A stretch of 62,118 nt of DNA, the filler included, from Choristocarpus tenellus KU-1152 (lineage: Eukaryota > Protista > Phaeophyceae): the NCBI GenBank assembly GCA_964200185.2. It is 7 parts of 7 records of this genome, joined end to end, with 100 filler letters (N's around TTAATTAATTAA, not from the genome) between each part and the next. Parts side by side here need not be neighbours in the genome. Positions count along the whole stretch, not along the records: positions 26,784 to 56,017 come from CAXNAD020000111.1; 6 more parts are not named here. One strand, written 5' to 3'. The position numbers and the translations under genes are program-made. Positions 1-62,118 of this stretch are shown one piece after another. The notes below the pieces were generated by a model. The model had not been told where the DNA came from, did no database searches, and worked only from the letters and a program-made list of their open reading frames with translations. The stretch's first letter is position 1. Every line of letters begins with the position of its first letter.

Positions 1-718
1 TACGGGTGTGATAATGTGCCCCCCCTCCCCCCCTCTCCTGAACTTGAATTGGCAGTCTGTCTAGGTCTGTCCATCCACTTTACACTGGCTCTTAAGTTTT
101 GCTCAATAAGATGCAGACTATTTTTTTTTTCAGCTTTGGTTGTATTGGCATTTTTCGGTTGATATTCCATGTGTCAAGTCACCCCCTGTTTTAGTAAGTG
201 TCAAGTAGTAATAGTTATAGTAATAGTTAATCGTAGTACTAGTAGTAGTTATGGCGATAGTAGTAGTAGTAGTAGTGGGGTCCCTGTTTCAATGGCATCA
301 CATGCTAACTTTTTTTTCATTTAAAAAAAAAAATCGTTCACCTTTCTAAGAAAATTACTCCATGTTTTTTTTCTACATTATTACAAAAAGATGGGAGTGT
401 TTGGATCTTTGAAGTGAATTTGTTTTTATCTCGGAGTATGTTTTTGAAAAGTAAGGGTCTGTGTCTGTCTGTCTGTCTGCCTGTCTAGATGTGTTGGATA
501 GTCTCTCTCTCTCTCTCTGCCTGTTTGTTACAAATAGGATTTTTTTAAATATATTTATATTTATATTTGGGTTTTGTAGCGATAGTGGCGTTGGCAGGGC
601 ATATTATGAACGTTTTACCTATTGATGTGTTGAAGTAGAGGAATAGTTAGGGCCTTTGTTGCGATACTATCTCATTGGTGAGAAAGTGCCTCAGAAGTAA
701 GTGGCCTGCAGGGAGATT

Positions 719-894
719 GGTTCAAAATATCTGGGGGGGGTGGCGGCTGTCCATTCGGGGCCTATTTTTCCATGTTGCGATTTTAGTGTGATTTGGTTGC
801 ATGTGTCGGATGGATAATGTAAATGCACTTTTCCTGATCAGGGACTGAATGGACACCCTGGTGTAGACACCCCCCAAAAAATATACTTTTAGCC
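719..894 (-). mobile_element. MITE family A copy (~176 bp)
   Basis: Termini GGTTCAAAATATCTGGGG...ATATACTTTTAGCC; internal sequence matches the other copies in reverse; 3-bp TSD ATT (716-718/895-897). Confidence 0.85.
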
Positions 895-2118
895 ATTGAA
901 ATGTGATTGTGATTTAGAGATTGAAGGAGCTGTGTGTATTAATTGAACTGACACGTGTGGTAAGTGTTAGAAATTAGAAGCTGCATTGAAAAGAAATATT
1001 GTGTGTGTTTATCTCTCTCTCGCTCTCTCTAAGCTATCATATCTCTCTACTCTGATCCAGGCAGTGCTTACAAAGGAGTAGCTGCTTTTAAAATATATAA
1101 GAAGACAAGTTTTAAAAAAAATATCTTGAATGAATGCTCTATTCTTTTTTATATATCTTGTCGTACCCATAAACTGCAGTACTTTGTAAACTTCTTAGAA
1201 ATTGTTTGGTGGCACTTAATTGTAGAGTATGGTTCTCATGCGTGTTCTAAAGGAGTTAGGGTTATCAACAAACTTGAAAAGTGAGACCTTCAAAACCTGG
1301 ACCACAAGAGGTTACTGTACACAGTGTCCTGTACACAGTGGTCTTATTTAGTAGCAGTAGTTGGTTACTATGGTCATAACATTACAGCCTGATCATAGGA
1401 TGCCATCCAAGTAAACGTTTGCAGTGTTTGTTGGTATCTGTGTGCTTGAAAATGACTTGCGGTGCACCAAGTTCTCCTATACATATGGCGTTTATATTGT
1501 TGGAAGGTACGCCTTCCTATTTTTCTCAAACATTATTTTAGCAGCCCTGAGTTACCCAGGTATCTCTTCTGAAGTGACCGTCCTGGGAGGCCCAGATGCA
1601 CTGGGGATGTATTTCCCTGCATAGACTTGATGCCTGTGAGTTGGAGACACGGGACAAGGTATCTTTCCTTCCCCGTATGTATTTACACCAACCTCCTATC
1701 TCAGTTCAAGTCCTTACAGTCCGAGTTGCTCTGTTGGGAAGGGTTAGGGTCAGGGTTAGGGTTAGTATTGGTTACCTTGGTAGTGAAAGTGAGAGTAGAG
1801 GTTAGTGGGTAGAGTCTCGCAGACTGACTTGAGTAAGTGAAGTCACCCCCTCAGTCCGACCCATGCGGAGGTACTGCCATACCCTCACAACACCCCTCGT
1901 ATCACCCGATCGCAGGGATGTTAAACATAATAAATTGTTATTTTTAACGTGTGATACGTGAAGGGTAAAAAAAATAATTTTTGTTTGTTTGTTTAGAACG
2001 ATCGGATAACGATGTTTTTAATTGTTGCTCTTGTATTGACGATCTATTTCATCGCTCGAACCAACTAAAAAAAAAGTTTTTTTTTCCCCTTATTTTTTTC
2101 TCGTGTCGACCTGTGTAC

Positions 2119-2183
2119 AACCTAACCCTGACCCCAACCCTAACCCTAACCCTAACCCTAACCCTAACCCTGACCCTGACCCC
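2119..2183. repeat. Interstitial telomere-like array (CCCTAA/CCCTGA)n
   Basis: About 10 units read directly; shorter tracts at 1741-1765, 3405-3424, 20461-20478, 21742-21765 and 59754-59769. Confidence 0.9.
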
Positions 2184-3689
2184 ATAATTCAGCCAAGGGA
2201 GCTGGGAACAGTGGTGTTCCTGCGTCGATTGGTTGCCTGTGCTGCGAACGAGGTCTTTTGAGATCTAGGACCATCCGCATCATTTTGGAGCTCTCTGTTT
2301 TGGTTGCGTGACATGCATGCACTTTCAATAATGGGATGGGTTTGCTGGACAATCAAACGTATCATTCGTTTCTTTGATTGTTGCTGATTGGAGGTGTTGG
2401 GAGCATCGCAGCTTGAGGGTGTATCAATCAACGTCGAGCGAGCAATGGTCACCGCTCTGTTCTTGATACATTTGTTGGTCGTGTGAGGGAATGCTTTGTT
2501 GTTGTTTTCCTTATGTGTTGGTGTACACCCATTGATTGGCCCATGTGTGGCAGCCAGGACTTAACAGTGTTGTTGAGATCATGTTGTGTTGAGATCATGT
2601 ACACAAGTTAGTGGTTTGATGCATCCTTTTGAGACAAGTTCTTGCTTTCAGTCTTTAAGTTGTTGCACCATCAAGACCATCCACTGTACACAGTTGCTAC
2701 TTTGGCTGTAGGATCAAAGTTGGAGAAGCAAGTAGGAACGTTGCACCCGTTGCTGTGGTAGAAGGGGAAAGGTAGATAAGGGAAGAGAGCCAATGTACCC
2801 TAGAGGGTGGTGGATTTTGGGCTGTTTATTTTTATTTTCTTGTTAAGGGGGCTTTGTAGGTGTGATTACTCATACCCCGCCTTCATGGCCCGGATTCAGG
2901 AAGTAGCCCCATTGTGAGTTGTCTGTAGATGTAAAATAATAGACCTTTTTGGATGGATGCTTTGTTGGATTGGAGGTCGTAGTAGGGGCTTAAAGGTGCA
3001 TCAGAAGACAGTCAGAAGAGACCCCTTTGCAACAACAGCACCCCCCTCTATTAATAGAATACTTCGGTTTGGACAGGTGTCACATGTGACTGTTAGGGGT
3101 GTATCTTGTTTGTGTTCTGGATCAACAACTGTTAATGCGCAGACCCCCGGTTTTGCTGTGCAGTGGTATCATTGTATAATAATAGTATAATAGTATAGAA
3201 GCAATAGGCCAAAGATCACAGTCAAAGTGTCGCTTCAGATACTCTATAGGGTAAGATGTCTCACACATCAACGCTATATACAGATTCACATCGTGCCCAA
3301 TAATCCAATGCCTTTTTCATATCAAAAGATGATCTATTTTCTATTTTGGTAAGACTTGAGGTCAAGAGTGAGGTGAGATGAGATCCGTTGTGCTTTCGTT
3401 TGTACCTAACCCTAACCCTAACCCTTTTGTGTGCGATGTGAGGATCCCCTCCCTCCCCCCAAACTGAAGACTGGAGGCTGTTTGTGTTAATCCTGCACCC
3501 TACACCTTTTGCCCTGCCATGAAGAGACCCTCTGAAGTCGCAGATTATCAACAGTTAACCCTCTGGAAATGCACTCAAGATGATCAAGACATATCAAATA
3601 ATGCCAATGCTCATACGATGTATATAAACCTCACTGATTTGGGTCAGCACGTTCTTTTGCATGCGCCCTTTCCGAGATTTGTCAAGTAC

Positions 3690-4470
3690 CTGTCAAAATT
3701 CTTTTCCCCACCCCTTTCCATCCTGAGTTGCTCGGATGAACTTTACTGGTGTAGTCGGAACCTTCTAGTTACTTCTTTTTAAAGTAGCATATAAGTGTGG
3801 AATCAGCTATTGTTAGGTGTGTTTGCAACACGTTCTGCAAATACTAGAGTCTGCATCCCATTTGTTTTGCAACTCTTTCACCATACAACATACACAAACG
3901 CAGTGTCAGTAGGGGTGGGTGATTCCTGACAACTGCGGGTATCATCACATCTTTGCTTCAATCGGTAGCTACACCTGTCTACACGTAACCGAAAAGACAC
4001 CGAACTACTTAGAGAGCTCTTTACGCTACATACATTAAATTATTCTGTCATTCTTGCCTGTCTCCCTGTCCTTGCACACATACACTTTGTACTTTTCTGA
4101 TATACAGTCCCACTTCTTGCATGTATTGTGCAGACAACCTGATTGAAATGGAGCTTCTGGAAGCAACATATGGCCAAGTGGGAAGGAGTTGAGTGTACAT
4201 TTCTTCTTGTATACTCCGAAGTACTTGGAGGTTGAATGAAATAATGCTAATACTTAGCACTTACTAGTATTAAAATATTAATTAGTAACATCAATAAAAC
4301 CACATCAACAATTAATTGGTGGTTGAATATATCAGTTACTCGCGGTTTTTCTTGCCAATAATGTGGCAATTTTACTCTGCAGCTTATCCAGTCCTCATCG
4401 TCATGCTCACAGTGACTCTCCTCAATTTTCACAAAATACATGCTTTCTGCTACATTGTCCAAGTAACACG
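3690..4470 (-). CDS. Putative internal exons of an unknown Cys-rich protein (partial)
   Basis: Phase-consistent GT-AG splicing of ~4470-4340, 4223-4084, 3974-3894 and 3745-3690 gives an open frame (...HYWQEKPR/YFGVYKKKC...CKKWDCISEKYKV/CSYRLKQRCDD.../KVHPSNSGWKG...). No family recognised; ends unresolved. Confidence 0.35.
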
Positions 4471-6026
4471 ATCTCGTATCTCAGTGGTTAAAATCCAGTT
4501 TTCCGCGAAATATGTGAGTTGAACCCACTACTCACATTAGATTTTTCTTTCCATAGCAAACTGGTTTCAATCATACACACGACAAGCACTACGAATGATA
4601 CACATGACCATGCGTATTATTATTACTACTAATTGTTTCCGCATCTGGGGATTATCCTGACCCGTGGTCAGAGGCACTGCACACCTCACTACTTCTGACA
4701 TACTCTACCTACTGCAATTAAGTGTTACGCTATCAACATGATTAATTGTACTGCCTCCACTCATGCCTCGCTTCTCACGTGTTGGGTTCGGCAATCCTAC
4801 CACCTCCCCCCTCCAATCTTGTGCTGGACCCTTCTCAATGTAGCCATTTTGGTCTTAGTCCGACGTTTTTGTGTGTTAGAGCGACAGACAGGATAGTATA
4901 GGAGGTGTACAATCCGTTGTGCTTGTCATGTCAAATTGAATACTCAAACCCCGGTTTTCGTGAAAATAAGTCTGGCATCAACAGGGTCCCAAAAACCCTC
5001 GAATTTTCATGCTGGCAACATCCTTGACCACTGAGCCATGAGGACGATCACACATTATCCTGTCTGTCACTGTACCACAAATGTGGAAAAATATGAAACA
5101 TGTAGACATGTTGGCACGTTGACATGGCTTGAGCGCAGAATGATGCTATCAGGTGAACACAGCACAAACATTTGAGGGAGTAGTTGGAGGGATGAGCAAT
5201 GGGATGACTGGACCCTACCTGAGAGAAGGAAGGCATGCACAGAAGGATTATAATCAATCACAGTGCAACAATTTCATACAGTAGTTAGTACAAGAAGTGT
5301 TACAGCATTGTGTAGTGCCTTTCCCCACAGTTGACCTACTTCCAGGCTAAAGTGAAGATCACAAAAATAGTAACTAATACTATTCGCAGTACAATATAAA
5401 AAGGCTAATGCTGGGACTGTGTCATCCTGCTGTTGCTATAAACGACCTTTTAGGCCACTGTCTCCCACCTACGTAACACAACTGCATATCTCTCCTTCTG
5501 GTCCGTGAGATGATACTTATCGTACCTATCATACTTCAGTATCAGCACCAGGGTTAGGGTTTAGGAGTACCTGTTCAGCAATGAAGAAGCACCTAAATGC
5601 TATATTATCTCTTGACTGTTCAGTCATCACTGTGATAGCTCCACAGAGAGAGAGGGTGGTATAGATCGTAGGAACCCTGGTGGCGTTCTCTTCTAAGTCT
5701 GAGATACTTAACTCATTCTACTTCATGCAGGCTAGAGGGAAAAAGAAGTATGAATACACACACTTGGAATGGTGGCACTTGGAACCACATCGAGCTTCAT
5801 TGTTGTGCTGTCGTTTAGGAAGTCCCACTATCCAATACAGCCGTGACTATGAAGTTTCTATCAAAAGGTGGTGTGATATATCACTATCAAATAGGCCAGG
5901 TCAGTGATAAAAAAAAATCAGAGAGAAAAATCACGATTATCAAATTAATCACCTCGGAAGAAAAGAAGACAACCTAAAAGTTAAACCTCATCTCCCTGCA
6001 GATGAGATCGTGGCATTCCATCACAG

Positions 6027-9000
6027 TCACAACACAGAGTGACTCCCAAGCTCATCCCCAGGCGTCTTGTGGTCTGTGGCCATCGGTTTTGACTCATAAA
6101 CACATTCAACTACTCCATGGCGGAGCTGTCACAAGAAATACACAAAGAGCACAGTGTTTTCAGCAGGAAAAGGGGGGAGTCGAGACAAACGGCAATAGCG
6201 GTAAACTTTGTTAGCACAAGATAGGTGTAACTAACTTAACTTCAGTGCATGTCGGCATGTGTTGGGCTTGTTTGTGTGTATATATGTAACAGTGGAACAT
6301 CAAGGCAATGAGAAAAGGAAAACATTAAGAAGGAAGGAGTTCTCATTCGCAGATATGCTGGAACAACAATTAAAAAAAAACTGAGCGGTTTGGTAAAATT
6401 GAAAAAAAACGGATAATGGCTTTTGCTGGTACCACCCATCCATGCCCTTCCATCCTTGTGTAGTGATTAGACCAAGACTGTCTTCAAGGCATTAACTGCC
6501 ATGTACACTTGAAGTGTGAATTGAAAAAATGTTATACATACACAACTGTTGCAAAAATCCCAAAACTCTCTTATCAAACCACATTGCACAGCCACCAAAC
6601 CATAAAGTTATAGCAATGTTGCATGTTTGAAGACTTAAGTGGGTAGTCAGACTGTTGGGGATAGTTGTAGCCCACCTTGGTGCTCTCTCCCTTGAATCCC
6701 AGGTAAGATAGAACTGTGGATGCTGCTCCAAAGTTGTCCGGTACATAAAGAGTGATCTCGCTTACGTTCTGCATCTTTGACATCTTAGTGGGGTAATCTA
6801 CCTTTCTTGCAAGTTCCAAGGGGAGGGGGGGAGGAGGTTACGCGGGTGATACAAAATGAAAAGAAGATGAGGTAATTAATGACTCCAATTAAGTGAAAAC
6901 AGTCATGATGAGGGCCTAGGACTTGAAACGCTTGGCATGCGTGAGTTCAATGTATCTGTACAATCTACTTCATAAGGTGCTCTGCGTGCTTTTAGTACAC
7001 CTATACCACAACTCATATCGGAATTCTGTTCTGACATATTACAAAACAAAAAACACTCAGCCCAGCGCTGCGAACATGGAGAGCGGAACACCCTCATAAA
7101 AATATATATTCTACAACTATCAGGAGGGGTGTACCTCATGAGTACAAGTTATCCTTGGGTGGAGCATTGCACAGTTGATTACTGATACAATACCTCAAAA
7201 ACAAAAGAGACTCAACAGCATGTGGAAGTGATCACATACTGATAACCAAATATAGGTAGATATATCCATTGAATGTAGGGGTTGTGAGCTGCACAAAGAT
7301 GCACAAGAAGCACACTGTTATGGTGCTTACTGGCGTGCTGTCAAAGTAAGATGAACAGATTGCACTGTTCCCTTGGGACAAGGGCATTGAGAACCACATA
7401 CAGCAGCACCTGTTACAATATTTCCTCAAATATCAACAGCACATCAAATGGATGTACTGTACGTGCCCTCCAAGGGTGGGGAGGGCAACAGAAAAAGATT
7501 GACATAGCCAGTGTGCATGTGTGGTTGATGGAACCATGACACAGCCAGTGTGCATGTGTGGTTGATGAAACCATGATACAGCCACTGTGTATGCGTGGTT
7601 GATGGAACCAAATGCTTGGGAGACGACTGGCATGCTAGAGAAGCCAAGATATAGCTGACATACGTCATGCTGAAGCAGCAGCTAAGGCAGCTACAGCAGA
7701 TGAAGTAACATGTCCACTCCCTAGGTTTCCACAGCACATTGATGGTTGCTTTTATTGCTATTATTCTTGTTCTCACTTAAAGAAAACCAAACATCCAAAG
7801 AAATATTTCAATCCCTCAAGGTTAGAAAGAGCATATATTGCTATCACATCTACAAACACCCTCCTGAGCAAGGATCATGGAATGAAACACGGGCAATGTG
7901 AGACACCTGGTCAAGGTCTCATCTGAATAGGTGAACATCAGGCTTCATTATTTCCCTGGCCATGTATCTCGACCCTACAGGCATGTATAGTATTTGTGAC
8001 TTGTTTCACTATATCATATGCAATACACAATATGGCAATTGAAAAAATTCTCATACTCCAAGTACAATCATCCCATGACAGACAGATATCAGGTCAATCT
8101 AGCATGGGGCAAAACAATAAGTACAACTCCTAAAGTACATTTCACAAACACACCAGAGCAAATTTTCCTCTTTCCTGCAGAGCTCTAGCGGATAATGTAC
8201 CGTCTCACCTCAACTCCCCCGCTTTCCTCGACCATTTCCAGAGTCTGAATTGGAGGTAGGTCTTGCGCTAAGCCAAAGTCGATATCATCCCGATTTACAT
8301 ACCTACGATAAGAAAAACGATATGACTTGTCAAAGTCATCCGGTTGAAGGTAATCAAGGCAAGCAGTAGAAAACATAAAATATCACGGTCGTGACGACCA
8401 AGCCACCGTAGCAGGCCAACAAATACATGTGGAAATGCTACTACTTCATCCATGTCAAACGTGCCTCAAATACAGACTCACACTTTCATGTGTGCTGGTG
8501 CTGCCCCTCCAGTACCACTCAATACGCTAATGGCCCTGATCTTGACGACCTGAGAAAAGAGGAATAGGCACAGAATGCAGTTGGCAGAGCGGGCGCTTCT
8601 CAGTGTTAGGTTTGTTTCGTGAGGTTACGTATTCCTGCCAATTATGACGTGAAGTGGCCAGAATGCAATATCATAAAATAAATTGTAATGCCAAATTTGA
8701 TATCCATCCTTGATGCAACTTTGCGTATCGATGACCTAGAAACGCAAATCTATGGTGATGCTGACCTGTGTAAAAGGTACGTATATGATCAACTCTGGGT
8801 CATCCTCCTCACTCTCCAGGTGTGGCTCGAGGTCTCTTCGCCTGTCCCACGGCTTCAAGCAATTGACAGCTCCACCGGGTTCGCTCTCATTTAAACATCT
8901 CACCCTTAGGGTATATATATATAGATACAAATATATTAGTGCTTAATCGGCAAGTGGGTTTTGTGTTGTGGCGAAAGCTCAAGGTTGAAATCCTTGTACT

Positions 9001-9146
9001 CACCGCGTTGTATCGATGAGACCGAAAAGGGAAACTCCGTTGGGGTCCTCAACATCGTGACTGTGGTCATGGCCGTGTCCATGATCATGGTTATGGTCAT
9101 GTCCTTCCCCCCCCCCAGCTTCTTCGTGATCTCGTCTGCAGGCCAT
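6027..9146 (-). CDS. PITHD1: PITH domain-containing protein 1-like, 6 exons (9146-9004, 8904-8766, 8549-8482, 8302-8209, 6801-6676, 6125-6027)
   Basis: All introns GT-AG and phase-consistent. Protein has a His-rich N-terminus, then VRCLNESEPG, LESEEDDPELIIYVPFT, YVNRDDIDF, DYPTKMSKMQNVSEITLYVPDNFG, LGFKGE and VYESKPMATDHK, matching PITHD1 motifs. Confidence 0.92.
7501..7610. repeat. 37-bp minisatellite x3 in PITHD1 intron 4
   Basis: Unit GACAYAGCCAGTGTGCATGTGTGGTTGATGGAACCAT head-to-tail, no spacers. Confidence 0.9.
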
Positions 9147-11283
9147 GTCGAGGCTGCTCTACTGGATTTGTGTCTCTCCTTACCTGCTTAGGTTCGACAC
9201 ACCGCTTTGTCTAGCTCGGATGAAATCTAATCTCCCTACTTCGGATCCTTCACCTTTCAAGATCCCTTGAGCTCAAGCAATGCCAAAGTCTTGTACAGAC
9301 CAGGTTTCGAAGGTTTGATCCCTGGTTATACCAAGAAAATAATCGAGAGACAAACAAGAGAAGAGAGAGGACAAAATTCCAATACAAGGTCAACATCCAC
9401 GACGACGCCTTCCTGGCGATATTGAACTGTGCACAACTATAATAATAGAGGTGGACTATAAAATCATTAGTATGTTGATGATATACATATTTTACTGGAT
9501 TTTTACATCGATGGTGGGAATGGGGGTGTCAGACAGAAGATTATATGTCAGGGACAGGTCACCTTTTGTGGGATCTCCAACATTAATGAGGATAATATGC
9601 GCGGCCATATACGTTTGCGCGCATCACCTTTTGCAATTGAGACCAGGGCAAGTAATGTGTTGTAGATCAGATGCACGAATGGCACGCGGTAACCCCGACA
9701 TGAACGGTGGATTCAAACCAGCAAAGCCCGAGATTGTGTTTTCTGTTCTGCCTGGTGACAACCAATCACACTGAAGACTGATCCACGTGGCACTCTGCGG
9801 CTGTCAACATACACCCAGCGTGCCTCAGTCTCATCTTTCACTTTCTTTCTGAACCTCATCTCTGGTGGTTCTCATCACCTCCCATCACACAGAACCAGCC
9901 AGGTCCCATTACATGTATATCTTCTAATATACTACTTGAAAGGGGCGAAATTGACTCTCCTCCTTTCGTCTAAGACTATGGTTCATAATACGGTTGATGA
10001 TTTTGTATTATTACTATTAATAATGATGGTAGAAAGAGTTGTCTGGATAGTTCCTGTGTTGTTGTATAACAGATCGGAGTAGTGGTGGTGGTAGTAGTAT
10101 TCATAGTAGTACCCTATTAGTTCATTTCTCTATTTTCTTTTACATCGAAAACTATCTCCACTTGTGATTAGAGGCACGACACACTGCACTTCTTTTCACA
10201 CTGAATACTGAGAGAGTGCTCCTCCTTCTCCCTCAAGACTTACGCTGGACCTACCTATTCGTCCCAAGCCAGTCAAGCATTACCACCTCATCCTTGTTCC
10301 CTGGCATTCTGTTGTATAGCGACAGATACAATGGTAGTACAGATGCGTGTATTTTCAAATGCTTGGCAATGGATTCTGGATAGCCAAAACCAGATTTCAA
10401 GGAAAGAAGTCTGGCGCCTGACGGGATTTGAATCAGCAAATTCATGCGGGGAATAGCCTTTATTAACAACAGAGCAAGGAGCCTTTAGAGCGCAAGATTC
10501 AAGGAAAGAGGAGGTGTAACAAGCGGTGGGATGCCTGATCCCAATGTGCGAGAAAGATGCAAGACACACGTGGGGTAGCGCAATTAGTTGTACTATGTAA
10601 TAGTGATACGGTTAGTGAGCAGCAGTGCAGTGTGTAGCGCCCCTGACCATGATTCGGGGCTAGGCGGGTTCAAGTTTTAGGATCGCAGTCTCTGACTAGA
10701 CTCGAGTGCAAGTTTAGCGAGAAATCTTGAAAATGACGAATAATATAATCATTTCCGCTTTCTGACGTTTATTTTTCCCAATGTGTAGATAATCCACGCT
10801 CGACATGGCAAGCAGGAATGTTGAAATAGTCAGTCTATATCTATTTTCATCATATTTTGTACTCTTCGCATTAGACTGAGGGGTCCCAGACCCGTAGTGG
10901 AAGGTACGTAGTTGGAAGAACGCAATACGCACTGCTTGAGAAACACACACAAATACTCGAATACTAAGATAAAAAAATTGGAAAAGTACTTAAAAGGAAA
11001 GAAGAAAGTACGCAGGATTGATGTGTCTGAGGAAAAGAACACAAGAAAAAGTATTAGGAGATTTACAAAGCCCAAGAAGGTGCAGTTATCGTCGCCATCC
11101 GTAAAGGAAACCTGCTCACCATTTCGCACAGATCCTTTTCAAGCAGTACCGTAGAAAAACACTACTGTGTAGGGCTCTAGCGCTGAGTTGTAACAATACT
11201 TAGAAGTAGTTTACTGAGATGCCACGAAACATTCTGGCGCCTGTTGATCCCGATCTGTTAGTGGAGCGGGGATCAGCGGGAAT

Positions 11284-12990
11284 TGTGCAATTTTCCTTGG
11301 GAGGTAAATGCTATTTATCTGTAGTGAAGACAAGAAGGTGTGAAGCCTCACACGGTTCCCCATTGCTGAACGTGATTACATGGTTGAAATTAGAAGAGTG
11401 ACCTTTGTGGGGTGCCTTCCTATTGCTTGTTTTATTATTATTTTGTGCTTCTTACATAAGTCAACGGTTATATCAAAGTAGTTGAATACAAACAAAAAAC
11501 CCATAAATATTCCCGTTCATAACCCTGATGTACTTTCTCATTAGGTACATTACATGGACTCAGTCAAAATGATAATCTCTCATACACAAAATAAGGTACA
11601 CCTCACTATTGTCCTATTTTGCACACTCTCCCATGAGAGTGGAAATAAGAGAAATCAGATTGGTTCAACCCTCACACACATCACATTTATACTGTCAATG
11701 CAGTAAAAAAACACTGATTGCTTGAACTCGAACATACGTCATTCATCTAGTCAACACAGTGTCTACGAAGTCTTGTACCTGCTTCTTCAGATGCACCAAC
11801 ACAGTGATGTACAATCGTGTGTCCCATGATGAGAGCCAAAGTATCTTAGAGGGTAGAGCCGCGTCCATTTGGGGGTCAAAATCCAATTTAAATTCAGACT
11901 TAGTCTTGACAGGATTTCTTCCCCATGTCAAAACCTCTCCCTCTATGAATGTTCCTTTAATCCATTGTTGCTCCATCTTGTCCATTGCCGCTTGCCATTC
12001 TCGCATGTCAGGCCCCGTGAGTGCCTCTGATATAGAAGATGGTTCTTGATAGTCTGGAGTAGACATTATTTACTCCCCAGACTTACAGGTATTGTGCAGG
12101 CAGCCATTTGCTGACAACCTTCCTCGCCAGGGTGCCTCTGATATATTGCATGCCTCATTCCATGTGCCATCGCTGTCCATTTCGCTTCTGATGAAGACGT
12201 GGTTACAGCTCCATGCATCTTGGATTTCCATGCAATTGGTGCCTCATTCAATAGGATTAGGTATACCGTCACGCTTCGCCTTGAAACAGTGTCATTGACC
12301 CAGTCTGAGTCTCCATACCCGACCAGGCCCCCATTGTCCATTTCACCACCAGCAGGATAGTGTATCCCTACTTTCATGGTGCCCACTAGGTATTGTAGAA
12401 CATGTTGCAGCCCTTTGCTGACAACCTTCCACTGTTTTTTCTTTTCTGGCTCCAACCCTGGTCCAGCTAATTCCTCCTGCTGTTTAGACGGTGTCGCTCT
12501 CCTCTCGCGACAAACGATCTGAAGGTGTTTTTTACCTCCACAGTTGTAGCATATTCCTTCGAAAGAACAAGGACCAATATCCTTGATCAGTCCATAGTTT
12601 AAACATCTTCTGTTGGTCTTGATCTCGTCTCTGCTAGGGAATCCTGTTGTAAATTGGTCCGTACATTGATCAGTTGTACCTTGGTCACCTCCTCAGCTGA
12701 TCTTCAGTGTTCTCTTCCACGAGTTTTTGGTCCCAGCGGCTAGAGTGCTCCCAGTCTCCCCGCGGTTAGCTCCTCCTTTCCCTTCTGGGTGAGGCTTAGT
12801 TACTTCTCCTGCTAATGTCCTGCTCCCCTAGTGGCAGGTGCAGCAATTGCTTTTCTCATTCTGTAAGCAAGAATCTTGTCACAGGGTCCCAGTGCTCAAT
12901 ATTCGGCATGGTCTACCTGTTACAGGCGCCCCAGAAAGCTTACCTCCACAGGATGTATAGCTCCAATCTACGGGCCTATAGATGATACTG
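11284..12990 (-). mobile_element. Decayed Ty1/Copia element: 3' LTR (11284-11625) plus RT, RNase H and gag-like remnants
   Basis: LTR TGTGCA...TGCACA next to a purine tract on minus; EPSSISEALTGPD..WQAAM (RT start); GYGDSDW..D..SRRSVT..IAWKSK..SSSEA (RNase H); LTR homologous to 46619-46944 and 50363-50680. Confidence 0.88.
11833..11886 (-). mobile_element. MITE family B, truncated end inside Copia
   Basis: GAGCCAAAGTATCTTAGAGGGTAGAGCCGCGTCCATTTGGGGG matches the family B terminus. Confidence 0.8.
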
Positions 12991-12993
12991 ATG

Positions 12994-13093
12994 NNNNNNN
13001 NNNNNNNNNNNNNNNNNNNNNNNNNNNNNNNNNNNNNTTAATTAATTAANNNNNNNNNNNNNNNNNNNNNNNNNNNNNNNNNNNNNNNNNNNN
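12994..13093. other. Artificial contig linker (N44-TTAATTAATTAA-N44)
   Basis: Identical 100-bp spacer with six-frame stops, repeated six times. Confidence 0.98.
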
Positions 13094-13369
13094 GGGGGGG
13101 GGGGGTGGGGGGGGGGGGGGGGAAGTAGTTATGTAGTGCATGTGGTAATGAAAAGTGCCCGTTGTCTGCAGCATCCACAATTCTAGCAAGAATGGGTGGA
13201 ACAATTGTGACATTCTTTAGGCTGCATCTGGTTGTTGTTGTGCCCACAGTAGAGCGAGTGCCTGTTCTTGTGGCTATCATTTGTGAACTCTTTTTTTATT
13301 TGGAACCTTTGTGTTTAGACCCCAGGAAGTTTGGTCAGGATGATGCCTGTGTTTAAGAAAGTGGCCAAG

Positions 13370-14030
13370 ACATTCCAGCTGACTGTGTCTGAGTTGAAGA
13401 CAAAGACCTTGTTCCTTCAACCTCCCGACAAGGCCACAGACATCACCCATACCCGGGCTTTGACCCCAGAGCTACAGGCAGCATGAAAAGTGTGTTTACC
13501 CTGGAGGCACCCATAAGTGATGGTGCTGGTATCAATGCTGAGATCAGCTAACAGGTTTAAAATGCCCGGGACTATTTCTGCAAGTATGTCCAGAAGGTAA
13601 TTTATGATGGAACCTCAGGCGCATCACTGAAGCTTATGATTCAAAGGCTCCAAGCATCCCGGGGGTGGGAGGGGCCGCGGGGCCCAAGCGGGAGGTTGAG
13701 AATCAAAGGCCCCCGGGGTGCCTGGGGGGGGGGGGGGGGGGGGGGGTCTACACCAGGGTGTCCATTCAGGTCCTGACCAGGAAAAGTGCACTTACATTAT
13801 CCATCCGACGCCCACAACCAAATCACACAAAAATCGCGACATGGAAAAATGGGTCTCGAATGGACAGTTACCACCCCCACCCCCATCCGTCCGTCCCAGA
13901 TACCTTGAGCCAAACACTAAAGGCTGATTGAAGCGCTTGAGGCACTCTTGCTGTGTGGTTGTATTATATAGACACTTTTGCTAGGTCCACTATATGAAGC
14001 TTCACTCGCATCATCACATACTGTTATACA
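13370..14030 (+). mobile_element. Decayed RTE-like LINE reverse-transcriptase 3' fragment
   Basis: Frameshifted motifs resembling KTKTL, AEI..R...A..F.KY, ASLKL, EALL.GC, HY.KL..HH.L; interrupted by MITE A. Confidence 0.7.
13646..13911 (+). mobile_element. MITE family A copy with expanded G-rich left arm
   Basis: GGCTCCAAGCATCC...AGATACCTTGAGCC; TSD AAA. Confidence 0.8.
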
Positions 14031-16479
14031 TTTATGACTCTGGGAAGAAGGCTGGGTGTGACAGTAATGAGGTGACTTGTGCGAAATTGGAGAGTCTTGT
14101 TGACGTGGTCAGTTGCACTATGGGCGATGGACGACTTCACAAGTTGATGTTTGGGGACATTGCACATTGAAAGTAGAAGCAAGGTGGACAGGAGGACCAC
14201 TGGCGGATGTGCCTGGAAAGTGACCTTGAGTAGTTTGGGATCATGTTCAAGGAACAGGGGGAAAAGAGACATCAATCCAATACAGATGCGCATGAGTGTG
14301 TAGTTGATGGATGAATCAGATTATCTTCTTGTGCACTCTGAGCTTAGCAACCAGAGTTGACAGGAGACTGCAGTCAACAGGATCATATGCTTCCTGTACA
14401 TCAATTAGGCACATAAACAGAGGTGCCCTTTTACCACCCAACCTCCTGAAGGGCATCAAGAGTATACATCTGGTCCTATCACCTTCTCATCAGCTAAGGC
14501 ACAGGTTGCTTCAGTCACTTCCAGGATCAACAAATGCCATGTTAGTGCATTATTGGTCAAAGAGTTCAACAGTAATAGGTTTAGGGTCACCAACTTGGCA
14601 TTTAGGAATGCTCAAAGGTCAATGGATAAGTGAAGTGTTCTCTGCATTGATTTTGAGGGGAAATGTATATATATATACTCAACACCAGATTTCTCTTCCA
14701 GGAAAATCTGGTTTCAATGATCCAAAGCCCTCGTGGCAAGCAGTATGAAGTGTTCATCTGCATTATCCCAGTTGTGTTTACTCCACAAGAAACAACAGAA
14801 ACTTCAAAAAACATGTCAAGGCTTCATTGTGGAGTACCACCATGGCAGGTACAGTACAAGATTTGAGAGGGGAGCTGGAGGGACAAGTGGTGAGATGAAC
14901 ACACAAGAAGCATCGTGGGAATGAGTGGAGTTGGTGTACAGTGTCCTGGCGTAACAGATAGTTGCAGGTAGGTATGAGAGAAGTAGTGCAGTGTGTACAT
15001 CTGTGACCATGGGGTGGGACAGTCCCCAGGGTAAGTTGCGAATAAATAGTAATAGCAACAATTACAATCATGATAGTGATGGTATTAAAATAATGGCACA
15101 AGTGTGAAGCACAGATAACTCAAGCAAACGGGGGCTTTAATTCACTCTGCCTAGCTTATGGGCCTAGTTAGATGTAGTCACAAGAGTACGCAATACACAC
15201 ACACACACAAACACACCAGGTTCATGGCAAAATACTAGTATTACTACTGTATGCTCCTAGTTGTAGCGACATGGTTTCTTTTAACAACTTTCATTTTAGA
15301 CTGATGCTCACACATGGGGATGCACTAGGAGTAGATGAGGCCGGCATGTATGAGTAGGAGGGACACAGTGGGAGCAAGCAGGTGGTGAGGAGAAAGGCAG
15401 AGAACTGGCGTTTAAGGAAGGACTGACTGGGACTTAAGGCATGATGTATATTGCACAAGGTTCAAACAAATTTCAACTTAAGACAAGCCAAATCGACTTC
15501 TCTCGTTGATAGTTTCACATCCATCCAGACCGTATCTTGCTAGCATAAGAGCCAAACCTAGAGAGGCTCAAAGGGGCAATGGGAAATATGGGCACTGCCT
15601 GTAGCGGGTTCTGGGCCTCATCCCACGACCATCTCCGAATCTCCCTATTCCATGCGTGAACCAGCAACTGTTGTTGGAAATAACGATGTAAGATTATGTA
15701 CTTGAATCTGCAAATCTAGGGACTGAGGAAAGATAAGGCGGGATGAATGAACGCTGAGTAATCAGGTGATGCGTCAATGATATGAACATAGCAATGCCCA
15801 CGAGGTGTTCCAAAAAATCGCCTATGGTCACCCGTGTCAGAAGAGCAGGAGGGACACATCCAACAATTGTAGGGACGGGAGTTCTTGATATACTGCCCCT
15901 ACCTGACGTCAGGGCATTGCGAGGTATGAAATTGAGAGATGGTGGAGCAGTCGGAGGGATGCTAGGTCCAGCAAGGTGTTGACCAATGTGGTGAGACAGG
16001 GAGTTGGTGAGTCTGGATGAAGTGGAGGTCCAACGTGTCTCAACTAGTGGAGCAGATTGGGACGCTGTGTACAAACTCACCGTTTCCTCACTTGTTCGCG
16101 TTGCATGGTGGCTTCTTCGCGAAGGCCCTCGACCTGAAGCCAGATAAAATTTTGGCACAAAGAAGAGAGAAAATACCATCAACACCACCACCAGCACTAT
16201 CATCAAGGGTCAAAGGTCGGTTCATCTATTAGATCACCAACACCAAAATACACGTTCTAACAAAAATTCCAGACGGATTAGAAAAACTTGCACTCCGTCC
16301 GGACATCGCTTGGCAACCTCACCTCCTTCTACTTAATGGTGGGCTCCATGTAATCATGTGATTTCCTTAACTCCATCGACCTCGCATCACCTGCACCACA
16401 CGAGTTGGTTTACTGCATAGACTAATGCGCGCCACCCGTAACCAGTACGCTACTTAATAGATGCCGAAGATCATTTCGA

Positions 16480-17270
16480 AATCACTTCCACCGGTTACCA
16501 ATTCTCCCCATGTTCTCCACGCCTCCGAGGTTCCCAAGCATCAAGACCTTGGGCAGTCTCTCTCCCCCATACATTCATCTCACGTACGTGTGCATAGCTG
16601 ACCATGAGAAGAGGAGCCTCCGTGTCCGCACAGTCACCTCGGTCGTAGATACTATCATGCCCATTCTCTCTGCGAGCATGTCCGTTGTTTGAGATATTGC
16701 GTGCAGATCCTGATTGAACGCAGTGTGAGGGTACAAACCTTGATATGCAATACTGGAATGTTCTCAGCATATTGTAGATATCCCAAACAATAGCAATAGA
16801 ACCTCCAATACTTCAGCCTTCAACATCCATATCTTGATATCGAGGGATACTCCTGTGACTTATCGTTCGTACTATATATGTAGTGTACTTGCGGAAACAA
16901 CCCCCCCCCCGACCTTTTTGGATCCGCCACTTCCTGTAATATGGCATTATCATTAACTACACCTACACAAAAGAACTTGTCTTGAAAGTCTGGACTTCAG
17001 TCTACTCTGCATTATGCCTGTTGAATCTTTGGAGGTCCAAAGCATGATACACAGTATCTGCCTTCTCGTCGTCAGGTTCAACAAGGATGATCCCGCACCT
17101 TCGTGATCAATGTAATCATCCTCGATGTCGACATCGTTGTTTGACCTAACTCCTCGTGCATTTCCCGCAACGCCCATGTCGTCAGCACACGGTATGCCGT
17201 ACAGGTACTGTCCAAGTGGTTCCCATCCCCTGTCCTCCCTCCTGAATGTCTTCCTCCACACCTGTCATAT
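16480..17270 (-). mobile_element. Decayed RTE-like LINE RT fragment
   Basis: LYGIPCADDMGV (degenerate YADD), CFRKY and VSLDIKIWMLKAEVLEVLL on the minus strand. Confidence 0.75.
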
Positions 17271-17356
17271 CCACAATGGGTATGGAATGGAGATGTTAAG
17301 GTGAGGGGTTATTCTTCCGCAAAATCCATTGGCAGTATTCGACGACTTGGGTGTGT

Positions 17357-17660
17357 AAAACTTCCATTTTGGGGCTGATCGGGTATATAAAAATATATCA
17401 AAACGTACAAATTACAAAAATAGGTTTTGGTTAAATATGCTGAACATTCCTCCTCGTATTTCTTTTCTTCCTTTCAGACGATCCCTTAAAATGTATATCT
17501 CAACATCTATAGGGTAGCATAAAAATTGTGTATTACTATCATCAAAACTTCCATTTTGATGCTGATCGGAAATATATAAATACGACAAAATAAACAAATT
17601 ACAATTATCTTTGGATATGAGGCATATTCCTTCCCTTTATATTTCTTTCCTTCCCTGAAC
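17357..17660. repeat. Diverged ~187-bp-period direct duplication
   Basis: AAAACTTCCATTTTG..GCTGATCGG..ACAAATTACAA..ATTCCT at 17357 and 17544. Confidence 0.7.
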
Positions 17661-17863
17661 TATGTTCTCTAGCATCTATAAGGTATCATAATAATTGTAT
17701 GCTACCATCATCAACAAATAGCATATGGTTGTAGAGCTGATGGTATTTTTGATACAAAATGGAATGCTCAAGATAGAACACCAACAAAAAAACAAAAATA
17801 CGAGGCAATTACGCACATTCTTCACCAAATTTGTGTTCCAAATTACTAAATGATTCTCAGTAA

Positions 17864-19168
17864 ATGGCGAGGTTGGAGCCAAAAAGAAGGTTCTCAAGGG
17901 CCATAATTTTACAAAATTTATCCACCATACCATTGTATATGTCCCTTTCTCGCATTCCATCCTTCCCTCAATCAACAGAACCATTGTTATCTTCAACGGA
18001 AGTGCGGATGTCCTTGAGTCTTTCAGTAAAAAATCCGTCACCATGTCGAACCGAAACAACATGCAACTCCTTCCCAAAACTAGATTGTCACCCAAACACA
18101 CGCCCAAACCCTCCACCAACCAGTATGATACCTAAACGTGTCAAGAAGATGCTGGAAGATCGACATAGGCGAGTAAGAGCACTTGGACTTGTAGGGGGAC
18201 TGGGGCTACTTCAGCCAAAAGATATGAAAGAACTTCAACTGACTGCCTTAGCAATATGCGCAGAATGTCGACATATGGTTGGATTCCACATCCGGGCCTC
18301 TGAGGAGACAATATCGTCATTATCCGACATCATCAACCAACAGCGACCTACAAAGAGCGACAGCTTATCTCGTGTGCCACTCCTTCGCGTGAAAAAGATA
18401 ACCTGGCAACTTGAGAGACTTAGTCCCGACACCGACACAGCGATCGGTGGCGTAGTAGTGTCAAATTCCCTGATACAAAACGCAACAAATCCGGGAATGA
18501 GCTTCGGTCAGAGTTTGGATAAGATGATGTCTCCTACTTTCCTACAGGATTTGACCTTTGGTGATGTCTTCAATGAGGCTGTGGACAAGGTGAAGTGGCC
18601 GGCCACCCTCCGATGCCTGACCTTCGGTAGGCAATACAATCAGGCCGTGGTCAATGTAAAGTGGCCAGCAGGACTTCGTGAGCTGACCTTTGGCAAATGT
18701 TTCAACCAGCCCTTGCAAGGGATGATATGGCCGGAACAGCTTCAACGACTCACGTTTGGTTGGGAATTCGACCAGTCCTTTGAGGGAGTATTGTGGCCAT
18801 CGACACTCCAGGAGCTGACTCTCGGGGGAGTGTTCAATAAGTCTTTGGATGGATTGACATTACCGAGGGGCCTCCGGCAACTCACATTCGGAAAGTACTT
18901 CAACCAACAGGTAGCGAGGGTAGTGTGGCCGCCAGGACTCCAGGAGTTGACATTTGGAGCATTCTTCAACCAGGCTGTAGAAGGTGTGGTGTGGCCAGCA
19001 GGACTTGAGCGATTAACCTTTGGGCTGTACTTCAGGCAGAGTATAGAGAGGGTGGTGTGGCCGCCAGGGCTCCAGCAATTGACGTTCGGCTTTTTCTTCA
19101 ACGGACCACTGGAAGGGGTGGTGTGGCCGTCCGGGCTCCAGCAGTTGACATTTGGGAGGTGCTTCAAT
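17864..19168 (+). CDS. FNIP-repeat (22-aa LRR-like) protein, apparently intronless, truncated by contig end; true start may be M at 18126
   Basis: At least 10 tandem repeats LxxLTFGxxFNQxxxxVxWPxx from 18542; no stop before the gap. Confidence 0.9.
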
Positions 19169-19268
19169 NNNNNNNNNNNNNNNNNNNNNNNNNNNNNNNN
19201 NNNNNNNNNNNNTTAATTAATTAANNNNNNNNNNNNNNNNNNNNNNNNNNNNNNNNNNNNNNNNNNNN
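19169..19268. other. Artificial contig linker
   Basis: N44-TTAATTAATTAA-N44. Confidence 0.98.
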
Positions 19269-19991
19269 TTTATTGTCAAGTGGTTCACGGTAGGGTGTTC
19301 CCTCCCCCTCCCCCCCCCCCCTCCCTTTTAACCTTATCCATAACCCTACCGAAGACCTGGATGCTTGTCTCATGGCATGCCTCTCCCCACTTGTTTGTAC
19401 CATCCTTATTTATGTTTCTAGTGATGTGAATCAAAGAGTTAAATCACTTTTATTTAGTTTGAGTGTCTATTTATTGAATCAAAGAGTTAAATCATCTCGA
19501 AGGCAGGCCGAATACTAAATTGCACTTCAATTGTACATGGTACATGGTACAAGCAGGGCATGAATCAAAGCATGTTTGTCACTGAGCGCTGCAGACAATC
19601 AGCACACATTTACACACACACACACACACACACACATACATACAAAATGCTGTAAATTTTCCCCTCAATTTTCTGTCTTGATTGATCGAATCTGTGAATC
19701 CCTTCTTATAGATCGAATCTGTGATTCATAGCGCAACATAATATATATTTTTTGGCTTTTGATTGTGTGGAGTAAGCACAGTAACATGATTTACCTCGGG
19801 TGACTTCTTTTTTTTCTGAAAGAACTAACTGCAAGTGATATCACAGTTGAATACAGTAATATATATATTATTATTATTACTATTATTATTATTATTTTGG
19901 AATATTTTAAAAATCATCGTGAGAGATTGAATGTTAGGGGTTTCCCATGACGTCCATTATTTCTTTTCTTTTTGTTTAAAAAAAAAAACAG

Positions 19992-22017
19992 AAACGCAAG
20001 ACAGAAGATGAGGCGATGTCGGAGGATGAGGCTGTGGAGGCACGGTTCACTAGGGTTGGAGGAGAGGGGGGTCAAGAACGAGGAGGTGATAGTTCTGAAG
20101 GCGATGGGGGAGGAGAGGACGCCCTTAGCTCATCAGAGTCGGAGGAAGACGGTGGACTGGACAGCCAGGTGATTCTGATGGTAGAGGGTGGGGGGAAGGG
20201 GAGGGTGAGGGAGGGCTTGAATCACAGGTGTGTACGCCTTCCGTGTATAAAACAATTTGTGCCTGTGGAGTATTCCTATGAGCTTGTTGTGTGGGTGCTT
20301 TTGTCCAGACTGTGTGAGTGTTTTTTTTAGGGTTGGTAATTAAAGTTCCGTGTTAGGGTTATGGTGGTGCTCTTTTTTGTTTGTTTTTTGTTTGGGACTT
20401 TTTTCTTTTTCTTTTTGGTGCAGTAGAGTAGGTGTTGTAGTAGAGACTCTGGAAAACTGAGGTTAGGGTTAGGGTTAGTTGTACGATTTAGGAGACACGG
20501 AGTGGGTTTTGGCAACTCCTGTTGTCACGATGCTGTACGATTGTTTGTGAAGAAATGACTATGCCAGCACTATTACCATTGCAATCATTTTAATTTTTGT
20601 TCAAGATCGTAGTTTTGTGTTGCTAGACGATGAAAATTGTGACATTTTTGGGAGGATGGGGGGGAGAGGAGAACCACGTCATGCTGTGGCACATCAGTGG
20701 TCACCATGTATGTGCTTGTCCTACCCACCACCCAGCCTTTACACTCACAATATGCTCCATCGACCCATATCCACCTCCAAGCCCCTCCTTGACAGTTCGA
20801 TGCCCTTCACAAAAAAACGCAAAAAAGCCTCCCCATGATTGCTACCATCTCTATCAAATCGTTTCATTTTTGGTGTTTCAACAACAGCAATTGTGACTTC
20901 AATTACTGTTGCAAGTCTTACAGGCGTGTTTAACCCTGTTCTTAAACCAAAACACGTCTTTTTTACATACCTTCCCTAGTTCCCCTCTTCCCCTCCCTCC
21001 CAACTCACTCACACCATACCTCACCACTCTCATGGCCTCTCCCGACTGGCTGCTACTACCTGTCAGATGCCACGACTGGCAAAGAACCCAATGAAGAAAG
21101 TCGGTGTCGTCAAAGAGAAGGACAAGGCTAAGAGTGTACAGGGCAGGAAGGCGGTTGCAGCCAAGAAACGCGCTCCTGGATTCTATGAGCTAAATGAAGA
21201 GGAAGATGCTGCAGAGATGGTTGGGCTAGGGAGTTCCAAGGACAGGGAGGCGCAGTCACGGAAGCGAAGGTGGTTTGGTTTTTCGGGGTTTCCACGATGC
21301 AGAGCAGGGATTTCACTCTTTTTTTTTTTCTTGGCGTACCTCTCGTGCATTTTTTTTTGTTTTGAGTTGTTTAGAGCAAGGGCTCTGATTTCCGTCTTGT
21401 TGTAAGGTGTTTTGACATGGGGGAATTGAAGCCTGCACCAGTACATACCATTCCTGTATCGTCTCCCTTGATGCTGCTTCACATGTTGTCTCTGCTGTCC
21501 TACGTCATGGATGATGGTAGCGCCCAACTCAACAAAGTATTTCACTTTACCCACTTTACCCACTTTCCCTACCCCCCTACTGCTGGCCTTACACTCTACC
21601 AATACCAGTCCACTCATCCACCCCCACCCCCTTTGAAATCCCCATTCACTACCCCCAGCCCTGCCTGGCCCCCCTGCTGCCTCCTATTGCTACCCTTTGT
21701 CTCCTCCTGAAATTTAGGCGTGCAAACAAAATCCGCGAAATCCTAACCCCCAACCCTAACCCTAATCAAAACACACTTTTTGAAGGCTGCGGGAGACGCC
21801 TCTCTCAGAACGCATGAAGCTGGTGGAGCAAGGAGAGGGGGCGATTCTCAATGACAGGGTTATTCAGACCAACGCGGGAATGGTCCGAGAATTTTCTTTT
21901 GCGCCTGCAGCTGGCGGCAGGAAGGGTGGGAAGGAGGAAGGGCGGAGGAAGGGGGACGATCCTACGGAGATCTCATCTTTTGGGGGAGGGGGGGGGGGGG
22001 GGGGAAGACCACAGTGA
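19992..22017 (+). CDS. NOL10: 3' exons of nucleolar protein 10/Enp2-like gene (19992-20168, 21067-21269, 21786-~22017)
   Basis: Phase-consistent GT-AG exons; acidic tract then PGFYELNEEE..TPLSERMK..GMVREFSFAP, resembling the NOL10 C-terminus (FYEIK..LEDRL..LTF). Stop position uncertain because of the poly-G. Confidence 0.6.
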
Positions 22018-22034
22018 GGGGCAAAACATTGAAG

Positions 22035-22134
22035 NNNNNNNNNNNNNNNNNNNNNNNNNNNNNNNNNNNNNNNNNNNNTTAATTAATTAANNNNNNNNNN
22101 NNNNNNNNNNNNNNNNNNNNNNNNNNNNNNNNNN
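22035..22134. other. Artificial contig linker
   Basis: N44-TTAATTAATTAA-N44. Confidence 0.98.
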
Positions 22135-23871
22135 GTATTCTTATGTTTAGGACATTTTATGTACACATAATATGTATATAGTTTTCATTGGTTTCCCCCT
22201 GACACATCTGCAAAATGTCAGAGTGCATAATAATAAAATATACTTATGTTGCAGCTGCGCAGGGCATCGTTACATCTTTACAATGCATTCGCCTAAGCTT
22301 GACATGTTCTCTCTTATATAGGTACACCTACTGTATCCAACACATTTATAGCGTCTGGTGGACGTTAATTTACTAGAACTAGAGAAAACTTTTGTTTTCA
22401 GTGACTTGGAGAGATTATGTTCGCAAAAAAACTCGTGAAAAACGTAAATAATAGGAAAATTCAGAGGCTGGACGGAAAAGAGGAAGGACCATACAAGGAA
22501 CAACACAACAAACTTAAGAATATTATTGTAATGAGTGACAGATCGTTGAGTTCGTTGTGAATGCTATCAAACACTGACCATACATCCAATCGTTCTATCT
22601 TTTTGATCGAAATCAGATTTCATTAAAAATTCTAACGTTGAGGGCTTGAATGCTCTCAGTATTGAAAACTTTCTCTTAATGGATTTTGATTTTGGTGGAA
22701 TTTTGTGTAAAGAGTATTGATCTAGTTGTACAACTATATTTTGAAAAACGGAAAAACTGAGAATCACCTTTCTTATGAGGAACTACTTTTTGAAAAGCAA
22801 CAGACTTGACAACTGAGAACAGACAACGCGAAGGAACTACGCGTGCGTTGATGCTCCAAATAGGTATAAGTACTGAGGGTCCCTGTGTACCAGAACGGAA
22901 TTTATCAAAGGTCGGAAGGCGTGTGGAGGGGAAGACCGTGGCTCTCGCTCTCTCTGATTGGTTAGAGAGGAATCTATCCTAGGCAATGCGATCTGTAGGG
23001 GGCTGGAGGACAAGGCAGACAACCCATGATGCCAGCTTGGAATGGCACAGGCAGTTCAATGCTGGGTAGACACCTTCATGGTACATTTCGCCTCTACATC
23101 CCTATTTCAACCCTTCTCCGGTTCTCTGCCCAGGCTCTTGCTGACACTGAAATTCTCCACTCTGCTGGCCTTCCTCCCTTGTTTTGCGTTCTGTTTATCG
23201 GGTGAACTCTCCGTAGCAGCATCAGCAGACGATCAAGATGAAGTCACTATCGTGCTGAAGCCTAGTAGTCCAAAGAATCATGATCTACTCTGGCGAGGAA
23301 CACGCAAGGTGCTGACCTTCCCTCGTTTTTCTCGAAATCCTTATCCCCTGTTGTACCCCCGTCTTATCCCAGAAGTAATCGAATCACACCCATGCAGCCC
23401 TGTCGGTGAAATTTTTCCCTCCCTTTTTTCCATCCTTCCTAGGAATGGCATAATCAGCTTGATTACCTCAGAGAGATAGCATTCAATGACATGGAATGAT
23501 AGACCCAATCCTGTACACAACCTTGCCCAGTACCTCCAACGAACCATCATTCCCCCTCCCCAACTGGAGTCAAGGTGCTCCCAGGATGCGATGGGTCAAG
23601 CGCCTCCCCCAAGGAGCGAAGATCAATATTTGGTATTGTTTCAGCGTTATTGCCCAAGACGGGGGCTCTTGGGCTGCCCAAGAAGTCCCTTACTGGAGGG
23701 GAGGCAATAGAGACCACTGTAAGTGCATAAAGCACCTTCGAATGTCGTGAGATATGGCGTCTCAGGAGGGTGGTCGTTGGTCGTTGTTTGTTGCGTCAAG
23801 TGAACTTCCTGTTTTCTTCTGTTCCTCACTACACGATTATTGGGTTAACATGAGTTGACCACCTCCTACAG

Positions 23872-25526
23872 ACAGGACATGACAGCCCTACAGTCCGAAG
23901 GTGCATTGAAGGGCTGGATTTCTCTAGGTGCAAGAACGTGATTCAGGTGGATGGGGTTGACCCGCCCCCTGACTGTGCCTGGTCCCAATTCCTTTTGACG
24001 ACACTTGTCTTAAAACCGACCACGGTGTCAGATTTCCACATAGAGCGATTCTTCGAGGTGAGGTATGGTGTGGACTTACAGTGATGATGAAGCTGCTTTG
24101 GGTGTGTTTTGTTTGTGTGCCCTTGTGTCTGTATTGGTTCTCAACCCCCCATTGAGACTGTTGTGAAGGGGTGGTAATACTGATGTATCAAGGGCTGGAT
24201 GGCGATGGGGGATGTTATCTATGGGCATTGTGTGTGTTGTGTGTGTTTGCGCATGCCACTGTGCAGAATACTCTGTACATGAATATATTTATTTGCAACA
24301 CCTTTTTACATGTTTACTTGGAAATATATATATATATATTTTCAAGTTATCATGCTTCACTCATTTGTAGTACATCACATAAACACTTCATGGAAATAGT
24401 GAACTAATTCTTGATACCCCGTGGTTGAAAAGACAATGGAGATGCATGGCTGTGGGCACATGATACTGACTGTTCCAGTTATGGGTAACATGTATCTCGC
24501 TGATTTTGATCCTGGCTATGATCACACCACCTGAACCTGTTCTGAATTAACATGCCTTCAAACAATTTCAAATGCCTCAGCACCGCTGTTCCTTCCTCTG
24601 AAGAGATGATAGTCTCTGTGCTTGATGGAGAACTTTTGGTGTGTAATGCTGCACTACAATGGTTTGTGTAAAAGTATCTCCTATAAGTTAATTTTGGTAT
24701 AGGTGTCTCTTTGCGTGAGCTCACTTCTTACTCCCCAATGCAAAAATGTAGAGGGGGTCGCCCCACCCTACACTTCACCTGATGGCCCTTTGGTGTTGTA
24801 TTACTCCACCCTTCCTCAAGCTACAAATTTCCTCAGTTTATTATACTTTTTCAGGAGCAAGATCAAGTGCCACAGTCCAAACCCCCCATCAGGTGCTGTG
24901 TACCTTGACATGGAGAGTAGCTCCAGTTATTCTGAGTCTCCTCTAGAGAATGCACTTGCAGCTCATGTACACCTTCCTGGCTGGAGTTTAGCCAATTTTT
25001 CCCTTCCTGCTCTTCCCATACCTCTTTCTTTTGTGTCTATGCAATTGGGATGACCCAACAGATCGGCTTGGCTGGTGCCACCATTGGGAGCGGGAAAGAC
25101 AATACTGTTTGCCTACCCTCTGACATTGACATAGCACCTTTCAAACATGCCCAACTGAGCTATCATACCAGGGTGGTTGTTGATGAAAGTGTGGAAGTTA
25201 ACGGGGAGAGGTCAATGAGGGGCGAAAGGCAAGGGGTGTGGGGGGAATTGTCTGGGGGAGGACTGGAGGGAGGAGGGGAGAGGGAGGAGGATATCACTGA
25301 GGCGATTGATGGTGTGTCCAACACAAAAGCTCGAGGGGAGATTGAGCAGTCGCAGCAGCAAAAGCAAAAGCAAAAGCAAGAGGAGGGAGTGGACAAGGCC
25401 AGAGGCAAGAAGAGGTGCAGCAGAGGAGAAGGATTCTTTCTCTCAGATGGAGGCCTTGGAAGGGATTTTGCGACTGCCGTGAGGATTCAGGAAGGATCGG
25501 ACGATAGGGACTGGCCATTGCTGCAG
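23872..25526 (+). CDS. Internal exons of a multi-exon gene with an FHA-like domain (23872-24057; 25062-25526)
   Basis: Open AG-GT bounded exons; GATIGSGKDNTVCLPSD..HAQLSY..FFLSD resembles the FHA beta-sandwich; other exons unresolved. Confidence 0.5.
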
Positions 25527-26683
25527 GTCATGGACTGGTGTTGGTTAAATTCCATTCAACCGATAGATCACTCTTTTCCTCCCTTGTCGTTTCTTTTGTC
25601 CAATTCGACTCTAACGAACCTGGTAGGACGATCTGTTTTTTGGTTTCTTTTCCTCGAGCCCGATAGACGAAACTGGAGATCAGGTTTCCACGTGGAAGTA
25701 GATTGTGAGTTGTATCAGAGACGGTGCCCACAAATTTATTTCCTCATTGCTGTATATCAATTTGTTCCCTCGGAGTGGGCCGGCCGGCTGGCTCGCAGTG
25801 TGCGTATGTATGACTGAGGGGCGAAAGGCATGGGAAGTGGGCGATTTGTGGTATGGTCGGTGTGACCTTGGTGCATATGGGTTGAGAATCAATGGCACTG
25901 GTGTGAGAGTCGATCACGTGTGAGTTTAGTTGCGACCGTTTCTGGTACGTAGGTCCTACCCATCGTTCTGTGGTACTTTGGCTTGGAGCGTCTTACAAGC
26001 GACGAGATATCAGAGATTGTGCTGCCCGTCTTCTCATCTTGGCGGCTCTCAACAACGTACGGACCTTGCCGTCTGTGTGTCCTCCTGCCCTGCATGTACT
26101 AAAAAATCGTTCGGGTGTTGCAGGCAAAGAGCGGTGTGTTCGATTGTAGAATATTTGTTAGTTTTTTTTTTTGTTTTTTTTTTCGGAACGCACAAAGGTG
26201 ATGCAATGAAGGGAAGTACGGATGGGCGGGCGGGGGAGAGCATACGCAAGGCCGCGAGGTGTTGGTGGTGGCAGAGTTCGTTAAAGAGTCTGTGCAAGAT
26301 GTGCACAACGATTCAGGCGATTTTGCATACCCACCCCCCAGTTCAAAAGTTGATGCTGGCGCCCACACTAGAATAGTCACTCAATACCACTGATGTGAAC
26401 GCGCGAGGTACGAGATGGCGAGCATACGCGCGAAAACGAGACGTAGTGGAAGTAATGGAACTCCCCAGTCCTCACTGCGCTTCCAACACTGAAGAAAAGG
26501 CGCATCGTGTGGTTGTGCCGAGTGTGAGAGGGGATGCATTTTCACTGTACATAGGAGGAGCCGGGCTAGGAGAAGGCAGGCCGGGGGGGGGGGGGGGGGG
26601 GGGCCCGGGTTTTTTTTTCAGGAAAAAAAAAAAAAAAAAAAGAATTTGTGTTTAAGTGGGAAAAGTATGGGGAGGGGATGTAA

Positions 26684-26783
26684 NNNNNNNNNNNNNNNNN
26701 NNNNNNNNNNNNNNNNNNNNNNNNNNNTTAATTAATTAANNNNNNNNNNNNNNNNNNNNNNNNNNNNNNNNNNNNNNNNNNNN
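26684..26783. other. Artificial contig linker
   Basis: N44-TTAATTAATTAA-N44. Confidence 0.98.
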
Positions 26784-26892
26784 AAATAAATGAACACTAA
26801 CAACCAGTGCAGTGCACCAATCAACAGTCAGTACAAGCTGGTAGATGTGTATCATATCAACAAGAAACAAATGAGTAGCCTATGTTTTAACA
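26784..26892. mobile_element. Partial LTR end (same family as solo LTR 48233-48936)
   Basis: Ends in CAAATGAGTAGCCTATGTTTTAACA; a further end is at ~32150-32315. Confidence 0.7.
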
Positions 26893-27074
26893 GAGAATTC
26901 CCAAGTGTTGGAGTGTGATTATGACCAAGCAGAGGGGGCGACCATACAACACCAAAACACCGTGCTTAATGGAATTAACTCCTATCCGTTCGTATACAAG
27001 AACAAATGTGGATTAGCCAACTAATAATTCTCATATTCTGACTCTGTATGTATACTACTAGTGATCTCCATTAC

Positions 27075-27334
27075 GAGTGAAAGTATCTTGGAGGGAACGA
27101 GGTTTGCCCTGTTTGTCCATTTAAACCTTGACTTCCCAAGGGTTTTGTTGTGACATTTTACCTACTTGAAAATGTTTCGGAGCAGGTAAAATGTATACTT
27201 TATGAAAAGTTGTGTCCGGAACATGGATATTGACACTTCTTGACAAACACGATAGCCAAAATTACATCAAAATCGCAACATTGGCTTTTGGCCCCCAAAT
27301 GGACGCGGTTCTACCCTCTACGATGCATTGACTC
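27075..27334 (+). mobile_element. MITE family B copy (260 bp)
   Basis: GAGTGAAAGTATCTTGGAGGG...CCCTCTACGATGCATTGACTC; 4-bp TSD TTAC. Confidence 0.9.
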
Positions 27335-27339
27335 TTACA

Positions 27340-27680
27340 GTTAGAGGAGTCTATTCGAACATCTGCCACACTCATCCATAAGCAACGGTGTAGCTAGAGG
27401 TGCAGCTGAGACGCGAAAGTGCACCCACTACGAGGGTTCTTTTGGTCCTCGTAGGTTTAACCTCAACACCTTCGCTGTGGAAAGATTTGGGTACCTCGGT
27501 AAGCAAGTAGAAAGTTTTCTGGATGAGTTGGCTACACAGCAGGAGGGGGTAGAGGTATGGGAGACTACAGTAAATAAGGAGCTGTCAAATCCCTTTTACC
27601 ACAGATAGTGTATGTCACTACACAGTAGCTCTATCAAGACGTGTCATGTGTGTTAAGCATCATGTGTTGAGACATCAAGG
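27340..27680 (+). mobile_element. Restriction-like endonuclease fragment of a CRE/R2-type non-LTR retrotransposon
   Basis: GAAETRKCTHYEGSF....LNTFAVERFGYLGKQVESFLDELA fits the A..E..K..Y...E.FG.LG RLE pattern. Confidence 0.65.
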
Positions 27681-27743
27681 AGATGGGCAAGGAGGGACTT
27701 GTCAGATTCTTGGAATGCTTCCCTAGCTCCTTGCCCTGTAGTC

Positions 27744-29582
27744 CTTCCTCTGTGCCATAAGTCTGTTCCGGGTTGTCCATAACTTTTAAAGACGACGAAA
27801 TCCATTTCTGAAAGAAGCTTAGGAATCCGTGACGAATTTCTGGTTAGGGTCAGCTCTTTTTATTATTATTACTCCCCACCCATCACAATTTTATCAGCCA
27901 CAGAAAAAGCCTCCATGTCTAGTTTCGGCGTATTTTCAAGCTCACCAGACAACTGCCTCTTCCTTACCCCTGTGTGCTCCACACCGAAGTCATTCCCCCC
28001 TTTGTATCTAAATAATTGACTGTGCACCACAAAAAGGAGCTACCAAGCTCTCTGAATTGAGGTTTCATCATACTCCTCACACTCCTTCTTAATGACCTTC
28101 ACCATCTCCTCCACGGACCCAAACCGCTCCCTCATCACCCACCATTTCAAAGACCTGAAGAAGCCCAGGACCATGATGTTGAGGTCGGCAGAGTTGGATG
28201 ACTGCGTCACAAGCCTGATCGACCAGCTCTCCGTCTTCCCCGCTCCTGACAAAAATGACCCAAAGTATCTGGGAGGGGGGGGTGGTTTACACCAGGGTGT
28301 CCATTTGGATCAAAATCAGAAAAATTGCATTTACAGTATCCATCCAACGTATGCAACCAAATTACCCAAAAATCGCGACATGAAAAGTTGACCCCAAATG
28401 GACAGCCGCCACCCTCCTCTACATACTTTGAGCCTGTTCTGTTAGTCCATACATATTTTACCGTAACTGTCCGACAGAGTTGGAAGAGCCTAATCGAACA
28501 GTTACTCCTCCGTGTACCACTTCCTGTACCACAAACTGTCTAAAGTACAGTCCTGCTCATACACATCCCCCTTTTCATGGTTCTTGCTTGTCCTGTCTGC
28601 CGTTTTTAGAGCACACAAACGCCATACACCAAGCTTTCCATTAAAGATGTGAGCCGAATCTGGGTGGACGTTGGCTGCAATGACCATGGTTTTGTGGATA
28701 TGACTCTTGTGCTGCACAGTAGGGGACCCTGGAAGGTCGCTATTATCCTCATACGGAAATACGCTAACCCTTTTCCCCATTAGCCATCACGTAAAACCAG
28801 GTTTCATCCACATGGATTGCTTTTGCTATGGAGGAGTACACACCACGTTTGCAGTCCACTTGATCGCAAACAAAGTCTATTCTCCATACCTTTTGCCACG
28901 ATTTAAGCTTGGATTTGATCCAGCGGCGATTCAGCATGGTCCCCATATCATCCAACCACTTGTTTATGGTACTCGTGCTAAAATTCAACCCCTTGATGGT
29001 CATCTTCATTGTCACCTGACGCAATGTGGATGACTGATTATCGGAGTTGATATTATGTATTGCAGTCATCTTGGTCGGTGTGGGGTCTGAAGGCTGCCCA
29101 CCACGTGCCGCCACCCCTAGGTCAAGCGTGTGACCACGGGTGAGCTGATCGGCGACATTCCCAGAGCCTTCGCATGTAACGCTCGGATACTCCAAATTCC
29201 GCTGCAAGGGCCGGCCCAACGTGGCGTGGCAGTTTATGCTCACCAGGGACCATCGCGACGGCGTGCCGCACTGCAAGCGCAACCCTGATATTCAGGGACA
29301 CTTGGGCACCCTTCCTATGCGGGGGGGTCAAGGGGGAGGTTGTCATGCCGATATTCTGAACCTGGACATGCCCAGTTCTTGCCTCAAAATCACCCCAAAA
29401 GATCCCTACTTTGACCGCTTGAAGCACCTCGAGCTTGTACCTGATGATCCTCGACGCCTACCTTATCTGAAAGCTGAGAATGTCAACCCGATTTCATTCT
29501 GTGGGGTTATCGTTCGATTCGGCACCGTTCTCGCTCGGCGAGCCCAGATATTTTGCAGCACAAACTTATGGCACAGAGGGAG
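27744..29582 (-). mobile_element. Tc1/mariner DD39D-type transposon, both TIRs present, transposase decayed
   Basis: TIRs CTTCCTCTGTGCCATAAGTCTGT / ACAAACTTATGGCACAGAGGGAG|TA; motifs HVDETWFY, KSHIHKTM, FNGKLGVW and QSSNSADLNIMVLGFF. Confidence 0.88.
28257..28434 (+). mobile_element. MITE family A copy inside the mariner transposase
   Basis: GACCCAAAGTATCTGGG...ACATACTTTGAGCC; no TSD visible (AAT vs TGT), consistent with a flanking deletion. Confidence 0.85.
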
Positions 29583-30113
29583 TATAGGGTTAAGCTAGGT
29601 TAGAGGCGTACCAGCAGTGTACACGTAACATTATAATTAAGAGTTTTGATGGGAGTGGTGTAGTATGGCTGTTGGTCAAATAGTAAATAGATATATTGGA
29701 GATACATCTTTCACATCTATAACAATGTTACTTTTACACGGGTCCTTACGATATTGTGGCTTTTCTTCTGACATATCTGCAAAATATCAAGAGGGCATAA
29801 TATGATGAGTACAACACAAAACCCTGCTTTCCACATTTCTCCCTATACTTCTGTATTTTACGAAGTATTATATTTTTTTCCCATTGCCACACACAGAGTT
29901 TCTCGTCTATCTGTAACTCTACGATCCCGACAACATGTATGGGATGAATGAAGAGGGTGAGAGAGACCGAAGTTCATTGTCCTCCTGTTCGTCGTCTTTC
30001 AGCTCATCGTTGTCTTATGGTGTCTTCATCTTGATGGTACCGAGAGCAAGCAGGTGAAAAACGGGGGCCTCAATTGGAAACCTACAAGCTTTGATGGACG
30101 ACGAGGAGAAGAA

Positions 30114-30230
30114 TCTGCAGGTTTTAGACTGCCGTGCTTGTGTCAGGATGGAAGAAGAGAGAAGAGATCAGAACCTCAAACGATCCTTCTTTGCCGAATG
30201 TTAACACGAGGTTGAAAGAAGAAAGAGTGA
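30114..30230 (-). mobile_element. Fragment of the Copia LTR family
   Basis: TGCAG..TAGACTGC..GGAAGAAGAGAGAAG..CCTCA.ACGAT resembles 46619-46730. Confidence 0.55.
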
Positions 30231-32372
30231 TATTATTATACACAGTGGGGCTTGGTTTAGCACTTGCTGTTTCTAGAAAGAATCACTTTAACGAAGTGCG
30301 TCAACGTTCCCCAACAAACTTCATCACAATATAGAAGGACGTCTCGACCATGTGAAGTTTCAATCTATGATCAATTGTCAATAAATAACCAGCTAAGACA
30401 TAAATTATTGTCCCCAATGCTTTCGGTTACATATTACCGCAATCTATATCTCATTCTACACAAAGAACGCGCACAGAAACGGAGTTTTTGCACCCCCTAC
30501 AATCGAACGGAATACATACCGAGCGTGAGGGCGTTGAACCTGGGGAGAGAGGAAGTCCTGCGGGAGGCACGACTGTTCGTAGATAGTGCTGCTGATACAC
30601 TATAGACACCATCGGTGGAGTAGATTAGGAAATGCAGGCACCACTGGTGGAGTAATGGAGGAAAGGTAGAGCTTGTTTTTTGTTTGCTTCGATTTCAATC
30701 GAGCTCTACACAACGTTCATGTATGGTAGTTCATGTATTGTAGGGACCTGATATTGGATCTTCAGTGGATATATCATATATGGCACGTATGGTAAGTAGA
30801 TATGATTCTTTTCTGATTATCCATATGGACGTTACAAATCCCACATGGTAGTCTGCACTTGTCTTACCCACATATTCAGTCAGCGGAATCGATACCATAA
30901 GTCCCCTTGAAATATTAACTTTACTTATCTACATCAAGCTGTTCTTTGTCCTTCATTAAAGCACCATAAACGTCGCGGGTTCAGTGTGGGATACTTCAAC
31001 AACGACTTCATCTAAGCCACTGAAGTTCAGGAGGCGGTTTCGAGTCCCGTTTCCTTTCTCTGAAGATTTGGTGAAGGAGTTGGAAACCAGGTGAAATTTG
31101 GTGGTAGACGGGCTGAAGATGTAAGCAGTCGAACTGGTATATCCCTTTAGGTGAGATTCCCGTCAGTACAAGTTTGTGTGTGGAAGAGCTAGCTATATAG
31201 AACTTAGTGATTCAAAGTCACGTCGGTTTGACATTGTTGAATAAAACCTTGTCACCTGCAACACCTAAAGTCTCCCCAAGATATCGGCAGGGGAACCTGC
31301 CTTGGCGATATTGAGAAGACCTTGGGAATTTCTAACATCACACAGTACATCACGTTTCACAGCTCCTCCGAGTGTTTTGCGGTGGGAATCGTTTCCAAAG
31401 TCGTTATGCTTTCCAGAGGGCAACGATTCGAATGAGGCCATGGACAGGTAGTATGAACACGTGGGGCTTTCAGGTGTTGAGAGTTCCACTGACATGCGTG
31501 TTGAAACCTGATTTCGTATGAGTTGTGTGTTGTTATGGTTTGTGACGAAGGAGATCATAGTGCAACAAAGCACTGGTGAATTTGTTCTGGTAGGTCTGGT
31601 GAAATGTTGTATTCAGTCAGACAGTATTCGAAGTGAAGGTATGTTTGGTTGTACTGTGATTAGCACGGTTAGAGGCAAGTGTGTGTGTGTCCTAGTGCAA
31701 CAAGAGACCTGCGGTTACGGTTTGATGCGTCTGAAGGGATGTCATACTCAATCAGACTTTGAAGTGAGAAGGGCACTGATGTGTCTGTAGCATATTTTAC
31801 TCTAGCAGACGGTGATTGATAGAAACTGTGTGGTCATTCATTGAGACATTCAAATGAAGAAAGTCATCCTCTGTGAAGAGGGTTGTCACCTTGGCAGAGA
31901 AGGTTTCGAAGGATGGTTTGAACTCTATACTGCATCATGGCGTGTGTCTTATTCGTGTTGCAGAGTGATGGGGATGGCTTTCGATGGGGCAATGCCAGTC
32001 AAGTAAAAATCATGAACACATCCTATGCAACTGATACCTTCTTGGGTGATGGAGATGAACAAGTAAAAAAGCAAAGGAGAGACAAGAAGTCAAACTTGAA
32101 TCCGTACCTATCATAACTAATATCCCTCATAGTATGTGTGTGTATGCTTCCTATCCACTGTGACGTACTTACAGTGGTTGAGTACAGTGTGATGATGAGC
32201 TAATAATGGGAATGGGAATAGCGACCAGTATAATGGACGAATCAGCATTCAGTGTGAGCTGACGATGCTGTATATCGTATCAAAGCAAATCCAATGAGTA
32301 GCCTATGTTTTAACAATGCGCATGTGCGGTGCGAGAGGGCACCTGTAGCTGATGCTGTACACTGCGAGGGTA

Positions 32373-32629
32373 GAGTGAAAGTATCTTGGAGGGTACGACT
32401 TTTGCCCTGTTTGTCCATTTGGGACTTGGCTTCCCATGGATGTTTTAGTTACATTTTCCTACTCCAAAATGTTTTGGAGTAGGTAGAATGTCTACTTAAT
32501 GAAAAGGTGTGTCCGGACAAGGATATTGACACTTCCTAACAAACACGATCGCGAAAATTACATCAAAATCGCAACACTGGATTTTGGCCCCCAAATGGAC
32601 GCGGTTCTATCCTCTAAGATACTTGGCTC
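32373..32629 (+). mobile_element. MITE family B copy
   Basis: TIRs present; TSD GGTA. Confidence 0.9.
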
Positions 32630-32769
32630 GGTAGCGAGGGCTTCCCTACTACCTATCAAGTGACCGTTGATCACACTGGGCTCGTGTGAGGCCGGCTGTT
32701 GAATTCCTGGAGCAAGAAATGACACAAATAATAATACAATGACACCATCCACAAGATATAGCATGACTC

Positions 32770-33605
32770 CAAATACACACAATCGAATCACAACCTCGTG
32801 TAATCAGAGGTAAACTAATACGCCAGGATTGTCACCTACGACGTTGTTAACAAGGGCTACCATAAATGAGGACGTTACGTGACTTTCGATTTCATGCTTG
32901 AACGGCAGTCACGATCCTCAGATGTTGCAAGCATTTTCTCCTCTGACTATATGGTGTTCACTGCCTCGTTATAGGTCACAGAGACTAGATAACATGGGCT
33001 GCTTCCAAGTGAAAGCATCTTAGAGGGTAAGAGTTTTGCCCTGGTTATCCATTTGGGGCTTGGCTTCCCACGAGTTTTTTTATGACATTATCCTACTCCG
33101 AAAAAATTCAGTAGGAACAATGTATACGTTGTGAAAAGGTGTGTTCAAAACAAGGATATTGACACTTCACAAAAACACAACACCCAAAATTACATCAAAA
33201 TCGCAACATTGGATTTTGGGCCCCAAACGGACGCGACCCTACCCTCTAAGATTCTTTGACTCTTCCTTCTTTCCTCTTTACTTTCAAGAAACACGTGATC
33301 TACATTCCCGTGAGCATCAAATACAAACAATCGGATCACAACCTCGTGTAATCAGAAGTACACTAGTACACCAGGACTTGTCACGTACGATGTTGTTGAT
33401 AAGGGCTACCATAAAATGAGGACATTGCGTGACTTTCGATTTCATGCTTGAGTGGCAGTCATGATCCTCAGATGCTGCAAGCATTTTCTCCTCTGGTTAT
33501 ATGATATTCCCTGTCTCGTTATAGGTCGCAGAAACTAGATAACATGGGCTGTTTCCTCCTTTTCTTTTCTTTCAAGGAACACATGGTCCACATTCCCGTG
33601 AGACT
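32770..33605. repeat. ~290-bp tandem duplication; first unit carries a MITE B
   Basis: 32781-33006 aligns with 33329-33556. Confidence 0.85.
33007..33262 (+). mobile_element. MITE family B copy
   Basis: TIRs present; TSD TTCC; empty paralogous site at ~33551-33560. Confidence 0.9.
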
Positions 33606-36600
33606 CAACTCACAACTTAGGGCATTTTCACGATATCCCCCCTAAAGGTATTCTCCACAGAGTCAGTCAGAGGCAAGGTGAAGTGAAGAAGTGGATAGTG
33701 TGTAAGGGTGTCGAGTGCTTGTTTTACAGATCGAGTGTTCATTGGAAAATTCCCATGCTGCAAGTGCAGTATTGGCCAAGAAAAAGGATAGATGGCATAT
33801 CTTTCACTGTTGCTAAATGATGGTCTTGGAGAATTGAAGGTCAACACGGACTGTGTAGGGGATCCTGGTCTGCACGATGACTCCTTCTGTGACCCCTACA
33901 CTGATTCCTCTCAGGTGGGCATGACAAGGGGTGGGGCGGGGGTTGTGAACAGTATGTGAAAAGGGAGAAAAAAACTCCCAGCTGTAACAACCCAAAACAC
34001 GCCAGGTATATATATGCACAAAACTATGTTGTTGAAGATTCTTGGCCAAGAATTGATAACTTCGATTTTTTCACTGACGTAATTATCATGGATATGTTCA
34101 TGTTCTTGACCCTCTTTAATTCCCGACGCACATTACTCCTTGTATCAGTGGCATAATCTGGTTGCTAGCGCCATTCAACCAATATTTGCTGATATTCTCC
34201 GCTTGTCAGCATGAATAACTATTACCATCATGTCTACATTAATTTAGTAATATCACTACCCAGTTTGTCGCTCAAAGTCACAAGAGAGACTACATGTCCT
34301 CCATCCTCTACTTCGTCGGTCCTCTCCCATCCTCCAAATTTTCTCTCCTCCTTAGCAGCTATCCGTAATTGCTGTTGTCTCTTTGATCCTGGGCTTGCTG
34401 AAAATCGATACCTCTTCTTTGCCTCCACAATCAACCTCCGTTGAAGTGGGCCTGCCTGACTCTTCATCCATGACCAGAGAAGTTGGACCCGCCCTATCAC
34501 AGTCCCTCACTAATGATAATGCCAAACGTTTCTGAGGACATGATGAAATATGAGCCCAGAGCACACTATCAGAGGAAATCGAGGAAACTTGACCCTCTGG
34601 CATTCCACTTCCCTGTCCACAGCTTCATATGCATTAGCACTTCCCTAGCAAGTTTCGGAGGGTTCAGGTCTGGGGCTCCATCTGTTAACCACTCTAGGAA
34701 GCCAGGGATAATAACATCCATATATGATGTAGTTGACACGAAGTTCACTTCCCTCATAGAAACCTTGAGTCCAAATTTACTCACTATCCTCGCTGCAGGC
34801 ATAGGCGAGGGAACAGCTTGGTATGTTTTGAGAGTAGTTGCTATCTTGTGGCGATAGTGGTTCAGCAACCTTTCCAGGAACCCATGGAGTCAACTCCTCA
34901 CTGGCCATGTTTCAGGGCACTGGGGTTCGTCTACAGTCAGTGGTTCTGTAGGTTGTCAATTGATGATATTGTGACTCAGGGCTACGTGAATACAAGAACT
35001 ACATAGACCTGCCCTTATGCGAGTAAAATGCACAATAAAGAAGAGAAAAGTAGCACCAGCCCACTAAATTTTCTGAGTGTTTTCCCAGTCATGACTTCTG
35101 CCTTTTCCTCTCATCCTACCCTCTTCAGAACTCCTAACAATCTCGCCAGCACTGCTTTTAGGGGAGAGGGAGTCCTGTTTGCGGTTTTTGTGCATGCTTT
35201 CATTGACTCCTCAAAAAATCCACGTCCTTGACTGGCTGCGGCTTCAATATTGTACCACAATAACAAGACTATGAGCTGCGAGATCTCTTCAAAAATCTAC
35301 AGGTAGAAGCAGTCTGAGGGCAAAAAAACATTCTTATGCTTTGTTCTGATCTCTCCAAGTAGCTTGCTTTTGCTGACCGACGTTGATTTGATGGATGACG
35401 TAAATGATGCTCAAAACGTCGTCCAGACATAGCCCCTACCAGGTCCAAGTGTGAAATATCCCGTATAATGGATTAGAAAGACCAGTCCAGGTCCGTCAGA
35501 AATCGTACCAGCAGATCAGGCCACAGGTCCACCTCGGTAATTCATTTCTTGGCATGGATGGTCCAGGCCCGCAAGGAGATATGTACCAGACCCTCCTAAT
35601 CAATATTCACACGTACACCAAGTCTCCTTATACAAATATAGACTATTTACTACCATCCCTAACATACGCTATACAACATGAAGCATTATTTTCCTTGCAA
35701 ATCTTCAGGCCCACAACTCACTCAGGAACCCAAGTCCTTTGTATATACCATCCACCTCCAGATTGGGTCATGATATGGGAGAGTTTGTACGATTGCCTAT
35801 CTCTACTATCGATGAGCGAGGGGTTTTTTTGTCGGGAATTATGCTTGTTTATTTATTGTCTTTGACCATGGCACAAGTCCGTTGTGCGTTGTTTCTTCCT
35901 CTGACAATATCTACGAGATGATTGAGCACCATTCCACCATACATCAACGAATTATGAGTGTAATCCAATCAATTTCACATACATGGAGGAGTATTGTAAT
36001 GCATTGTCTAATCAGAGGAGAGTAGTGATGCAGGAATCTTTTCAACAGGGGTACAGGTATGTGGTTCTACAGCGATCGACATACTCAGGTACAACTTTAC
36101 CAACAAAGGGTTTAAGGGAAAGTAATCAACAAGCTCTGGAAAAAATTATTCCAATTCACATTGATTAGCAAGTCCTGATATCGTACAAAAGGAAAACGGG
36201 CACTAGTGTTGTTGTCATCCTGTTGTTCGTATCGTCATTGAGACCTTCACCAAATTCGCTAGCGTGTTCTGTTTGAAAGGTGCTAACACTGTTCAGTATC
36301 ATCGTGTCTCTCCAATACGAAGTCAAAGCAGAGCAAAGTAGAGAGGTAGCAATAAAATATTTTTGGATATATTATTGAACAAACGAGTCACTGTGATGAT
36401 AGGCAACAGCAATTGTATACTTGTATGATGTAGTACCTGTAGTAGAATCAGATATGTTTCAGTTGACTATCATTTCCTATCCCAGCCAAGCTCGGTTCCA
36501 AGGACACCAATAACAAAGACCTGCACAACAGACAGAATATCTGTTACACCTACCACTCTTCTTCTCGTGTACTTTCCTTGTGTAAGTAAGAAAGTAGATC

Positions 36601-37714
36601 GGAGTACCTAGTTAGCCGGCAAAATGTCGGCAGAGCTTGACTTTCTTGGGTTGTTGGCATCATCACCCACGTGTATATGAAAAATTACTGATCAAAGTAG
36701 AGGTTTTTTAGACCAAGAAGTGACGCTTATTGCTGGATTGCTTCCTCCACCTTACTTTTTTTTACTTGTCATAGCCCTCTTGCCCTACGAGCCTCCCTCT
36801 TTTGTTCTAATGGTAAACTGTTGCTGTGTTTCTTCAAGTTACCTCAAATTGTTATTTCACCTCACCTCCATTCAGATACAGAAATAAATGTCCTACGAGC
36901 CTCAGGAGTATTTTTACGAGGGGGTCACATAATAGCAATTAGTGAATGTTGCAAGCAACCCCCTTCCTCAGTTATCTGGACAAGAAAGTACACTAAATGA
37001 GCAATTCAGTAAGGTTCTTGGGGTCATAGCCAAATGATATTTTCCAATGTAGAGGGTGGGCGATAGTGTGACGCCCCCAACAGCATGAGCGGCATGTGCA
37101 AACTCTGATTGGGAGGACGCAAAACGATAAATTTTTCAAAAAATATATATTTATCTTCATTAGCAGCCTAAAGCAACAAAGCACATACATATACATATAT
37201 TTCTGACCTTTTCTCTCACAGTCTACCACAGCATACATACAAAATATACTTTCTGCTGTACTACCACTCTCTACTAGCAAGTGCACTCAAAAACTAGGTA
37301 CCTCTCTTGGTTGATGTCCACTAAATATATATACTAAAGACTCGGACACACTGAGCTAAGAATATTTTGCTTGATGTGTCAAGATAAAATGATAAATTAA
37401 ATAAGGGTGAAGATTGCATACATACACACTCCTCTCTAGCTCAACCAAAGCGAGTATGAACCAAACAAAATACTCAACGAACTATACACGCAGTGAATAT
37501 CAACATTAAGAAAGGATTACTGTGTAACAGAAATATGATCGAAATCCCTAAAAATCAGTCAACACGCTCAGAATGTCTTACTTGGTCAAGGTCTACTCAA
37601 CACACACCAGTCTCTCCTAAGTTTATTGGCCGCTCAAGTACAGGCAAGGCTGACCATCTGTGACCCTGCACTCTCAAAGTTCAAAATGGAGAATCCATCC
37701 TCACACGACACATC

Positions 37715-40700
37715 CTAGACGACACATCTCTTGTTGGAGCAGCTCATGCCGTCGCAGCAGTGCCTGGATTGTGAGCATGTAGGTCAACAAAATTCGATGA
37801 GTATACTACAGATGTCAATAGTGGATACAAGGATGTGGTGGGCATACTATGCTGCTCGCTACACTCTGTGCACAGGGCACTCTAAGTGTGATTGGAAATT
37901 CGTTTTGAGGACAACATAAGACTCAACTGAGAACGCCCAATGTAATCATGATTGGCATGACCAGACATTTTTGAAAGGAATTCAAGCCAAATATTGAAGG
38001 CTAGAGAGCTGTGAATGGCGACATCGTACCAGTCTTTCTTGCACTTCTTTCCCATCTTGTTGCAGCACCTTCCTGCCCTGCACTTTGCCTTCTTGTTTTT
38101 GTTGGTGTCATGGCAACACTGCTTCTTCGAGGTACATGTTCCATTGCCCAGAGGGATGCACATGTCAGTATCAAGACCTGGTATTTCAAGGGATGGGAGG
38201 TTATGTCTAACTTGAGTAACACTGTAAAGTGGGCTCATGTAGTGACTGCACAATGTGATGAGGGATCGGTGGACAGGTATCTCTCAGTTACATGCAGTGG
38301 TGAAGGCTTGTCCAAAAGAACCTCATTCCACATTGAAACACGGTCAAAAGACTCAAGATAACAGTAAAAGACAGTATTTTGCTCATACCACAGAGGCAAA
38401 TATTTCCCAAAGCACATAGTCCTGTACTCGGAGCTCCATGGTTGTTCCTACAATATAGTGAACTTGGTGCTCAGCCGCGTGGTAATATGGGAACAAGGCA
38501 GACACCTGAGCGTAAAATACAGGATCATCTCCAGGAGATGTTAATGAAGTTCCTAGGCATTGACGTGTATATGACAAAGGCACTTTAGCGAGGAGCACTT
38601 GCAACTCAAAACACATATCACATCATGTTTCTTCTTAGTCATCACCTGGCTCATCTGTGCATTCATATCCTGTGGTGCCTGGGGTGCACACTTGAGAGCC
38701 ACACATATTGGATATAATGACGCTGTAGTTCGAGTAGTCAATAAGCTCACATCCTGCATCACAACAAAGTGGTGGTGGCATGGCGCTCGTTGTTGTATCG
38801 GTGGCAGACAAAAAATATGGACTCCGTGCCCTTGATTCCCATAACAAAGGTAGAAAAGCTACCAAATATAACACAGTGCTGTAGTGGAAGAATAGTGTTC
38901 GATGAAGAACGTTGGGACTCACCGCATGTTCCCGTCTCACTGCCATTTTCTGGCCAGAATACCTTTGGGCTGCGAAAAAAGCATCGATGATCGAGGATGG
39001 GACAACATGTGACGTCAAGAAAAATTGTAAGATAATGCACGGAAACGTGGAAGGTTGTATATGAGCCTTTAACTATCAGGGAAAAAACATTCTTGACTGA
39101 TTTTCGAAGAAACCACAGTGGTGTACTGCCTTGGCATCCATCTGCAAAGAAAAACTCACCCATTCACATCAGGTCTGCATTGAAGGTTGAGGTTTCCGTC
39201 AAACTGTCCACCAAGAAGGCTATCCCAGCCATGTCCGACAGATGCAATGGCACAGGGAAGTTCAGAGAGTTGACATCATTATATATATTTGATTTACGTA
39301 ATAATAATGTACTCAAGGTTTCTATTTTTCTTGTTCACCATTGAAGGGCAGGGGGAGGTAGATATTGCCGAAGTGACAGCAAGACAAGATGACAAATGGT
39401 TCCTCATTAGCAAGTACACATGGAGGCACTACACTAAATCACAATGGGTCCATACCACTTTGCTGCAAGATCGGGGAGTTAGAAATACATAAAAAGCATA
39501 GAAATACCATGTAGTTCCCTGACAAAAGAGATTGACCTTGCCAGCGATTTGGTTGGACTACCAGTTTGCATCTTGCCCTAAAACCCAGGTATATACTCTT
39601 GATATGGTCACTCACAGTGTGCCAAGAGCAGGTAAGTCAGCAAAAATCCCCTTTGGCAGTGTCGTCAAAGCGTTTTGATGGAGGTATCTGGAAAGGTATG
39701 GTTGCACAACGGGGAGCACCATAGCAACAAAATAGCAGGCGTTCCAGGCACAGGACAAGGAGACGGGGTATTTGTATATCTTCCACAGGTTAGCATCATT
39801 TACTGCACCAACGGGTTCGCAGTCTCTTCTACTTAGGGGGCAAGCAGAGGACACAGGAACTAGTGGAGTAAGTCCTTAGGAAGAAATGCAGGTAGATAAG
39901 CACGCAATATGCAATGCCACTCACAGAGCTTCAAGCTTCAGCAGACCCTCAAACACTCCATTGGGAAGGTGGGTCAGGGCGTTGCTGTGCAGAAACCTTT
40001 ATGGAAGGGTGGTGTGAGGTAAGAATGAAACGTCACATGAGGTATGCATCTGCAGTACAATCTCGTAGATGTTCAAAAGCACACCAAGGTTGGGACGTGA
40101 CGACCCAACTGGTTGCGTACGGGTTTAATGCGAAAAAGACGTTTTTAGGTACAGCAAAATGCATCTGATGTCTATCTATTCTACAGGATCTCACCTCAAC
40201 AAAGTGTCCATATAATATCAATATGCTAAAGACACAAGTTCCAAAAGCAAAAGAACAGATTTGTGTCTGTTCGATTATCAATAAGTGCCATACTCACAAT
40301 TCATGTAGCTCCCCCAGACCATAGAATATCTCTTTTGGAACTGTCGACAGGTGGTTATGGTCGATCTCCCTGATGGCATGCACAGGGTAGGGGTTCATTT
40401 TTTTTGTCATTCTAGCTTCACCTGGAACAAGTGAGATGGGCAGTTCATACCAACCACGAGTACCAGCTAGGCAACAGTAGTGTTCTGTGTTGTTGAGGGT
40501 AGCCAGATCATTGCCTGTCATCATGTCCAACCGCTTGACCAAGGGTGCTCTGGGACTCAACATTGAGACCATGTGCTATCAAAGGATCGATTTTGGACGT
40601 GCAATGAGAAAGCTATGATGTCAGGTCAGTGAATTTTGCAACACCTTCTCTGCAAGCGCTACCCATGAGTGTCTTGCACCAGGCATGCGCAAGATCATTT

Positions 40701-41581
40701 TGGTGTTGCAAATGGTCTCAAAACTGGATAAGTCCTCACAGAAACCAACCGATCTAATAACATGTCACAATACCGTACAGCACTCACAACTGCTTCAAGC
40801 TGCTCATACCCAGGAATAACCCTTCTTTTAAATTTCTGAGCTTGTTTTTGTGTAGATACCTGGTAGGCAGAGAAAATGGATCAAACCAGACATCAACATG
40901 GTGAGTGGGAAACGTGTCACATTGTTGGTTCATGAATTCTCTGCTGATGTGAATAGGATCTTCCACTACTGTGCCATCATGCAGCGCAGACAGAATGTAT
41001 TGCCCTAGGCTTCAGAGGTGGGACAACAGCAATCCATTCTGTGCTTCATTTTTTGTTTAGGATGTAACTCCCGAACACGAGATATTTCGGGGGTTTGCGC
41101 GTTAAATCTGAAGCAACTATTCACTTATCACATAGGGAAATACTGAGCATCTCGTTTTGTTTCAGCACTGGTCGAAACAAATCATGATCACTTACAACTT
41201 TGTGATGCTCGCCACCCCCCGAGTTTCAATGCAGGCCCTGATGGCATCCATATCATCATCTTCTAGTCCACAGGTGGATAGATCACTTGCAATAACGGAG
41301 AAAAGTGGAAGATTACATTTGATAGAATCTGCAAGTATTGTATTTGAGGTGTATGGAATTCGGTTGAAAGGCTGTGAAGTTTCGGTTATTTTGAAGAATA
41401 AACTTTCATGAAATTGATCGTAACAGCATCCAAACAACCCTAACAATACATCACGGGCAATTATGCCTTACTTAGGCATGATTCAACTATGAGAAAGAGG
41501 CGATAGAAGTTACAGATAATACCTATACTTACAGGATGGTATCAGTAGCTGAACCACACCGGTAGTTGCTATCCTCTACAG
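37715..41581 (-). CDS. LRR protein with C-terminal tandem knottin-like domains; exons 41581-41533, 41285-41196, 40859-40788, 40369-40298, 39996-39925, 39687-39616, 39219-39160, 38969-38923, 38753-38646, 38177-38030, 37763-37715; 5' exon(s) not resolved
   Basis: All ten introns GT-AG and phase-consistent. N-cap (CGSATDTILDLSTCGL..C), four 24-aa LRRs (LxxNxLxxLPxGxFxGLxxL), C-cap (GNLNLQC..TGTCGC..CG..CTPG..GYEC), then a 12-Cys Lys-rich tail to a TAG stop. Confidence 0.88.
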
Positions 41582-44539
41582 CTGTGAGACAACCTGCTTG
41601 ATCAGATCCATCGACAGGTAAGGGAGAAGACGAGTATAGGGAAGGATTTGTTTCGTATGCTTGGTAATATTTTGTCGCAATCATTGGCTACAGGAGGTAT
41701 GTCCATCTGGTCAGAACAAGATATGGAGGACACCAACTTCGTCACATGGGGAAAGATGGATATTCAGCACAAAAGGTGATAAGATGTTTGTAGCTTGTCC
41801 TGTGCTGAGCTCCTGCGCATGGTATGCAAGCAGTAAATATGTGGGGATTTTTTCATTGTAGATACCGAGACCAGCTGATAGGTTGTTCAGTACAAGACCT
41901 CTGCCATACACCCAATTCATTAGGTAGGTAGTACTAGTATAGACCTATCGAATGTAGACTTAATTGATTCGAATCCAGTATTACCGCACGAGTTTTCGGA
42001 GAAGCGATACCAACAAGACTGTGATTTGGCACACAACTGGAGAATGCATGTATCCGACCATTCTGAGGTGCGACTGTTACTGGCCAAGACTGGACGGGGA
42101 TGTACCAAGGGCAGCTACCTCTACCGCTGCAGCCTTACCGGGGAGGAATATTAGTCATCCGCTTCAAACATACCTTTAATGTCGTGTGCGAACCCGCCAA
42201 GTGTTTGTAGGGTGATCGCAAGAAATCCCAAAATTCTTGCGAGAGTCATGGTACTCCAATCGTGGTAACGGAGATACGTACTCTTTTCTTGGCTGTGCCC
42301 CTTCTTTGCTGTACAGCAAGTGTAGCGAGTGATTGATCCTTCGAGTGGTGGTTCGCTAGTCGGACAGGTGACGACGAAGGACAGGATGATGACGAAGAGT
42401 TCTTAAGTGATGCGTTTTTTTGTCGTTAGGTAGACTGAACTTGTGACGTTGACAGTGACAGGCATGTGAAGACACCAATAACAACATAAGATCTTTCGAT
42501 ACGAATGGTATGGAAGAAGGATCTGAGCACTTGGAGGTGTAAGCTTGAACGATGAAAGGCATGCTGTGACATTATGGATGTGGTCGGTCATTTCAAGGTA
42601 CTCACCTCTCCGAAAAACGTAGCACAAAAACAACAGGTCTTGTTTGTTCAACACCAACAGGACGATAGCAAATACACCAGAAGGAGTGTAGTGGTAGGTA
42701 ATTAAATGGTACGTTCTGTGAAGGGGAGGAATGCAATTTGTGGTGGAGGAATGATGCCTTATCCCTCCATATGCCAGTGAGCTGGGAGAAGCTAACTTCT
42801 TACCGTTGAAATTCGGAATTTTAAGCGGGGAAAAGATATTCCTACTCTTCTAAAATGCTGAAATAGATTCAGTCGTTATTATTCCATAGATTTTGAAACA
42901 GCTAGTCGTGGGACTGTTTGCTGAAGTGGAACAGTGGTATCTAAATGTTGTATAAAATTCAGATGGCAGAAGATGACCCAGCATAATTGGTTGGACATAT
43001 CCCCACTAATTGTATACTCTCTCTCACTAGTCACGTCAATCTTGAGTTTCCCATTTCATTAATTTCAGGACAACAGTCCATCTGTTTATCCTCCACCTTG
43101 AAGGAGTCAGGAAACCGGTCCAGCCAGGTTTCGATCGTGCAACCTCTGGTAGTGTAAACCATTTGAGATATCACTGTTTCACTGCAGGGCAAAAGAGGCG
43201 AGTAGAGTAGTAGTCTAATCGTAGGATTAGGTTGATGTGTTGACTTATCCCCCAATGGGTTCGACGATGATCACACCACTCCTCTGTTTCCTCCCTCGAA
43301 TCCTTGTGGTGTAGACATGTCGGAATCCCTTTCCAAGGAAGCATGTCACATTGTTTGTCTGAGTCTTCCACGTCTTTGTGTCTTGTAGGTATAGATGAGG
43401 ACTGACGTTGATGGGGTTGAGGGTCCCAGTATTTGTAGAGGGAGAAAGTCCTCAATTTTGTACCTGAGTGATGAGGACACTGCAACGCTTGCACAGCATA
43501 CACTACATAGTACAGGATTGAATAGTCTGCATTGGCACAGTGTATTTTAAAAAATATATTTGTGTAATGGAAATATTGTAGTACCATACATACATCACCC
43601 ACAAGTAGTAGGTTGTGTGAAGGGTGAGGAGAATGCCGTTTGTAACAATAGTTGATACCTACATTAGGTTGGGGAAAATATTATTCGTAGCCTTTTCAAC
43701 TGAAAATAACCTTCAACGATACAGTTCCCCACCATCTAGAGGACAAGATGTTAAACACATTTTCGATGCACCAGTTATATATAGGAGATTGAAATAGAAA
43801 CCAGACAACATATTAATAACCAGACCCCCATAACGTATCCATAATACCATACATATATAACCACAACCCTAATCTAACCACAACCTGCCGTAGCCCTACC
43901 CCCCCAGAATCATTACGAAAATAATACACGAGGGATATGTATGTATATTACTATTGGGGTTTGGTTGATACCACATCACTTGTTTCCTCTTTCAATTTTC
44001 CTCATATATAATACAATAACAAATTTCACCTCAGGATTTACTAATATTTTCATTACCATTTTTAGATGTATGAATACTAATATTAAAAAAATTGTCGCCA
44101 TTATGTTCATCACCATCACATTGCTGCGAGGGATCATGCAATCATTATTGAGAACATCGTCCAAAAAAGAAGGCAACATACACACACTATTTGAGAAATG
44201 GAGAATAGAGGTAAGGGCTAAAAAGAAAAACAAACAGGTGCGAGAAAAAAGAATATAAACCACCCAAAAAACATACGGGGAAAAGACCAGAAATTGAATA
44301 CAAGAGAAGTCAACCCCCCAAAAATAAATGTCATTCAGCAGACAAACTGATGCAACTAACAGTGGTGTTGGTGGTATTGGTGGTGTGCAACTGACAGAGC
44401 AAATAGGAGCCTCTGCTTCCCCACGGTACGTTGATACTCTCTTGATTATAACAAGATCCTTGAAGATGGTCGGGTCAGAAGTGAACTTGCCATACTTAAC
44501 ACTGCAGTGAAGAAGATGTTGAACAGGATTGGAGCAAGA

Positions 44540-44700
44540 ACACAAACCTAAAAGCAAGAACACATCCCTGGTGAAGGCCCTGTCCAACCTCAAATGAGTC
44601 TGTGCACTCGCTGTGATCGATGTAAGCACATGTCCTCATGCCAATGTGGAATTGACGGAGATGGCAGAAATCATCCCCAAACGTGCTTTCCATCTAAAGT
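44540..44700 (-). mobile_element. RTE-like LINE RT fragment
   Basis: RQFHIGMRTC..ECTDSFEVGQGLHQGCVL (GLRQGC motif). Confidence 0.75.
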
Positions 44701-44959
44701 AGCTGAGGTTAGCACGGCAGTGGGAGTCGTGACTCATGGGACTGGCCGCGACCGTAGGCAGATCCGTGACCCAGACATTTTGAAACAGTTCGTGGCCATG
44801 GACTGGCCCTGATGGAATCTACATTGGCAAAGACAAAAACAACAAGTTGGCAGCCATGGACGTGCCCTGTAAGAAAAATATATTTTTTATGGCCGGGCAG
44901 GCAATAAGACAAACTTGTTGTCAAGTTACATAGGCAAGACATATCCCTTCGATCCTCTG

Positions 44960-46415
44960 AGGTATTATTATGGAAGGAACTCCCATCCTCTTCAATATCT
45001 TCTTCACTGCTTGATGCTAAGTGTAGGGGTTAAAGGACCTCACCTCTAACCCGACTATCCGCAAGGAAGGACGTTGCTGTCATCAAGAGTTGATACGAAT
45101 AACCAGCTCAGAGGAGGAGGAACAATAGGGCGTGGGATAAGACCTGAGCGACTCTTTTGGTGCATGCTTTTGTGCTGGTGATGCGGGGATTGTCTCTAAG
45201 GTCCAACAAGGATATTGGACCAATACGATGACGACGATTGTGAAATTGCCCGGATCCTTCAGTCTGACCGTGTCGGCGTTAAATACGGAGACCGTGTGTC
45301 TCCAGCCTCCAAATTATGTAGAAGATACTTCTTTGTGGATTATGTTGCCGATACAGTATAGACATCACTGGTAGAATACACAGTAGGGTGGAGATTCAGA
45401 AAAGGACATGCCATTGCATTGTTGTGTTGTCAGGACATTGGGTTTGTGTACTTGATATATGGCATCATGCTCTAGATGTCTTGATTGACTGATGTCTAGT
45501 GATTAGTTCTAGATATATACCGATCATGCTGAAGACAAGTAAATTAATTATCCGTGGGTAGTTGGTGCGGACGATTGCACACCCAACGACATTAACAAAA
45601 CAATGGTAGATGCGACCAGTTGTGAGCTCCACGAGTTCAGTCAACGAATTTGAGACCATGACCCCCTTGTATCATTAATTGCTACACAGTAACACTGACC
45701 GAGAATGTCAAAGTATATTAGAGGGTAGCGTCGCGTCCATTTGGGGCCAAGATCAATTGTTGCAATTTGATGTAATTTCGGCTATCATGTTTGTTAGGAG
45801 ATGTCAATATCCTTATTCCAGACACTCCTTTTCATAACGTATACATTTTACCTATTCCAAAACAATTTGGGAGAAGGTAAAATGTCATAAAAAAAAACGT
45901 GGGAAGCCATCTCCAAAATGGACAAACAGGGAAAAACTCGTACCCTCTAAGATACTTTCACTCAGATATTGTCCTATGTCAAGGCTCATCGTAGACAACC
46001 TCATCCTCGACTCCAGAGTGGGATACTACAACAATGAGCCAAAAAAAATGAGAGATAGGCAGGTTTGGACCCTTCTGCGTTCCAAGCCATCTCGCTTACC
46101 CTATGCAATACACTCTTATTCCATTGCTCTATGTGCACAATAGTGTATGCAAAATTGATATTCCCCCTTTCCATACACACAAGGTGACGCCACAATCCCG
46201 CACAGAGGCTCTTTCTGCGATTTTAAAAAATGGCATCTTTTTGCCCTTTATCGGGATCCTTAAAATGCAACCCTGCCTACCTATCGTGCCAATCCAGTTA
46301 CTGAACCAGAGATACAAACAGACTGAAAAATTTGATCACCCTGGAGACACCATCGATGATGAAGCCGCAATCATTGCCAAGGTCAGCCAGAGGATTCAGA
46401 AAGCTTGGGAGTTGT
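44960..46415 (+). mobile_element. Discontinuous RTE-like LINE RT fragments (44960-45320; ~46290-46415)
   Basis: Degenerate WCML.A.DAGIVS, MTTIV..FSLTVS..TETVCL; QRYKQTEKF..I..RIQKAW. Confidence 0.65.
45705..45963 (-). mobile_element. MITE family B copy
   Basis: Reverse orientation; left terminus mutated, TSD ambiguous. Confidence 0.85.
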
Positions 46416-46618
46416 GAGTCAAAGCATTTAGTAGGGTAGGGCCGCGTCCTCTTGGAGTCCAATATCCAATGGTAATATTTTGATGTAATTTTGGATACCG
46501 TGTTTGTTAGGAAGTGTCAATATCCTTGTTCCGGACACACCTTTCATAGTCGTACACATTTTACCTACTCCGAGATGTTTCGGAGTAGGTAACTGTCCTA
46601 AAAAAACCCGTGGGAAGC
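46416..46618 (-). mobile_element. MITE family B copy truncated at a Copia LTR
   Basis: GAGTCAAAGCATTT... homology stops exactly at the LTR start TG (46619). Confidence 0.85.
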
Positions 46619-47941
46619 TGTGCAGATTGAGACCGCTGTTTGTCTCAGAATGGAAGAAGAGAGAAGAAAGAGATGGCAGCTTCGCACGATTCCCATTAGC
46701 TGAATATGATTACATGGTTGAAAAGAAGAGTGTCCTTGTGGGATGTCTTCTTATTGCTTATGTATCATTATTTGCGCCTCAGATGTAAGTCAACGGCTAT
46801 GTCAGATAAGTTTAATTGCAACGCCAAATCCAAAACATAATCCAGATGTACAATTTCATTAGTTACATCACATGGACTCAATCCAATGCCATATTCTCAC
46901 ATACACATAATAGGGTACACCTTACAATTGCCCTATTTTGCACACTCCCCCATGAGAGTGCAGGCCATGAAGGGTTGCTGGAACTCTCAAACCAACAAAA
47001 AAATACATATCCATAGTCAGAACGAAATTAATCTACAGCCTTGTCAGCACTGCCTGTCTGAATGGTCCCGAATGCTCTCGGTTACGTATTACCGTAGCAT
47101 GTATCTTATCCTGCACACTTCCCCATGAAGTCCATGGTGTATGCTCATCTGTCTCAAACGTCGCTTGGGCTGAGGTCCCCAACTTGGCCTCTTGAGAAAG
47201 TCAGGTGTACCAACACAGTATAATGTACGATCATGTCCCTTGATGATCCCTCATTTGGTGTATGGGTGAAAATTTGAACCAGCTCCCCTCTGCTGTTTCT
47301 CTGGGTGGATGTAGCACTCGCTCCTCCAGGCCCAAAGCCTTTCATAGTTGAAGACTTTCCCCGTCAGACACTCACATTCTTCCATTGAATAGGAGTAGAT
47401 TTCCCGTGATGCTCTGTCTCGATACAGGATCGTTGACCCAGTCCGAGTCCCCATACCCTGTGAGCCGCCCTTTGTTGTCTCTCTCTCTCCTTCAGTAGGA
47501 TAGTGTATCCCCACATTGGTGGAGCCTGTAACATAACGCAGTACATGTTGTAGTCCCTTCCAGTGCCACCTGCGTGGTGTGGAAGCAGTGTGATCCAGTT
47601 CTCTCACAGAGCTGCTGCTGTCACCAGCACTGTCCATATGATATCATTCACTGGGTTGGACGCGTTGAGGTAATTCCACACCCTCTTGTTGAGTGAAGAC
47701 CTGTGCCACCAACCTGGCCTTGAACCGTTCAATGGTCCCCTCAGCTGTTGGCTTTATCTTAAATTCGGACTTAGTCTTGACAGTATTTCTTCCCTGTGGC
47801 AATACCTCTCCATGAATGTCCCCTTCGTCCATTGTTGCTCTATCTTCTCCATCGCCACTTGCCATCCTCGTGCATCAGGTACCGCAAGTGCCTCTGATAT
47901 TGAAGATGGTTCTTGGTGGTCTGGAGCAGATACTACTTACT

Positions 47942-48119
47942 GATCCAAAGTATCTGGGGGGGAGGGGGATCTACACCAGGGTGTCCATTTGGGCCATAAC
48001 CAGGAAACGTGCACCTACATTATCCATCCGATGCATGTAACCAAATCACCCAATAATCGCAAGATGAAAAAATTGGCTCCAAATGGACAACCACCACCCC
48101 CTCCCAGATACTTTGAGCC
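47942..48119 (+). mobile_element. MITE family A copy
   Basis: TSD ACT; empty site TACTTACTCCCC seen in the sister repeat at 49046-49057. Confidence 0.92.
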
Positions 48120-48232
48120 ACTCCCTAGACTTACCAGTCTTGTGCAGACAGCCCTTTGCCGACAATCTGCCTCGCCAGGGTGCCTCTGATATTGAAGATG
48201 GTTCTGGATGGTCTGGAGTAGATAGTACTTTC

Positions 48233-48936
48233 TATTAAAACCTGAATCGAATGCATCATACTTCTGAGTAAAATGGGTAGTCTGCGTTGCGAAGAGAAGT
48301 CATTGTGCTGGAAAGCAGCGATGAATAAATTGCGTAGTCTGTGTTATGAAGGGAAGTCATAGTGCGGCAATGTACCGATGTATTTGTTCTGTTGTAACTG
48401 AGGTCATTGCTCCCTCAGTCAAGAATGATGTGATGTGAATTCAGTGTTTTTTCTTGAGATACTCAACGAAAGAAGTCCATGCTCTGTGGAGAGGCTTGTT
48501 ACCTTGGCCGACAAGGGTTTCCGTGGAGGGTTTAACTCTGAATATATAGCATCCACGCGTTCATTAGGTACAACTATTGTAGAGTGAGGTTGGTGCATTA
48601 TGAGGGGGCAATGGCAGCCAAGAAATAAACAATAATCAACAATTAACGTACAACTGTGATCTTCTAACCTGCTAAGAAGAAGAGAAAGAAAATGAAAAAG
48701 GCAAACAACAGAACAACCTTGAATCATTATGTGATGCATCTCGAGTGGCGCATACTATTCCTGTGTGTGGGATACGGAGCGACTGTTCTGTACTGCAGTG
48801 TTCTGATGGTAATTGATGCGCTGATGATGAACTAGTGACAGTAACGACCAGTGCGTAACGGGCCAATCAACGGTCAGTATTGATTGGTGATACTGTATCT
48901 TATGAAGAAAGCAAATGAGTAGCCTATGTTTTAACA
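48233..48936. mobile_element. Solo LTR (704 bp) of a second LTR family
   Basis: Termini TATTAAAA...TTTTAACA; 5-bp TSD CTTTC (48228-48232/48937-48941). Confidence 0.85.
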
Positions 48937-51080
48937 CTTTCTCCACAGACTTACCAGTCTTGTGCAGGCAGCCCTTTGCCGACAACCTGCCTTGCTAGGG
49001 TGCCTCTGATATTGAAGGTGGTTCTTGAAGGTCTGGAGTAGGTAGTACTTACTCCCCAGACTTACCAGTCTTGTGCAGACAGCCCTTTCCCGATAACCTT
49101 CCCTGCGAGGGTCATCAAGGTCTGCCATTGTGGGAACCACCTTGGAAAGAGCAACGCCTTACCCTACCAGGGTTGGTTGCCTGAATCCTTCTCCCTTAGG
49201 AGTTAGAGGCTTAACTCAGCCCTCTTACAGGCGAGAGGGGGGTTTTGGAGATGTGCCATCGCAGGAAGCACTTCACATGTAGCTGCCCCTTTCTCTTTTC
49301 GTGGACGTTTAGTTTACTGCTCCTGCTGATATATCTGCTCCCCTTTTGGAAGGTACAGCGATTGCTTTCCTCACTCTGTAAGCAAGAATCTTGGGGTCTC
49401 CAATCGATGCACATGCCCCGTCAGGGACAATTGTGGTGACGACTGCTCCAGGTCCATCTGGCGCAGGCTTGGTCACAGTTGCAGCTCTGGCTGCATTGCC
49501 CCGATTGTCTCCATCATCTTGTCACAGGGTCTATACCAGTGCTCAATCTTCGGCATGGCATACCAGGTACCCAAACTATATCCTGAAGTATCAACCTTGA
49601 CCTCCAGTTCTTGCCTGTCGTTGTCAATAGTACCATATCCCATGTCTCCTTAGCCTCCAGCTTCCCATTTTTGTCGAAGGCGCAGGTCCACTTTGTTCGT
49701 ATAGTGATGATGAGTCTATTGCCCGTTTCAGCTCCTTGTAGGCTTATCCGGTCTTGTCATGAGCTGCACGGGGATCTCGTCCTCCGAGGGTCCTCTGAAA
49801 GGAATATATGTTCAGCATGCGTCCTTGATGCCTAATTGCCTGCTTCAGCACCTGGTAAGTTGTACCAGGACTTTTCAAGCTGGACTACGAAAACCGCACA
49901 GTGCAGCTTCTGGAGGCGTCCTTCCAAGGTGATGATCTGGACGGGGACCTTGTCCTCCGCACGTCCTCCATTGACTCTTTCTAATTCCATCCATGGTCCT
50001 GTGTTGTCTGGGTTCTCTTTTTCGACTGTGACCACGGTTGCTGCCGCGGACCCTCTTGTCTGATGAGTTGCACAGGGATCTCGTCCTCTGCGGGTCCTCC
50101 ATAGACTATTTCTCATTGTTCTCGTGCACCCTTCGTTCCTGTTCTGTTGGTGTCTCCATGAATTCAGGGACCACGCATTTTCGCCGTTGAATGTCGTACA
50201 GACCCTCTCCGCCGGCGTAACCCACGACAGATAATCCCAATATTGTCCAGATCTCCACTGACCGTCCTGGAGCTCCATTCCAGGTAGAGAACTTCTTCAT
50301 ATGATTTCCGTATCGTTGAGGCTCATAAACTGTGCAGTTAAACTTGGAAAGTATTCATAACCTGTGCAGATTTAGATTGCTGTTTGTGTCGATATGGAAG
50401 AAGAGAGAAGAGAGAAGAAGATAGAGATGGGAGCCTCACACGATTCCCCATTACTAAATACGACCACATGGTTAAAAACAAGAGTGACCTTGTGGGGTAT
50501 CTTCTTATTGCTTGTTTTATTTATTGTTGTGCCTCATACGTAACTCATGCTTAACTGCAATATTAAATCTCATAACTCACATGTACCATCTAATTAGTTA
50601 CATCAAATGGACTCAATCCAACGCCATAATCTCACATACACAAAACAGGGTACACCTTACGGTTGTCCTATTTTTGGACAAGTTCCTCTCGCTTTTTGGC
50701 AAATGATGCATTTCCCCTACTCCTTTTTTCTTCCACCTTCCCTCTCAGGTGTAGATATACAACATTTTCCATTATACTCGACAGTTTTGAAAATTCCCCC
50801 GATTTCTCCAATTTTATCTGTGGACTGGTCGTGAAGTTCTGAGGTAACTTGTCCTTGATCCCGAGTCCATGAATTCTCCTCCTTCTCGTAGCAGGGTCCC
50901 AGTGCTCAATATTCGGCATGGCATACCAGGTACCCAAGTATCACCCTTGACTCCTCGTTCTTGCTCGTTATCAATAATACCATATCACCTATCTCCTTAG
51001 CCCCCAGCTTCCCATTATTGCCGAAAGTGCAGGTTGGCTTGTTGCTTGTGTGCTCACCAGATCCTCTCTCTGTGGCATGA

Positions 51081-51258
51081 GACCCAAAGTATCTGGGGGA
51101 GGGGGGGGTCTGCACCCGAGTGTCCATTTGGACCCAAACCAGGAAAAGTGCACTTTCATTATCCATCCATATTACGGAACCAAATCACCCAAAAATTGCG
51201 ACATGAAAAAATTGACCCCAAATGGACAGTCGCAACCCCCCCCCAGATACTTTGGGCC
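51081..51258 (+). mobile_element. MITE family A copy
   Basis: GACCCAAAGTATCTGG...CCAGATACTTTGGGCC; TSD TGA. Confidence 0.92.
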
Positions 51259-52850
51259 TGAGATGTACGTTCGCTCCAGAGTTGCATAGGAGTTCAATAT
51301 CTTTGACTTACGATGAGCTACGCATCACTTCCTCGTCCTCTTTGCTGGCTGTTACCTTGAAGGTTGAGAATGACCGTGCTTGATTCCTGTCGCCACTCCT
51401 TCCCTTTTGACGTCCTCCTTGTCTGGGTGTAGATGTAGCTCCAGGTGATGGAGGAAATGTATAGCAGGCACCATCCCTCAAGGTCGTTCTGCTGGTGGTT
51501 TTTCCACCAAATACGACCTGCACTCTCTCCATCGATGACATCGTTTTGAGACAGAAAACGCATTGGTTAAGATCGGGATACCTAGATGACCCCCCATGAT
51601 TGTCCAACAGTCGGTCCCATGTTGTGCTTTGTGGGGCCGTCGCATTTCTGTTCCCGTCCTGGCCGGAATGTAAGTATGATTATGATGAGACGATTGCCCG
51701 CTTCAGCTCCTCTTAGTTTATATCAGGTCTTGTGATCAGCTGTGCGAAAATGTTGGGCATGGTGTCCATTATGCCCAACAGTATTGAAGCCGTCTTGATG
51801 TTCTCAGCCTCTGCAAAAATATCCGTTCGATTTTGACTTTGAAATCCGTACTTTCCATAGTCGAGAAGGACCGTACCTTCTAGAGGCGTGCTTACAGGGC
51901 GATAATTTGCAATACAAATTAATATTATTGCTACATCAAATGTGTAAAAACTCAGTATTCTATGAATAGTGTGATTCTGTGGCGGCGTGGTTCCCTCAGC
52001 TAAGGGTGGCGAAGAGAATCACCGGGCAAAGCGGATCAGACAAACGAAGACGAACCGTAACCGAGAGGAGGAGGTTATGATTGAACAAATGCAAGACTGA
52101 AAGGGCTTGGAGGGAAAAGTGGGGAACTGGGGAAGTGGGGAGGATAACGATCCGGATAGAGATGGGAGATTCGCCTTAGAAAAACGTACTCATAAAGAGC
52201 CGTTACGGGAAGACACAGAAATCCATCACTCCGAACATCCTCCAAAAAGTTGAACCGAAGTTCTCCGAACAAAACCTCAATCGGTATAACGGTGTATGGT
52301 ATAGGTCAACAACAGTATAACAACAGACAAACGTACTTTCCATATCACCCCCCCTTTTAATCGGCCTTGAAGCCGTGTGAACATGATTCAAGGTCAACAA
52401 AAAAGTGAGCTCTGGGAGCAAAATGGGAAACATAAATGACTGATACTATACTATTGCGCCATTTTATTACGGTCCGTTAATACATAATGGAGTGTAACAT
52501 ATAAACGAGGCACTTAATGAATATCTGATCAGGATAACATTAGCCTAAGGTTGATGGTATGTGGTCAGCATACCAATCAAGCTTACGGGGTCTGAGAGTA
52601 TGGGATCAGCACATCAATTAGCCTAATGATGAGGCGAGAGGTATACGGGGCCAGCATATAGGTCTCTATTATCTTACATTAAACAGAGGATACACTCAGA
52701 TTGGGGAGACAAGGAGCAAACGCTACTCAAAGTCAATAAACTGTTTGACTGGTGTTTATATTTCGATATTGCTGTACGAGTGTTATAGGATGATTAGATC
52801 ACCACTCCAATCCGTGAAAACAACATTGCGTGTTACATGATCAATATCAA

Positions 52851-53030
52851 GACCCAAAGTGTCAGGGGGGGGGGGGGGTCAACACAAGGGTGTCAGTTTG
52901 GGCCATAACCCGGAAAGGTGCAGTTATATTATCCATCCAACACATGCAACCAAATCACACAAAAATGGCCACATGAAAAAATTGACCTAAAATGGGCAGC
53001 CGATTCCCCCCCCCCCAGATACTTTGAGCC
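52851..53030 (+). mobile_element. MITE family A copy
   Basis: TIRs present; 4-bp TSD TCAA. Confidence 0.9.
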
Positions 53031-53454
53031 TCAACACAGTAAACGACGAGATCAAATATGTGCACTTATTCTCCTTCCTCAATTCTGAAATCGATTGAAG
53101 ATATTGTTCAACGACAACTACAATATTCCAAGTGGACAAACTTGGATGTATGATGTTGGAGGCTCAACTCTCCTAAAACGATACGAGGTGACTGTACGGT
53201 CAATGCATCATGTTGGGGGGGTCATGTCACACTCTAAAAATAGAATAAATCACATTTGTGACTCACCTGAAATCTCCATCTCTTACCTAGTGGTAGATTT
53301 GAATCTTCAATTTTGTTATTGATGGGGTTAGTCATTTCATGATGATGATCAATAAATTCATTTCATGAAAACATGACATGATGTAATGAACAGACACCTC
53401 TAACACAAGGGCGCTAATGTGCCCAGTGATACGGCCTCTTCACTACCGCATGTG

Positions 53455-53711
53455 GAGTCAAAGTACGTTAGAGGGTAGAGCCGTGTCCGTTTGGGGGCCA
53501 AAATCCGATGTTGGGATTTGATGTAATTTTGGCTATTGTATTTGTTAGGAGGTGTCAGTATCCTTGTTCTGGACACACCTTTTCATATCATACCCAATTT
53601 ACCTTCTCCGAAATGTTTCGGAGTAGGTAAAATGCAAAAAAAAGACGTGGGAAGCCAAGCCCAAAACGGACAAACAGATCAAAACTCGCACCCTCTAAGA
53701 TAATTTCACTC
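53455..53711 (-). mobile_element. MITE family B copy
   Basis: TIRs present; TSD TGTG. Confidence 0.9.
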
Positions 53712-54185
53712 TGTGTCCACTCATGCAAACGAGTAGAGTTGAGTATCCTCCAATCCACCAACATATTATATGTAGTCTATTTCCAAGGATTGATCAACCT
53801 GGTAAACACGAGATGCCAAGTCAGAGCTGGTCGTGAACAGGTTAGCTGAAATTTGTTAACAGTTATCTCATCTCTTCACAAAACGATAGACTATACCCAT
53901 CTATGACAAAATGACACACAAAAACGATTGGTCTAAACGAGATGGACAGCCTATATAAAGGATTATGGTATGTGGGTACCACGAGATCTGGGCAAGACAT
54001 ACTAGTCTTAAGAAACACACAAATGAAGAATTGGCGAGGATCTGTACCGCACATATATACAACAGTCTCTTTACTGAAACGATAGGTTACAATATTATGA
54101 CAATGCATGATATACAGACTATGCAAAGGAGTATGGTAACAGTAAATACGAATTCTCAAGTCAACACTATGTAGGACGAGAATTT

Positions 54186-55830
54186 TTACTGGTTAACCAA
54201 TTCATTTACTGCACGATAGGCCGTAATCATTTCACGGCATTGTGGGATCTGTTCTGTTCTTTTGTGAAGATCGCAAGACGGTCCATAGCCACAAAGACGA
54301 AGGCGAGAGATAACATTTAGTGGACGAACGACTACCAGGACCAGGTCCATGTCCAAGAATGCTATCAATAGTGTATTGGCCACTAACAGGTTGAGAGATT
54401 TGATGGTCTACATTCGGTAATGGTAATGGTTTTCCCAGAAACAAATACTCCAGTTCATTCAAATCTGGTGTGGGAGGTTGGACTTGAGGATATAGTAACG
54501 CTTCATTCTACCCAGATGAACAGAAAATTGACGTGGGTTTCCAGGTAAAGCTAACCTGTACGCGATGGTTGATACCTTAGAATGCACTTCATACGGACCC
54601 CTCCAAGGGTGAAGTAACTTCGGATTCGGACCATCAGCACTCTCATGGGGCCTACGGACTAGAACTTGATCACAGGGTACGAAAAACGGGAAACACGAGA
54701 CGTTGGTTGGCACGCTCCTGATTTTAAACGTGTTCATGGAGATCACGATGTGCCAACTTAAATGCAAGCTGTAAGTTATCTTTGGTTTGCTGAGTAAAAT
54801 CTTCAGTAGTGACATCTGAATCAGCATTAGACGAACCAAGGATAATATCAACAGGTAAACGAGCTTGTCTTCCAAACAGAAGGAAAAACAGGGGCTCATG
54901 CAACTTTGCACTGAAAGCTGTGTTTGGACTAACTCTACGAAAGGCAGTAATAACGATGCCCAGTTATCCTCGGCAACGGAGATATACATTATTGCTAGCA
55001 TAGAATGCAATGTACCATGTACTCTCTCTAACACAGAATTTCCTTGGAGGTGATACGGTGTGGTTTTGGTTTTCTTGTAACCAAAGACAGACTGCAACTC
55101 TGCAACAATACTGTTTTCAAATGCGGTAGCTTGATCGGAATGTAACAACTCGGGTGGGTCGAAAATTGAAAGTACACGTTCTACCAGCATACGAGCAATT
55201 GTTGCGACTTCTTTATTTGGAACAGGACTCAGCACAACAAAACGAGAGAGGTGATCAATGGCAGACAACACATACGAGCACATCACACAATTTGTTCCTG
55301 GGGAACATGTTTTGTACTCTACCAAATCATTAGCAACTCGTTATAATAGTCTGTCAACGGGCATATGGCCAGTGGCAAGCGTAGCTTTGTTATGGTAGTC
55401 TTACGCGCTTGGCATGCTTGACAATCCCGACACCATGTACGAACGTCGCTGTTGAATGTTGGCCACCAATACGAGTCTCTAACCTTATCAAAAGTGGGTT
55501 TGAAACCTACATGGCCTCCAGACAATGCAGGTCATGGCAACCATGGAGTACAAGACGGACTAACAAAGGAGGAACGACCAACTGGTCTCTAAACATGCTC
55601 CTCTTACGAAGATGGCCTGGTAAATATGAACGATATAGTAAGCCATATTGAAGGAAAAAATACGACATAGACATCGTTGATTCCTTTTCAGGTGGTTCCT
55701 TTTGAACACATGTGGTTAATGCACGACTACATTTACGCATATTACGACAGATAGGTGCTAGCACTGAAGCAACGGATTTTTGCTGTTCCTCAACTTGAAA
55801 ATACGAGATAGAGTGTGAGGTATAACATTT
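54186..55830 (-). mobile_element. Ty3/Gypsy integrase with probable chromodomain, frameshifted
   Basis: HHCC zinc region (CHD..GGHVG..YWWP..CQACQ); core (AIDHLSRF, HSDQ, PYHLQGNSVLERVH); GPY motif (WRGPY); YTIDSILGH..GYGP. Confidence 0.9.
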
Positions 55831-56017
55831 AGCTTACCGAGCTTGTGTTTGACAGTGAAATTATAAGTTTGAAGTGCAATAGCCCACCGAGTAAGCATGT
55901 TGCTGGTATTCTACATTCTATACAAGTAACACAATGCAGCATGTGTTCGATTAGACTCTTCCAACTCTATCGGACAGTTACGGTAAAATATTTATGGAGT
56001 AATGGAACAATCAATTA

Positions 56018-56117
56018 NNNNNNNNNNNNNNNNNNNNNNNNNNNNNNNNNNNNNNNNNNNNTTAATTAATTAANNNNNNNNNNNNNNNNNNNNNNNNNNN
56101 NNNNNNNNNNNNNNNNN
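56018..56117. other. Artificial contig linker
   Basis: N44-TTAATTAATTAA-N44. Confidence 0.98.
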
Positions 56118-56418
56118 GTGTATGACATACGGCAATAACGGTATAATAACAGGCAAACATGCTTTCCACATATGTACAAAATAAAATTCACTATCAAAAG
56201 AAAAAATGTAAAAACAAGAAATGCCACCGGAAGGTGATGGGCATATTCAAATCATATTCAGGACGGTTAGTGGGCGCTCCATGACGAAAGAGCAGTCTGC
56301 CGTAGCCGTGGACATTCTTAAGTGGATTGAGCGATAAAGGTAGGTCTTTGCCCGAATGGTTTCGACCTCTATCGCTCGCCCTGTCTGTGGCTAAAGCAAG
56401 TGGGGATTGAAGCACAGG

Positions 56419-56890
56419 CTAGGGAACGGATGTGACTGGTTGAACGGGTTTTGATGCATTGGTTTTTGAAATGAATGAGGTCTGTATTTTGCAGGAACCG
56501 AAGCAGATTATTTGTTTACGGCACCACAGACAGTGGGCGAGGAGTTCTGGCTTAACAGGTTGAAGTATCGGTGCGAGGGTTGCCTGTACACTATTTACAA
56601 CCTCTTGGTGTGGCAGTGAAGTTTGGTTTGATTTCTCATCGTGCATGGCCGTTCTGTTCTGGCGAGGTAGTCCTAGTTCCTGCCTAACGATTGGAGTTTC
56701 GGCTGAGGAAGCGAAAGGGTGTGACATGCTAGCAAACATAGCACGCGCATCTGTCAAGGTACTCAAACCATTGTGAGTCTTGTCCTTGTACGATGCAGCC
56801 TTTGTAGCATTTTGGTTGGCTAAAACAAGTGCGTATTGGTTGCTTCGATTGGATAATTCCTCTATGAGATCATCAAACCTTTGAGTGTTA
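56419..56890 (-). pseudogene. Possible retroelement gag remnant
   Basis: Open frame ending in CLWC...C, resembling a decayed zinc knuckle. Confidence 0.3.
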
Positions 56891-57151
56891 CCCCGAGGGT
56901 CTTACCGAGGTCATAATGCTTTTCACTATTGTCCCACACTTGAAATGGGAAATTTCATAACATTTGATAATGAAGAACACTATTGGCAAAACACAAAGTG
57001 ATAGATAAGATTTTCCAATAGAGAATTTCATTTTGCGCCAACACTCTAATGTGAGAAACAGTATTTGTTATTTCCCTATCTATGTTGTACCACTTACCAC
57101 TATTATTGTTGTTCCTATTATTAATGTTGTTGATATTGTGATTGTGGTCGT

Positions 57152-57408
57152 GAGTGAAAGTATCTTAGAGGGTGCGAGTTTTGACCTGTTTGTCCATTTG
57201 TGGCTTGGTTTCCCTCTGGGTTTCTTATGACATTTTCGTATTCCAAAATATATCGGAGTAGGCAAATTATATACGTAAGGAAAAGGTGTCCAGAACAAGG
57301 ATGTTGACACTTCTTAACAAACATGATAGCCAAAATCACATCAAAATCGCAACATTTTATTTTGGTCCCCAAATGGACGCGGTTCTACCTTCTAAGATAC
57401 TTTGGCTC
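57152..57408 (+). mobile_element. MITE family B copy
   Basis: TIRs present; TSD TCGT. Confidence 0.9.
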
Positions 57409-58804
57409 TCGTAGTTGTGATTGTTCCTATAGTCATTGTTGTTGGTATGACGTAGATATGGATTGGACTTAGATAAGGTCTCAACAGGACCTGTCCCTCA
57501 CATTGTTATATCTTATTATTTTTCCCTCTGACATTTTGGAGATGTGTCAGGGAAAAACCAATGAAAACTATTCACATGTCAGACAAATCCCTATAATAGT
57601 AACAGTTGTCTTAAAGGTGAAATACATTGATCTATTCACTATTTTACTGGTCGGTATTTTGTACCACTGCCTTCCTGTGTCTCCAACCTATGATAGCTTA
57701 GTACTGCACTACTTGCACGTTAGGGCGAGATTGTTGTTGTTATTGTTTTTTATATTTTTATAGTCTCTCACATTTTGGATATGTGTTAGGGAACAAACCA
57801 AACCAATATTATTACGAGGATATTACGAGGACCCCTGTAAAAGTAACAATATTGTTATTGTCATTGTTTAGTGGTGTGAATCGTACAGTTGATTAGGTCC
57901 AATTTGATTAAATCCAGTGTGCTAGAAATCGAAATTCTTCTTGGGACCGACTATTAGGTTGCTTTAAATTTTCAAATATGGAATATTTAAAGAAGACAAG
58001 GAAGGACCATAAACATCTCAATGATTGCTAAACAGGCCATGAGTGTGCCTAGATACTCTGAAAACGGTAAGGGCGGGTTCCTGTATGAGTATGACATCAA
58101 TGTCAATCCATCTGATGGATATGCCCTTCCACGTGTGGAGGATGACGACAAGGAAGGCGAAGGGTTAGATGATGCAGAACCTGCCTTGCATGTCGTTGAG
58201 GTGGCGGCCTACTAAGAGAGAGAGAAGCGCGTGACGGACTGGCAAACATTGGAGTTCCATGGTTCAAGAACTGGTACTTGTCACTTCTTTAATGTGTACT
58301 TGAGGGGGAGAATGCCCAATGCAGCTGTATGCTCTATATGTGTGTGAAGAATGATGACTTCTTTAGACCCCAGATCAAGTTTGGAGATTTCAAGTCGGCG
58401 ATCAAACGCTAGAAATCATCTGCAGAGTTCCAAGTCTGGGCACAGGGAAGCCTTTCGTGAGTTGGAGGGATCAGGAACGAAATTGAAAAGTCGGCGTCAG
58501 GTCGTCAGCGACATATTGACTCATATTTTTTTATGAAGGTATCGCAGAGTGGGCCACTCTTCTTTGCCTCTTCATCGTCATGAACGATTGGCCACATTGG
58601 GTGAGGCAGTTTTACACCCCAGCCTTTCGCATCTTGCACTACCTGCCTTCGCATTGTGGATATCAATTACATCCTTGTTCTTCGACATTTGAGGTTTTTG
58701 TCATCCACGGGTGTTCTTTTTACACGTCCTCTTTGACACCATAATGGACTATTAGGTTGATAATCATCCCTCAACCTTCACCTTCCGATGGCAGGTTGTG
58801 AAAA

Positions 58805-58827
58805 GACCCAAAGTATCTGGGAGGGGG
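58805..58827 (+). mobile_element. MITE family A left end, cut by contig end
   Basis: GACCCAAAGTATCTGGGAGGGGG. Confidence 0.8.
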
Positions 58828-58927
58828 NNNNNNNNNNNNNNNNNNNNNNNNNNNNNNNNNNNNNNNNNNNNTTAATTAATTAANNNNNNNNNNNNNNNNN
58901 NNNNNNNNNNNNNNNNNNNNNNNNNNN
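58828..58927. other. Artificial contig linker
   Basis: N44-TTAATTAATTAA-N44. Confidence 0.98.
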
Positions 58928-60483
58928 CCCCCCCCTAGTGTGTGTGTGACACTTGTTTCGCTAACATTATTATTGATTGCGACAATTCAATTGGCTTACG
59001 GTTCGAGGAATAATAATTAAAAAATCCTTGAAATTTATTTATTTTTCTGTTACTTTAACAAAAAAGATCACACTAGTTGTACAGCATCCTACAAGTTTGA
59101 CGTGTGAGTAGAAGTGTCAGAGGGTGTCAGAGGTCACACAGTAGAACCACAAACTCAACACAAGGAGTCAATACTAGTACCCTTACTAGTACCCATTAGT
59201 ATTCAGATCTTGCTGCACATTTCACCATTCATGTCTTTGGTTTATTATTAACCTGCTGAGACCTGAGCATTGAGGCTTTTTTATTTTTTCTGCATGCACT
59301 GAATGTTACATTGAGTTCATTTTTTTTCTTATGTACTCATAAATCTCCTTTTTGGGTCCACAACACTAGGTGTCACCATTTCATTATTATTGTGATTATT
59401 TCTATAGAGTATTCTATTTGCTGTGGTTATGGTGTTGAAAGGCTCCTATTAATACTAATAATAGACAGGGTACACATGGTTGAACTTGGTGTGGGGTGAA
59501 TGGCACAAATATTGTTAATTATATTTTCAGGAGAGTTAGTGTATTAGATGACTTCACAAAGTATTGCACAATTGATAAAAATAATAATAATGAAGATAAT
59601 AATTGCAGAGTGAAGCAAAAGCTTCATAAGTTGCAAAGGGCTCCCTTTATGGGGTGAGATAGCCTTTGTTGTTGTTGTTGTGCACAAGAGTGCAGCTTCT
59701 AGAAAAAATACACCTGTGCAAATACGTATGTTGGGTAGCTATCGCCGTGGTCTAAACCCTAACCCTAACTCTCCACCACAAGACAACAACAAGCAAGATA
59801 TCTAATTTTTTGTTTCACAACAGAACCATTTTTTTACAAAAAAGAAACAAGTTTTTTTTTGAAGTCTCTCTCTCTCCTTCTAGTACAAAGATACAACCCA
59901 AAGGAAAGGAAGGGGAATATTATAATACACATGTCTCTTGGTAGAAGGGAAATGGGTGAATATTCAAAGGCGTTATCACAATAGGCTGTGGGGTGGGGAT
60001 TTAGGGGTTTCATCAATATTGGGAGGGATACGGGTAGGAGGAGAAGTGCTAAGGGGGGGGCCAGGCGGTTGATTGTGGGATTTCCTCATAGTTGGAAGGG
60101 ATGTTGAGAGGAGAAATAGTCTACAACAGAGACAGGGTTAAATACCTTTTCCTCATGCCAAAGTATTCTGTCCGACCTATTTTGAACATTCCACCAGAAA
60201 AAAAGACTAGATTATTTAAGAATAAAAAACATGGGTTTTACTTTCATTATAGATATAATCACAGTATGAATCTAAGAGTGTTTACACAGCAGAATATTCC
60301 CCCCTTCTATTCCTTTTCCAATGCATCATTAAAAAATAATATAATCAAAAAAGTATTTCAGGAAGAAGAGGCGTGCATGCGTATCATGAATCTTAACAAA
60401 CACTTTCAATGCATTACAGGCAATGCCCAAAGGGATGCATGCAGTTCAATGAACATAATAGGTACACACACATAGATACATAC

Positions 60484-61263
60484 CCATGCTAGCGATGGTG
60501 AGTTCTGTTTTTCGAAGAATGCCTTCTGCACCGTCCAAAACCAGCACGACCACCTTACCAAAAAAAGTGCACAAGTATGTGAGGGTATCAAAACAAGCAG
60601 GTGCACGTTTGCAGGACAGGCGTTGCTAGCCAAGAGGCGTTTGTGTCTGTCTGTATTTACGTATGTATTTTTATATTTATGTGGATAAACTTCGAAACTG
60701 TAAACTGGAAAGAAGCAGTAAATCTGTTCACCTATTCCCACTAAAACCACCAAGAATTCACGGAAACATAAAATTTATATGAATGAGCAGGGTGTGTGAG
60801 GGTGTTTGCACGAGGAGATGCTTTCAAGTACTGCAGGGGGGGGGGTTCTTTTCTAAAAAAAACAGAGAAAACTTAAACATAAAAAAGTTGGACTTAAGTG
60901 ACCAAAGGAAGGTATAGTAAGTCAAGGAAAATATTAAGAGTATGTACACACGCAGCCACCCAGGTGTGTACAGTGTGTAACAGAATATTATTATTAGTAT
61001 CTCATTATTATCTCCTCAAAAAGGAGGCGTTTACCGATGCAGTAAGAGGGGGGTACGCTGCCCACCACCATGTGATTACATAAATAAATAAATAAATCCA
61101 TCCATCCAACTCTCCTTCCCACACTGCTTCCTCTCCCACCCCAGTAGTTACCTTGGCTTCACTTCATCACCTACCTGGGCTTTCCTAATAGCGTTCATGG
61201 CGTCCTGGACGGCCAGCTCTTCCAAGGGGGTGCTTGTATCTCGCTTTCCACTCTTCCGAATGC
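60484..61263 (-). CDS. Two exons of an EngA/Der ribosome-biogenesis GTPase (61263-61175, 60553-60484), partial
   Basis: Spliced GIRKSGKRD..LEELAVQDAMNAIRKAQ/VVVLVLDGAEGILRKTELTIA matches the segment following DTAG in the second G-domain of Der. Confidence 0.75.
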
Positions 61264-61379
61264 CTGTATGTTCGGATTAAAGTGTTCCAACATACACATA
61301 AATATACATAAGACAGGTAAGTCACACACAATACGCATAGACACGTATGTAATGTACACGTACGTAAAATTTAAAAGAG

Positions 61380-61381
<2 letters not shown>

Positions 61382-61420
<39 letters not shown>
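61382..61420. repeat. (GT)n microsatellite
   Basis: Direct reading; another (CA)n at 19612-19638. Confidence 0.95.
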
Positions 61421-61421
<1 letters not shown>

Positions 61422-62118
61422 AAAGATGCATGCCGTTTGAATTGTTTCTAAGGTTGCGAGGTGGATTGCATCGCTGTTTGTTGACATAACTATATTTGTT
61501 GAGATAACTATGCAAGACAAACTAAACCATCCGTTTATACCTCTATTTTTTTTACCTCCTTTTCTATTTATATATAGTCTTGTACCATTCATTGCATGAA
61601 AGAAACAGGTGTACCTCCAGTGCAAGCTGAAAGGTACTACATAGTAATAAATGTAAACGTGTACCATCTCTTGTTAGTTACACACACCCCAACTCCCTCC
61701 TTACCCTGGAACATGAAAGGAAGTAAATGCTGGTCAAGAAATAACTACTGCTCAAGACCCTTTTGCCTTCCATCTTCTTTACAGAATATACCCATACACT
61801 CTCCCTCACACCACATCCACATCTTTCAAGCAACATCCGTCACACCTACCTACCCAGTGAATAGCAAGCCTAAAAAAAAAAAGAAGCGCTTTTGAGCCAG
61901 GTCACGCTCCATCCCTCACACACTAATACTCACTGAATCACATGTTCACACCAGGGCAAAGACCACCCTAGAAACTCGTCAAAGATAACGTACTGCTTCA
62001 AAACGCCAAAACTTGAAACCTCCTGCCGCCTGCCCCCCCCCCCCCCCCCCTTCCACCCCCACAACCCCCCCCCCCCTAACCGAGCGCTATAAAAAAAAAA
62101 AAGAAAAATTTTTTTTTT

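Follow-up and report, generated by a model that had tools for sequence, protein, structure and literature searches.

A Choristocarpus tenellus LRR protein that ends in two tandem, lysine- and arginine-rich six-cysteine modules

The LRR gene and its exons

Within the window, a 62,118-nucleotide stretch of DNA (filler included) whose numbering is used throughout, the minus strand from 42249 to 37715 carries a 12-exon gene in which all 11 introns are GT-AG. The joined exons hold one open frame only, with a single terminal stop, and joining them by coordinate gave a product identical, letter for letter, to CAM9128064.1 (P0001), a public unnamed protein of 308 residues from the brown alga Choristocarpus tenellus, the kind of host for which the initial annotation had proposed the architecture. 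The exons and tail modules are as follows.

42174..42249, minus strand: exon 1, starting with the ATG at 42249 and encoding an N-terminus that resembles a signal peptide (residues 1-25); present in P0001
41533..41593, minus strand: exon 2, encoding the N-terminal cap that holds Cys27 and Cys38; alternative in-frame acceptor at 41581
41196..41285, minus strand: exon 3 (90 nt), encoding Cys51 and Cys64 in an acidic segment that is either an irregular first repeat or a cap
40788..40859, minus strand: LRR exon (72 nt), phase 2 introns on both sides, type II register
40298..40369, minus strand: LRR exon (72 nt), phase 2 introns on both sides
39925..39996, minus strand: LRR exon (72 nt), phase 2 introns on both sides, type II register
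39616..39687, minus strand: LRR exon (72 nt), phase 2 introns on both sides, type II register
39160..39219, minus strand: exon 8 (60 nt), encoding Cys186 in a final partial repeat or else a C-terminal cap
38923..38969, minus strand: exon 9 (47 nt), spacer containing Cys207 and, at residue 200, a sequon for N-glycosylation
38646..38753, minus strand: exon 10 (108 nt), spacer with Cys209, 225, 230 and 239, without Pfam match or relatives
38065..38160, minus strand: module 1 (residues 250-281), within exon 11 (38177-38030)
38030..38064, minus strand: first part of module 2 (residues 282-293), which contributes Cys I and II and is encoded by the last stretch of exon 11, donor GTACGA
37715..37763, minus strand: exon 12, Cys III-VI of module 2 (residues 294-306), two Val and the stop TAG (37717-37715)

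The initial annotation had placed the gene at 37715-41581. Its 3' end was correct, while the 5' end lies further upstream: the exon 1 still being sought there was found at 42249-42174, and the exon 2 acceptor in the public model is 41593 rather than 41581. Splicing at 41581 would keep the frame too, but would cost four residues including Cys27 and leave an odd number of cysteines; in the public protein all 22 cysteines fall into even groups of 4, 6 and 12. The two tail peptides and their cysteine spacings, originally read from hand-spliced sequence, were recovered exactly in the translations of 38175-38032 and 37762-37715, and both peptides and both tail junctions, including the proposed join of 38646 to 38177, are part of CAM9128064.1. 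Because of this identity, the junctions 38646 to 38177 and 38030 to 37763 are more than a hand-splice. The annotation from which the public model came was made with Gmove, which builds exons solely from aligned proteins and transcripts; since the procedure is evidence-based and the tail has no protein relative, the tail introns most likely derive from transcript alignments. The gene is probably transcribed, and we consider it very likely that both the gene and its architecture are real.

The 29-kb contig that holds the gene, CAXNAD020000111.1, is full of retroelement remains and dispersed repeats, and the flanking repeats are absent from the gene body. For 10 kb on either side it is the only gene called, and an Rfam search gave no match.

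The LRR part belongs to a known brown-algal exon type

That this is an LRR protein, as initially proposed, was borne out by a Pfam LRR_8 match (E 4.1e-23) over about residues 72-176. PDB relatives of the LRR part reached E-values of 2.6e-50, the best being extracellular LRR proteins, namely the IGF-binding-protein acid-labile subunit (ALS), LGR4, the Nogo receptor and VLR. Each of the four 72-nt LRR exons encodes one repeat; three match the type II register throughout, and in the fourth only the Gly is missing. This register (xLxxNxLxxxxxGxxxxxxxLxxL) was described in Ectocarpus (Zambounis et al. 2012, PMC3341825), where type II loci likewise devote each 72-nt exon to a single 24-residue repeat, encode mainly LRR receptor kinases, share their LRR exon type with candidate immune receptors, and were reported without reshuffled or antisense LRR exons in their introns. 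When both strands of the piece were scanned with a profile of the four LRR exons, it matched those four and nothing else; the introns here contain no reshuffled or antisense LRR exons. The Ectocarpus receptor kinases have transmembrane and kinase parts, whereas the present protein has neither (Pfam found no kinase family match) and ends in cysteine-rich modules instead. A whole-protein word search (proteins to ~540 residues) returned generic bacterial LRR proteins only, and one with the middle region (residues 172-248) returned CAM9128064.1 itself only.

The N-terminus is signal-peptide-like by inspection and hydropathy, with likely cleavage after Ala21 (small residues at -3/-1); no other 19-residue window of the protein is as strongly hydrophobic as the one it contains, and residues 4-20 form a helix in the full-length AF2 model (pLDDT 48). 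Hydropathy found neither a transmembrane segment nor any hydrophobic stretch beyond residue 25, consistent with the earlier statement that none follows the LRRs, and from these features the protein is probably secreted. With high confidence, its order is a signal-peptide-like start, a four-cysteine N-cap, about 5-6 'typical' 24-residue LRRs, a six-cysteine cap and spacer, and two six-cysteine modules. Charge is divided along this order: the 64-residue tail has a net charge of +10, and the mature protein without it one of about -14 to -16.

Sequence of the cysteine-rich tail

The last 57 residues contain 12 cysteines in two C-C-CC-C-C modules with zero residues between them, confirming the two Lys/Arg-rich modules that had been described at the end of the protein. 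Module 1 is C-x7-C-x5-CC-x10-C-x4-C (spacing 7,5,0,10,4), with eight Lys/Arg and one Asp/Glu, and module 2 is C-x6-C-x5-CC-x4-C-x4-C (6,5,0,4,4; Cys 282, 289, 295, 296, 301 and 306). Both lie within ICK loop lengths, loop 4 of module 1 (10 residues) being on the long side. Likeness between the modules is limited to their cysteines and composition, as 77% of shuffled versions score at least as high as the real pair.

By itself, the cysteine density of the tail is not rare among six-frame windows of the piece, and the stop-free pattern C..C..CC..C occurs in it four times, two of these in the tail and one on the antisense strand of the tail. What places the tail above chance is that two complete six-cysteine frameworks lie in frame with the LRR exons over canonical introns and with codon bias. 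Tail GC3 is 0.72, compared with 0.49 in the body and an intron GC of 0.43, and AAG:AAA and TGC:TGT stand at 10:2 and 9:3; this bias, which sets the tail apart from the introns, supports the tail as coding.

Searches with the tail found no Pfam family at E-values up to 10, Dickkopf_N (PF04706) included, no relative among 1.84 billion representative proteins, and no relative in scans of viral and metagenome contigs; a word search returned CAM9128064.1 itself only. A second match, P0002, was rejected as spurious: it is a 2140-residue bacterial Ig-like-repeat protein in which one of eight cysteines aligned and the score summed ten weak repeat matches. The best PDB sequence match was omega-atracotoxin-Hv2a (E 0.1), and language-model neighbors were theraphotoxins, omega-atracotoxin and Dickkopf_N, with structure rows mostly Dickkopf_N. 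The host-defense peptide LEAP2 was also among the weak sequence and structure neighbors. The granulin consensus has twelve cysteines as C, C, CC, CC, CC, CC, C, C; the tail, which reads C, C, CC, C, CC, C, CC, C, C, differs from it, and we rejected the granulin-like alternative that the initial annotation had raised. Judged by these searches, the tail architecture on an LRR protein is a single-species orphan. The initial annotation had not recognized it as described, and we likewise found no description in a literature search, which also found no knottin-like modules described in brown algae.

Predicted fold of the tail

Two AF2 models were made, both single-sequence: one of the full-length protein (pLDDT 48), which was too poor to serve as a structure-search query and was rejected for that use, and one of exon 11 (pLDDT 69). 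The full-length model has strands at 274-277/280-283 and 300-302/305-307. The module 1 hairpin, carrying Cys V and VI, appeared in both independent runs, and the module 2 hairpin (300-302/305-307) had a pLDDT of 63-72. In a comparison against 48,161 chains only 16 reached Z of 2 or more, about 12 of them knottins including two-domain spider toxins, and Foldseek's weak list was also mostly knottins; all of these matches are below significance (best Z 3.1, best Foldseek E 1.9). The top match was 2n6r (U4-hexatoxin-Hi1a; Z 3.1), with 46 of the 48 modelled residues aligned, and other neighbors included 6ba3 (U21-hexatoxin-Hi1a), the Dkk4 N-terminal region, draxin, and 6ay7, a cartilage-homing cystine-dense peptide. 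The structural check proposed for the tail gave the Cys V/VI hairpin and mostly knottin matches, with none at significance (Z at most 3.1, E at least 1.9).

We lean slightly towards each module folding as an ICK-like unit, in which a beta-hairpin with Cys V and VI would be pinned by I-IV, II-V and III-VI disulfides. Several points count against this fold. With no homologs there is neither conservation nor covariation to support it, AF2 may just echo toxin cysteine patterns, loop 4 of module 1 is long, two knots are not usually joined without a single residue between them, and the modules resemble each other in cysteines and composition only. The initial annotation had treated a Dickkopf-N-like fold as non-knotted, a distinction that did not survive comparison with Dkk4. 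Dkk4 CRD1 (PDB 5o57) consists of two subdomains that arose by duplication and that its authors term ICK-like, the C-subdomain having I-IV, II-V, III-VI pairing (PMC6078440). Module 2 has a spacing identical to that of Dkk4 Cys 66, 73, 79, 80, 85 and 90 in this C-subdomain, and Dickkopf-like versus knotted is therefore a false dichotomy.

Comparison with known systems

Knottins (the omega-conotoxins of framework VI/VII, spider toxins and squash trypsin inhibitors) share with the tail the C-C-CC-C-C order, compatible loops and a predicted C-terminal hairpin with Cys V and VI, and their positive charge is often high, as here. However, no sequence or profile match between them and the tail is significant, the host here is a brown alga, and knottin toxins are free peptides cut from a prepropeptide whereas these modules stay attached as the C-terminal end of an LRR chain. 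The two-domain spider knottins (2n6r, 6ba3) also have two cystine-dense units in tandem, but they are venom peptides without LRRs, only the tail described here has linker-free units, and the similarity is too weak for kinship. Apart from the module 2 spacing, Dkk CRD1 differs from the tail in having 10 cysteines (4+6) and a long tethered loop rather than 6+6, and the Dkk4 structure matched the tail model with Z 2.2 and TMq 0.50.

Among plant proteins, PGIP and the LRR-extensins (LRX) are secreted LRR binding modules kept in a wall of anionic polysaccharide, and in LRX proteins the LRRs are followed by a separate wall-anchoring C-terminal part. The likeness to the present protein is a functional analogy only. 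The plant proteins have plant-specific LRRs and ours has 'typical' animal-like repeats, and the anchor is extensin in LRX and, putatively, a cationic cystine-dense tail here. PGIP has also been the modelling template for Ectocarpus type I LRRs (PMC3341825).

Candidate functions of the protein

Taken as a whole, our best explanation is a secreted LRR protein with a double ICK-like tail that tethers it to the wall, a reading we put forward tentatively and regard as possible, somewhat short of even. In it the acidic LRR arc would be the ligand-binding part, and a rigid, protease-resistant, polycationic tail (+10) would hold the protein in the polyanionic alginate/sulfated-fucan wall, making it a soluble, wall-tethered counterpart of an LRR-kinase ectodomain that acts like plant PGIP or LRX. 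We infer that anchoring is the likeliest function, with an effector or ligand role next, although anchoring taken by itself is doubtful. It is suggested by the charge split (tail +10, body about -14), by the cartilage-homing neighbor 6ay7, and by the wall itself, in which alginates and fucans predominate (PMC6736953). Purely electrostatic binding would, however, be screened at seawater ionic strength, and the cationic tail could fold back onto the acidic LRR face.

The tail might instead be an antimicrobial or channel-blocking cationic knottin that the LRR part delivers, or that is cut free within the acidic linker immediately preceding residue 250. We consider this sensor-plus-effector arrangement unlikely: the tail is strongly cationic, cystine-dense and amphipathic-sized, its nearest weak neighbors are pore- or channel-active toxins plus LEAP2, and the LRR exon type is common to candidate immune receptors, but every one of these similarities is below significance, the protein has neither a dibasic processing site nor the propeptide layout of toxin precursors, and a single gene is at odds with the family expansion usual for effectors. 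Somewhat less probable still is a soluble co-receptor or signal whose Dickkopf/colipase-style tail docks on an extracellular protein such as one of the beta-propeller receptor kinases, which do occur in brown algae. The shared cysteine spacing of module 2, the presence of the Dkk4 N-terminal region and draxin among structural neighbors, the mostly Dickkopf_N language-model structure rows, and the binding of LRP5/6 beta-propeller domains by Dkk proteins (PMC6078440) point that way, while the 6+6 cysteine layout in place of 4+6, TM-scores below 0.5 and the failure of Pfam Dickkopf_N to match even at E 10 point away from it.

Improbable in our view is a young lineage-specific chimera or annotation artifact, in which real LRR exons acquired a recently exonized cysteine-rich end with no settled function. 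The protein is an orphan in all searches, it is the only gene called for 10 kb either way in its repeat-rich 29-kb contig, the last donor (GTACGA) is weak, and a stop-free C..C..CC..C arises by chance about 1-2 times per piece. Against this, the public gene model is evidence-based (Gmove), the twelve cysteines make two complete frameworks within a protein whose cysteine count is even throughout, the tail has a strong GC3 and AAG/TGC bias unlike the introns, and the flanking repeats do not enter the gene body.

Significance

Brown algae evolved multicellularity, walls and pathogen defense independently of plants and animals, and to our knowledge almost nothing is known of their secreted recognition proteins. 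In the protein described here, one chain carries both an LRR module encoded by exons of the receptor-kinase type and a tail that is free-standing, polycationic and cystine-dense, and it would offer a concrete, easily expressed handle on proteins held or acting in the alginate/fucan wall. If the predicted fold is true, knottin-like modules would extend, in one gene of one species, to a lineage in which our literature search found none described. It is also conceivable, though we think it quite unlikely, that this is an extracellular 'recognize and act' protein that brown algae evolved on their own. Its LRR arc would bind a microbial or wall-derived ligand, and the covalently attached double cystine knot would either kill or block as an effector or turn on a beta-propeller receptor kinase in the manner of a Dickkopf-like ligand. 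If that reading were true, the modules would be the first cystine-knot modules described in Phaeophyceae, and the protein would represent an immune or signaling architecture without a plant or animal counterpart.

Gene model

Reading the minus strand directly from 41800 to 37500, and then up to 43700, we found a series of short exons, ten of which, when joined by coordinates, gave a reading frame that stays open up to one stop at its end, every acceptor being AG and every donor GT. The first exon, which the initial annotation had left to be found, lies upstream of the extent it proposed (37715-41581). It runs for 76 nt from an ATG at 42249 to a GTATGT donor and encodes a short basic start and a 15-residue hydrophobic core with small residues at -3 and -1, so placed that signal-peptide cleavage is predicted as likely after Ala21. 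An exhaustive protein search with exon 11 (38177-38030) returned a 308-residue protein with 100% identity over residues 245-292. This match, CAM9128064.1 ("unnamed protein product", Choristocarpus tenellus), comes from contig CAXNAD020000111.1 (29,234 bases) of GCA_964200185.2, the piece of the window bearing the gene, and our twelve exons joined by coordinates are identical to it at every letter. The exons proposed within 37715-41581 are borne out, with the start moved to 42249 and one discrepancy: the exon 2 acceptor in CAM9128064.1 is 41593, not 41581. These are two AG acceptors on the minus strand, 12 nt apart and both in frame. Use of the downstream one would drop four residues including Cys27, leaving an odd Cys total, and 41581 may represent a minor isoform or simply be unused.

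The Phaeoexplorer gene models come from Gmove, whose exons derive solely from protein and transcript alignments; because the tail (the last 64 residues, 245-308, from exons 11 and 12) resembles no protein we found, transcript alignments are the most probable source of its two introns. At 37696-37728 a 14-nt unit is repeated 2.3 times, a small tandem duplication that runs from the final codons through the stop into the beginning of the 3' UTR, right where the reading frame closes.

The LRR body

Pfam identified LRR families only (LRR_8, E 4e-23, residues 72-176), and among solved sequences the closest are animal extracellular proteins with "typical" LRRs: the IGF-binding-protein acid-labile subunit (ALS), LRRC15, LGR4/5, LRRTM, the Nogo receptor, VLRs and TLR3. 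Four repeats are each carried by one 72-nt exon with phase 2 introns at either side, in the register xLxxNxLxxxxxGxxxxxxxLxxL. This register is the same as that of the "type II LRR exon", which Zambounis et al. described from seven LRR-kinases of Ectocarpus and eight further loci; type II exons are offset relative to those (type I) found in ROCO genes and lack signs of shuffling (PMC3341825). A profile built from the four exons matched nothing beyond those four on either strand of the piece, consistent with unshuffled type II exons. Residues 172-248, the last partial repeat and a six-Cys spacer, had no relatives or informative neighbours by Pfam, word search or language-model neighbour search. 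As the initial annotation had held, no transmembrane segment follows the LRRs; nor did Pfam and inspection of the 308-residue protein reveal a kinase, GPI-like end or retention signal.

The cysteine-rich tail

Taken by itself, the Cys density of the tail is unexceptional among six-frame windows of the same piece, in which a stop-free C..C..CC..C pattern occurs by chance once or twice. The tail, however, holds two complete six-Cys frameworks in the same frame as the LRR exons, every region has an even number of Cys (N-cap 4, cap plus spacer 6, tail 12), and codon bias is distinct (AAG:AAA 10:2, TGC:TGT 9:3; GC3 0.72 versus 0.49 in the body, with intron GC at 0.43). We judge the tail to be coding because these features combine.

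Translation of the last two exons reproduced exactly the two tail peptides reported initially, and their description as a Lys/Arg-rich double C-C-CC-C-C framework holds: alongside 12 Cys there are 15 Lys/Arg against 5 Asp/Glu, whereas the mature protein outside the tail is net acidic (15 basic versus 29 to 31 acidic residues). Module 1 (residues 250-281; Cys spacings 7,5,0,10,4) directly adjoins module 2 (residues 282-306; 6,5,0,4,4). Module 2 is interrupted by an intron, so the modules do not correspond to units of exon shuffling. They show no likeness to each other past Cys and composition, 77% of shuffled versions scoring at least as well as the real one. The tail had zero Pfam matches up to E 10 and no relative in viral and metagenome contigs. 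With a 48-residue query, whose reach is short, phmmer against 1.84 billion representative proteins found only CAM9128064.1 itself and a bacterial repeat protein that we discarded as spurious; word searches with the tail, spacer and whole protein, whose length window stops short of long LRR-kinases, gave only CAM9128064.1 or generic LRR proteins. Given this reach and length window, distant kin of the tail may exist.

Predicted fold

A full-length single-sequence AF2 model was poor (pLDDT 48; 63-72 over residues 281-308) and placed hairpins over Cys V and VI in both modules; exon 11 alone (pLDDT 69) gave the same Cys V/VI hairpin. Knottins predominated among 17 Foldseek rows (omega-atracotoxin-Hv2a, conotoxin GXIA, poecitoxin, squash inhibitors, MCoTI), which also included the Dkk4 N-terminal region, the best E being only about 2. 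In an independent all-against-representatives structural alignment 16 of 48,161 chains reached Z >= 2 (maximum 3.1); about 12 were knottins, including hexatoxins 2n6r and 6ba3 (74-76 residues), and the others included Dkk4 CRD1 (its Cys-rich domain), draxin and LEAP2. Language-model neighbours point in the same knottin/Dickkopf-like direction, their scores serving as leads only. The fold matches agree with one another, each being insignificant singly, and AF2 may echo Cys patterns it has learned.

A Dickkopf-N-like fold had been set against a knot in the initial annotation, an opposition that does not stand. Dkk4 CRD1 has a colipase fold with two subdomains likened by its authors to inhibitor cystine knot (ICK) proteins, and its C-subdomain pairs Cys 66-80, 73-85 and 79-90, that is, I-IV, II-V, III-VI (PMC6078440). 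Since these cysteines (66, 73, 79, 80, 85, 90) have a spacing equal to that of module 2, "Dickkopf-like" and "knottin-like" overlap. The whole tail as a Dickkopf_N domain is ruled out by its 6+6 rather than 4+6 Cys and by the lack of a profile match.

Possible roles and genomic surroundings

We rank wall tethering first among putative roles, because the tail is polycationic, the body acidic and the brown-algal wall mostly alginate and fucans (PMC6736953), and because cationic cystine-dense peptides home to polyanionic matrix, in the words of the title of 6ay7. A rigid polycationic tail on an acidic LRR body would tether the protein in such a wall, the main counter-argument being that seawater salt weakens electrostatic binding. 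Next come a putative effector and a putative Dickkopf-style ligand, the latter favoured by the occurrence of beta-propeller receptor kinases in brown algae. It is also possible that the gene is a young, functionless chimera, as the contig around it is rich in repeats:

54459-55325, minus: 288-residue ORF with retroviral-type integrase core, Tf2-1-like SH3 and integrase C-terminal domains
27075-27334, 32373-32624, 33008-33262, 45743-45963, 46416-46605, 53455-53712, both orientations: dispersed repeat family, ~100-250 nt, 72-91% alike
47888-49112: local direct-repeat cluster, 54-178 nt, 85-91% alike
48265-48380: 57-nt unit, repeated twice, inside that cluster
47251-47637 and 28764-29282, both minus: ORFs of 128 and 172 residues, transposon-protein fragments by eye

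Judged from its domains, the first ORF is a Ty3/gypsy-like retroelement remnant. The dispersed family, which looks like a MITE or SINE, occupies both flanks and is missing from the gene itself; the cluster is probably internal structure of a transposable element. The two shorter ORFs had no Pfam match at E 0.01.

The initial observation is confirmed, and extended by exon 1 and the public model; its interpretation is partly supported. The initial annotation did not recognise the architecture as one already described, and full-text literature searches for brown algae with knottin or cystine-knot turned up no account of modules like these in proteins from brown algae. The protein is a variation on the secreted LRR theme and an orphan of a single early-branching brown alga.
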